Assembly (NCBI GenBank): GCA_016205145.1
Contig: JACQJH010000002.1
Location: forward strand, 180,001 to 212,000
Direction: 5' to 3'
Origin: Candidatus Iainarchaeum sp.
GTDB taxonomy: Archaea > Iainarchaeota > Iainarchaeia > Iainarchaeales > JACQJH01
Length of the DNA stretch: 32,000 bases
This document shows, piece by piece, positions 1 through 32,000 of this stretch; within the stretch, counting starts at the first letter, position 1, and each line of letters begins with the position of its first letter. Both the position numbers and the translations under genes were made by a program. The notes beneath the pieces were generated by a model that did no database searches, was not told the DNA's origin, and was given only the letters and a program-made list of their open reading frames with translations.

Positions 1-966
1 AACGTGCTTTACGTCAATGAAATCGTTTCCGGCAGGTCCAAGCTCACGTTTCTTTCAGAACAGACAAACGCAAGCCTTCAAGGCGTGAACCCCAATGCAT
101 GGAAGCAGACTTCAAATCCCGGGCTTGCGGAAGGCAGATTCCTTACATCAAGCGATTCCTCCGCAATCGTCATAGGAAACCGGATTGCAAATGACATTTT
201 CAAGCAGCCAGTCACGGTCGGAAGGAAAGTCACGCTCGAAGACCCGGACGGAAACCCGCAGGCGTTCACGGTTGTAGGCATCCTAAAAGAATCGGGAAGC
301 GCAGGAATCGGCGCGTCAAACAGCGATTCGACTGTCTTCATGCCATACACTTCGGCATGGAACATGACAGACGTTAACAAGGACACGTTCTCTTCACTGC
401 AGGCCAGGGTTTTAGACGCGGAAACCGTCGACCAGACAACGGAGGAACTCACGGCAGCCCTGCAGATTTCAAGAAGGGTCACTGCAGAAAACCAGGACTT
501 TTCAATCACTTCTGCACAGGCGATAAAAGAACAGGTCAGCAGCATAACCCAATCGCTCACGCTTTTCCTCGGCGCAATTGCCGCAATCGCACTGCTCGTC
601 GGGGCAATCGGGGTCGCAAACAGCATGTTCACTTCCGTGCTTGAAAAAACAAAACTCATAGGCATATTGAAGGCGCTCGGCTCGACGGACAACGAAATAG
701 TCATGCTGTTCATAATAGAATCCGGCCTGTTCGGCCTCTTAGGCGGAATAATGGGCGTGGTGCTGGGCGCATTCGCTTCAATCGGAATCGCAAGCATGGG
801 CGGGCTATCCCTGCCGATTGCACGCGGCGGGACGACAAGCCTCATAACGCCCCAGCTAGTCATAATCGCGGTCGTGCTGTCAACAGTCATCGGCATCGTC
901 GCGGGCGCCATGCCGGCAAGGTCGGCGGCCAAACTCAAGCCGGTCGACGCGCTGAGATACGAATGA
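1..966 (+). CDS. ABC transporter permease, FtsX/MacB family (5' end outside window)
   Basis: The frame is open from the window edge, so the GTG at 4 is probably not the true start. An extracytoplasmic MacB-like segment is followed by a C-terminal FtsX-type TM block (GAIGVANSMFTSVLEKTKLIGILKALG ... KLKPVDALRYE). Stop TGA at 964-966. Confidence 0.8.
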   Translation, partial: NVLYVNEIVSGRSKLTFLSEQTNASLQGVNPNAWKQTSNPGLAEGRFLTSSDSSAIVIGNRIANDIFKQPVTVGRKVTLEDPDGNPQAFTVVGILKESGSAGIGASNSDSTVFMPYTSAWNMTDVNKDTFSSLQARVLDAETVDQTTEELTAALQISRRVTAENQDFSITSAQAIKEQVSSITQSLTLFLGAIAAIALLVGAIGVANSMFTSVLEKTKLIGILKALGSTDNEIVMLFIIESGLFGLLGGIMGVVLGAFASIGIASMGGLSLPIARGGTTSLITPQLVIIAVVLSTVIGIVAGAMPARSAAKLKPVDALRYE

Positions 967-997
967 AAAAAAAATCAGAACAGCCGACTTAAGCGGG

Positions 998-1004
998 AAA
1001 AAAA
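998..1004 (-). terminator. Oligo-T tract (T7) 6 nt after the leuB stop; a second T9 lies at 966-974
   Basis: The minus strand reads TGAttcaaTTTTTTTcccg...TTTTTTTTT. Archaeal RNA polymerase terminates at oligo-T. Confidence 0.45.
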
Positions 1005-1009
1005 TTGAA

Positions 1010-2080
1010 TCAGATTTCCTTTACTATCGCTTCGCCCATTTCGTTCGTGCCGGAAATCTTCACGCCCAGCGCGCTTCCGGCAAGGTCCGCTGTACGATAG
1101 CCCTTCTCAAGCGCCTTGACGACCGCGTTTTCAATCGCCTGCGCTTCCGCCTGCAAGCCGAACGCATACCGGAGCATCATTGCGCCTGAAAGGATCTGCG
1201 CAATCGGATTCGCCTTGTTCTGCCCGGCAATGTCGGGCGCGCTTCCGTGAATCGGCTCGAACAAGCCGAAATTCTTTTCGTTCAACGACGCGGATGCGAG
1301 CATGCCGATGCTTCCGGTTATGACGCTCGCCTCGTCGCTTAAAATGTCGCCGAACATGTTTTCCGTGACGATCACGTCAAACTGTTTGGGATTGCGGACA
1401 AGCTGCATTGCGCAGTTGTCAACGTACATGTGCGACAACTCGACGGACGGATATTTTTTCGCGTAATCCGAAATTGTCTTGCGCCAGAACTTGCTGGTGT
1501 CCAAAACATTTGCCTTGTCAACGCTGCAAACGCGCTTTCCGCGCTTCAAGGCGGCCTCGAACGCCACTTTCGCAATCCTTTCGATTTCCTTTTTCGAATA
1601 TTTCATTTCGTCGCTCGCCCAGTCCCTGCCCTTGCCTTTCCTGCCAAAATAAATTCCGCCGGTAAGCTCGCGCACTATGAGAATGTCAAGAGAATCGCCT
1701 ACTATTTCCGGCTTTATTGGGGAAGAGCCTGCCAGTGGACCGTAAATGACTGCCGGGCGCAGGTTTGCGAACAGGTCAAAATGCTTGCGCAACGGAAGCA
1801 ATGCGCCGCGCTCCGGCGTCAATTCTGCGGGCAAGTTTTCCCATTTCGGCCCGCCGACGGCGCCGAAAAAAATCGAATCGCTTTTCTCGCAGACCTTCAA
1901 GGTTTCCTTAGGCAGTGGATGCCCGACTGCATCGTAAGCGCAGCCGCCTACAAGCGCGTGCGTGAACAAAAAATCGTGGCCGAACTTTTCACCGACGCGC
2001 TGCAGCACTGCAACGCCCTGGCCCATTATTTCAGGCCCTATGCCGTCGCCGGACAAAACCGCGATCTTGAACTTTGCCAT
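1010..2080 (-). CDS. leuB: 3-isopropylmalate dehydrogenase
   Basis: 356 aa. N-terminal [14 protein letters not shown] and the typical isocitrate/isopropylmalate dehydrogenase core ([24 protein letters not shown]-like [30 protein letters not shown]). Last gene of the leu operon. Confidence 0.95.
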
Positions 2081-2106
2081 CAGATAACCCTACGATTTTC
2101 CAGTAT

Positions 2107-2718
2107 TTAATCCTTGAACCCGTGAAGGTACGGCAGTCTTTCAAACGTTTTTTTCGCTTCAGCCTGCGCCGAAACGAGCTGCGAGACCGTGTCCCAGTTT
2201 CCGCTGACAAGATTGCGCCTAGCGCTTTCCGGCATTGAAAACGGAAACTCCTTTCCGCCCGCGGAAATTTTTTCCGTTTCAAGGTTCACGCTGATTTCAG
2301 CATTCGGGTTTTTTTCAACCGCGCGCATCAATTCAAGCACGTCCTTTTCCGAAACCCTCACTGCGGGAATGCCGAGCATCGAGCAATTTCCGGCAAAAAT
2401 TTCGGCAAAGCTTTCGCCGACAATCGCCTTTATCCCATATCTCAGCAACGACTGCGGGGCGTGCTCCCTGCTCGAGCCGCAGCCGAAATTCTTGTTCACA
2501 AGCAATATGCCTGCGCCCTTGAACCTTTCGTCGTTGAAAGGATGCTGTTTGGGCTTTCCATCCGCGTCAAAGCGCGCGTCGTAAAACGCAAACTTTCCCA
2601 ATCCCTCGAACGTCACTGTTTTCATGTACCGCGCGGGAATTATCCTGTCGGTGTCAATGTCGTTTCCGGGCACGGGAATTGCGCGGCCGCGAATTTCCAC
2701 TATCTTCGATTCGGTCAT
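2107..2718 (-). CDS. leuD: 3-isopropylmalate dehydratase small subunit (long, bacterial type)
   Basis: 203 aa with DIDTDRIIPARY and NFGCGSSREHAP motifs. Its ATG abuts the leuC stop (2719-2721). Confidence 0.93.
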   Translation of the reverse strand: MTESKIVEIRGRAIPVPGNDIDTDRIIPARYMKTVTFEGLGKFAFYDARFDADGKPKQHPFNDERFKGAGILLVNKNFGCGSSREHAPQSLLRYGIKAIVGESFAEIFAGNCSMLGIPAVRVSEKDVLELMRAVEKNPNAEISVNLETEKISAGGKEFPFSMPESARRNLVSGNWDTVSQLVSAQAEAKKTFERLPYLHGFKD

Positions 2719-4119
2719 TTACAACACATCCCGCACGTCGACAACCTTGCCGTTTACGGCCGCGGCCGCAACCATTGCCGGGCTCATAAGCAATGTCCTG
2801 CCTTCGGGGGAACCCTGCCTGCCGATGAAATTGCGGTTGCTCGAGCTCGCACAAATCTCGCGGCCTTTGAGCTTGTCCGGGTTCATGCCGAGGCACATCG
2901 AACAGCCCGCGCCGCGCCATTGGAAGCCAGCCGCCTCAAAGATTTTGTCAAGGCCTTCCTTTTCGGCCTGCGCCTTCACCATCTGCGAACCGGGAACGAC
3001 CATTGCCCTGACGTGTGATGCGACTTTTTTCCCTTTCACGATTTTTGCGGCTTCCCTCAAATCGGATATGCGGCTGTTCGTGCACGAGCCGATGAACGCA
3101 ACGTCGATTTTCGTGCCCTCGATTGCCTGTCCCGCCTCAAAGCCCATGTGCTTCAAGGCTTGTTCCGCGGTCTTTTCATCCCCGCCGGCTGATTTGGGGG
3201 AAGGAATTTTTTCAGACACTTTCATTGCCTGGCCAGGATTTATGCCCCAGGTAACCATAGGCTCCAATTCTGAGGCGTTGATTTTGACAATATCGTCGTA
3301 CTTGGCGTTTTTGTCCGACGCAATGGTTTTCCAGAATTTCACCGCGTTTTCCCACGCCCCGCCTTTGGGCGCAAACGGCCTGCCATTGATGTAATCAAAG
3401 GTCGTCTGGTCCGGGTTGACATATCCTGCACGCGCTCCGCCTTCAATTGACATGTTGCAGACCGACATCCGTTCCTCCATTGTCATGGCATCAAACGCGC
3501 TCCCGGCATACTCGTACGCAAAACCTATTCCGCCGTTGACGCCGAGCATGCGGATTATTTCAAGAATAACGTCTTTCGAGTAAACGCCTTTTGGCAGTTT
3601 TCCGTTGACTTCAATCCTGCGGAGTTTCGGCTTCTGGATGAACATGCATTGGGAAGCGAGAACGTCGCGCACCTGGCTTGTCCCTATGCCAAACGCAATC
3701 GAGCCGAAAGCGCCGTGCGTTGAAGTGTGCGAGTCGCCGCACGCAATGCTCATGCCCGGCTGTGTGAGGCCGAGTTCGGGGCCGATGACATGCACTATGC
3801 CCTGCCTGCCCGAGCCGAGGCTGTACAATTCAATGCCAAACTCCCTGCAGTTTTTTTCCAATGCGGAAAGCATTGCCTCCGCAAGCGGGTCGGACAGCGG
3901 CCGCGTGGTTTCATCCGTGGGCACGATGTGGTCGGCCGTCGCAAATGTGAGCTTCGGATACGCGACCTTCAGGCCTTTTTCGCGCACCATCTGGAACGCC
4001 TGGGGCGAAGTAACCTCGTGAATCAAATGCAATCCGATGAATAACTGGGAATTGCCGTCCGGAAGCCTGCGCACTTCATGCATTTTCCAGACCTTGTCAA
4101 GCAATGTGCCATCGCTCAT
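2719..4119 (-). CDS. leuC: 3-isopropylmalate dehydratase large subunit (aconitase family, bacterial type)
   Basis: Motifs [25 protein letters not shown] and CSMCLGMN (Fe-S ligands). I chose the ATG at 4119 because GGTGA lies 6 nt upstream; the track start at 4146 is TTG. Confidence 0.92.
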
Positions 4120-4151
4120 TTTTTCACCAAAACATTTTCCATGCAAGCAAC

Positions 4152-5723
4152 CTAAACTTTTTTCATTCCAATCCTTTCCGGAGTCAGGTCCCTGGATTTT
4201 CCGCCGTGCCTGTAAAAATTCAGCGCCTTGTTGTAGCCCTGCACTATTGCGTAAGCCGAAGCCATGATGACGTCCTCGTTTACCGCTTCCGCGTCGAAAA
4301 CGTTTCCCTTGTCGTCGGCAAGGCGGATGACAACGTCCGCCAGTGCGTCCGTGCCGCCCGTGATCGCCTTGAGGTTGTACTGCTTGAGCTGGATTTTCTG
4401 CGGAATGACTGACTGGATTGCATGCGCAACCGCATCAACCGGCCCGACGCCTTCGCCTTTTCCAAGGGACGATTTGCCGTCAATAACCAATTCAACCGTC
4501 GCGGACGGCTTTGACCTGTTGCCGGTTTTCACTTCAAGCTTTCCAAGGACGACTATCTTGTCCTCCGCGGAAACCTGGTGCAATACATCGGAAGCGATTG
4601 CCACAATGTCCTCGTCTTTCACGATTTTCTTCTTGTCCGCAAGCCCCTTTATTTTCGCGGTGATTTCGTCAGCTTGCTTTTCGCTGAACGAAAAGCCCAT
4701 TTTTTTGAGCGCGTCCATGACCGCGGCTTTGCCGGAATGCTTGCCAAGCACAAGCTCTGTTTTCTTGCCGATCATTTCCGGGTTCATTATCTCATAGGTC
4801 ATCTTGTTGGCAAGAATGCCGTGCTGGTGGATTCCTGATTCGTGCGCAAACGCGTTCTCTCCGACAACCGCCTTGTTCCTCTGCACGGTAAGCCCCGTGA
4901 GATTTGAAACCATCTGGCTTGACTTGAAAATCTCGTCAAGCCTGACGCCGGTTTCAGCATTGTAAAAGCTTTTGCGCGTGTACAATGCCATGACAATCTC
5001 TTCCATTGCCGCGTTGCCCGCCCTCTCGCCGATGCCGTTGATTGTGCATTCCACCTGTGAAGCGCCGTTAAGGACGCCTGCAAGGGAATTCGCGACCGCA
5101 AATCCGAGGTCGTTGTGGCAGTGCGTGCTGATAACGGCCTTTGAAATGTTGGGAACATTTTCAACAATCGACTTTATGAGCGCGCCGTACTCTTCCGGGG
5201 TGCTGTAGCCCACGGTGTCCGGAATGTTCACGGTCGTCGCGCCGGCTTCAATGCACTTTTCAAGCATTTCAAAAACAAACTCCGGCTCCGACCTCGTGGC
5301 ATCCATCGGCGAAAACTCCACGTCATCACAGTAGCCTCTGGCTCGCTTTACCGCATTGACCGCCATTTCAAGCGCTTCAGCCCGCGACTTCTTGAACTGG
5401 TATTTGAGATGAATGTCGGAGGAGGACATGAAAGTGTGGATGCGCGGCTTCCCCGCGCCCTTGATTGCATTCCATGCAACGTCCACGTCCTTGTCAATTG
5501 CCCGTGCCAAGGCGCAGACGCTCGGACCTTTCACTGTGTCAGCTATTTCCTTTACTGCCCTGAAATCGTCGTCGCTTGCAACCGGAAAGCCGGCTTCGAT
5601 GACGTCAACGCGCAACTTTGCAAGCTGGTGCGCTATGAGAATTTTCTCGTTGTGCGTCAACGTTGCTCCCGGGCTCTGCTCACCGTCGCGCAACGTAGTG
5701 TCGAAAATCTTTATTTTCCTCAT
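4152..5723 (-). CDS. leuA: 2-isopropylmalate synthase (citramalate synthase cannot be excluded)
   Basis: 523 aa. N-terminal [22 protein letters not shown] and a C-terminal LeuA-dimer/regulatory region. First gene of the leuA-C-D-B block. GAGGGCGG lies upstream of the ATG. Confidence 0.92.
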
Positions 5724-5768
5724 TTTTCCGCCCTCATTTTCGCGTCCATTGCTTTTGCGTTTCCGCCA

Positions 5769-5784
5769 TTTTTGGCATTTTATT
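5769..5784 (-). promoter_or_regulatory. TATA-like 16-mer AATAAAATGCCAAAAA, 46-61 nt upstream of the leuA ATG
   Basis: An identical 16-mer occurs at 9619-9634 upstream of nadE. It is A/T-rich and at a distance compatible with a ~30-nt leader containing the SD. Confidence 0.4.
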
Positions 5785-5889
5785 CCAGCCCTTTCACCAC
5801 ATTCTTCGTCCGAACTTTTTTATATTCTTATCACTAAGCATCGAAACAGCATCCGCCTCAAAAAAATTGTTGCCGGGCAAGGGGATGCC

Positions 5890-6000
5890 TTACTTCAGCA
5901 GAATCAGCAGTCCAAGCAATGCCTTGAGCGTTCCTATAAAAGTCTGGTCAGTGTGCACTGAAACCGTATGGTAGAAATACTTAGATTTTGTGGAAGGCAT
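5890..6000 (-). CDS. Candidate 36-aa Leu-rich micro-ORF upstream of leuA (possible leader peptide; speculative)
   Basis: Hand translation gives MPSTKSKYFYHTVSVHTDQTFIGTLKALLGLLILLK*. Six of the last nine residues are Leu. It is below the ORF-track length cut-off. TATA-like GCTATATTTTTAAA (6037-6050) lies upstream and a T7 tract (5860-5866) lies 24 nt after the stop. Confidence 0.2.
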   Translation of the reverse strand: MPSTKSKYFYHTVSVHTDQTFIGTLKALLGLLILLK

Positions 6001-6073
6001 TGCTCTATTCACTAATATAACCTATTCTGGTTCTGGTTTAAAAATATAGCGTTTTTGTCAGGTTAGCCGTAAC

Positions 6074-6081
6074 AAAAAAAA
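6074..6081 (-). terminator. Oligo-T (T8) 25 nt after the ilvE stop
   Basis: The minus strand reads ctgccggTTTTTTTTgttacgg. This separates ilvE from the leu transcription unit. Confidence 0.45.
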
Positions 6082-6105
6082 CCGGCAGAAACCAAACGTT
6101 GCGGC

Positions 6106-7020
6106 TCAGACAAAGTCCAGCCAGCTTTCGTATTTTGCAAGTTTGCCGTGGATTGCGTCGAAGTAGGCCGACTGCAGTTTTTTGGTTATCGGCCCTGGCT
6201 TGCCCTTGCCTATCGTGTGCGAGTCAATCATCCTTATCGGAGTGACTTCCGCCGCGGTTCCGGTGAGGAAAGACTCATCGGCTGCAAGGGTTTCCTGCTT
6301 TGTTATTTCCCGTTCCTCGAACTTTATGCCTTCGTCTTTGGCTATCTGTATGACGCTTTTGCGCGTTATGCCGTCAAGCGTGTTCTTCATTGTCGGAGGA
6401 CTCATCAAAACATTGTCCTTGACGACAAAGATGTTTTCGCCGGAGCATTCCGCAAGGTTGCCTTGCGCGTCAAGCATAAGGGCTTCGTCAAAACCCGCTT
6501 TGACTGCCTCAACTTTTGCGAGAATGCTTGAAACATAGTTGCCTGAAACCTTCGCATGCGTTGGCATGAAATGGCTCGGAGGCCTGACCCAGCTTGAAAT
6601 CTTGAGCCTAATGCCGTTCTTCACGCCCTCCTCGCCCAGATAAGTGCCCCATGGCCATGCCGCTATTCCTGCCTCGACGTTTATGCCAATCGGGTTGAGG
6701 CCCATTTTGCCGTAGCCGACGAAAACAAGGGGCCGGATGTAGCATTCCTTGAGCTTGTTTTTACTGACAACATCTTTTGCCGCCTTGAAAAGCTCGTCAT
6801 TCGAGTATGGCACGGTTATGCCCAAAACGTCCGCGGAAAAAAACAGCCTTTTGAGATGGTCTTTCAGCCTGAAGATTGCAGGGCCCTTATCGGTGTTGTA
6901 ACAGCGTATGCCTTCAAAGACCGCAGAGCCATAATGAAGCGCATGCGTCAAAAAATGCACTTTCGCGTCCTTCCAGTCCACGAACTTTCCGTTGAGCCAG
7001 ATTGTTTCGACTTCTTCCAC
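6106..7020 (-). CDS. ilvE: Branched-chain amino acid aminotransferase (class IV)
   Basis: 304 aa. IWLNGKFVDW...LHYGSAVFEGIRCY and a GNY..S region typical of IlvE. GTG start with AGGGG upstream and TATA-like AATAATTGTTAAAAT at 7037-7052. Confidence 0.9.
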   Translation of the reverse strand: MEEVETIWLNGKFVDWKDAKVHFLTHALHYGSAVFEGIRCYNTDKGPAIFRLKDHLKRLFFSADVLGITVPYSNDELFKAAKDVVSKNKLKECYIRPLVFVGYGKMGLNPIGINVEAGIAAWPWGTYLGEEGVKNGIRLKISSWVRPPSHFMPTHAKVSGNYVSSILAKVEAVKAGFDEALMLDAQGNLAECSGENIFVVKDNVLMSPPTMKNTLDGITRKSVIQIAKDEGIKFEEREITKQETLAADESFLTGTAAEVTPIRMIDSHTIGKGKPGPITKKLQSAYFDAIHGKLAKYESWLDFV

Positions 7021-7052
7021 CAGATCGCCCCTGAAATTTTAACAATTATTGC

Positions 7053-7370
7053 CTAAAAATCTTTAAATAATCGTTTGCCCAAATCCAGAACCCTACCATG
7101 CACTGCCAAAACGCCTTCGCGTGCAAGCAAACGCCGCTTCACCTTGGCGCCTTTCGCAAACCCGCCCAGCCCACCATCCGATTTAATGACGCGGTGGCAG
7201 GGAACGTGCGGCATGCCGGGACTTTTGTTCAAGGCGTTGCCCACTGCCCTGAACGCAGCCGGATTTCCAACAGCTTTTGCTATTCCGGCGTACGTGGAAA
7301 CCTTTCCAGCGGGAATTTTCTTGCACGCATTCCACACCTTTTCCTGAAAGGTTTGTTTTTTCGCCTCCAT
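7053..7370 (-). CDS. ogt: Methylated-DNA-protein-cysteine methyltransferase, single (C-terminal) domain
   Basis: 105 aa from the ATG at 7370, 1 nt after the nadD stop. Contains the IPAGKVSTYAGIA helix-turn-helix and the PCHRVI active-site cysteine motif. The longer track ORF to 7463 would overlap nadD. Confidence 0.8.
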   Translation of the reverse strand: MEAKKQTFQEKVWNACKKIPAGKVSTYAGIAKAVGNPAAFRAVGNALNKSPGMPHVPCHRVIKSDGGLGGFAKGAKVKRRLLAREGVLAVHGRVLDLGKRLFKDF

Positions 7371-7371
7371 T

Positions 7372-7884
7372 TCAATCACGATAAAGCTTTTTCGCGAGAA
7401 TGAATTTTTCAACCGCTTCCGGCACAAGCCCTTCAAGCGGCAGGCCCTTTTTTGCAAGCGCACGAATCCTTGTGCTGTTCAGATTCCCGCCGAAATCAGG
7501 CACGACGCACACGGAAATTTTTTTCAACAGGGCTTTTGCATTTTTCCAACGATGCAATTGCCGCTTGGTTTTTGTGCTCACGACAAAAATGAATTCATGT
7601 TCCGGAAATTTTTTCAGCAGAAAATCTACCAAGTCAAGCGTATGGCTTGTCCTGTTCCTGATTTCAAAATCCTTGACCTTGAATTTTGCGTTTGCCTTTG
7701 CCGCAAGGCGGAGCATGGCAAGCCTGTGCTTTGGAAGAGAGGGCTGCCTTTTCTTCCACGGGTTCCTGAAAGCGGGAACAAACCACAATTCGTCGGCGCG
7801 CGTCTTCTTCAGCGCGGCCTTTGCCGCGGCCAGATGCCCGTTGTGCACAGGATCGAAGGTTCCGCCGAACAGCGCGATTTTCAT
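7372..7884 (-). CDS. nadD: Nicotinate/nicotinamide mononucleotide adenylyltransferase, bacterial NadD type
   Basis: 170 aa with GGTFDPVHNGH (the (H/T)xGH motif) and a C-terminal LNSTRIR (ISSTxIR-like). ATGA start/stop overlap with nadC. Confidence 0.85.
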   Translation of the reverse strand: MKIALFGGTFDPVHNGHLAAAKAALKKTRADELWFVPAFRNPWKKRQPSLPKHRLAMLRLAAKANAKFKVKDFEIRNRTSHTLDLVDFLLKKFPEHEFIFVVSTKTKRQLHRWKNAKALLKKISVCVVPDFGGNLNSTRIRALAKKGLPLEGLVPEAVEKFILAKKLYRD

Positions 7885-8732
7885 TCCATCCCCTGGCCCG
7901 CTTTAACCACTTGAAGGGAGAAATCAATTGACTTTGCACCGGTTGTCAGGCAGCCCATTGAAATGAAATCCGGCCCTGCGGCGGCAAACTCTTTCAGGTT
8001 CTTGAAATTTATGCCACCGGAAAGCTCGATTTTTGCGTTTGAAATTTTTCGGAGTTCCGCAACGGTTTCCTTCGCATTCTCCGCAGAAAAATTGTCAAGC
8101 AGAATCATGTCGGGGCCCAGTCCTGCCGCGGAAACCGCCTCTTCGCGGGACGAAACTTCTATTTCAATCGTCTTTGACGCGCCGTATTTCTGCCTTGCCG
8201 CAAAAACCGCGGCACCGGCATCGGAAAAAAATCCGAGATGGTTGTCCTTGAGCAGGACGAATTCGGAGAGGTTTTTCCTGTGCGGCCAGATGCCTGCAAC
8301 TTCGGCGGCCTTCTTGTCGAACAGGTTGAAGCCGGGCATTGTCTTGCGCGTAAGGGCGGGCATCGCCTTCGAACCCGTTCCTGCGGCAACGCGTTTTGCC
8401 TTTGCGCAGGCGGTTGCCACGCCGGACATCCTGCCCAAAACATTGAGCGCGGCCCTTTCAACCCCAAGGATGTTGGTGTTGAGGCCGGTTATTTCCGCGA
8501 CAACTTTTCCGGATGAAATCTTCTGTCCGTCCTTCGCCTTCGCCGCAAAAACAAGTTTTTTTGATTCGAAGAGGAACCGCGCTTCCTCCAGGCCGGCTAG
8601 AACGCATGGCTGCCTGCAGGTTATCTGCGCCGTGCAAAGCCTTTCGTTCAGCAGCGCGGATGAAACGTCCCCGCTTCCTATGTCGTCCTTCAGCAATGAG
8701 GACAGTTTTTCCTGCATTTCCTCGGAAAGCAT
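7881..8732 (-). CDS. nadC: Nicotinate-nucleotide (quinolinate) pyrophosphorylase
   Basis: N-terminal LKDDIGSGDVSS and a C-terminal TIEIEVSS...MILLDNF...ELSGGI typical of QPRTase. The ATG at 8732 has GGTG 7 nt upstream; the track start at 8777 is TTG. Confidence 0.85.
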   Translation of the reverse strand: MLSEEMQEKLSSLLKDDIGSGDVSSALLNERLCTAQITCRQPCVLAGLEEARFLFESKKLVFAAKAKDGQKISSGKVVAEITGLNTNILGVERAALNVLGRMSGVATACAKAKRVAAGTGSKAMPALTRKTMPGFNLFDKKAAEVAGIWPHRKNLSEFVLLKDNHLGFFSDAGAAVFAARQKYGASKTIEIEVSSREEAVSAAGLGPDMILLDNFSAENAKETVAELRKISNAKIELSGGINFKNLKEFAAAGPDFISMGCLTTGAKSIDFSLQVVKAGQGME

Positions 8733-8777
8733 TTTCGGCACCGGAAAAAACCAACTGCAAAAACAAAATCCAGACAA

Positions 8778-9533
8778 TCAAATTTTGACGATGAACGGGA
8801 ACGCGAGCTTGTGCGCGTTCAGCCTGTTGCGTTCGAGCACCCGCTCCACAAGTTCCGGGGAAAACTTTTTTTTCACTTCCGCTGCGGGCCGCTTTTCGTC
8901 AAACAATGCGGTGAGGATTTTGTCCAGCTCGGAGTAAGGCGCGCCCAGTTCGCCTTCATCGGTCTGGCCGTCCCACAGGCCCGCGCTCGGCGCCTTTGAA
9001 ATTATTTTTTGCGGCAGGTCCACTGCTTTTGCGACTGCGAAAACCTGCGTCTTGTAAAGCGATGCAATCGGCAGGATGTCGCATCCGAGGTCGCCGTATT
9101 TTGTGGCATATCCAAGCAGGGCCTCGCTCCTGTTGCCGGTTCCTGCGACAAGCGCGTTGTGCGCGTTCGCGAAATTGTAAAGGCAGGCCATCCTGACGCG
9201 TGCCGCAACGTTTGCCTTCGAAATCCCGGTCTGCTTCCACGGCAGTTTTTCAAATTCCCCTGCCGCCCCGCCGATTTCAAAGAGTTCGCACCGCATTCCA
9301 AGGGTTTTTGCAAGTTCCATTGCATCTTCAACATTGGCGCGGTCCCTGCCCCTGTCCACGGGCAGTATGATGCCGGAAACGTTTTCTTTTCCGAGCGCGT
9401 CAACAAGGATTTTTGCGACAAGGCTCGAGTCGATGCCGCCGGAAAGGCCGACAACCGCGTTCCTTGCGCCGGCTTCGGTGAAATACAACTTTGTTTCCGA
9501 AACAATCCTGCCGAACAACCCGGATTCATCCAT
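8778..9533 (-). CDS. nadE: NH3-dependent NAD+ synthetase
   Basis: 251 aa with the GLSGGIDSS PP-loop and the TGNRSEALLGYATKYGD motif. GGTGG lies 6 nt upstream of the ATG. Confidence 0.9.
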   Translation of the reverse strand: MDESGLFGRIVSETKLYFTEAGARNAVVGLSGGIDSSLVAKILVDALGKENVSGIILPVDRGRDRANVEDAMELAKTLGMRCELFEIGGAAGEFEKLPWKQTGISKANVAARVRMACLYNFANAHNALVAGTGNRSEALLGYATKYGDLGCDILPIASLYKTQVFAVAKAVDLPQKIISKAPSAGLWDGQTDEGELGAPYSELDKILTALFDEKRPAAEVKKKFSPELVERVLERNRLNAHKLAFPFIVKI

Positions 9534-9571
9534 GACAAGCCACCATGTGAATGAATTAAAAGAACTCAGAC

Positions 9572-9583
9572 GGTTTTAAATAT
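9572..9583 (-). promoter_or_regulatory. TATA-like element (ATATTTAAAACC) 40-50 nt upstream of the nadE ATG
   Basis: A/T-rich box. The predicted leader of ~17 nt would contain the GGTGG SD. Confidence 0.4.
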
Positions 9584-9594
9584 TCAAAATTTGC

Positions 9595-9607
9595 GGACAA
9601 TTTGTCC
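9595..9607. promoter_or_regulatory. Perfect 6-1-6 palindrome GGACAATTTGTCC upstream of nadE (candidate operator)
   Basis: Read directly from the sequence. It lies 12 nt upstream of the TATA-like box in gene sense. It is near-identical to GGCCAATTTGGCC at 28763-28775. Confidence 0.4.
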
Positions 9608-9618
9608 TGAAAAGGCGC

Positions 9619-9639
9619 TTTTTGGCATTTTATTGGCCA
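9619..9639 (-). repeat. Motif TGGCCAATAAAATGCCAAAAA (contains the 12-mer TGGCCAATAAAA and the 16-mer shared with leuA upstream)
   Basis: Exact 12-mer copies also occur at 12221-12232 (-) and 28771-28782 (+). An exact 16-mer copy occurs at 5769-5784. Confidence 0.5.
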
Positions 9640-9664
9640 TAATGTATTCAAACCGGACAAAAAA

Positions 9665-10909
9665 TCATGCCCATTTCGCAAGTGCCGCGGCAAGCTCGCG
9701 GTGCGATTTCGCGTATTCCGCCGCCGGAACCTTTTCCATTGCCGCGTCGACCGCCTGCCTCAATGCCCTCGCGCCGGCAAACGTTCCATTCGGATGGCCG
9801 TGGATTCCGCCGCCGGTCTGGATGACAAAATCCCTGCCGAAAATTTCAAAAAGTTGCGGGACGTGGCCGGGATGCAGGCCGCCGGAAGCGACAGGCAGGG
9901 TCTGGTTCAGGCCATGCATCGGTTTCCTCAAAGCATCGCAGTGCGCCAAGACTTCATTGCGCGTTTCAGACATTTTTCCGACGGCAGTGCCGACGTGCAA
10001 CTGGTCGCCGCCCACAAGCCTGACAAGCCGCGCAAGGGAAAGCATTGCAATTCCATGCTTCGGATTGCGGTCGAACGCGGCATGCTGGGCGCGGTGGCAG
10101 TGGATTGCGCATTTCAGGTTGAGGTCACGCACGGTCTGGAATGCAGCCCAGCCCGCGGTCAGAAAGTCGACCATCACGTATTTTCCGCCGTGCTTTTCAA
10201 TGAATTCCGCGCGCTTCACCATTTCATTGGTTTCCGCCGTGATGTTCAGGAAAAAGGCCTTTTTTTCGCCGGTTTCCTTTTCGATTTTGTCACCCAGCTT
10301 GAGGCCCTCGTATGCGCGCTCGTAAAATGGGTTGAATTTCTGGTTTGAAAGGTTCTCGTCGTCCTTGAGGAAATCGCATCCGCCAAGCCACGCTTCGGCG
10401 CAAAAGCCGAGGTGGTCTTTCAGATTCAGGCCCAGCTTGGGCTTTATGACGGTTCCGATGAGCGGGCGCTTTTTGACCTTCATGAACCTGCGGATGCCTG
10501 CAATGCCGAACTTCGGGCCCTTGAACTGCTTAACCATTCCTTTCGGAAAATATATGTCCTCAAGCCGCAGGTTTTTCAGGCCGCCGAGGCCGAAAACATT
10601 GCCGGCAATCGAGCTTAAAATGTTCGGAACGCTGCCTGTCTCGAACAGTTCAGGAGGATATGCGATCTGGATCGTGTTTCCCTTTATGCTGTAAACCTTC
10701 GCCCCAAGGCGGTCCATGTAAGGCTTGACTGTTGTGAGCTTGGTCCAGGTGCCGGTCGAGGATTCAGCTGCGACCCCGCCGCAGGCTTCCCTGAAAGTGA
10801 GCTCGGACGGATGGTTTTCCACGCGAAAAGTGCAGACGAGTTCGGACGGCTTGGGCTTGTAGCCTTCGTGAATATAAGCGAGATACTGCGGTTGTGGCTT
10901 GTGCGACAT
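9665..10909 (-). CDS. rbcL: Ribulose-1,5-bisphosphate carboxylase/oxygenase large subunit, archaeal form III
   Basis: 414 aa from the ATG at 10909. Catalytic signature is intact: KPKLG, GGCDFLKDDENL (carbamylated Lys), HCHRAQHAA, QLHVGTAVGKM, VASGGLHPG and QTGGGIHGHPNG. A T6 tract follows the stop directly. Confidence 0.9.
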   Translation of the reverse strand: MSHKPQPQYLAYIHEGYKPKPSELVCTFRVENHPSELTFREACGGVAAESSTGTWTKLTTVKPYMDRLGAKVYSIKGNTIQIAYPPELFETGSVPNILSSIAGNVFGLGGLKNLRLEDIYFPKGMVKQFKGPKFGIAGIRRFMKVKKRPLIGTVIKPKLGLNLKDHLGFCAEAWLGGCDFLKDDENLSNQKFNPFYERAYEGLKLGDKIEKETGEKKAFFLNITAETNEMVKRAEFIEKHGGKYVMVDFLTAGWAAFQTVRDLNLKCAIHCHRAQHAAFDRNPKHGIAMLSLARLVRLVGGDQLHVGTAVGKMSETRNEVLAHCDALRKPMHGLNQTLPVASGGLHPGHVPQLFEIFGRDFVIQTGGGIHGHPNGTFAGARALRQAVDAAMEKVPAAEYAKSHRELAAALAKWA

Positions 10910-10928
10910 GGTAAAAGTTAGGATTTTC

Positions 10929-10940
10929 TTATTTAAATAA
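10929..10940. promoter_or_regulatory. Perfectly palindromic TATA-like box TTATTTAAATAA between divergent rbcL and cmk
   Basis: Its centre is ~26 nt from the rbcL ATG (10909), consistent with a leaderless transcript, and ~58 nt from the cmk GTG, which would leave a leader containing the GGTGG SD. Confidence 0.45.
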
Positions 10941-10992
10941 TTACTCCCCAATTAAATTAGTGCAAACAAAAAAATTGGCCGGTGGACAAAAC

Positions 10993-11610
10993 GTGATAAT
11001 AATAATTTCGGGTTTCGCGGGTTCGGGCAAAAGCACGCTCGCGGAAAAGCTTGCCTCGCACTTCAAGCTGAAATGCGTGCATGCCTCGGGCATACTCAAA
11101 CAGCTCAGGGAAAAAAGCATCGACGACATCCGTGCCGAAAAGGCGGAAAAAGGCACGGGCTTCTGGGAAGGCGCCGGCGGAGAAGGCATGATGAAAGCGC
11201 GCCAGGAAAACGGCGGCATGGACCGGCAGCTCGACAAGAAACTGCTGGAAATAATCGAAGCCGGGAACGTAGTGCTCGACTCGAAGACAATGGGCTACCT
11301 GAGCGGCAAGGGCATCAAGGTATGGCTCGATGCGAGCCTGGAAACGCGCGCGAAAAGGGTTGCGGAAAGGGACGGCCTGGACGCAAAGGCCGTGAAGGAA
11401 AAGCTTGCGAAGCGCGATGAAACCGACATCGCAATCTACAGGAAGCTTTACGGCTTCACTCTCGGCGAAGGCGTCAAGGAAAGGTTTGACATCGTCATCG
11501 ACACGCACTCGTTCGGAATAGACAAAACTTTTGAAACCGCGGCCGCGAAAATAGGAAAACTGGAAAAGCAGAAAAGCAAAAAAGGCGGAAAAAAACAATC
11601 CGCAAAATGA
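10993..11610 (+). CDS. cmk: Cytidylate kinase, archaeal type, with Lys-rich C-terminal tail
   Basis: The GTG at 10993 has GGTGG 7 nt upstream and gives MIIIISGFAGSGKST (P-loop). Also KVWLDASLETRAKRVAERDG and FDIVIDT, as in archaeal Cmk. The track start at 10960 is an upstream in-frame GTG. Confidence 0.7.
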   Translation: MIIIISGFAGSGKSTLAEKLASHFKLKCVHASGILKQLREKSIDDIRAEKAEKGTGFWEGAGGEGMMKARQENGGMDRQLDKKLLEIIEAGNVVLDSKTMGYLSGKGIKVWLDASLETRAKRVAERDGLDAKAVKEKLAKRDETDIAIYRKLYGFTLGEGVKERFDIVIDTHSFGIDKTFETAAAKIGKLEKQKSKKGGKKQSAK

Positions 11611-11710
11611 CGTCCTCCCTGTTCTAAGGGCAGAGTATCCTTGCCGATTACAAGCCATAGGAAGAACAAATCGGCCTAAAGGATTAGGTATCAAACCATG
11701 GAACTCACTC

Positions 11711-11740
11711 GGCCTATTGCAACAGCAATAGGCCTTAGTT
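11711..11740. terminator. 10-bp perfect hairpin (GGCCTATTGC-aaca-GCAATAGGCC) between convergent cmk and histone genes
   Basis: Read directly from the sequence. It is followed by ttagttt. A second 6-bp hairpin CGGCGG-acgaaa-CCGCCG lies at 11748-11765. Confidence 0.4.
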
Positions 11741-11772
11741 TCGTACCCGGCGGACGAAACCGCCGAATGATT

Positions 11773-11985
11773 TTATTTTGCCTGCTGTTTGAGCACCAGC
11801 CTTATGTCCTCGTCGGTTATGGTTTTCCTGTTCGCGTGCTTTGAAAACTGGCCGGCCTGCTGTGCGATTTTGATGCCGTACTCTTCCATTACTTCCGCAA
11901 GCTCTTTCACTGCGCTTTCCGATACCCTGCCAGCGCCGGACTTGCGGATTATCCTGTCAACCGCTGCAAGCGGCAATTCAGACAT
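11773..11985 (-). CDS. Archaeal histone (HMf family)
   Basis: 70 aa. LPLAAVDRIIRKSGAGRVSESAVKELAEVMEEYGIKIAQQA...HANRKTITDEDIRL is a single histone fold. GGAGGGTG lies 10 nt upstream. Confidence 0.9.
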   Translation of the reverse strand: MSELPLAAVDRIIRKSGAGRVSESAVKELAEVMEEYGIKIAQQAGQFSKHANRKTITDEDIRLVLKQQAK

Positions 11986-12220
11986 AAATAAAACACCCTC
12001 CGAAAAATAAAGGTATTACAGGACTTTTTAAGCCCAAAATATTAAAAAACAATGGTTTTTCCGCAAAAAAAGCCATTTTCGGGCTTTAAGGCGCAAGAAA
12101 TCGCAAAAGCCGGCATCTTAATGCAAAAAGCCGTGACGATTCCGGGACAGCGTTTTAACCGGCTTCGGAATTTCAAGGGAAAGCTGCCTCAATCATTGTT
12201 TTAAACCCGGTTTTGGAATC

Positions 12221-12232
12221 TTTTATTGGCCA
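12221..12232 (-). repeat. Copy of the TGGCCAATAAAA 12-mer in the histone/Hef divergent spacer
   Basis: Exact match to 9628-9639 (-) and 28771-28782 (+). The 13-mer ATGGCCAATAAAA is shared with the nadE copy. Confidence 0.5.
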
Positions 12233-12306
12233 TTCGGACGGCATTGATTGATTTTAAATGCTTCCCGGTTAATCGTCTTTGTGCATGAAAAAAAACTGGT
12301 GCAGTA

Positions 12307-14589
12307 ATGACAGAATTTTTCTCCCACCCGTGCCTGAAGGAAAACACCGTTGAAAAAAGGCTTTACCAGGAAGTCCTTGCGGCGCGGGTCCTTGAAAGGG
12401 GCAACAGCCTCGTCGTGGCGCCCACCGCGCTTGGAAAAACAATCATTTCCGCCTTGCTTGCCGCGGAATTGCTGCAAAAATCCCCGAAAAAAAAAATCCT
12501 CATAATGGCGCCGACAAAGCCTTTGGCCGTGCAGCACCAGAAGACACTGAAAAGATTTCTCGCGATTCCGGAAGAAAAAATTTCGCTTGTCACAGGCACG
12601 ACTCCTCCGGATGACAGGGCGAAAATCTGGGAAAACAGCTCAATCGTTTCCGCGACCCCCCAGACGATTGAAAACGACATTGTTACGGGAAGGATTTCCC
12701 TTGAAAACGTCTCGCTCGCGGTCTTCGACGAATGCCACCGCGCCGTAGGCGATTACAGCTATGTTTTCATCGGAAGCCAGTTCGCGAAAAAATGCCCAAC
12801 TGCCATCATCCTCGGCCTGACCGCTTCTCCCGGCTCGGAAGAGGAAAAAATCCAGGAAGTCTGTTCAAACCTCTCCATCAAAAACATTGAAATCAAGTCG
12901 CATTCCGACGAAGACGTGAAGGCTTACACGCACAAAATTGACGTGGAATGGCGCAGGGTCCAGCTGCCGGAAGAATTCCTTGAAATCCAGGGGCTTTTGA
13001 ACGGGTTCCAGGACGAACAGGTGCAGTTTCTCAGGAAAATCGGCTATGTCGGGAGGAAGTCTTTCCTGCGGAAAACCGAACTGCTTGAATTGCAGGCGCG
13101 CATCAGGCGCGACATAGCAAGGAAGGGAAATGAAATGCCCTATCTCTTCCAGGCCGCGTCCAAGGCGGCGGCAATCTTCAAGGTGAGCCACGCGCAAATC
13201 CTGCTTGAAACACAGGGCATTCCGTCGCTGAAAAAATATTTCGACAAGATTTTTGCGGACGCGGGCCAGAGCGGCTCGTCCAAGGCCGCGAAATACGTTG
13301 CCGGGCACAAGAGCATTGTGCGCGCAATGGCGATTGCGGAAGCGCTTGACGCGAAAGGCGTAATTCACCCGAAGCTCGGCGAGCTCAAAAAAATCCTGTT
13401 CGAACAGTTCTCGAAAAGCCCGGACAGCAGGGTCATAGTCTTCAACCAGTACAGGGACAACGTCAAAATGCTTGAAGGTGAAATCAACCGCGAAGGGATT
13501 GCAAAGGCGAGGCAGTTCATCGGCCAGGCGGACAAGGAAAGCGGCAAGGGCATGAGCCAGAAGGAACAGGTGCAGGCGATAAAAGAATTCGAGGCGGGAA
13601 CATTCAACGTCATGGTCGCAAGCTCGGTTGCAGAGGAAGGCCTTGACATACCATCCGTGGATTTGGTGGTTTTTTACGAGACAGTGCCATCCGAAATAAG
13701 GCACATCCAGAGAAGGGGAAGGACAGGAAGGCTGAGCGAAGGCAAGGCAATCATTCTAATGGCGAAGGGCACGCGCGATGAAGCATACTATTATTCAAGC
13801 ATGGCAAAGGAGCGCAGGATGAAGTCGACTCTGCACACCATGCAGCAAATCGAGGCGATTGCCCTTCCACAACAGCCGAAAACCGGGAAAATGGATTCGC
13901 AGACAACCCTCGGCAGTTTCGCGGAAACCAAAGGCGAAAAAATAAGGATTTTCGTCGACCAGCGCGAGCAGGCGTCAAACGTTTCAAAGGAACTCGTGGA
14001 AATGGGCTGTGTCATCACAATGAAACAGCTTGAAGTCGGGGATTTTCTCATAACGAACGACATCTGCGTCGAAAGGAAGACAATCGAGGACTTCATTTCC
14101 AGCCTGCTTGACGGAAGGCTGTTCATCCAATTGCAGAACATGGCTGAAAACTTTTCCCAGCCGCTAATGCTGGTGGAAGGGAACAAGGATGAACTTTTCA
14201 CTATACGCAACGTGCACCGCAACGCAATCATCGGAACCATGACATCCATAGCTCTCAACTACCGCATTCCCATACTCTTCACGAACGACGAGCACGAAAC
14301 CGCGGAATTCATTTTCGTCACCGCGAAAAGGGAACAGCTCGGAAAAGGCCACGACATCCGCCTGAGGATCGGCAGGAAAGGCCTGACCCTGCCGGAACAG
14401 CAGAGGTTTCTTGTCGAATCATTGCCCGGAATCGGCCCGAACACCGCAAGATTGCTGCTCAGACATTTCGGCTCAATCCGGCAGATCGCGAACGCTTCGG
14501 AAAAGGAACTGCAGCAGGCGGAAAACATCGGCGAAAAAAAGGCGAAGGCAATCAGAAAAGTGCTGGACGCGAATTTCGAGGAAAGATAA
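12307..14589 (+). CDS. hef: Hef: DEAH-type helicase fused to XPF/ERCC4 nuclease and a HhH2 domain
   Basis: 760 aa. Walker A APTALGKT, DECH box, SF2 motif VI QRRGRTGR, C-terminal GDF...VERKTIEDF (ERCC4 nuclease motif) and a terminal LPGIGPNTARLLL...IGEKKAKAI hairpin-helix pair. Confidence 0.9.
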   Translation: MTEFFSHPCLKENTVEKRLYQEVLAARVLERGNSLVVAPTALGKTIISALLAAELLQKSPKKKILIMAPTKPLAVQHQKTLKRFLAIPEEKISLVTGTTPPDDRAKIWENSSIVSATPQTIENDIVTGRISLENVSLAVFDECHRAVGDYSYVFIGSQFAKKCPTAIILGLTASPGSEEEKIQEVCSNLSIKNIEIKSHSDEDVKAYTHKIDVEWRRVQLPEEFLEIQGLLNGFQDEQVQFLRKIGYVGRKSFLRKTELLELQARIRRDIARKGNEMPYLFQAASKAAAIFKVSHAQILLETQGIPSLKKYFDKIFADAGQSGSSKAAKYVAGHKSIVRAMAIAEALDAKGVIHPKLGELKKILFEQFSKSPDSRVIVFNQYRDNVKMLEGEINREGIAKARQFIGQADKESGKGMSQKEQVQAIKEFEAGTFNVMVASSVAEEGLDIPSVDLVVFYETVPSEIRHIQRRGRTGRLSEGKAIILMAKGTRDEAYYYSSMAKERRMKSTLHTMQQIEAIALPQQPKTGKMDSQTTLGSFAETKGEKIRIFVDQREQASNVSKELVEMGCVITMKQLEVGDFLITNDICVERKTIEDFISSLLDGRLFIQLQNMAENFSQPLMLVEGNKDELFTIRNVHRNAIIGTMTSIALNYRIPILFTNDEHETAEFIFVTAKREQLGKGHDIRLRIGRKGLTLPEQQRFLVESLPGIGPNTARLLLRHFGSIRQIANASEKELQQAENIGEKKAKAIRKVLDANFEER

Positions 14590-14603
14590 AACGATAAAAG
14601 CCG

Positions 14604-16028
14604 TCATTTTGCAAATGCGAGAATTGCCGCGCCATCAGATGAAAAAACCCTGCTCACGTTCGCGCAATCCTCCGCTTCCAGAATGCCGTTCTTGAAAGCA
14701 TTGGAATTCAGCGCGCTTTTGTGCACGAAAAAATAGTTTGCGTTCCATTTGGAATATTCGGCGCGGATTTTTCCGCAGTCCGAAGTGCCGATTATCGCGT
14801 TCATCGAATCATTGCGCTCCTTCAGCCGCGGCGCGAACTCGAAATAACCGTCAATGACCACTGCGCGGCTGGCGAAATATGCCAGAGGATGGCCCCTGTC
14901 CCATGACCCGAAAATGTTCGCATCCTGGACCGTATTGCCGCCAATCCACTGCATTGCGCTTCTCTCGGAAAAGTCGGCAAAACGGCTCGTCTGCCACAGC
15001 AGGGAAACGGAAAATGCCAGCGCAAGGACAAGGAAAAGCATGGCGAAGATTTTCCTGTAAGGCAGGGTTTTCCGGAAAACAAAATCTATGCCGTATCCGG
15101 CAAGCATGGCAGCCGGAACAGCCGCGAAAATTGACAGCCTGTTCGAAAAGATTGCCACTGCAAACATCGACAAAAACCACGCCCTGAGAAAAACGCTGTT
15201 CCTGGCCTTGAAAAACAGCAGGCCGGGCAGGACAAAAAAAGCGGTTGTTGAAAAAAAGATTATGAAGTTGACGAACGACAGGTGCGCGGCCTCCGCGGAA
15301 TCAAGCGAAACCCTGGAAACATACATTGTGAGAAGGTAATGCTGTGAAAACAGCCATGCAAGGAAAACAAGCGCGGCCGGGAGAACGGCAAAGGCGGTTT
15401 GCCTGAACGAAAAGCCGGTTTGCCTGAAACGCGAAACAATGCAAAAGCAGGCCAGGGCAAAAAAACCTATGAACGCCGAAAGAGGGTGCAGCAGCGCCTG
15501 CGCAACTGCAAGCAGCATTGCAGGCCACGGCCGCCTGATGAACAGCAGGAAAATTATCGCCGGAACCACCAGCAGAGAGAGGCCGTCGGGCCTTGCATTC
15601 GAGCCTGTGCGGAGGACGTGGATTGAAAGGATTGACAGGGAAAGCGCGGCGAAGAAGGCGGTGCGCCCGCTTCCGAACAACCTGCGCGCGAAAACAAAAA
15701 CCAGGAGGATTCCGAACACGCCGTACAGGCTTGGCAGAAGCCGTATCAGATAGTAAAGCGGTATTCCGGACAAAACGGAAAACACCGCAAAAATGACGTG
15801 CTGGAGCGGCGCGTAAGAATAATAGCGGCCCTGCATTGACAGCGGATCAAAAGAAGGCACGTTGCCAGAATCAACAATGGACTGCGAATGCCTCAAGTGG
15901 AAATAGCCGTCAGGGTCGACAAACGAGTCGACTGCAAGCGGGGCAATGCGCACCACGAATGCAAGCAGAAGAACAGCAAGCAAAAGGGATTTCCATGACA
16001 AAAAGCCGTTCCTGGAAGTGGGGCGCAT
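14604..16028 (-). CDS. Polytopic membrane glycosyltransferase (GT-C), short AglB/STT3-like
   Basis: 474 aa with ~11-13 predicted TM segments. The first loop VDPDGYFHLR resembles the STT3/AglB DPxxYxHxR loop. C-terminal SWDRGHPLAYFASR resembles WWDYG(Y/H)P. The C-terminal soluble part is only ~95 aa. Its ATG abuts the upstream gene's stop. Confidence 0.55.
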   Translation of the reverse strand: MRPTSRNGFLSWKSLLLAVLLLAFVVRIAPLAVDSFVDPDGYFHLRHSQSIVDSGNVPSFDPLSMQGRYYSYAPLQHVIFAVFSVLSGIPLYYLIRLLPSLYGVFGILLVFVFARRLFGSGRTAFFAALSLSILSIHVLRTGSNARPDGLSLLVVPAIIFLLFIRRPWPAMLLAVAQALLHPLSAFIGFFALACFCIVSRFRQTGFSFRQTAFAVLPAALVFLAWLFSQHYLLTMYVSRVSLDSAEAAHLSFVNFIIFFSTTAFFVLPGLLFFKARNSVFLRAWFLSMFAVAIFSNRLSIFAAVPAAMLAGYGIDFVFRKTLPYRKIFAMLFLVLALAFSVSLLWQTSRFADFSERSAMQWIGGNTVQDANIFGSWDRGHPLAYFASRAVVIDGYFEFAPRLKERNDSMNAIIGTSDCGKIRAEYSKWNANYFFVHKSALNSNAFKNGILEAEDCANVSRVFSSDGAAILAFAK

Positions 16029-16571
16029 TCACAAACCCGCCATGGCAATGCGCTCTAAAACAAGCAGTTCGACCGCCTTGCCTTCAGGCATTCCGGAAAA
16101 GCCGGAAAGCTCTTTCGCGGAAACGGAATAAAAGTTTTTGGCGCCTTCAAGGCGCGCCTTTTCCGCAGGCAGGGATTTTTCAGAGGCGGCAAAACCGAAA
16201 TTTTTTGACAGGAACGACAGCGCAAGGCTTTCGTCACCCGCGTTTTTAAGGCACATTACCGCAACAACACTCTGCGCTCCGGAAGAAAATTTTATTCTTG
16301 AAACCGCGTCCGAGATCCTCGGCGTTCCGCAGAACCGGCCAAGGAAATCAAGCCCCATCTTTTTCGACGTTCCTGAACCAGAGGCAAAAGCCGAAACCGA
16401 CTGCTCCAGGGCGGAGAAAACCTGCCGCTCGGAAACGAAAATTTGCGCGGGCAAAACCTGGACAAAGCCCTTGCTTTCAGGAAAGCCGGAAAGCAGGGTA
16501 AGGTCTGCCTGCACGAAATCCGCTTTTCCGGGAACCGCCAGGCAGTGAAAACCGCGGCATTCGAGGGCCAT
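16029..16571 (-). CDS. Cgi121-like KEOPS subunit (tentative)
   Basis: 180 aa. It matches remembered archaeal Cgi121 in pattern (QVLPAQIFVSERQV..A..Q, LDFLGRFCGTPRISDAV, C-terminal AVELLVLERIAMAGL). No search was run. Confidence 0.45.
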   Translation of the reverse strand: MALECRGFHCLAVPGKADFVQADLTLLSGFPESKGFVQVLPAQIFVSERQVFSALEQSVSAFASGSGTSKKMGLDFLGRFCGTPRISDAVSRIKFSSGAQSVVAVMCLKNAGDESLALSFLSKNFGFAASEKSLPAEKARLEGAKNFYSVSAKELSGFSGMPEGKAVELLVLERIAMAGL

Positions 16572-16678
16572 GCAGGAAAGTAGGCTGAAAACAATTAAAA
16601 AAAGCTTTTTATTCTTTGCCGAACGGAGTGTTATATCTAAAATCCTGATTTTTTAGGAGATTGCAGGAGACCAAAAGC

Positions 16679-17080
16679 ATGACACAATGGCATTTGAAGT
16701 CAGAAAAGAAGTCCACCGGCGGAAGGCGCACGTCCAACCGCAGGAGCGACAAGATTCTCGCTTGGAAGGGCGGCGACTTCACGGCAACAACCGTTGACGC
16801 CGAAAAAGACGAGAGAAAAGTAAAGAGCGGCATTGGCAGCACAACCAAGGTCAAGCAGAAAAAGGCGAAAACCGCAAGCGTGATCGACAAGGCGACGAAA
16901 AAGGCGCTGAAGGCCGAAATCGTTTCAGTGGTGGAAAACGCGGCGAACAGGCACTATGTCAGGAGAAACACCATAACCAAAAACGCGGTAATAGTCGTCA
17001 AGATCAACGGCGAAGAGAGAAAGGCGCGCGTAACGTCAAGGCCGGGCCAAAGCGGCGAAGTGCAGGCAGTTCTGATATGA
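16679..17080 (+). CDS. rps8e: 30S ribosomal protein S8e
   Basis: MTQWHLKSEKKSTGGRR...VVENAANRHYVRRNTITKNA...ARVTSRPGQSGEVQAVLI. AGGAGA lies 8 nt upstream of the ATG at 16679; the track start at 16661 is TTG. Confidence 0.9.
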   Translation: MTQWHLKSEKKSTGGRRTSNRRSDKILAWKGGDFTATTVDAEKDERKVKSGIGSTTKVKQKKAKTASVIDKATKKALKAEIVSVVENAANRHYVRRNTITKNAVIVVKINGEERKARVTSRPGQSGEVQAVLI

Positions 17081-17229
17081 GGGGCAACCCGGCTTGCCCT
17101 GCAAAGTGGTCTGATTGAATCTTGCAGGCAAATAATAGGTTATTATGGCACGCGACCCCAAAAAGTATTAAATATGTCAGATGCGCTATAGAATAATTAG
17201 TGAATAGCAAATTTGGGAGGTGCGCATAA

Positions 17230-18060
17230 ATGAAAAATAGGTTAATTATAGGGCTATTTCTGGCATTAACGCTGCTCATGGCCACTGCACTGGCGGGCAA
17301 ACCAAACCTTACGCCTGCTCTGGCAAACGTCAATCCTTCTAAGGGCCAAGCAGAAGTCGTTATCCCAGAAAATGCCGTGGAGGTTGCTCCGGGCATTTTC
17401 AGCATTGGAACAGCGGTCAGCAATGGCAAAACAGTTGAAGGACTTGCATTTGTTGACTATGTGAAAGGCTTTGCAAGAGGCGGAAAGGGCGGCACGGGTG
17501 CAAGTTCCTGTTATGGCTTCCTTGCAAGAGGCGCAAAGTGGAAAACAGTAGAGCCATATGTAGTGAATCCGGACAACACTTCAGGCGTTGACACGGCACT
17601 TATTGCGACAAACCTTGCCGCAAATATCGCCAAATGGGAAACTGCAGCAGGGAAGGACATACTCGGAGAAGGAAGCGTAACAACGGAAACTCTTGCGGCT
17701 GATACCACGAGCCCGGATAACCAGAATGAAATGTACTTTGGCAGCATCAGCGAGCCTGGGGCAATAGCCGTCACAATAGTATGGGGCATATTCGGGGGAC
17801 CGCCACAGACAAGAGAGCTTGTGGAATGGGACCAAGTATATGACCAAGCGGACTATGCCTGGTCTGCAACAGGCGAAGCAGGAAAAATGGACTTTGAAAA
17901 CATCGCAACACACGAATTGGGCCACAGCGTAGGCTTGAGCGACCTCTATGAAAGCACGTGCGCTGAACAGACGATGTACGGCTATGCCGACTATGGCGAA
18001 ACCAAGAAAAGAACTCTTGAAGCAGGCGACATAAAAGGCATCCAAGAGTTATACAAATGA
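17230..18060 (+). CDS. Secreted zinc metalloprotease, metzincin (M7/M10-like)
   Basis: Signal peptide MKNRLIIGLFLALTLLMATALAG. HELGHSVGLSD (aa 228-238), a Met-turn TMYGY, and a C-terminal DIKGIQELY as in matrixins. GGGAGGTG lies 8 nt upstream. Confidence 0.85.
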   Translation: MKNRLIIGLFLALTLLMATALAGKPNLTPALANVNPSKGQAEVVIPENAVEVAPGIFSIGTAVSNGKTVEGLAFVDYVKGFARGGKGGTGASSCYGFLARGAKWKTVEPYVVNPDNTSGVDTALIATNLAANIAKWETAAGKDILGEGSVTTETLAADTTSPDNQNEMYFGSISEPGAIAVTIVWGIFGGPPQTRELVEWDQVYDQADYAWSATGEAGKMDFENIATHELGHSVGLSDLYESTCAEQTMYGYADYGETKKRTLEAGDIKGIQELYK

Positions 18061-18062
18061 GG

Positions 18063-18088
18063 GGCCAAAGATTGGCCTTTCATTCTTT
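18063..18088 (+). terminator. Hairpin GGCCAA-aga-TTGGCC followed by tttcattcttt after the protease gene
   Basis: Read directly from the sequence. It starts 3 nt after the stop codon. Confidence 0.45.
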
Positions 18089-18271
18089 GTCAGGTTGCAT
18101 GGGCAGAGCCCAAAATAGATTATGTAGTACACAATCGCAGGGTTTTTAAATCTGCGTGGGGGCTATTTATATTTGTGTTTTGCGCCTGATTTTTCGCTTT
18201 CGGTCCAAAACCGGGAATTTTTTTCCAAACGCGGGCGTGCTTGACGCGCCCGGCAAAAGGTGGTTCTGTAA

Positions 18272-19180
18272 ATGGCTGAAAACAAGTGTCCTGAATGCGG
18301 CAGCGACAAGGTCCTGCACGACGCCGAGAGGGGCGAACTGGTCTGCCAGAGCTGCGGCCTCGTCATAGAATCCGACGACGTCGACTTCGGCAAGGAGTGG
18401 AGAAGTTTTGACTCCGACCAGTTCGAGAAAAGGGCGCGCACAGGCAGCCCAATGAAATACGTCAAGCTGAACAAGGGCCTTGTAACGATGATTGACAGGC
18501 GCGGAACAGACCTGCGCGGAAACAAGCTTTCAAGCAAGAGCCGCGCGCAAATGTACCGCCTTATCAAGTGGCACAAGCGCGCAAGCATAAGCTCAAGCAT
18601 GCAGCGCAACCTCTCAATCGCGCTGACCGAGCTCAGAAGGGTTGCAAGCTATTTGAACATCCCAGAATCTTTGGTTGAAGCGGCGGCATTGCTGTACAGG
18701 AAAACAGTCAAAAAGGGCCTCATAAGGGGAAGGCTCATTGAAGCTGTTGTCGCTGCAGTGCTTTACACCGTGTGCAGGACATACCACGTGCCAAGGACGC
18801 TTAACGAGATGGCTGAAGCAAGCGGCCTGACGAAAAAGGAAATCGGCCGCACGTACAGGTTTCTGGTGCGCGAATTGAGGCTTGACGTTCCGCTGACAAA
18901 CCCAATTCACTACATTCCAAGGTTTGCAGCAGAACTCAACCTTTCCGGCGAAGTCCAGGAGGAAGGCAGAAAGATCCTGGAAGAGGCAATCAAGAAAGGC
19001 CTCATCTCCGGAAGAGGGCCGACCGGCGTCGCGGCAGCCGCAGTCTACATTGCGGGGCTGCTGAAAGGCGAGCGCAGGACGCAAAAAGAGGTTGCGAACG
19101 TCGCGGGCGTGACGGAAGTCACGATAAGGAACAGGTACCGCGAGCTCAAGAAGCGCCTGGACATAGACGTCGCGGCATGA
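18272..19180 (+). CDS. tfb: Transcription initiation factor IIB (TFB)
   Basis: 302 aa. N-terminal Zn ribbon CPECGS...CQSCG, a B-reader/linker and two cyclin-like repeats. AGGTGG lies 9 nt upstream. Confidence 0.95.
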
Positions 19181-19202
19181 ACGAAAAAAAGGCATTTCTT
19201 CA

Positions 19203-19239
19203 GGGCAAGGCCGTAACGGCTTTGCCCGCAAAATTTTTT
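19203..19239 (+). terminator. 11-bp hairpin (GGGCAAGGCCG-taa-CGGCTTTGCCC) followed by T6
   Basis: Read directly from the sequence, with one G-T wobble. It lies 23 nt after the tfb stop, and the T6 tract is at 19234-19239. Confidence 0.6.
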
Positions 19240-19250
19240 CGTGAGAAAAA

Positions 19251-19853
19251 ATGCCAGGCCTTGCCTTTGTCGCATACGAGCTGTTGTGGTTCGCAATTTT
19301 TGCCTTCGCTCTCGTGCATTCTGCCAAAAAATACGGGAAGGGCCGGACTGCAGCATTTTTTGCGCCCGCAGTATTCTGGGGCTTCCTGCTCGAATTCGCG
19401 TCGCAGGAAATTTTCGCAAGATACCATTATGGCAGCGGCTTTCTGGTTTATGCCCTCAACGTCCCGCTTTGCATTTCCCTTGCCTGGGCAGCCCTCATTT
19501 ATTTCGGATACGTTTTTGCAAGCCACGACCTCAAAATAAAAAACCCGCTCAAAGCAGGCGTTGCCGCTGCAATCCCCCTCGCCGCAATGGACTTTTTCCT
19601 GTTCGAGCCGCTTGCAAAAATCTTCGGCTACTGGGTTTGGACTCCGGAAAGCGTCTGGTTCGGCTCGCCGCTCGGAAACCTCTACGGATGGTTTTTCGTG
19701 GTGGTGCTGTATGTTGCAGTGTTCGTATACCTGGAATCAATGCGGGGCGGCTGGAAAAAAAGGCTCGCATTGAACTTTGCGCTGATATTGCCGAGGCTCA
19801 TGGTCCTGATAGCCATCCTGCAGGCGTGGGCAAATCTTTTCGGCAGCCTTTAA
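19251..19853 (+). CDS. Integral membrane protein, DUF422/carotenoid-biosynthesis-like (tentative)
   Basis: 200 aa with ~6 TM segments. The pattern LLEF....Y.YG......NVPLCISLAW is reminiscent of the DUF422 family. The family assignment is from memory only. Confidence 0.55.
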   Translation: MPGLAFVAYELLWFAIFAFALVHSAKKYGKGRTAAFFAPAVFWGFLLEFASQEIFARYHYGSGFLVYALNVPLCISLAWAALIYFGYVFASHDLKIKNPLKAGVAAAIPLAAMDFFLFEPLAKIFGYWVWTPESVWFGSPLGNLYGWFFVVVLYVAVFVYLESMRGGWKKRLALNFALILPRLMVLIAILQAWANLFGSL

Positions 19854-19898
19854 CCTTGAACGCAACCGTTTTAATCTTGTTTCGCGTTTCTATTTTTC

Positions 19899-20555
19899 AT
19901 GCTGGTTTGCGGGGTTGACGAAGCGGGCAGGGGCCCGGTCATGGGGCCCATGGTAATTGCCGCGGCGTGCATTGAAAAGGCCGACGAGGAAAACCTGGCT
20001 AAAATGGGGGCAAGGGACTCGAAGCTTTTGACCAGGGGCCAGCGCGACAGGCTGAGAAAAAAAATAATCGATGCCTGCATTGAAACCGCGCAGGTCGAAA
20101 TCAGCGCGGAAGAGCTTGACGGGCTGATGTCAAGGCACAGCCTCAATGAAATCGAGGCCATGAAAATCGGGCAGATGCTCAACGGCCTCAAAAAAAAGCC
20201 GGAACTCGTGATCGTTGACAGCCCGGACACCATAGCGGAAAATTTCGCGAAAAGGCTCCGAAAATACGTTTCATTCAAAACATCCATCAGGGCCGAGCAC
20301 AAGGCGGACGCGACAAACCCCATAGTCAGCGCTGCATCCATCATTGCAAAAACGAGGCGGGACGAGGCAATGGACGAAATCAGCGGAAAATGCGGCACGG
20401 ATCTCGGAACCGGCTACCCGCACGACCCGAAAACAATCGCATTCCTTGAAAAAAACGCGGAGGAAAAAAGCCTGTCGGAATTCGTTAGGAAAAAGTGGGC
20501 GACAACGCAGAACATACTCGACAAAAAGAGCCAGAAAAAAATTTTCGACTATTGA
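19899..20555 (+). CDS. rnhB: Ribonuclease HII
   Basis: 218 aa. GVDEAGRGPVMGPMVIAA, the DSK motif and SAASIIAK. TATA-like TTTTAATC lies ~25 nt upstream of the ATG. Confidence 0.93.
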   Translation: MLVCGVDEAGRGPVMGPMVIAAACIEKADEENLAKMGARDSKLLTRGQRDRLRKKIIDACIETAQVEISAEELDGLMSRHSLNEIEAMKIGQMLNGLKKKPELVIVDSPDTIAENFAKRLRKYVSFKTSIRAEHKADATNPIVSAASIIAKTRRDEAMDEISGKCGTDLGTGYPHDPKTIAFLEKNAEEKSLSEFVRKKWATTQNILDKKSQKKIFDY

Positions 20556-20633
20556 ACTGCGCGCAGGACGGGCGTGCAAAAAAAATTTCCTGAAGCGAAA
20601 AGCAATTAAAATCGTTGCGGCTTAATTTATTTT

Positions 20634-21119
20634 ATGCCGGCTTGGGACAAAAAAAAGAAAGCCGATTTCCCGTTCGACTTTGACAGAATCGAACAGCTCA
20701 TGTCGGAGCTTGTTGACAGCCTGACTCAGGGCAACGGCATTCCGGAGGGCCAAAAACCTTCGTTCATAGGGTTTTCGATAAACTTCGATTCCGCGGGAAA
20801 GCCCAGGTTTCTTGGAAACCCGTTCAAAAAGCGCAAACCCGCGGAAAAGGCGGGAAAGCGCGATTACCATCCGCTTGCAGACGTCATAAACGAAGCCAAA
20901 ACCATCACAATCGCATTGGAACTGCGCGGCGCCGGCGAAAAATCAATCAGGGTGAGCCAGCCGGACGAACACACCGTAAAAATCGAGGCGGGGCAGAAGC
21001 ACAAGCCGTTCCGCAAGGAAATGTTTTTCGGCGAAAAACTGAAGAAGGGCTTTAAGTCAAAGTTCAAGAACGGGGTACTGGAAATCGTGCTCGAAAAAAA
21101 CATCGCCAACCGCGCCTAG
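20634..21119 (+). CDS. Small heat-shock protein (Hsp20/alpha-crystallin family)
   Basis: 161 aa. The alpha-crystallin domain ends in KFKNGVLEIVLEK. Confidence 0.8.
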   Translation: MPAWDKKKKADFPFDFDRIEQLMSELVDSLTQGNGIPEGQKPSFIGFSINFDSAGKPRFLGNPFKKRKPAEKAGKRDYHPLADVINEAKTITIALELRGAGEKSIRVSQPDEHTVKIEAGQKHKPFRKEMFFGEKLKKGFKSKFKNGVLEIVLEKNIANRA

Positions 21120-21241
21120 TCCTCCCAGTTCTCCCATTTCTGCCTGCCGGAAAGAATCCCGAAATTCGCCTTTATTTCTGTCGTGGTCTTTTTCCGCACA
21201 GGATTCGGCTTTTTCTTTTTCACGCGCTTTCTTCCAGCCAT
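21116..21241 (-). CDS. Unannotated 41-aa highly basic small ORF
   Basis: Hand translation gives MAGRKRVKKKKPNPVRKKTTTEIKANFGILSGRQKWENWED*. GGGTGA lies 6 nt upstream of the ATG. Its stop overlaps the hsp20 stop (shared CTAG). It is below the ORF-track cut-off. Confidence 0.3.
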   Translation of the reverse strand: MAGRKRVKKKKPNPVRKKTTTEIKANFGILSGRQKWENWED

Positions 21242-21373
21242 CGATAATCACCCGGGAAATTGGCGGAAATAGTAATGGCCGGCTCCGGCTTTTAACCGTA
21301 ATGAAGGCGCGTTTCCCGTGAACTGGCTACAACCCATCTGGCCGTTCAGCTATTAGGGCGGGCCGCGCGACAA

Positions 21374-21832
21374 TCAGACCGAGGAGCCGAATTGTTCCAA
21401 AAATTTTTTAGTCGTGCGCAGGACGTAAGTTCTTCCTTTCGGCTCCTTTGTGATGAAGCCTTCTTCCAGCAGCCTGGCAATGTGGTCGTAGGCCTTGTTG
21501 TTCCTGTATTTTATGACAGTGCTCTGGTCCACGGGCTGCTTGAAGGAAATGAACGCAAGCGTTTTCATCATGCCCTTGTGGAAAAGATTGTCCGAGGCGA
21601 GGGATGCGACGTTCCTGTCAAATTCCCGTCTCACTTTCATCTGGAACTTGTCGTCAACCTGGATTATTTCAAGCGCGGAGTCCCGCTCGTTGAATTCCTG
21701 CATTAGCTCAAGGCAGAAGGATTTGACCGCCGAATAGTCTGCGGTGCCGGCGATGTTCTGCAGCTCCGCAATAGACAATGGCGCGGGACTCATGAAAAGG
21801 GCTGCTTCAATTATTTTCATTTCCTTTGACAT
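21374..21832 (-). CDS. scpB: Segregation and condensation protein B
   Basis: 152 aa. IIEAALFMSPAPLSIAEL, MMKTLAFISFKQPVDQSTV and a C-terminal TTKKFLEQFG are typical ScpB tandem winged-helix features. Confidence 0.8.
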   Translation of the reverse strand: MSKEMKIIEAALFMSPAPLSIAELQNIAGTADYSAVKSFCLELMQEFNERDSALEIIQVDDKFQMKVRREFDRNVASLASDNLFHKGMMKTLAFISFKQPVDQSTVIKYRNNKAYDHIARLLEEGFITKEPKGRTYVLRTTKKFLEQFGSSV

Positions 21833-21833
21833 T

Positions 21834-22709
21834 CTAATCCTCTTTTACCACGCTATTGGCGGAATTGCCGGCGGGCGTGTTCGGCCTGACAAAAAACGAT
21901 GCAACCAGCAGCAGGATGCCGATAACAGCGGCGATGCCGGAAAAAAGCATTGCCTGCGAAAAAACCGCGGAAATGAAATCCGTTGCTATGCCTGAAAGCG
22001 CGGCGCTGGCAGCCGACAATCCCTGCGGGATTCCCGACAGCGCGCCCTCCAAAACGTTTTTGGCGGAGGCCATGGCAATGAATGAAACCGCGAATGCTGA
22101 GATTCCGGCGAATGCGAGCGCCGAGCCGAGAGCCTTCAAAACGGATTTCATTGAATGCCGGTACAAAAATGCCAGCAAGCCAAGCATCAGAATTGCGATT
22201 GCCGCGGAAGCATAAATGCCGAGAAAGAACAGGGAAACGTAGCTCCTTGCATCCTCCAAAGGCTTTCCTTTCAACCCGAACTGCTGTGAAACGCTCAACG
22301 TGTCCGGAATCGTTGAAAGGTCAAGCGCCTGCACCGGCACGCCGAACTGCGAAGCCAGGGACTGCACATTCGACTTCAACGGAGCCAGGCTTATTGTGCC
22401 CTCAAAGCTTTCACGCTCGGACTTCAGGTAAGCAAGCAGTTCGGAAACCACTGAATCAAGGCTTTCCTTTATCCAGCTCCTTGGCACGAGCGAGTCCTTT
22501 GCAAGGCCCGCAACTGCGGGCAGTTGCGCCTGGCTCATGGCCGCAGCCTGCAGCTGGCCGTAAACGTCGTACTTTTCAAAGCTTGCAAGGTAAAACGCCG
22601 GTGAGAGGGCAACGGACGAGAAGGAAAACGAAAAAATGAACGCAGAGAAGGAAAACGAAAAAATCAGGACAATGATTGCCGACAGGATTTTTTTTAGCAG
22701 CCCAGCCAC
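21834..22709 (-). CDS. Hypothetical membrane protein
   Basis: 291 aa. GTG start with GGTGG 4 nt upstream. An N-terminal TM segment, a ~130-aa extracytoplasmic segment and 3-4 C-terminal TM segments. Its stop is 1 nt from the scpB ATG. Confidence 0.65.
   Translation of the reverse strand: MAGLLKKILSAIIVLIFSFSFSAFIFSFSFSSVALSPAFYLASFEKYDVYGQLQAAAMSQAQLPAVAGLAKDSLVPRSWIKESLDSVVSELLAYLKSERESFEGTISLAPLKSNVQSLASQFGVPVQALDLSTIPDTLSVSQQFGLKGKPLEDARSYVSLFFLGIYASAAIAILMLGLLAFLYRHSMKSVLKALGSALAFAGISAFAVSFIAMASAKNVLEGALSGIPQGLSAASAALSGIATDFISAVFSQAMLFSGIAAVIGILLLVASFFVRPNTPAGNSANSVVKED
22618..22664 (-). repeat. 20-nt perfect direct repeat (GAGAAGGAAAACGAAAAAAT x2, period 27 nt) inside the membrane-protein CDS
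   Basis: Copies at 22618-22637 and 22645-22664. The repeat is in frame and duplicates IFSFSFS in the N-terminal TM segment. Confidence 0.8.
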
Positions 22710-22779
22710 AAAACCACCGACAGGCCGAATGCCGTCAGCATAAGAAAAGCAAAATCACTATTTAACCTTTACTGACCTA

Positions 22780-22799
22780 CGGCGGGCTGAAGCCCGCCG
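22780..22799. other. 8-bp GC-rich hairpin CGGCGGGC-tgaa-GCCCGCCG in a 262-bp spacer
   Basis: Read directly from the sequence. In the minus sense it is preceded by the T-rich gcattttggtttt and followed by TATA-like AGGTTAAATAGTG (22757-22769). Confidence 0.5.
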
Positions 22800-22828
22800 G
22801 GTCGTAAAACCAAAATGCAACCGAAAAT

Positions 22829-22891
22829 TGCGACGGCGCTTTCGAATTCATCTCCCTGTTGAAACATGGCAGGGTTCTTCTGCGACGGCGC
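22829..22891. repeat. 11-nt direct repeat TGCGACGGCGC x2, 52 nt apart, in the intergenic spacer
   Basis: Copies at 22829-22839 and 22881-22891. A 5-bp hairpin CCCTG...CAGGG lies between them. Confidence 0.5.
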
Positions 22892-22971
22892 CTAAACCCG
22901 CCCGCATGCCGGCCGCAGTTGCCAACGATTACTATCCAAAGCACTGGCAGAGCTGAGAAAGCCGGGAATAT

Positions 22972-24090
22972 TCAGTCGGCCTTGCAGGTCTTGCACGCCT
23001 TCAAAACCCTTTCCTTGGCGATTTCAAGGGCCGCGTCCCTGGGCAGCTTTTTCCCGGAAGCTGCGTGCTCAAGAACCGTTTTCGTGTTTTTGGTTATTTT
23101 CTTTTCGACCAGCGCAAACATTTCCTTTTCCCGGCCGCCGATGAATTCAACGTAGGATGAAATCACGCCGCCCGCGTTCGCAACAATGTCGGGCACTATA
23201 AGGACGCCTTTGCCGGCAAGAATCCTTTCCATTTCAACTGACATCGGAATGTTGGAACCTTCCACGATTATTTTCGCGTTGACCGCATTGACGTCGGTGG
23301 CAGTTATAAGGTTCGGGATCGCCGCGGTTATCAGAATGTCGGCCTTTGCTGAAACAATGTCCATGCAGCCGTTTCCATGCCTGGGCTTGTAATTGACAAC
23401 GCTTCCGGTTTCGGACTTCACCTTTGCAAGCGCCTCAAAATCGATGCCGGCGGAATCGCACAACACGCCCTTGCTGTCGGAAACCGAGACAAGTTTTGCG
23501 CCGGCTTCGGTCAGGAACTTCGAGGCAAACCAGCCCACGTTGCCGAAGCCTTCAACTGCAAAAGTCATGCCATTCAGGCGTTTACCAAGATGCTGTGCGG
23601 CAATCTTTGTCGCATGAAAAACCCCGAAACCCGTGCTTCCGAGTTCATGGGGCAGCCCGCCCATTGAAGCGGGTTTGCCCGTGCAAGCCTTCCTGTCGCC
23701 GATGGCCTCGGAAAAAACCTGCATTTCATGCTCCGTAGTGGAAATGTCGGGACCCGCAACGTACAGGCTTGGCACTACCGGCTTCACTGCTTCGGCGAAC
23801 GCCCGGATGATTTCATCCTTTTTTTCAGGCGTGAGCCGTTTGGCATCCGCGACTATCCCGGATTTTGCCCCGCCGAACGGCAGCTCGGCAAGCGCGTTTT
23901 TCCAGGACATCGCCCTTGCAAGCGCGAAAACCTCTTCCCTTGAAACTGAGGGAGTCATGCGGATGCCGCCCTTGCCCGGCCCGAGCGCGGTATTGTCTAT
24001 CACGACAAAGCCGTGCATTCCCGCCTTTGCATTGTAAACCTCGAAAACCTTTTCCGGGCCGAACCCGTCGAACAGTATCCCGTTAGCCAC
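22972..24090 (-). CDS. Glu/Leu/Phe/Val dehydrogenase family protein (short GDH-like)
   Basis: GPGKGGIRM, MSWKNALAELPFGGAKSG and the Rossmann GFGNVG motif. I chose the GTG at 24090 because GGGGTGG lies 6 nt upstream. The N-terminal 20 aa of the TTG-started track ORF look non-native. Confidence 0.8.
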   Translation of the reverse strand: MANGILFDGFGPEKVFEVYNAKAGMHGFVVIDNTALGPGKGGIRMTPSVSREEVFALARAMSWKNALAELPFGGAKSGIVADAKRLTPEKKDEIIRAFAEAVKPVVPSLYVAGPDISTTEHEMQVFSEAIGDRKACTGKPASMGGLPHELGSTGFGVFHATKIAAQHLGKRLNGMTFAVEGFGNVGWFASKFLTEAGAKLVSVSDSKGVLCDSAGIDFEALAKVKSETGSVVNYKPRHGNGCMDIVSAKADILITAAIPNLITATDVNAVNAKIIVEGSNIPMSVEMERILAGKGVLIVPDIVANAGGVISSYVEFIGGREKEMFALVEKKITKNTKTVLEHAASGKKLPRDAALEIAKERVLKACKTCKAD

Positions 24091-24316
24091 CAAAAACCAC
24101 CCCGAACAACCATGACAAATCCAGACCCAAATGAAAAAATACAAAAGCAAAAGGAATTAAAGGACTGTTAAAACAAAATACCGGGCGGGAATATTTAAAA
24201 CTTCATTCAGCCGGATTGAAGAAAATTAAAAAAATTACCCAAAAAATAAAAAAATGGCCAAAAAAATGCGGAAAAACCCGTATTAAATGAAAAAAATTCA
24301 TGAACGGAACGGGCGT

Positions 24317-24556
24317 TCAGATGAGCTTTTTCCCGTTCTCAATGACATGGATTACGTTGACCGGGCACGAGTTCGCGGCCTCCATGTGGTTCTTCAAATC
24401 ATCCATTTCCTTGAACTGCATGTTGTTGTCGCCTTTGGCCCCGATGAGGTCTGACTTGCCGTCAGAATTCATTTCCCAGCCTTCCGGGAAAACCGCGGCG
24501 CAGGCAGCGCAGCCAATGCAGTTGGGCCTGTCGTGTTCCACCCTGAATTTTGCCAT
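24317..24556 (-). CDS. Ferredoxin (single 4Fe-4S cluster type)
   Basis: 79 aa from the ATG at 24556, with AGGTGA 8 nt upstream. CIGCAACAAV...CP cluster motif. Confidence 0.75.
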   Translation of the reverse strand: MAKFRVEHDRPNCIGCAACAAVFPEGWEMNSDGKSDLIGAKGDNNMQFKEMDDLKNHMEAANSCPVNVIHVIENGKKLI

Positions 24557-24681
24557 TTCCGAAATCACCTTTAACATTTAATTTCTGGGGCAATTATTTA
24601 AACCTTTTGCAAGATGCTCCGGCAAAACAACGACAGTTGCCTTAAAAAAATTAAAAAACAGGTTTCCGCCATACTCTTACA

Positions 24682-25317
24682 ATGAAAACACGGGAACGGG
24701 CGGAAAAAATACTTGCGCGCCTGAAAAGGAATTTCGGAAAGCCGCATACGGCGCTTTCATACAAAAAGCCGCTGGACCTGCTCATGGCAGTCATACTTTC
24801 CGCGCAGTGCACTGACGCGCAGGTAAACCGCGTCACGCCAGGCCTGTTCAAAAGGTTCAGGAAAGCCGAAGATTATGCCAATGCAAGCATTCAGGAAATA
24901 GAATCCTTCGTCAGGCCGACGGGCTTCTACAGGAGCAAGGCTAAAAGCCTGAAGGAGACGGGCAGGATCCTCACTGAAAAGTTTCACGGCAAGGTGCCAA
25001 GAACAATGGATGAGCTGATGGAATTGCGCGGCGTTGCGCGCAAAACTGCAAACATCGTTTTGACTGAAGGCTTCGGCATAGTCGAAGGCATTGCAGTGGA
25101 CACGCACGTGAAAAGGCTTTCATGGAGGCTTGGGCTGAGCAAAAACAGGGGCCCTGTCAAAATAGAGCAGGACCTGATGAAACTGTTCCCGCGCGCGGAG
25201 TGGGAAGACGTTTCAATGCTGCTTATCCTCCATGGCAGACAGACGTGCTTTGCAAGAAAACCCAAGTGCAGGGAATGCGGACTGCAAAAGCTTTGCCCGA
25301 GCGCATTCAAGGCCTGA
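24682..25317 (+). CDS. nth: Endonuclease III (DNA glycosylase/AP lyase)
   Basis: 211 aa. HhH-GPD core (LMELRGVARKTANIV, VDTHV) and a C-terminal Fe-S loop CFARKPKCRECGLQKLC. Confidence 0.93.
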   Translation: MKTRERAEKILARLKRNFGKPHTALSYKKPLDLLMAVILSAQCTDAQVNRVTPGLFKRFRKAEDYANASIQEIESFVRPTGFYRSKAKSLKETGRILTEKFHGKVPRTMDELMELRGVARKTANIVLTEGFGIVEGIAVDTHVKRLSWRLGLSKNRGPVKIEQDLMKLFPRAEWEDVSMLLILHGRQTCFARKPKCRECGLQKLCPSAFKA

Positions 25318-25321
25318 AACA

Positions 25322-25366
25322 GGCAAAAAAACGCGTTTTGGGCTGCCGGAAGATTTTGCCTTTTTT
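25322..25366 (+). terminator. Hairpin GGCAAAA...TTTTGCC followed by T6 after nth
   Basis: A 7-bp stem (25322-25328 / 25354-25360) with a 25-nt loop containing the AAACGCGTTT palindrome. The T6 tract is at 25361-25366. Confidence 0.4.
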
Positions 25367-25403
25367 ATCGTCCTATTAAAGGGAATGCCCCATTTATATT
25401 GTT

Positions 25404-25682
25404 ATGGGCACGGACAAAACAATCACAAGCAACAGGATTTACCTTAAGAGGCCGAACGATGAAAAAGAGGCAAGCGAAGACGACATCAGGCAGCTGGAGC
25501 GGTCCGCGATTGCAGGCTTCAACATGGGAAAAGAAGTCTACATCATAGAAAAATTCCCGAAAAAGTTTTTCTACTTTGCCACCAAAATCAGGATTGAAAA
25601 AGTTGCCGACAGGGTGGCTTCCCTCTCAGCGGTTTCGAATTCAAGGCTGTTCAGGGTTGTTCCAAGCCACAGCGTTTACTGA
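25404..25682 (+). CDS. Hypothetical protein (92 aa)
   Basis: ATG-started ORF that does not overlap other calls. No recognisable motif. TATA-like CATTTATATTG abuts the ATG, so the true start or transcript is uncertain. Confidence 0.35.
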   Translation: MGTDKTITSNRIYLKRPNDEKEASEDDIRQLERSAIAGFNMGKEVYIIEKFPKKFFYFATKIRIEKVADRVASLSAVSNSRLFRVVPSHSVY

Positions 25683-25705
25683 TTTGGTTGCCAGCCTATG
25701 CGCGG

Positions 25706-26410
25706 CTAACCCCATCTTTCAATGCGGATGTTTTCCTTTGCAACTCCCGCCTGGCCGAGCAGTTCGTTGAGGCTTGCCACCATTTCATTGGGCCCGCAGA
25801 TGTAGAAGACCTTTCCATCAAGCCCCCCGATGGCCTCTGCGATGCAGTCCGGGTGGAAGCGCCCGAGCAATCCATTCCAGCCATCCGGTGTTTCCCTTGT
25901 CAGGGTCCAGATTGCCTTGACATTCTTGTTTGCCTTTTCAAGCGCGTTCAGCTCGTCAAAATAAATCAGGTTTTCGCGGGTACGGGCGCTGAAAAGTATG
26001 AAGACCTTGGTCGGCAGGCGCTTCTCCGTTATGTAGTGCGCCATGCACCGGAATGGGGCGATGCCGGTGCCACCCGAAACAAGGACAATGCACTTGTCGT
26101 TTTCGCCCAGGACAAAGTGGCCGGCCGGGCCTTTCGCGACAACCGCGTCCCCCGGCTTCGCCCCGAACAGGCGCGACGTGAATTTTCCGACCTTGTTGCA
26201 GGTTATCTCAAAAAACCCCTTTTTAGTTGGCGGGGATGAAATCGAATACGAGCGCACGGTCGCGGAATCATCCGGAAAACTGAGCATTACAAACTGCCCC
26301 GGCCTGAAATCGAAGTCAACGCCTTCCGGGATTGCGAAGCGGAACGTTTTGGTGTCAAGGGCCTCGTCTTTTATTGAGAGGATTTTTGACTCGAACCTGG
26401 TGAAAGCCAT
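25706..26410 (-). CDS. FAD/NAD(P)-binding oxidoreductase, ferredoxin-NADP+ reductase (FNR-like) family
   Basis: 234 aa. FRPGQFVML, RSYSISS (FAD binding), GGTGIAPF (NAD binding) and a C-terminal YICGP. GAGGTG lies 6 nt upstream. Confidence 0.8.
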   Translation of the reverse strand: MAFTRFESKILSIKDEALDTKTFRFAIPEGVDFDFRPGQFVMLSFPDDSATVRSYSISSPPTKKGFFEITCNKVGKFTSRLFGAKPGDAVVAKGPAGHFVLGENDKCIVLVSGGTGIAPFRCMAHYITEKRLPTKVFILFSARTRENLIYFDELNALEKANKNVKAIWTLTRETPDGWNGLLGRFHPDCIAEAIGGLDGKVFYICGPNEMVASLNELLGQAGVAKENIRIERWG

Positions 26411-26521
26411 TCAGGCACCTCGGACAGTGTAAATGTTTTGGACTGCAAAAACTATAAATATGCCACGCCACAAGATACTTTAAAAGGCAAAAAATGCCGG
26501 AGCAGACGGACGGAAGAAAAA

Positions 26522-27610
26522 ATGCCTAAGGAAAGCAGGCGCAATGCCAAACCCGGGAGAAGCCTCGGCTCAACACTGTTCATTGTTGCCGTCCTTGCCA
26601 TCGCGGTTTACCTCGTCGCGCAGCAGAGCGGCATGACAAAAAGCGGCACCACAAGCGGCAACAGCATTCTTCCGGCCCTGGCGCAGCAGGACGCCAACGG
26701 CAGCATAAGCGTTTTCTTCTGCCCCCAGGACAACTGCGGGTTTGAACTCAACAATGCGATAAGGAAGGCGGGAAAAAGCGTTGACTGCGCGCTATACGAA
26801 CTCAACCTGCCTTATGTCATAAGCACGCTTGAGGAAAAGCAAAAATCCATTCCGGTGCGCATAATGATTGACTCCGACAACATCGGCGAAGAGCAGAGTC
26901 TGGCGCAATTCAAGCAGCAGGGTTTCCTTAAAACCGATGACAGGGGCCCTTTCATGCACGACAAGTTCTGCGTGATTGACGGGAAAACTGTTACAACCGG
27001 TTCGATGAACGCGACGGGAAACGACGACGCGAAAAACAACAACAACCTTGAAATAATCGAGTCGCCGGCCCTGGCCGCAAATTATTCCGCGGAATTCGAT
27101 GAAATCTGGAACGGCGAATTCGGCAAAAGCTCGCCAAAGAATGCAACAACCGCATTCAGGATAGCCGGAACCGGGGTCGACAATTTTTTCTGCCCGGAAG
27201 ACGATTGCGAGGAACACATACTTGCGGAGCTGGACAAGGCGCAGAAAAGCGTCGACTTCATGACGTTCAGTTTCACGAGCGACGCGATCGAAGCCAAGCT
27301 GATTGAACTGATGAAAAAAGGGGTTGTTGTCAGGGGCGTGTTTGAAAAGCGCAGCAACGACGAAAGCTATTCCGCGTATTTCCCGCTGCAGAAGGCGGGC
27401 GCCGACGTCAAGCTGGACGGCAACCCCGCAACAATGCATCACAAGGTTTTCATAATCGACGGAAAAGCCGTAACAACCGGCTCGATGAACCCGACTGCAA
27501 ACGGCAACGAGAAAAACGACGAAAACCTGATAATACTGCACGGCCAAAGCATCGCGGAACGGTTTGAAAGGGAATTCGAAAAGGTTTTCGCGGAAGGCAG
27601 TGCGGAATAA
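26522..27610 (+). CDS. Membrane-anchored phospholipase D-family protein with two HKD motifs (Nuc-like tandem)
   Basis: The ATG at 26522 gives a basic N-terminus and one TM segment (LFIVAVLAIAVYLVA). HKD motifs are MHDKFCVIDGKTVTTGSMNATGNDD and MHHKVFIIDGKAVTTGSMNPTANGNE. The track start at 26438 is TTG. Confidence 0.85.
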   Translation: MPKESRRNAKPGRSLGSTLFIVAVLAIAVYLVAQQSGMTKSGTTSGNSILPALAQQDANGSISVFFCPQDNCGFELNNAIRKAGKSVDCALYELNLPYVISTLEEKQKSIPVRIMIDSDNIGEEQSLAQFKQQGFLKTDDRGPFMHDKFCVIDGKTVTTGSMNATGNDDAKNNNNLEIIESPALAANYSAEFDEIWNGEFGKSSPKNATTAFRIAGTGVDNFFCPEDDCEEHILAELDKAQKSVDFMTFSFTSDAIEAKLIELMKKGVVVRGVFEKRSNDESYSAYFPLQKAGADVKLDGNPATMHHKVFIIDGKAVTTGSMNPTANGNEKNDENLIILHGQSIAERFEREFEKVFAEGSAE

Positions 27611-27655
27611 AAAACCAAAACAAAAAAGCAAAATAAAAAAAACAAAAAAACCTGT
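27611..27655 (-). terminator. Multiple oligo-T tracts (T7, T8, T6) directly after the nadK stop
   Basis: The minus strand reads caggTTTTTTTgTTTTTTTTaTTTTgcTTTTTTgTTTTggTTTTTT. Confidence 0.5.
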
Positions 27656-28717
27656 TTATGCCTGTTTCTTCTGCTGTTGCAGGATGTAAATGTGCTGCCT
27701 TGGGTCCGCCAAAAACGGTTTTTTGAGGACCAGGCGTTTGCGGACGAGGACGTTGAGCGCTCTGCGCACTGTGCGCGCGGGAAGGCCTGTCGCGTTGATT
27801 ATTTCCTTCTGCGTGAGCGAGGACTCCATTTCAAGTATTTTGAGGACAAAGCGCGCCGAGGGAGGCGCGTCGCTTGCCTCGATCCCGGATTCAAGGGATT
27901 TCGGCATTTTCGTGCGCTTGCCGGGCGAGGCGAACGAAAGCCTGCTCAGCCTTGCAAGCAATGCCGGAAACCTTGATTTCTGGCACGACAATGATTCGGA
28001 AACCTTCAGCCGGGTCTGGCCGTCAACCACAACCTCGCATGGCGCCGCGGAATTGATTCCGAAAAGCTCTATTTTCGAGTCGTCGCCGACAACCAGCGGC
28101 TTTGTGTCAGCCATCGAATTTATGGGCGTTATGAGCAGTGCCTTCGCGCTCGGCTGGATTATCGGGCCGCGCGCTGAAAGCGAGTAAGCCGTGCTGCCGG
28201 TCGGGGTTGAGACGATCGCGCCGTCCGCACTGTCTTTCCACAGGTATTCCGAATTCACTTTCAGGCCGTATCTCATTATGGTGGCGCTTTTCATCGAACT
28301 CATCACGATTTCGTTCAGCGCAAGGGGCAGTTCATTGCCGTCTGCAATGCCTGCAATCCTCGTGCGCTCCTCGACCACAAAATCGCCTGAAAGTATGACC
28401 GGAAGCTTCTTGTCAAAATTCTCGTAATGCAGGGCCATGAGATAGCCGACTTCGCCGCAGTTGACGCCGAAAACCGGCACCCGCTTGGTCCCAAGGTCCC
28501 TGAAAATGTGCAGCAATGTTCCATCACCGCCGAACGCAAGCACGAGGTCGACGTCAAATTCGGCAATCGGAATGGAATATTTCGATGGAAAAAATTCCCT
28601 GGCAACCCTGACCTTGACGCCGTGCTTTTGAATCACTTTTATCGCGCGCTTCGCGGTTTTCTTGGCGAGGTCGTTCCGGAAATGGCCTGCAATGCCCACC
28701 GAGGAGATTTTGCGCAT
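27656..28717 (-). CDS. nadK: NAD kinase fused to a C-terminal winged-helix (MarR/TrmB-like) domain
   Basis: 353 aa from the ATG at 28717; the track start at 28807 is TTG. GGDGT (aa 63-67), LNEIV (aa 134-138) and TPTGSTAYSLSARGP (aa 171-185). After a ~25-aa linker comes SLTQKEIINATGLPARTVRRALNVLVRKRLV...DPRQHIYIL (aa ~286-346; nt ~27680-27862). Confidence 0.85.
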   Translation of the reverse strand: MRKISSVGIAGHFRNDLAKKTAKRAIKVIQKHGVKVRVAREFFPSKYSIPIAEFDVDLVLAFGGDGTLLHIFRDLGTKRVPVFGVNCGEVGYLMALHYENFDKKLPVILSGDFVVEERTRIAGIADGNELPLALNEIVMSSMKSATIMRYGLKVNSEYLWKDSADGAIVSTPTGSTAYSLSARGPIIQPSAKALLITPINSMADTKPLVVGDDSKIELFGINSAAPCEVVVDGQTRLKVSESLSCQKSRFPALLARLSRLSFASPGKRTKMPKSLESGIEASDAPPSARFVLKILEMESSLTQKEIINATGLPARTVRRALNVLVRKRLVLKKPFLADPRQHIYILQQQKKQA

Positions 28718-28762
28718 AAGCGGATGGGGGTGCAAAAGCAATAAAAAACAGTATGAAAAAGG

Positions 28763-28775
28763 GGCCAATTTGGCC
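28763..28775. promoter_or_regulatory. Perfect 6-1-6 palindrome GGCCAATTTGGCC in the nadK/nadA divergent spacer (candidate operator)
   Basis: Read directly from the sequence. In nadK sense it lies 12 nt upstream of the TATA-like TGTTTTTTATTG (28738-28751), which is ~25 nt from the nadK ATG. It overlaps the TGGCCAATAAAA 12-mer. Confidence 0.4.
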
Positions 28776-28782
28776 AATAAAA
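28771..28782 (+). repeat. Copy of the TGGCCAATAAAA 12-mer (nadA-sense)
   Basis: Exact match to the copies at 9628-9639 (-) and 12221-12232 (-). Confidence 0.5.
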
Positions 28783-28816
28783 CCGGAAAAGGGCTGAAAA
28801 AGTCCAAATATGGCAG

Positions 28817-28827
28817 CTATTTAAAAA
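28817..28827 (+). promoter_or_regulatory. TATA-like box CTATTTAAAAA ~26 nt upstream of the nadA ATG
   Basis: The position fits a leaderless nadA mRNA. No SD motif lies between the box and the ATG. Confidence 0.45.
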
Positions 28828-28847
28828 CGAGGCGAAAAACTATTGGT

Positions 28848-29903
28848 ATGCCTGAAATGCCGAACCGGAAAAGCGTGGCACTGGCAGTGACTGAGCAGTT
28901 GAAACGGGCCGGAGAGCCCTCCGCCCCTGAAATCGAAGCTGAGGCCGCAAGGCTGTTCGAAAAGCTGGGCAAAATCAGCCATTCCCTTGCCGATTGCAGG
29001 AAGTTCGCGAAACTGACGCTTAAAATTAACAGGCTCAAAAAGCTCAGGAATGCCACGATTCTCGCGCACAACTACCAGAGGCCGGAAATAATCTTCGGCA
29101 TAGCCGACTTTGTCGGCGATTCCCTCGGCCTTAGCGTTAATGCCGCCGGAACTGATGCGGATGAGATTGTTTTCTGCGGCGTGCGGTTCATGGCGGAAAC
29201 CGCGAAAATCCTGAGCCCGAAAAAGAAGGTTTTGCTGCCGGACACGGAAGCGGGATGCTCGCTTGCCGAAAGCATAACCGCAAAGGACATACGCGAACTG
29301 AAAAGGCAGCACCCCGATGCAGCGGTCGTCTGCTACGTGAACACGACCGCAGCCATAAAGGCAGAATCGGACATCTGCTGCACTTCCGCAAACATACGGA
29401 AAGTGCTTGACTCCCTGCCCAACAAAAAGGTAATTTTCGTGCCCGACGAGTTCATGGCAAAAAACGTGGCCGAAACCACTGACAAGGAGATAATCCGGTG
29501 GAAAGGCAGGTGCATTGTCCACGAAACGTTCAGGGAAGAAATGATCGGCGATTTCAGGGAAAAGCATCCCGGACTCAAGGTATTGTCGCATCTCGAGTGC
29601 TCGCCTTCCGTCATCGGCATTTCCGACATGGCAGGGAGCACCTCCGAAATGATTGATTTCGTGCGGAAAAGCGATGCCAAGGATTTCCTGCTTGCGACCG
29701 AATGCGGCCTCTCGGAAATGATGCAGGCGAACTTTCCGGAAAAAAACTTTGCCGGCACGTGCCAGATTTGCCCGTACATGAAAAAGATTAACCTTGAAAA
29801 CGTGCTCAAGGCGCTTGAAAACGGAAAATTCGGGATAACCGTTCCGGAAAAAACCCGGCGCAAGGCGAAAAAGTCCCTTGCCAGGATGATGGCGCTCGCT
29901 TAA
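28848..29903 (+). CDS. nadA: Quinolinate synthase
   Basis: 352 aa from the ATG at 28848. NATILAHNYQRPEI, three-repeat architecture with conserved Cys (EAGCSLAE, VCYVNT, HLECSP, CQICPYMK). The upstream part of the track ORF overlaps the nadK promoter and start. Confidence 0.9.
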   Translation: MPEMPNRKSVALAVTEQLKRAGEPSAPEIEAEAARLFEKLGKISHSLADCRKFAKLTLKINRLKKLRNATILAHNYQRPEIIFGIADFVGDSLGLSVNAAGTDADEIVFCGVRFMAETAKILSPKKKVLLPDTEAGCSLAESITAKDIRELKRQHPDAAVVCYVNTTAAIKAESDICCTSANIRKVLDSLPNKKVIFVPDEFMAKNVAETTDKEIIRWKGRCIVHETFREEMIGDFREKHPGLKVLSHLECSPSVIGISDMAGSTSEMIDFVRKSDAKDFLLATECGLSEMMQANFPEKNFAGTCQICPYMKKINLENVLKALENGKFGITVPEKTRRKAKKSLARMMALA

Positions 29904-29962
29904 CCTGTTTGAAGCCCGTGGGCAAAATCATAAAAAATCTTGCAGGCAATTTCCTTGCATAC

Positions 29963-30742
29963 ATGCTTTCATTAGAGCAGGCTAAAGCGGAAACGGAGTC
30001 GGCGCTGGCAAAAAAGAATCTGCTGTTGCTGGTGGGCGTCTGCCGCGTCGAATACTGGGGCAGGGCGGCCTCGAAACTGCCGAAAGGCAAGAGGCTCTTG
30101 CTCGTAAAGGAGGACGGCAGCTTTGCAGTGCACCAGAACAGGCTGCTCCGGCCGACCAATTACATGATGAACGCGAAAATCGGACTGGAAATAACCGGCA
30201 ATGCTCTTGTAATTTCCGCGAAAAAACTGAGGCCGAAGGAAGAGATAAAGGCTTTTTTTGATTCCGTGGAATTCGCTAAGCAGTTTGAAATGCGCGAAAA
30301 CGCGGATTTGCGGCTGTTCGGCTCGGAAAAACAGTTGAGCGACGAACTGATGCAGGGCCTCGATTTCATCGAGCCCGGCCTGAAGCCGTTGAAGCAGGAG
30401 CAGGTTTTCAGGAAAGGCATAGCAGACATCATCGCGGAAGACGCGTCCGGCAGGATGGTTGTCATCGAAGTGAAAAGAAGGCAGGCCGACTACGCCGCGG
30501 TGTCGCAATTGCAACGCTACATGAAGCAGGTCGAAAAGACGCTTGGAAAGGAGACGCGCGGCATTCTTGTCGCTCCCGACATCAGGAAGAACGCGCTTGA
30601 AATGCTTGAACGCTTTGGCCTTGAATTCTGCCGCTTTGAATTCGAAATCGGCAACCCGAAAGCCACGATAAAGGGCGTGCAGAAAAAGCAACAGACGATT
30701 TTCGAGGCGCTGGACGCGAAAAAGGAATCATTTAAGCCTTAG
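29963..30742 (+). CDS. nucS: Endonuclease NucS (EndoMS)
   Basis: VGVCRVEYWGRAASKLPKGKRLLLVKEDGSFAVHQN...PTNYM is the N-terminal DNA-binding domain. GIADIIAEDASGRMVVIEVKRR...QLQRYM is the RecB-like D..E.K nuclease. The start is uncertain (ATG 29963, TTG 29909 or GTG 29918). Confidence 0.85.
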   Translation: MLSLEQAKAETESALAKKNLLLLVGVCRVEYWGRAASKLPKGKRLLLVKEDGSFAVHQNRLLRPTNYMMNAKIGLEITGNALVISAKKLRPKEEIKAFFDSVEFAKQFEMRENADLRLFGSEKQLSDELMQGLDFIEPGLKPLKQEQVFRKGIADIIAEDASGRMVVIEVKRRQADYAAVSQLQRYMKQVEKTLGKETRGILVAPDIRKNALEMLERFGLEFCRFEFEIGNPKATIKGVQKKQQTIFEALDAKKESFKP

Positions 30743-31180
30743 AAGGAGTCTGGCGCGTTCAAGGGCGGATTCAAAATCCAGTTGGTGGATCAGTGTGTCA
30801 TCAAGCAGCACCTTGTCTCTGGAAGTCCTTCCACGGATGCCTAAAATCGCCAGGAGCCGGTACATCCGCGCATTTACGGCCAGTTCCTCATAAGGCCTGC
30901 AAATTCTTTGGGCCAGTTCCAGTGCATTCTCATAAGGCAGGTCGCGCCGTTGCGACAATTCGCGCAATTCCAATTTTGCCAGCGGCAGGTGCAATGGATG
31001 CACTTGGGCGAAGAGTTTGCCCAGCCCGTGCTTAAGCCTGGCCAGACGATCGGAAGGAATCGCTTTTGGGTATTCACGATAGACAACTCTTGTGCGGCGT
31101 GCGCCAACCCGCACACTGCGCGCACCAGCCCTTAAACGCCCCGCACTGCCCGGCCCAACCTTGGTTCCACGCCTCAGCAT
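30728..31180 (-). CDS. Hypothetical protein with Arg-rich N-terminus
   Basis: 150 aa from the ATG at 31180. The longer track ORF to 31396 is antisense to a plausible TM-protein gene. Mostly helical and unrecognised. Codon usage (CAA, CGG, TTA, CTA) differs from its neighbours. The 3' end overlaps nucS by 15 nt. Confidence 0.45.
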   Translation of the reverse strand: MLRRGTKVGPGSAGRLRAGARSVRVGARRTRVVYREYPKAIPSDRLARLKHGLGKLFAQVHPLHLPLAKLELRELSQRRDLPYENALELAQRICRPYEELAVNARMYRLLAILGIRGRTSRDKVLLDDTLIHQLDFESALERARLLLRLK

Positions 31181-31202
31181 GCAATAGAATTGTCCAAGGC
31201 CG

Positions 31203-31209
31203 TTAATAG
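31203..31209. promoter_or_regulatory. TATA-like TTAATAG centred between two divergent start codons (31180 minus, 31230 plus)
   Basis: Its centre is 26 nt from one ATG and 24 nt from the other. Neither ATG has an SD motif. Confidence 0.35.
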
Positions 31210-31229
31210 CCTTTCCGGCAGGATTAAAA

Positions 31230-31433
31230 ATGCCGGAAGACAAGAAAATATCAGGAAACAAAAAAACGGGGGCGGAAAAAATGGCTAACCTTTCGAAAAA
31301 CCAGGTGACTGGAATCGCATTGCTTGTGGCGGCGATAATCTTGTTCGTCAACATTCCGTTCATTTCGGCATTGAGGCCGCTTGTGCAGCTTGCCATAGTG
31401 CTGATAGCGCTTTACCTGATTTTCATCAAGTGA
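31230..31433 (+). CDS. Small membrane protein (67 aa, 2 TM)
   Basis: Basic N-terminus MPEDKKISGNKKTGAEK, then two hydrophobic helices (GIALLVAAIILFVNIPFI and LVQLAIVLIALYLIFI). Confidence 0.5.
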   Translation: MPEDKKISGNKKTGAEKMANLSKNQVTGIALLVAAIILFVNIPFISALRPLVQLAIVLIALYLIFIK

Positions 31434-31470
31434 AAGCGAAACAAAAAAGCCGGGTGAAAAGCGGAATGCC

Positions 31471-32000
31471 TTAGGGCTCCGGCGGCCCCGGAGCGTTTGT
31501 TGCCTTTGCGGCTTTCGCAATCTTCGAAAAGAACGAGTCGCCTAGAATCGCCTCGGAAATTGTCTTGTCGACGAATTTCTGCAGGGCTGTGTTGTCGGCT
31601 TCCCCTTTTTTGCCGAGAATCAGGCTCAGGACGTCATCCCAGTTCCGGTGGACATAAACAAGCCCCGGAATCCTGTCATTCTGGGACTGGTCTGAAAACG
31701 AGTACGCTTCCTCGACCAGCGCAAAACCGACCTTGCTGAACCGCATGGTGTAAAACGCGCCGGTCCAGACGTCATGGTCGACGAGCACTGCTTCGTTAAC
31801 GCCAATGCCTTTCAATTGCAGGAAAGTTTCGATCGATTTCTGCTTTGAGAATTCGTCCTTGTAATCCGGGTTTTTCGCGACAGCATTCTCGTACCTTTCC
31901 CTGTCGATTTCGTTTTTTTCGGAAAGGTATTGTTCTGAAACCCCGAAAATGTTTCCATCCGGGAAAAACGCGTCCAGGCCGGACTCTTTTGCAGTTGCCG
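31471..32000 (-). CDS. Hypothetical protein (5' end outside window)
   Basis: Hand extension shows the frame stays open from 31815 to the window end (>=176 aa). The M in the track is a TTG. C-terminal ...AKAAKATNAPGPPEP. No recognised motif. Confidence 0.55.
   Translation of the reverse strand, partial: ATAKESGLDAFFPDGNIFGVSEQYLSEKNEIDRERYENAVAKNPDYKDEFSKQKSIETFLQLKGIGVNEAVLVDHDVWTGAFYTMRFSKVGFALVEEAYSFSDQSQNDRIPGLVYVHRNWDDVLSLILGKKGEADNTALQKFVDKTISEAILGDSFFSKIAKAAKATNAPGPPEP

What the first reader, a model, noticed from the sequence alone, without database searches (positions are those of the whole stretch)
27656..28717. NAD kinase with a C-terminal winged-helix domain, back-to-back with nadA: candidate archaeal NAD(P)-responsive regulator
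Seen in the sequence: one uninterrupted 353-aa ORF. Residues 1 to ~262 carry all the NadK hallmarks (GGDGT, NE, TPTGSTAYSLSARGP). A ~25-aa Ser/Pro/Lys-rich linker follows. Then ~60 aa (SARFVLKILEMESSLTQKEIINATGLPARTVRRALNVLVRKRLVLKKPFLADPRQHIYIL) show the helix-turn-helix-plus-wing pattern of MarR/TrmB/ArsR-type proteins. Established knowledge: stand-alone NadK is ~250-290 aa, and bacterial NAD regulators are typically enzyme-derived HTH fusions (NadR = HTH + NMNAT + ribosylnicotinamide kinase; NrtR = Nudix + wHTH). Inference: nucleotide occupancy of the kinase domain (NAD, NADP or ATP) could control DNA binding. The gene is divergent from nadA, and a perfect palindrome sits in its own promoter region (next finding). 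I do not know of a described NadK-wHTH regulator.
Basis: partly seen in the sequence, partly recalled or inferred. Interest (0 to 1): 0.7.

Follow-up and report, generated by a model that had tools for sequence, protein, structure and literature searches.

The report
NAD kinase fused to DNA-binding regulator
This archaeal gene joins an NAD kinase to a DNA-binding winged helix, and comparison across many archaeal lineages suggests it switches NAD-making genes through a conserved 13-bp palindrome, which would make it the first candidate NAD regulator found in Archaea by my searches.

Summary
A 353-aa minus-strand ORF (27656-28717) encodes a complete NAD kinase (GGDGT, NE and TPTGSTAY intact), a disordered linker, and a confidently folded MarR-like winged helix.

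It is not an assembly artefact. The same protein occurs in independent assemblies, and the fusion recurs in DPANN, Asgard, Brockarchaeota and Thermoproteota.

The regulator reading is strongly supported by comparative genomics:
- 26 of 38 fusion loci have nadA divergently upstream, and 31 of 38 have some NAD gene adjacent.
- The intergenic regions share a palindrome, GGCAA-N3-TTGCC. It is about 60-fold enriched there and is the top inverted repeat in an unbiased enumeration.
- The query's clade uses GGMCA-N3-TGKCC, found (allowing one mismatch) 57-67 nt upstream of the fusion gene in 10 of 10 members. This switch tracks a recognition-helix change (RTVR-R-AL versus RTVR-Y/H-AL).
- The window has two exact sites: one between nadK-wHTH and nadA, one upstream of a nadE-nadC-nadD operon.
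- The winged helix is the most conserved segment. GGDG is lost in 29 of 51 homologues while the NAD-site motifs persist, as expected for a sensor.

The effector and the sign of regulation remain untested. Nine literature searches found no description of this fusion. Closest analogue: archaeal RbkR.

The parts
27656..28717 (-). nadK-wHTH gene, 353 aa: NAD kinase + linker + winged helix
   Evidence: ORF; Pfam and NCBIfam NadK hits; AF2 model pLDDT 89.5; identical protein in independent assemblies
27944..28717 (-). NadK catalytic/sensor module (aa 1-258; N-domain 1-125, C-domain 126-258)
   Evidence: Foldseek top hits are all NAD kinases (7qvs 2.4e-27, 1suw, 1u0t); phmmer vs PDB 7mh7 4.4e-30
28517..28531 (-). 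GGDGT motif (aa 63-67), intact here
   Evidence: Read from the sequence; intact in 22 of 51 family members and degenerate in 29
27869..27943 (-). Flexible Ser/Pro/Lys-rich linker (aa 259-283)
   Evidence: pLDDT below 50 at aa 263-276; least conserved segment, mean pairwise identity 0.20
27680..27868 (-). MarR-like winged helix-turn-helix (aa 284-346)
   Evidence: Pfam HTH_IclR and HTH_24 above cut-off for the tail alone; profile vs PDB hits MarR family at 1.3e-4; AF2 tail pLDDT 89.9; Foldseek to MarR/HpaR/MftR/MepR-DNA complexes with TM about 0.8; most conserved segment, 0.50 identity
27740..27778 (-). Predicted recognition helix (aa 314-326, ARTVRRALNVLVR)
   Evidence: Helix 314-326 in the model; R315, T316, R318 invariant or nearly so; residue 319 (R here, Y/H/N elsewhere) tracks operator position 4/10
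28763..28775 (.). Operator 1: GGCCAATTTGGCC, between nadK-wHTH (start codon 45 nt from the site's edge) and nadA (72 nt from the other edge)
   Evidence: Exact palindrome; same motif at the same -57 to -59 position in L083, L084, L085, L087, L088, L089 and L092
28848..29903 (+). nadA, quinolinate synthase, divergent target gene
   Evidence: Pfam NadA 1.3e-115; NCBIfam NF006878 385 bits vs cut-off 294; divergent nadA conserved in 26 of 38 fusion loci
9595..9607 (.). Operator 2: GGACAATTTGTCC, 61 nt upstream of the nadE start codon
   Evidence: Exact hit; the same GGACA..TGTCC variant lies upstream of the fusion gene in L090 and L091
8778..9533 (-). nadE, NAD+ synthase, first gene of the second target operon
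   Evidence: Pfam NAD_synthase 2.2e-76; NCBIfam NF010587 279 bits vs cut-off 255
7881..8777 (-). nadC, quinolinate phosphoribosyltransferase (ATG start probably at 8732)
   Evidence: Pfam QRPTase_N and QRPTase_C; TIGR00078 245 bits vs cut-off 198
7372..7884 (-). nadD-type nicotinate-nucleotide adenylyltransferase, abuts nadC
   Evidence: Pfam CTP_transf_like; TIGR00482 125 bits vs cut-off 112
26110..26122 (.). Third, low-confidence motif match (GGACAAAGTGGCC), inside the FNR-like ORF
   Evidence: Matches GGMCANNNTGKCC but is not palindromic and lies in coding sequence; consistent with chance

Best explanation
The gene encodes an enzyme-derived transcription factor. An NAD-kinase module serves as the dimerisation and nucleotide-sensing domain. 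It is tethered by a flexible linker to a MarR-like winged helix.

Proposed mechanism, with shown and inferred steps marked:
- Two winged helices of a NadK oligomer read the two half-sites of a 13-bp palindrome (inferred). In this lineage the palindrome is GG[C/A]CA-N3-TG[G/T]CC; in most other archaea it is GGCAA-N3-TTGCC (shown by comparison).
- In the window the sites sit in the shared nadK-wHTH/nadA control region and upstream of nadE-nadC-nadD (shown). The protein would therefore control de novo NAD synthesis and its own expression (inferred).
- Occupancy of the conserved NAD site by NAD(H) or NADP(H), possibly together with ATP, would change DNA affinity and give feedback control of NAD supply (inferred).
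- All catalytic motifs are intact here, so this protein is probably also a working NAD kinase. That would make it bifunctional, a 'trigger enzyme' (inferred).
- Whether it represses or activates is unresolved. I lean slightly to repression with NAD(P) as co-repressor.
For: (1) Architecture. A confident NadK fold plus a wHTH.

(2) The fusion is old and widespread. It occurs in Micr-, Woese-, Nano-, Aenigm-, Brock-, Thor-, Prometh-, Baldr- and Borrarchaeota, Nitrososphaeria, Thermoproteota and cultured Vulcanisaeta. The tail family has 699 clusters at E<=1e-10.

(3) Conserved divergon. 26 of 38 fusion loci have nadA or nadA-nadC divergently upstream. Five more have pncB/pncA, nadB, nadD or nadE adjacent. 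Close relatives L083, L084, L089 and L090 show the same. The 39 loci without the fusion on one ORF lack nadA next door.

(4) Conserved operator. GGCAA-N3-TTGCC with at most 1 mismatch occurs at 2.7 per kb in the -300..+60 regions and at 0.045 per kb elsewhere. In an unbiased enumeration of all 5-mer inverted repeats at spacers 0-8 it is top, in 17 of 29 regions. No pattern exceeded 3 regions in 200 control sets.

(5) Clade-specific variant. GGNCA-N3-TGNCC lies at -57 to -67 in 10 of 10 members of the query clade: 5 exact GG[C/A]CA-N3-TG[G/T]CC and 5 with one mismatch. In one search all 17 high-scoring sites paired with a Y/H/N recognition-helix residue had A/T at position 4/10, and the 2 paired with R had C/G.

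(6) The window. Two exact sites, both in NAD-gene control regions, against 0.05 expected.

(7) Sensor signature. The wHTH is the most conserved segment and the ATP-side N-domain the least conserved of the folded domains. GGDG is degenerate in 29 of 51 members, while N135, D165-G166 and T171-T176 are invariant or nearly so. Some genomes carry a second, canonical NadK nearby (L012, L031).
Against: No experiment exists. DNA binding, ligand response and kinase activity are all inferred.

The operator/recognition-helix covariation amounts to one evolutionary switch, so it is phylogenetically confounded.

The palindrome's half-site centres are only about 8 bp apart, shorter than typical MarR operators.

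L003 and L004, the two best tail matches among the reference genomes, show no site upstream and no NAD neighbour.

Site position relative to the nadA promoter varies. It is about 44 nt upstream of the putative TATA box in the window, abuts the TATA box in Thorarchaeota, and is 16 nt from the nadA start codon in L084. No single steric mechanism fits all three.

Related stand-alone wHTH proteins also have GGCAA-like sites near non-NAD genes. The motif alone therefore does not define an NAD regulon.
Confidence: 0.75

Rival explanations
1. The protein is an ordinary NAD kinase, and the winged helix has a role other than operator binding. It could mediate oligomerisation, regulate kinase activity, or bind a partner protein or RNA. 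On this reading the palindrome is read by some other factor.
For: All catalytic motifs are intact in the window protein. Winged helices also mediate protein contacts: the tail gives weak hits to TFE, RPC82/RPC34 and Cullin models. No binding data exist.
Against: The tail's best structural matches are MarR-family domains solved on operator DNA. The putative recognition helix and the wing D-x-R are nearly invariant. The palindrome co-localises with the fusion gene at a fixed distance even where no NAD gene is adjacent (L085, L091, L092). It changes together with the recognition helix. Half the family has lost GGDG but keeps the wHTH.
Confidence: 0.1
2. The protein is a regulator only. The NadK module in the window protein is a catalytically silent sensor, and the cell's NADP is made by a second NadK elsewhere in the genome.
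For: 29 of 51 family members have a degenerate GGDG, including the clade members P0008 (GAGNRA) and P0007 (GGDKT). L012 has an intact-GGDG fusion and a second NadK about 6 kb away.
Against: GGDGT, NE and the glycine-rich NAD-site motif are all intact here. No second NadK is found in the 32-kb window. DPANN genomes are small and often keep single copies (my knowledge).
Confidence: 0.25
3. The fusion is an artefact, a frameshift or a chimeric assembly that joins a nadK gene to a small wHTH gene.
For: Stand-alone versions of the same wHTH exist in Euryarchaeota. In some draft Vulcanisaeta and Aenigmatarchaeota assemblies the two parts lie on separate adjacent ORFs (L021, L037, L024).
Against: The identical 353-aa protein is found in three independent assemblies, and a 90%-identical copy in a fourth. 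More than 40 reference genomes from many phyla encode the uninterrupted fusion. The linker is in frame with no stop codon.
Confidence: 0.01

Closest known systems
RbkR, the archaeal riboflavin kinase/regulator (Rodionova et al. 2017, PMC5397151)
   Same: An archaeal cofactor-pathway kinase fused to a winged helix. It is bifunctional. Operators were predicted by comparative genomics upstream of the pathway genes and of its own gene, vary between lineages, and sit a few nt upstream of the BRE/TATA elements. The nucleotide substrate and the product modulate DNA binding.
   Different: The enzyme fold is unrelated (CTP-dependent riboflavin kinase versus NadK), the pathway is different, and the operator is different. 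RbkR has been validated by EMSA, enzyme assay and a crystal structure with DNA. Nothing here has been validated.
NadR, the bacterial trifunctional NAD repressor
   Same: [quoted passage not shown]
   Different: NadR has an N-terminal HTH plus NMN adenylyltransferase and ribosylnicotinamide kinase domains. It has no NadK domain and no homology to this protein, and it is bacterial.
NrtR, the Nudix-related NAD regulator (PMC2330246)
   Same: An enzyme-derived effector domain followed by a C-terminal winged helix. It controls NAD synthesis and salvage genes, was found by comparative genomics, and the enzyme domain is catalytically degenerate in many members (abstract; degeneracy from my knowledge).
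   Different: The effector domain is Nudix, the ligand is ADP-ribose (my knowledge), and the family is bacterial.
MarR-family winged-helix regulators (for example E. coli MarR-DNA 5h3r, MepR 4lll)
   Same: The tail superposes on the MarR DNA-binding lobe (TM about 0.8 over about 70 residues) and shares the wing D-x-R motif. The operators are palindromic.
   Different: The tail lacks the N- and C-terminal helices that form the MarR dimer and its ligand pocket. Dimerisation and sensing would have to come from the NadK module. The tail scores below the MarR_2 cut-off.
Canonical NAD kinases (A. fulgidus 1suw, M. tuberculosis 1u0t, P. aeruginosa 7qvs) and the archaeal NADP-phosphatase/NadK fusion (NF010678)
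   Same: Same two-domain fold and the same motifs.
   Different: None of the solved NadKs aligns beyond about 260-290 columns, so none has a DNA-binding extension. The known archaeal NadK fusion is to a phosphatase, not to a wHTH.

Membership tests
NAD kinase (PF01513 / PF20143) | Two-domain NadK fold and profile match above the curated cut-off | tested here: met
   Pfam scores 52.7 and 86.3 bits vs cut-offs 25.5 and 23.7. Foldseek hits to 7qvs, 1suw and 1u0t with TM to target about 0.8. No NCBIfam equivalog cut-off is reached (best 163 vs 326), so it is a divergent subfamily.
NAD kinase (PF01513 / PF20143) | GGDGT motif with the catalytic Asp | tested here: met
   G63-G64-D65-G66-T67 are present. 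The motif is lost in 29 of 51 homologues.
NAD kinase (PF01513 / PF20143) | NE/ND motif and glycine-rich TPTGSTAY NAD-site motif | tested here: met
   N135 is invariant; D165, G166 and T171-T176 are invariant or at least 90% conserved. They align with the same motifs of P. aeruginosa NadK.
NAD kinase (PF01513 / PF20143) | ATP- or polyphosphate-dependent phosphorylation of NAD | not testable with these tools
   Needs an enzyme assay.
Winged helix-turn-helix DNA-binding domain (MarR-like) | alpha1-beta1-alpha2-alpha3-beta2-wing-beta3 topology | tested here: met
   DSSP on both models. Foldseek to MarR, HpaR, MftR and MepR-DNA complexes, TM about 0.8.
Winged helix-turn-helix DNA-binding domain (MarR-like) | Profile match above the curated cut-off | tested here: inconclusive
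   For the tail alone, HTH_IclR scores 23.0 vs 22 and HTH_24 scores 22.8 vs 21.9 (pass), while MarR_2 scores 24 vs 27 and TrmB 15.9 vs 25.6 (fail). The family profile against PDB sequences reaches MarR proteins at 1.3e-4.
MarR family proper | N- and C-terminal helices forming the dimer interface and ligand pocket | tested here: not met
   The tail is only about 65 residues, the wHTH core alone. It aligns to the central 70 residues of MarR proteins that are about 140 residues long.
Enzyme-derived cofactor regulators ('trigger enzymes': RbkR, NadR, BirA, NrtR type) | Pathway enzyme or enzyme-like domain fused to a DNA-binding domain | tested here: met
Enzyme-derived cofactor regulators ('trigger enzymes': RbkR, NadR, BirA, NrtR type) | Conserved operator upstream of genes of the same pathway and of the regulator's own gene, across genomes | tested here: met
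   The evidence is computational only.
Enzyme-derived cofactor regulators ('trigger enzymes': RbkR, NadR, BirA, NrtR type) | DNA binding modulated by the pathway metabolite | not testable with these tools
   Needs EMSA or fluorescence polarisation with NAD(P)(H) and ATP.
NrtR / NadR / NiaR (known NAD regulators) | Nudix domain (NrtR), NMNAT + RNK domains (NadR), or 3H domain (NiaR) | tested here: not met
   The Pfam and NCBIfam scans of the whole protein show only NadK and HTH families.

The most novel reading that the evidence does not exclude
NadK-wHTH is the missing master regulator of NAD homeostasis across much of the archaeal domain (DPANN, Asgard, and TACK-type lineages including cultured Vulcanisaeta). 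It works as a true bifunctional trigger enzyme: the same active site that converts NAD to NADP reports substrate/product occupancy to a tethered winged helix. The NAD-to-NADP flux and the transcription of NAD synthesis and salvage genes would then be coupled in one polypeptide. In lineages that acquired a second NadK, the fusion decayed into a pure NAD sensor.
Probability: 0.45. Interest if true: 0.85.

Novelty: new variant of a known kind. Interest (0 to 1): 0.75.

Why it matters
Transcriptional control of NAD synthesis is well mapped in Bacteria (NadR, NiaR, NrtR), but my searches found no archaeal NAD regulator described.

This family would fill that gap for a large part of the domain, including Asgard archaea and the genome-reduced DPANN. 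It would add NadK to the short list of enzymes reused as transcription-factor sensor domains.

It gives immediately testable predictions:
- a defined 13-bp operator;
- two lineage-specific variants tied to one recognition-helix residue;
- a defined regulon of de novo and salvage NAD genes;
- cultured hosts (Vulcanisaeta) for in vivo work.

Public annotation is inconsistent: the sources name members 'NAD(+)/NADH kinase', 'sugar kinase', 'kinase' or 'wHTH transcriptional regulator'. Recognising the family would correct this.

Tried and rejected
- The repeat finder on the intergenic region returned no inverted repeats at my settings. I found the palindrome by reading the sequence and confirmed it with pattern searches.
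- The window's exact pattern GGNCAANTTGNCC does not recur in distant relatives. This first looked like a negative result, but the operator has diverged: GGCAA-N3-TTGCC elsewhere, GGMCA-N3-TGKCC in the query clade.
A narrower alignment, A3, worked.
- The metagenome scan yielded only one extra locus. Exact-protein look-ups were more productive.
- Extra near-consensus sites a few kb from the fusion gene in Thor- and Promethearchaeota loci mostly fall inside ORFs and did not extend the regulon.
- I could not settle repression versus activation from promoter geometry. The TATA and BRE assignments are my own reading of AT-rich boxes, and the promoter scanner offered is sigma-70 type, so I did not use it.
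- I considered linking the stand-alone haloarchaeal wHTH homologues to OxsR (HVO_2970, PMC9426492). I could not test this without its sequence. Its reported motif (CGGnCGnGCG) is unlike the palindrome here.
- I could not check for a second NadK elsewhere in this organism's genome. Only the window and short contigs were accessible.
Full report
**1.

The finding's coordinates delimit a minus-strand ORF: ATG at 28717, stop at 27656-27658, 353 aa.
- Residues 20-242 match both Pfam NadK domains far above their cut-offs (52.7 and 86.3 bits).
- NCBIfam gives only sub-threshold matches to NadK equivalogs (best 163 bits against a cut-off of 326). It is therefore a divergent NadK.
- GGDGT (aa 63-67), NE (135-136) and the glycine-rich TPTGSTAY motif are intact. 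They align with the same motifs in the P. aeruginosa enzyme.
- An AlphaFold2 model built on 51 homologues is confident (mean pLDDT 89.5). It shows a NadK fold at 1-257, a disordered linker at 263-276, and a winged helix at 286-346 with topology alpha1-beta1-alpha2-alpha3-beta2-wing-beta3.
- Against the PDB, the whole model matches only NAD kinases, over about 250-310 aligned columns. No solved NadK carries such a tail.

The tail alone gives the following:
- It passes two Pfam HTH cut-offs marginally.
- Its family profile reaches MarR proteins in the PDB at E about 1e-4, including the wing D-x-R.
- It folds on its own at pLDDT 89.9.
- It superposes at TM about 0.8 on MarR-family domains solved on operator DNA: MarR 5h3r, HpaR 7el3, MftR 8ylg and MepR 4lll.

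**2. It is not an artefact.**

The identical protein is encoded in two independent Logan assemblies and an NCBI 'Candidatus Diapherotrites' MAG. A 90%-identical copy is in a JGI metagenome. About 60 database proteins of 327-364 aa cover 81-99% of the query. In GTDB representative genomes the uninterrupted fusion occurs in Micr-, Woese-, Nano-, Brock-, Thor-, Prometh-, Baldr- and Borrarchaeota, Nitrososphaeria, Thermoproteota and cultured Vulcanisaeta.

An exhaustive profile search with the tail finds 699 clusters (50% identity) at E<=1e-10. The top 150 are a mix of C-terminal fusions of about 320-360 aa and stand-alone proteins of 57-150 aa. In the reference genomes the stand-alone form is typical of Halobacteria, Methanosarcina, Methanothrix, Methanoregula and Methanocella.

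**3. The gene neighbourhood points to NAD.**

In the window the fusion gene is divergent from nadA (28848-29903). The window also holds a tightly packed minus-strand operon. It consists of nadE (8778-9533), nadC (7881-8777) and nadD (7372-7884), followed by an ogt-like gene. All three NAD genes pass curated NCBIfam cut-offs.

Across reference genomes:
- 26 of 38 fusion loci with enough upstream sequence have nadA, often nadA-nadC, divergently transcribed next door.
- Five more have pncB-like, pncA, nadB, nadD or nadE genes adjacent. The total is 31 of 38.

Closer relatives agree:
- L083 has nadA, the fusion and nadB.
- L084 has a nadA-nadE-nadC-NMNAT operon divergent from the fusion.
- L089 has nadA.
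- L090 has a divergent pncB-like, pncA, nadE, nadA operon.

None of the 39 loci where the tail is not fused to NadK on one ORF has nadA adjacent. In methanogens those genes sit among ORFs that, by my reading of their sequences, are cysteine/methionine and sulfur-transfer genes.

**4. A conserved operator.**

The window has exactly two matches to GGNCAATTTGNCC, against 0.05 expected; 0 of 100 shuffles reach 2.
- GGCCAATTTGGCC lies at 28763-28775, between the fusion gene and nadA.
- GGACAATTTGTCC lies at 9595-9607, 61 nt upstream of the nadE start codon.

In other phyla the nadA/fusion intergenic regions carry GGCAA-N3-TTGCC. Examples are GGCAACATTTGCC in Thorarchaeota, AGGCAAATTTTGCCT in Woese- and Nanoarchaeota, and GGCAATAATTGC in Brockarchaeota. 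There is often a second, degenerate copy beside the nadA-side TATA-like box.

With at most 1 mismatch the motif occurs 38 times in 14 kb of -300..+60 regions and 26 times in the remaining 581 kb, about 60-fold enrichment. Because I first saw it by eye, I enumerated all 5-mer inverted repeats at spacers 0-8 in 29 intergenic regions. GGCAA-N3 was top, in 17 regions. The runner-up, in 5 regions, is the inner part of the same motif. In 200 matched control sets no pattern exceeded 3 regions.

**5. Clade-specific variant and protein-DNA covariation.**

The query's clade has the recognition helix RTVR-R-[AS]-[LA]. It uses GGNCA-N3-TGNCC at -57 to -67 from the fusion start codon in 10 of 10 members: 5 exact GG[C/A]CA-N3-TG[G/T]CC and 5 with one mismatch.
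- GGCCAAATTGGCC: window and L087
- GGTCAAAATGGCC: L088 and L089
- TGCCAAAATGGCC: L083
- GGCCATTTTGGCC: L084
- GGACAAAATGTCC: L090
- GGACAGTCTGTCC: L091
- TGCCAAAGTGGCC: L092
- AGCAAAAATGGCC: L085

Both window variants are therefore used elsewhere in the clade. In clades with RTVR-[Y/H/N]-AL, all 17 high-scoring sites have A/T at positions 4/10. This is a single switch, so the statistical weight is limited. It is nonetheless the pattern expected if this helix reads this palindrome. The site persists at the same distance even where no NAD gene is adjacent (L085, L091, L092), which argues for autoregulation.

**6. Sensor signature.**

Mean pairwise identity across 51 fusions:
- wHTH: 0.50
- NadK C-domain: 0.41
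- NadK N-domain: 0.28
- linker: 0.20

GGDG[TSA] is intact in 22 and degenerate in 29 (DDGT, SDRF, DDNL, DNAF and others). N135, D165-G166 and T171-T176 stay invariant or nearly so. From published NadK structures (my knowledge), these motifs line the NAD site. Two reference genomes carry a second, canonical NadK a few kb from the fusion (L012, L031). This is how enzyme-derived regulators decay into sensors. In the window protein nothing has decayed, and no second NadK lies in the 32 kb, so a bifunctional enzyme/regulator is the economical reading.

**7. Mechanism: shown and inferred.**

Shown by computation: the architecture, the conservation, the linkage to NAD genes, and the existence, position and covariation of the operator.

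Inferred:
- A NadK dimer or tetramer (the usual state of NadKs, my knowledge) presents two flexibly tethered winged helices to the two half-sites.
- A pyridine nucleotide in the NadK site alters DNA affinity.
- The outcome is feedback on NAD synthesis and on the regulator's own level.

The sign of regulation is open. Upstream of its own gene and of nadE, the site lies a few nt upstream of AT-rich TATA-like boxes (my reading). [quoted passage not shown] In L084, however, the single site is 16 nt from the nadA start codon and must overlap that core promoter, which implies occlusion. Either sign gives negative feedback if the effector is chosen accordingly.

**8. Comparison with what is known.**

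It works like RbkR, NadR, BirA and NrtR: an enzyme or ex-enzyme domain coupled to a DNA-binding domain, controlling the same cofactor pathway. It is a member of none of them, because only NadK and HTH families are detected. It is a NadK by fold and motifs. Its tail is a MarR-like wHTH that lacks the MarR dimerisation helices.

Nine full-text searches with varied wording found no description of a NadK-wHTH protein or of an archaeal NAD regulator. The library does not hold most subscription-journal papers, so a prior report cannot be excluded. Source annotations are inconsistent: 'NAD(+)/NADH kinase', 'winged helix-turn-helix transcriptional regulator', 'sugar kinase' and 'kinase'.

**9. Verdict.**

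I rate it a new variant of a known kind: a trigger-enzyme type cofactor regulator built on a sensor fold not previously reported in that role. Interest is 0.75. Confidence that it is an operator-binding regulator of NAD genes is about 0.75. Confidence that a pyridine nucleotide is the effector is about 0.6. Repression versus activation is near even.

Noticed in passing
window 28848-29020: NadA has an N-terminal extension of about 55 aa before the Pfam/NCBIfam NadA match begins (aa 54-59). Called NadA genes in close relatives are similarly long (336-356 aa, against about 300-310 in the models). The function of the extension is unknown.
   Followed up: partly
window 7372-7884: The adenylyltransferase in the NAD operon is the bacterial NadD type (TIGR00482 above cut-off), not the archaeal NadM type. 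It is short (170 aa) and matches only the first ~130 positions of models of about 194-220 positions.
   Followed up: partly
window 7053-7370: A 105-aa ORF with the 6-O-methylguanine DNA methyltransferase DNA-binding domain abuts the end of nadD on the same strand, so it is probably co-transcribed with the NAD operon.
   Followed up: no
window 26110-26122: A third match to GGMCANNNTGKCC (GGACAAAGTGGCC) lies inside the FNR-like oxidoreductase ORF (25706-26410). It is not palindromic and is probably chance.
   Followed up: partly
window 9665-10909: A RuBisCO large-subunit gene (which I take to be form III) ends just upstream of the nadE promoter and operator. A RuBisCO-like ORF also lies immediately upstream of the fusion gene in the Micrarchaeota locus L003 (my reading of its sequence).
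   Followed up: no
L042-L082 (for example L049 9959-10258, L060 9953-10219, L052 10019-10219): The same wHTH occurs as a stand-alone protein of 57-135 aa in Halobacteria, Methanosarcina, Methanothrix, Methanoregula and Methanocella. In methanogens it has GGCAA-N3-TTG.C-like sites just upstream of itself and sits among ORFs that look like CysRS, O-acetylhomoserine sulfhydrylase and NifS/ThiI. This may be a separate regulon that uses a similar operator.
   Followed up: partly
P0121 (642 aa), P0256 (537 aa): These proteins each have seven matched stretches of this winged helix, and P0209 (684 aa) has it at the N-terminus. These architectures are unexplained.
   Followed up: no
L012 16069-16836; L031 14296-15078: A second, canonical-length NadK paralogue lies 4-6 kb downstream of the fusion gene. 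L012 also has nadD/nadE, and L031 has pncB, pncA and nadE.
   Followed up: partly
L015 2083 and 670-1986: An exact GGCAAAAATTGCC lies 97 nt upstream of an MFS/Sugar_tr transporter that is convergent with the fusion gene in a Nitrososphaeria contig. It could be a niacin transporter belonging to the regulon.
   Followed up: partly
L021, L037 (Vulcanisaeta distributa JCM drafts), L024: The NadK part and the wHTH part lie on adjacent ORFs in different frames. Other Vulcanisaeta loci (L034, L074) carry both parts on one ORF. These are likely sequencing frameshifts rather than split genes.
   Followed up: partly
L085/L086 11152-12441, L091 9301-10536, L092 2133-3422: In one sub-clade (relatives of P0012) the fusion gene is followed by HMG-CoA reductase and mevalonate-pathway genes instead of NAD genes, yet it keeps the upstream operator.
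   Followed up: no

What the first reader, a model, noticed from the sequence alone, without database searches (positions are those of the whole stretch)
28738..28782. Matched 13-bp palindromes GG(A/C)CAATTTG(T/G)CC, each 12 nt from a TATA-like box, upstream of two NAD transcription units
Seen in the sequence: GGCCAATTTGGCC (28763-28775) lies in the nadK-wHTH/nadA spacer, and GGACAATTTGTCC (9595-9607) lies upstream of nadE-nadC-nadD-ogt. Both are perfect 6-1-6 palindromes and differ only at the symmetric third position. Read in the sense of the downstream minus-strand gene, each is followed by 12 nt and then an A/T-rich box (TATTTAAAA for nadE, TGTTTTTTATT for nadK). Some 6-1-6 palindrome is expected by chance several times in 32 kb. 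A second member of this specific sequence family is expected far less than once, and both copies fall in promoters of NAD genes. I found no third full copy by eye. Inference: this is a shared operator of an NAD regulon, and the adjacent wHTH-NadK is the obvious candidate binder. An alternative promoter reading uses the AATAAAA of the neighbouring 12-mer as the TATA box. That would place the nadE palindrome at the transcription start and the nadK/nadA palindrome over a BRE, which is a repressor-like geometry.
Basis: partly seen in the sequence, partly recalled or inferred. Interest (0 to 1): 0.65.

Follow-up and report, generated by a model that had tools for sequence, protein, structure and literature searches.

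The report
Archaeal NAD-gene operator for NadK-wHTH regulator
Two matching 13-bp palindromes in front of NAD-biosynthesis genes are very probably the DNA sites bound by the neighbouring NAD kinase fused to a DNA-binding domain. The same site-plus-gene arrangement recurs in distantly related archaea, which points to an apparently undescribed NAD regulator in Archaea.

Summary
GGCCAATTTGGCC (28763-28775) and GGACAATTTGTCC (9595-9607) are the only exact GGNCAAWTTGNCC matches in the window (2 observed, 0.05 expected). Each lies 12 nt upstream of a TATA-like box, in front of nadK-wHTH/nadA and nadE-nadC-nadD-ogt.

The NadK + C-terminal winged-helix fusion occurs in DPANN, Asgard and other archaea, usually divergent from nadA or a whole NAD operon. 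A 13-bp palindrome of the same family (GG[C/A][A/C]A-N3-T[T/G][G/T]CC) starts 56-59 nt upstream of the fusion gene's ATG in 13 loci whose proteins share at most 55% identity with the window protein (P about 1e-18 to 1e-26). A relative with 78% NadE identity keeps GGACAATTTGGCC before nadE while the flanks diverge. Site type tracks the recognition helix: RTVRR goes with GGxCA, RTVR[H/Y] with GGCAA.

The best reading is a NAD(P)-sensing "trigger enzyme" regulator that controls NAD synthesis and its own gene. It works like archaeal RbkR and bacterial NadR/NrtR but belongs to none of them. Whether it activates or represses is unresolved. Binding and the effector are inferred, not shown. I found no prior description in the searchable literature.

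The parts
28763..28775 (.). O2: perfect palindrome GGCCAATTTGGCC in the nadK-wHTH/nadA divergent spacer. It starts 58 nt upstream of the nadK-wHTH ATG and ends 72 nt before the nadA ATG.
   Evidence: identical in relative L081; same family and same position in 13 loci
9595..9607 (.). O1: perfect palindrome GGACAATTTGTCC, 12 nt upstream of the nadE TATTTAAAA box
   Evidence: L154 (NadE 78% identity) keeps GGACAATTTGGCC at the same place while the flanks diverge
28802..28814 (+). O3: candidate weak auxiliary site GTCCAAATATGGC, 3 nt upstream of the nadA TATTTAAAA box and 30 nt after the GGCCAATAAAA box
   Evidence: sequence; block GAAAAAGTCCAAATATGGCA identical in L081; the parallel with the nadE promoter layout is inferred
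28772..28782 (+). GGCCAATAAAA box: half-site GGCCAA plus an AATAAAA TATA-like element, overlapping O2 by 4 nt
   Evidence: conserved in L081
9628..9638 (-). GGCCAATAAAA box 31 nt upstream (nadE sense) of O1. It is part of the 16-mer AATAAAATGCCAAAAA shared with the leuA promoter. L154 has GGCTATAAAAA here.
28740..28750 (-). nadK-wHTH proximal TATA-like box TGTTTTTTATT, centred about 28 nt before the ATG (compatible with a leaderless mRNA)
   Evidence: sequence; conserved in L081; same layout in L147
28818..28826 (+). nadA proximal TATA box TATTTAAAA, centred 26 nt before the ATG
9574..9582 (-). nadE proximal TATA box TATTTAAAA, centred about 45 nt before the ATG. A GGTGG Shine-Dalgarno-like element lies at -7 to -11.
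27656..28717 (-). nadK-wHTH gene (353 aa): NAD kinase with intact GGDGT/ALNE/TPTGSTAY motifs, a disordered linker and a C-terminal winged helix
   Evidence: Pfam/NCBIfam; alignment; AlphaFold2 model; Foldseek hits to NAD kinases
27659..27886 (-). C-terminal winged-helix domain (residues 278-353); recognition helix PARTVRRALNVLV
28848..29903 (+). nadA (quinolinate synthase), divergent from nadK-wHTH
7053..9533 (-). nadE-nadC-nadD-ogt transcription unit downstream of O1
   Evidence: same order in L153

Best explanation
The two palindromes are operators for the NadK-wHTH protein encoded next to one of them. A weaker third site, O3, and the GGCCAAT half-sites probably belong to the same system.

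The protein is a NAD kinase joined by a flexible linker to a MarR-like winged helix. NAD kinases are dimers or tetramers, so two wings can read the two halves of a 13-bp palindrome, and a tetramer could hold two sites about 30 bp apart.

The sites lie just upstream of the BRE/TATA region of the proximal promoters of nadK-wHTH (autoregulation), nadA and nadE-nadC-nadD. One protein would therefore couple the NAD(P) status sensed in the kinase pocket to transcription of the de novo NAD pathway and of its own gene.

Shown here: the sites, their conservation, their fixed position, their rarity elsewhere, and their co-occurrence and co-variation with the fusion protein.

Inferred: physical binding, the oligomer geometry, the effector (NAD+, NADP(H) or ATP) and the sign of regulation.

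My lean on sign is activator-like action at the proximal promoters, because the site centre is about -47 to -52 from the predicted start, as proposed for archaeal RbkR. I put this at roughly even odds against repression.
For: 1. The window statistic: 2 exact sites against 0.05 expected, both in NAD promoters.

2. Footprints. L081 is 78% identical in DNA overall, yet its 20-mer GGCCAATTTGGCCAATAAAA is 100% conserved. In L154 the spacer has diverged, but GGACAATTTGGCC is kept 12 nt before TATTTAAAT.

3. The fusion is conserved across DPANN, Thor-, Loki- and other archaea, with a highly conserved recognition helix.

4. Synteny. nadK-wHTH is divergent from nadA, or from nadA-nadC-nadX-nadE-nadM or pncB-pncA-nadE-nadA operons, in the window and in L081, L082, L085, L088, L123, L141, L142, L149, L151, L152, L155, L156 and L002.

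5. A palindrome of the GG..A...T..CC family starts at -56 to -59 from the fusion ATG in 13 loci with at most 55% protein identity to the window protein. It starts at -67 in two more and at -85 and -105 in two Asgard loci. Binomial P is 1e-18 to 1e-26 against the background rate in the same loci.

6. The loose pattern has 57 hits in 670 kb, and about 20 of them lie in the few kb of NAD-gene spacers.

7. Covariation. The RTVRR helix goes with GG[A/C/T]CA half-sites, and RTVR[H/Y] with GGCAA half-sites.

8. L154's asymmetric GGACAA/TTGGCC keeps family membership but breaks self-complementarity. That fits two protein half-sites and does not fit an RNA stem.

9. The structure model shows a NadK fold, a disordered linker and a canonical wHTH. 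A PDB profile search places the wHTH nearest MarR-type domains.

10. Precedent. Archaeal RbkR is a kinase plus a MarR-type wHTH, with sites 1-12 nt upstream of promoter elements, and is a likely activator (PMC5397151).
Against: No binding or expression data exist; everything rests on comparative inference.

Several fusion lineages show no recognisable site upstream of the fusion gene: L083, L087/L090, L150, L152 and the L093-L113 group. The L096/L098 group does have candidate sites before a pncB-pncA-nadE operon.

The scoring scheme for the cross-lineage test was defined after seeing the sites, and some loci are related to one another.

Only about 32 kb of this genome could be scanned, so the regulon extent (nadB/nadX, transporters) is unknown.

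The nadX and nadB upstream regions in L151 and L152 show no site.

The sign of regulation is ambiguous because each promoter has two TATA-like boxes.
Confidence: 0.72

Rival explanations
1. Same protein and same operators, but it acts as a classical repressor. The real TATA boxes would be the upstream AATAAAA elements. O1 (nadE) and O3 (nadA) would then start 27 nt after the TATA start and overlap the transcription start. O2 would sit on the BRE of the nadA upstream promoter. High NAD(P) would promote binding and shut the pathway, as with bacterial NadR, NiaR and NrtR.
For: The leuA promoter has no other TATA candidate and shares the exact 16-mer AATAAAATGCCAAAAA with the nadE upstream box. 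L154 has a better TATA (GGCTATAAAAA) at that position. The layout is identical at nadE and nadA: AATAAAA, then 20 nt, then the site. All known bacterial NAD regulators are repressors (PMC2330245, PMC2330246).
Against: The site keeps a fixed distance (-56 to -59) to the fusion gene's ATG across very distant lineages. A TATA-like box sits about -26 from the ATG. Together these point to the proximal, leaderless-type promoter as the constrained partner. nadK and nadA lack a Shine-Dalgarno element at the right distance, which fits leaderless mRNAs.
Confidence: 0.3
2. The palindromes are real operators but are bound by a different, unlinked transcription factor. The NadK-wHTH domain would do something else, such as non-specific DNA tethering or protein interaction.
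For: No direct binding evidence. Stand-alone paralogs of this wHTH exist in other archaea.
Against: The fusion gene is the only regulator-like gene consistently next to the site. The site sits at a fixed distance from that gene in lineages sharing at most 55% identity with the window protein. Site type changes together with the recognition helix. L152, with the divergent helix KTVYNAL, lacks the motif although nadA synteny is kept.
Confidence: 0.08
3. The palindromes act at the RNA level, for example as a hairpin terminator after rbcL or a 5'-UTR structure, or they are chance matches.
For: O1 lies 58 nt after the rbcL stop codon. The symmetric A/C and T/G difference between O1 and O2 would also preserve a stem.
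Against: Only a 5-bp stem with a 3-nt loop can form, at -5.5 to -7.6 kcal/mol with z-scores of -0.6 to -1.1. There is no Rfam match. O2 lies in a divergent promoter spacer. L154 and the -58 consensus GGNCAAAATGGCC break self-complementarity. Chance is excluded.
Confidence: 0.03

Closest known systems
RbkR (archaeal riboflavin kinase / MarR-type wHTH regulator; Rodionova et al. 2017, PMC5397151)
   Same: Archaeal. A cofactor-pathway kinase is fused to a MarR-like winged helix. It has lineage-specific palindromic sites 1-12 nt upstream of promoter elements of the cofactor's biosynthetic genes. The enzyme pocket serves as the sensor.
   Different: The enzyme is a CTP-dependent riboflavin kinase, not NadK. 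The wHTH is N-terminal, not C-terminal. The cofactor is different (FMN versus NAD(P)). There is no sequence relationship outside the generic wHTH.
NadR (Enterobacteriaceae; HTH + NMN adenylyltransferase + ribosylnicotinamide kinase)
   Same: A NAD-metabolism enzyme fused to a DNA-binding domain that controls nadA and other NAD genes through a palindromic operator. It is a 'trigger enzyme'.
   Different: Bacterial, acting at sigma-70 promoters. The HTH is N-terminal and XRE-like. The enzyme domains and the operator are different. It is a proven NAD-dependent repressor.
NrtR (bacterial Nudix-related NAD regulator; PMC2330246)
   Same: An enzyme-like sensor domain followed by a C-terminal winged helix. 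It regulates NAD synthesis and salvage operons and is often encoded next to its targets. In some members the enzyme domain has lost catalytic residues, which parallels the degenerate GGDGT in Asgard and DPANN NadK-wHTH.
   Different: The sensor is Nudix, not NadK. The effector is ADP-ribose. It is bacterial, with about 21-bp operators.
NiaR/YrxA (Bacillus/Clostridium/Thermotogales; PMC2330245)
   Same: A dedicated regulator of de novo NAD genes (nadABC) with palindromic operators.
   Different: HTH plus 3H domain. Responds to niacin. Bacterial. No enzyme domain.

Membership tests
NAD kinase (PF01513 + PF20143) | Both Pfam domains above gathering score; GGDG(T), (A)LNE and TPTGSTAY motifs; NadK fold | tested here: met
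   Pfam 52.7 and 86.3 bits, above the cut-offs. Motifs intact in the window protein. Foldseek hits to NadK structures: target-normalised TM about 0.8, E 1e-27. No NCBIfam equivalog cut-off is reached, so this is a divergent subfamily.
Winged helix-turn-helix DNA-binding domain (MarR-like) | H1-beta-H2-H3(recognition)-beta-hairpin wing topology | tested here: met
   The AF2 model shows H286-298, E300-302, H303-310, H314-326 and a wing at E330-334/E342-346, with pLDDT about 80-93. The PDB profile search gives MarR-family chains as best hits, E 1.6e-4.
MarR family proper | Pfam MarR/MarR_2 above gathering score; N- and C-terminal dimerisation helices flanking the wHTH | tested here: not met
   MarR_2 scores 21 bits against a cut-off of 27. 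The domain is only about 70 residues and has no flanking dimerisation helices. Dimerisation is presumably supplied by NadK (inferred).
RbkR | CTP-dependent riboflavin kinase domain fused to an N-terminal wHTH | tested here: not met
   No riboflavin kinase domain. The enzyme is NadK and the wHTH is C-terminal. It works like RbkR but is not a member.
NadR | N-terminal HTH + NMNAT + RNK (AAA_28) domains | tested here: not met
   Pfam shows only NAD_kinase domains plus a weak wHTH.
NrtR | N-terminal Nudix domain + C-terminal wHTH | tested here: not met
   No Nudix hit.
NiaR | HTH_11 + 3H domain | tested here: not met
   No 3H or HTH_11 hit.
Transcription-factor operator (comparative-genomics criteria) | Palindromic; promoter-proximal; conserved in orthologous upstream regions while flanks diverge; rare elsewhere; co-occurs with the regulator gene | tested here: met
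Transcription-factor operator (experimental criteria) | Specific protein binding, and an effect on transcription | not testable with these tools
   Needs EMSA or footprinting and in vitro transcription.

The most novel reading that the evidence does not exclude
NadK-wHTH is the founding member of an undescribed archaeal family of NAD-regulon transcription factors, spread across DPANN, Asgard and other archaea, in which a NAD-kinase domain serves as the NAD(P) sensor. In the window organism it would be bifunctional (kinase plus regulator). In Asgard and several DPANN lineages the GGDGT catalytic motif has decayed (GSDK, GDDN), leaving a pseudo-kinase devoted to sensing. A tetramer would bridge a strong palindrome and a weak half-site about 30 bp apart in a conserved divergent nadA/nadK promoter of about 130 bp.
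Probability: 0.55. Interest if true: 0.75.

Novelty: new variant of a known kind. Interest (0 to 1): 0.66.

Why it matters
NAD homeostasis regulators are known in bacteria (NadR, NiaR, NrtR). I found none described for Archaea in the searchable literature. This finding gives a concrete and directly testable candidate: a defined protein, defined 13-bp sites, and a conserved divergent promoter.

It adds a second archaeal example, after RbkR, of a cofactor kinase recruited as the sensor of a transcription factor. It also shows an apparent enzyme-to-pseudoenzyme gradient within one family.

The protein-DNA covariation (RTVRR with GGxCA, RTVR[H/Y] with GGCAA) offers a small natural experiment on wHTH specificity.

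It would improve annotation too: members are currently labelled 'NAD kinase', 'sugar kinase' or 'wHTH regulator'. It also informs metabolic models of DPANN and Asgard archaea, where cofactor economy is central.

Tried and rejected
1. The genome-contig scan with the full-length alignment returned almost only plain bacterial NadK genes.

A 9-sequence alignment worked.

3. The exact window motif GGNCAAWTTGNCC is absent from all non-close relatives. The family only emerged after an unbiased palindrome search of the upstream regions.

4. Motif hits inside nadA in L085, L141 and L142 encode the conserved peptide GGMAKFA. I rejected them as coding coincidences.

5. The 1-mismatch site at 26110 lies inside the FNR-like gene and was rejected as coding.

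6. GGCAAAAAATGCC at 26486 in the fnr/pld spacer was not accepted, because the close relative L145 changes the spacing to a 12-mer.

7. The everted half-sites upstream of rbcL were not accepted, because the near-identical relative L153 mutates both halves.

8. The stand-alone wHTH paralogs in methanogen-like contigs are not linked to NAD genes.

9. The RNA hairpin and Rfam explanations were rejected.

10. P0002/L145 lacks the nadK upstream region because the contig starts inside the gene. L153 is too close to the window to be informative.

11. Six literature searches, plus term look-ups inside three of the papers, found no description of a NadK-wHTH regulator.

Full report
**1. The observation**

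GGCCAATTTGGCC lies at 28763-28775 and GGACAATTTGTCC at 9595-9607. Both are perfect 6-1-6 palindromes and differ only at the symmetric positions 3 and 11.

- They are the only exact matches to GGNCAAWTTGNCC in the 32-kb window. The expectation is 0.05, and none of 100 dinucleotide-preserving shuffles gave two.
- The window contains 15 perfect 6-1-6 palindromes of any sequence. The palindrome alone is therefore ordinary. Two of one family in two NAD promoters is not.
- The stated 12-nt distances to TATTTAAAA (9582->9574) and TGTTTTTTATT (28750->28740) are correct.
- The only 1-mismatch copy (26110) is inside a coding region.

**2. The genes**

Pfam and NCBIfam confirm the gene identities.

- 27656-28717(-): NAD kinase with an extra C-terminal winged helix.
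- 28848-29903(+): NadA, divergent from it.
- 8778-9533(-): NadE, followed on the same strand by NadC, a NadD-type adenylyltransferase and Ogt.
- 9665-10906(-): a form III RuBisCO ends 58 nt upstream of O1.

The genome is archaeal, with TFB, Hef, NucS and a histone. Its closest named relatives are Diapherotrites/DPANN metagenome bins.

An AlphaFold2 model (pLDDT 86) shows three parts:

- a NadK fold at residues 1-256;
- a disordered linker at 260-277;
- a canonical wHTH at 278-346, whose third helix is PARTVRRALNVLV.

Foldseek matches only plain NAD kinases of 250-310 residues, so no solved NadK carries this domain. A PDB profile search puts the wHTH nearest MarR-type domains.

**3. Close-range footprinting**

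L081 is 78% identical in DNA to window 26762-29254. In its nadK/nadA spacer three blocks are identical or nearly so:

- the 20-mer GGCCAATTTGGCCAATAAAA;
- the block GAAAAAGTCCAAATATGGCA;
- both TATA boxes.

L154 has 78% NadE protein identity, and the rbcL-nadE spacer has diverged strongly. Even so, GGACAATTTGGCC sits exactly 12 nt upstream of TATTTAAAT.

That L154 variant mixes the two half-site types seen in the window (GGACAA and TTGGCC). It stays within the family but is no longer self-complementary. This is what two protein half-sites predict, and it is not what an RNA stem predicts.

**4. Long-range evidence**

The fusion is widespread.

- The NadK-wHTH fusion (about 330-360 aa) occurs in many archaeal metagenome bins, including Diapherotrites, Thor- and Lokiarchaeota and Thermoplasmata. 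The wHTH consensus is very conserved: PSAKFxxKxLExEGxLTQKEIIxETxLPxRTVRRAL...DxRQxxY.
- A full-database search with the wHTH alone finds 408 cluster representatives. About 55 of the best 150 are C-terminal fusions of that size.

I fetched about 75 loci.

The synteny is conserved.

- nadK-wHTH is divergent from nadA in the window and in L081, L082, L085, L088, L123, L141, L142, L149 (Loki), L151, L152, L155 and L002 (Thor).
- In L141 the divergent unit is a complete nadA-nadC-nadX-(CN-hydrolase)-nadE-nadM operon.
- In L156 it is pncB-pncA-nadE-nadA.

An unbiased palindrome search of the 220 nt upstream of each fusion gene turned up the same 13-mer family.

- GGCAA[A/T][A/T][A/T]TTGCC in six AT-rich DPANN loci.
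- GGCAACATTTGCC, GGCAAATGTTGCC and GGCAAGTATTGCC in three Asgard loci.
- GGCCATTTTGGCC in L151, GGTCAAAATGGCC in L082, TGCCAAAATGGCC in L155 and AGCAAAAATGGCC in L147.
- GGACAAAATGTCC in L156 and GGACAGTCTGTCC in L158.

The window sites differ from the commonest form only at the symmetric positions 4 and 10.

The position is fixed and the statistics are strong.

- The site starts at -56 to -59 from the ATG in 13 loci whose proteins share at most 55% identity with the window protein. It starts at -67 in two more, and at -85 and -105 in two Asgard loci.
- Against the background frequency of equally good 13-mers in the same 325 kb, finding them in a 5-nt window in 10-12 of 29 loci has a binomial P of 1e-18 to 1e-26.
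- The score was defined after the fact and some loci are related to each other, but the margin is very large.
- A loose pattern, GGMMANNNTKKCC, occurs 57 times in 670 kb of archaeal loci. About 20 of those hits fall in the few kb of NAD-gene spacers.
- Aligning six lineage-B spacers shows that only a few blocks are invariant: the nadA ATG, the nadA TATA, a GGCAA half-site, the palindrome with its adjacent ATAAAT, a proximal T-rich box and the nadK ATG.

**5. Who binds**

The fusion gene is the only regulator-like gene that travels with the site, and the site is placed relative to that gene.

Site type also follows the recognition helix:

| Recognition helix | Loci | Half-site |
|---|---|---|
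| RTVRR | window, L081, L082, L155, L151, L156, L158, L147 | C at position 4 (GG[A/C/T]CA) on at least one half |
| RTVRH / RTVRY | lineage B, Thor, Loki | GGCAA |
| KTVYNAL | L152 | no recognisable motif, although nadA synteny is kept |

This is indirect but specific support for NadK-wHTH as the binder.

**6. Site architecture**

Most spacers carry a second, weaker site about 30 bp from the main palindrome.

- Lineage B has a GGCAATTTT half-site 30-31 nt upstream.
- The Asgard loci have a second 13-mer 29 nt away.
- In the window, GGCCAATAAAA lies 31 nt before O1 and 30 nt before the degenerate GTCCAAATATGGC (O3, 28802-28814). O3 abuts the nadA TATA box and is conserved in L081.

NAD kinases are dimers or tetramers; this is established knowledge, and the PDB hits include tetramers. 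Pairs of wHTH domains reading a palindrome, and a tetramer bridging two sites three helical turns apart, is therefore a natural model. It is only an inference.

**7. Sign of regulation**

There are two readings.

Reading A takes the proximal boxes as the TATA boxes.

- TTTTTTATT is centred 28 nt before the nadK ATG.
- TATTTAAAA is centred 26 nt before the nadA ATG.
- TATTTAAAA is centred 45 nt before the nadE ATG, and nadE has a GGTGG Shine-Dalgarno element.
- The palindromes then lie about 47-52 nt upstream of the start, just upstream of the BRE.
- The fixed -58 distance to the ATG in distant lineages fits this reading. So does the RbkR precedent, whose sites lie 1-12 nt upstream of promoter elements and which is 'likely an activator' (PMC5397151).

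- O1 and O3 then begin 27 nt after it, at the transcription start, and O2 covers a BRE. This is a repressor geometry.
- Support comes from the leuA promoter, whose only TATA candidate lies within an exact 16-mer (AATAAAATGCCAAAAA) shared with the nadE upstream box.
- L154 also has GGCTATAAAAA at that position.

I cannot decide between the two readings without 5'-end mapping. I lean slightly towards A.

**8. Enzyme or sensor**

- The window protein keeps GGDGT, ALNE and TPTGSTAY, so it is plausibly an active kinase.
- In lineage B (GDDNT), the Asgard loci (GSDK/GSDR), P0008 (GAGNR), P0035 and a Thermoplasmata member (GDNAF), the GGDG motif is degenerate while the NAD-binding C-terminal domain is kept. 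These proteins often lack a Pfam N-domain hit.
- The GGDG aspartate is known to be needed for catalysis (my own knowledge of NAD kinase mutagenesis, not checked here). These members may therefore be pure sensors, as with catalytically dead Nudix domains in some NrtR proteins.
- One lineage (L096/L098) encodes a second, short NadK in a pncB-pncA-nadE operon. That operon is preceded by GGCAAA-type candidate sites.

**9. Rivals**

- Chance is excluded.
- An RNA hairpin or terminator is unlikely. Only a 5-bp stem with a 3-nt loop can form, with z-scores of -0.6 to -1.1. There is no Rfam hit. Asymmetric variants are tolerated.
- A different transcription factor cannot be excluded, but it is disfavoured by the linkage and the covariation.
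- Repression against activation remains open.

**10. Comparison with known systems, and novelty**

Functionally this is a 'trigger enzyme' regulator of a cofactor pathway. It is closest to archaeal RbkR and to bacterial NadR and NrtR. It fails the defining domain features of RbkR, NadR, NrtR and NiaR, so it is not a member of any of them.

Its wHTH is MarR-like in fold, but it is below the Pfam MarR threshold and lacks the MarR dimerisation helices.

Eight full-text searches and targeted reading of the NiaR, NrtR and RbkR papers found no archaeal NAD regulator and no NadK-wHTH description. Subscription-only literature was not searchable.

I rate it a new variant of a known kind.

**11. Limits**

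- There are no binding or expression data.
- Several fusion lineages show no recognisable site upstream of the fusion gene: L083 (operonic after RuBisCO), L087/L090, L150 and the L093-L113 group.
- O3 and the half-site readings are suggestive only.

Noticed in passing
window 9665-10906(-) followed by nadE; L083 2864-4066 followed by nadK-wHTH at 4063: A form III RuBisCO gene sits directly upstream, on the same strand, of NAD genes in two separate lineages: before nadE in the window, L153 and L154, and before nadK-wHTH in GC-rich L083. This may link the nucleotide-salvage RuBisCO pathway to NAD metabolism.
   Followed up: partly
window 5769-5784(-) and 9619-9634(-): An exact 16-mer, AATAAAATGCCAAAAA, is shared by the leuA and nadE upstream regions (2 matches at up to 2 mismatches against 0.16 expected). 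It is probably a common TATA/promoter core of this organism.
   Followed up: partly
window 12221-12231(-): A third exact copy of GGCCAATAAAA lies between the archaeal histone gene (11773-11985, -) and hef (12307, +). It has no palindrome partner and its role is unknown.
   Followed up: no
window 26486-26498: GGCAAAAAATGCC lies in the divergent spacer between an FNR-like oxidoreductase and a PLD-like gene, abutting TTTAAAA. It resembles the cross-lineage consensus, but the close relative L145 has a 12-mer (GGCATTTTTGCC) with changed spacing. It is probably a different element.
   Followed up: partly
window 10975-10989: Everted half-sites TTGGCC-GGT-GGACAA lie upstream of rbcL. Both halves are mutated in the near-identical relative L153, so they are probably not functional.
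   Followed up: yes
L094, L099-L139 (e.g. L107 9992-10219): Stand-alone proteins of about 75 aa are homologous to the NadK-fused wHTH (LPPSAKLVIKVLESGSLLTQKEIINKTYLPARTVRYAL...) in methanogen-like contigs. They sit next to Lrp/AsnC-, PNPOx- and metX/metY-like genes, not NAD genes, and have no ATG start.
   Followed up: partly
L098 12949-13647; L096 16009-16707: A second, short (232 aa) and weakly scoring NadK-like gene closes a pncB-pncA-nadE salvage operon in a lineage that also has the NadK-wHTH fusion.
   Followed up: partly
L085 1871, L141 4446, L142 698; L155 2631: High-scoring motif copies lie inside nadA, where they encode the conserved peptide GGMAKFA, and inside nadB. They are most likely coding coincidences in AT-rich genomes, but an intragenic site was not excluded.
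   Followed up: partly
window 10960-11610(+), 11773-11985(-): The apparent 1.4-kb gap between rbcL and hef holds a cytidylate-kinase-like gene and an archaeal histone gene.
   Followed up: yes
window 28763-28775: O2 (GGCCAATTTGGCC) happens to be an SfiI recognition site (GGCCN5GGCC). This is useful for cloning and has no inferred biological meaning.
   Followed up: no
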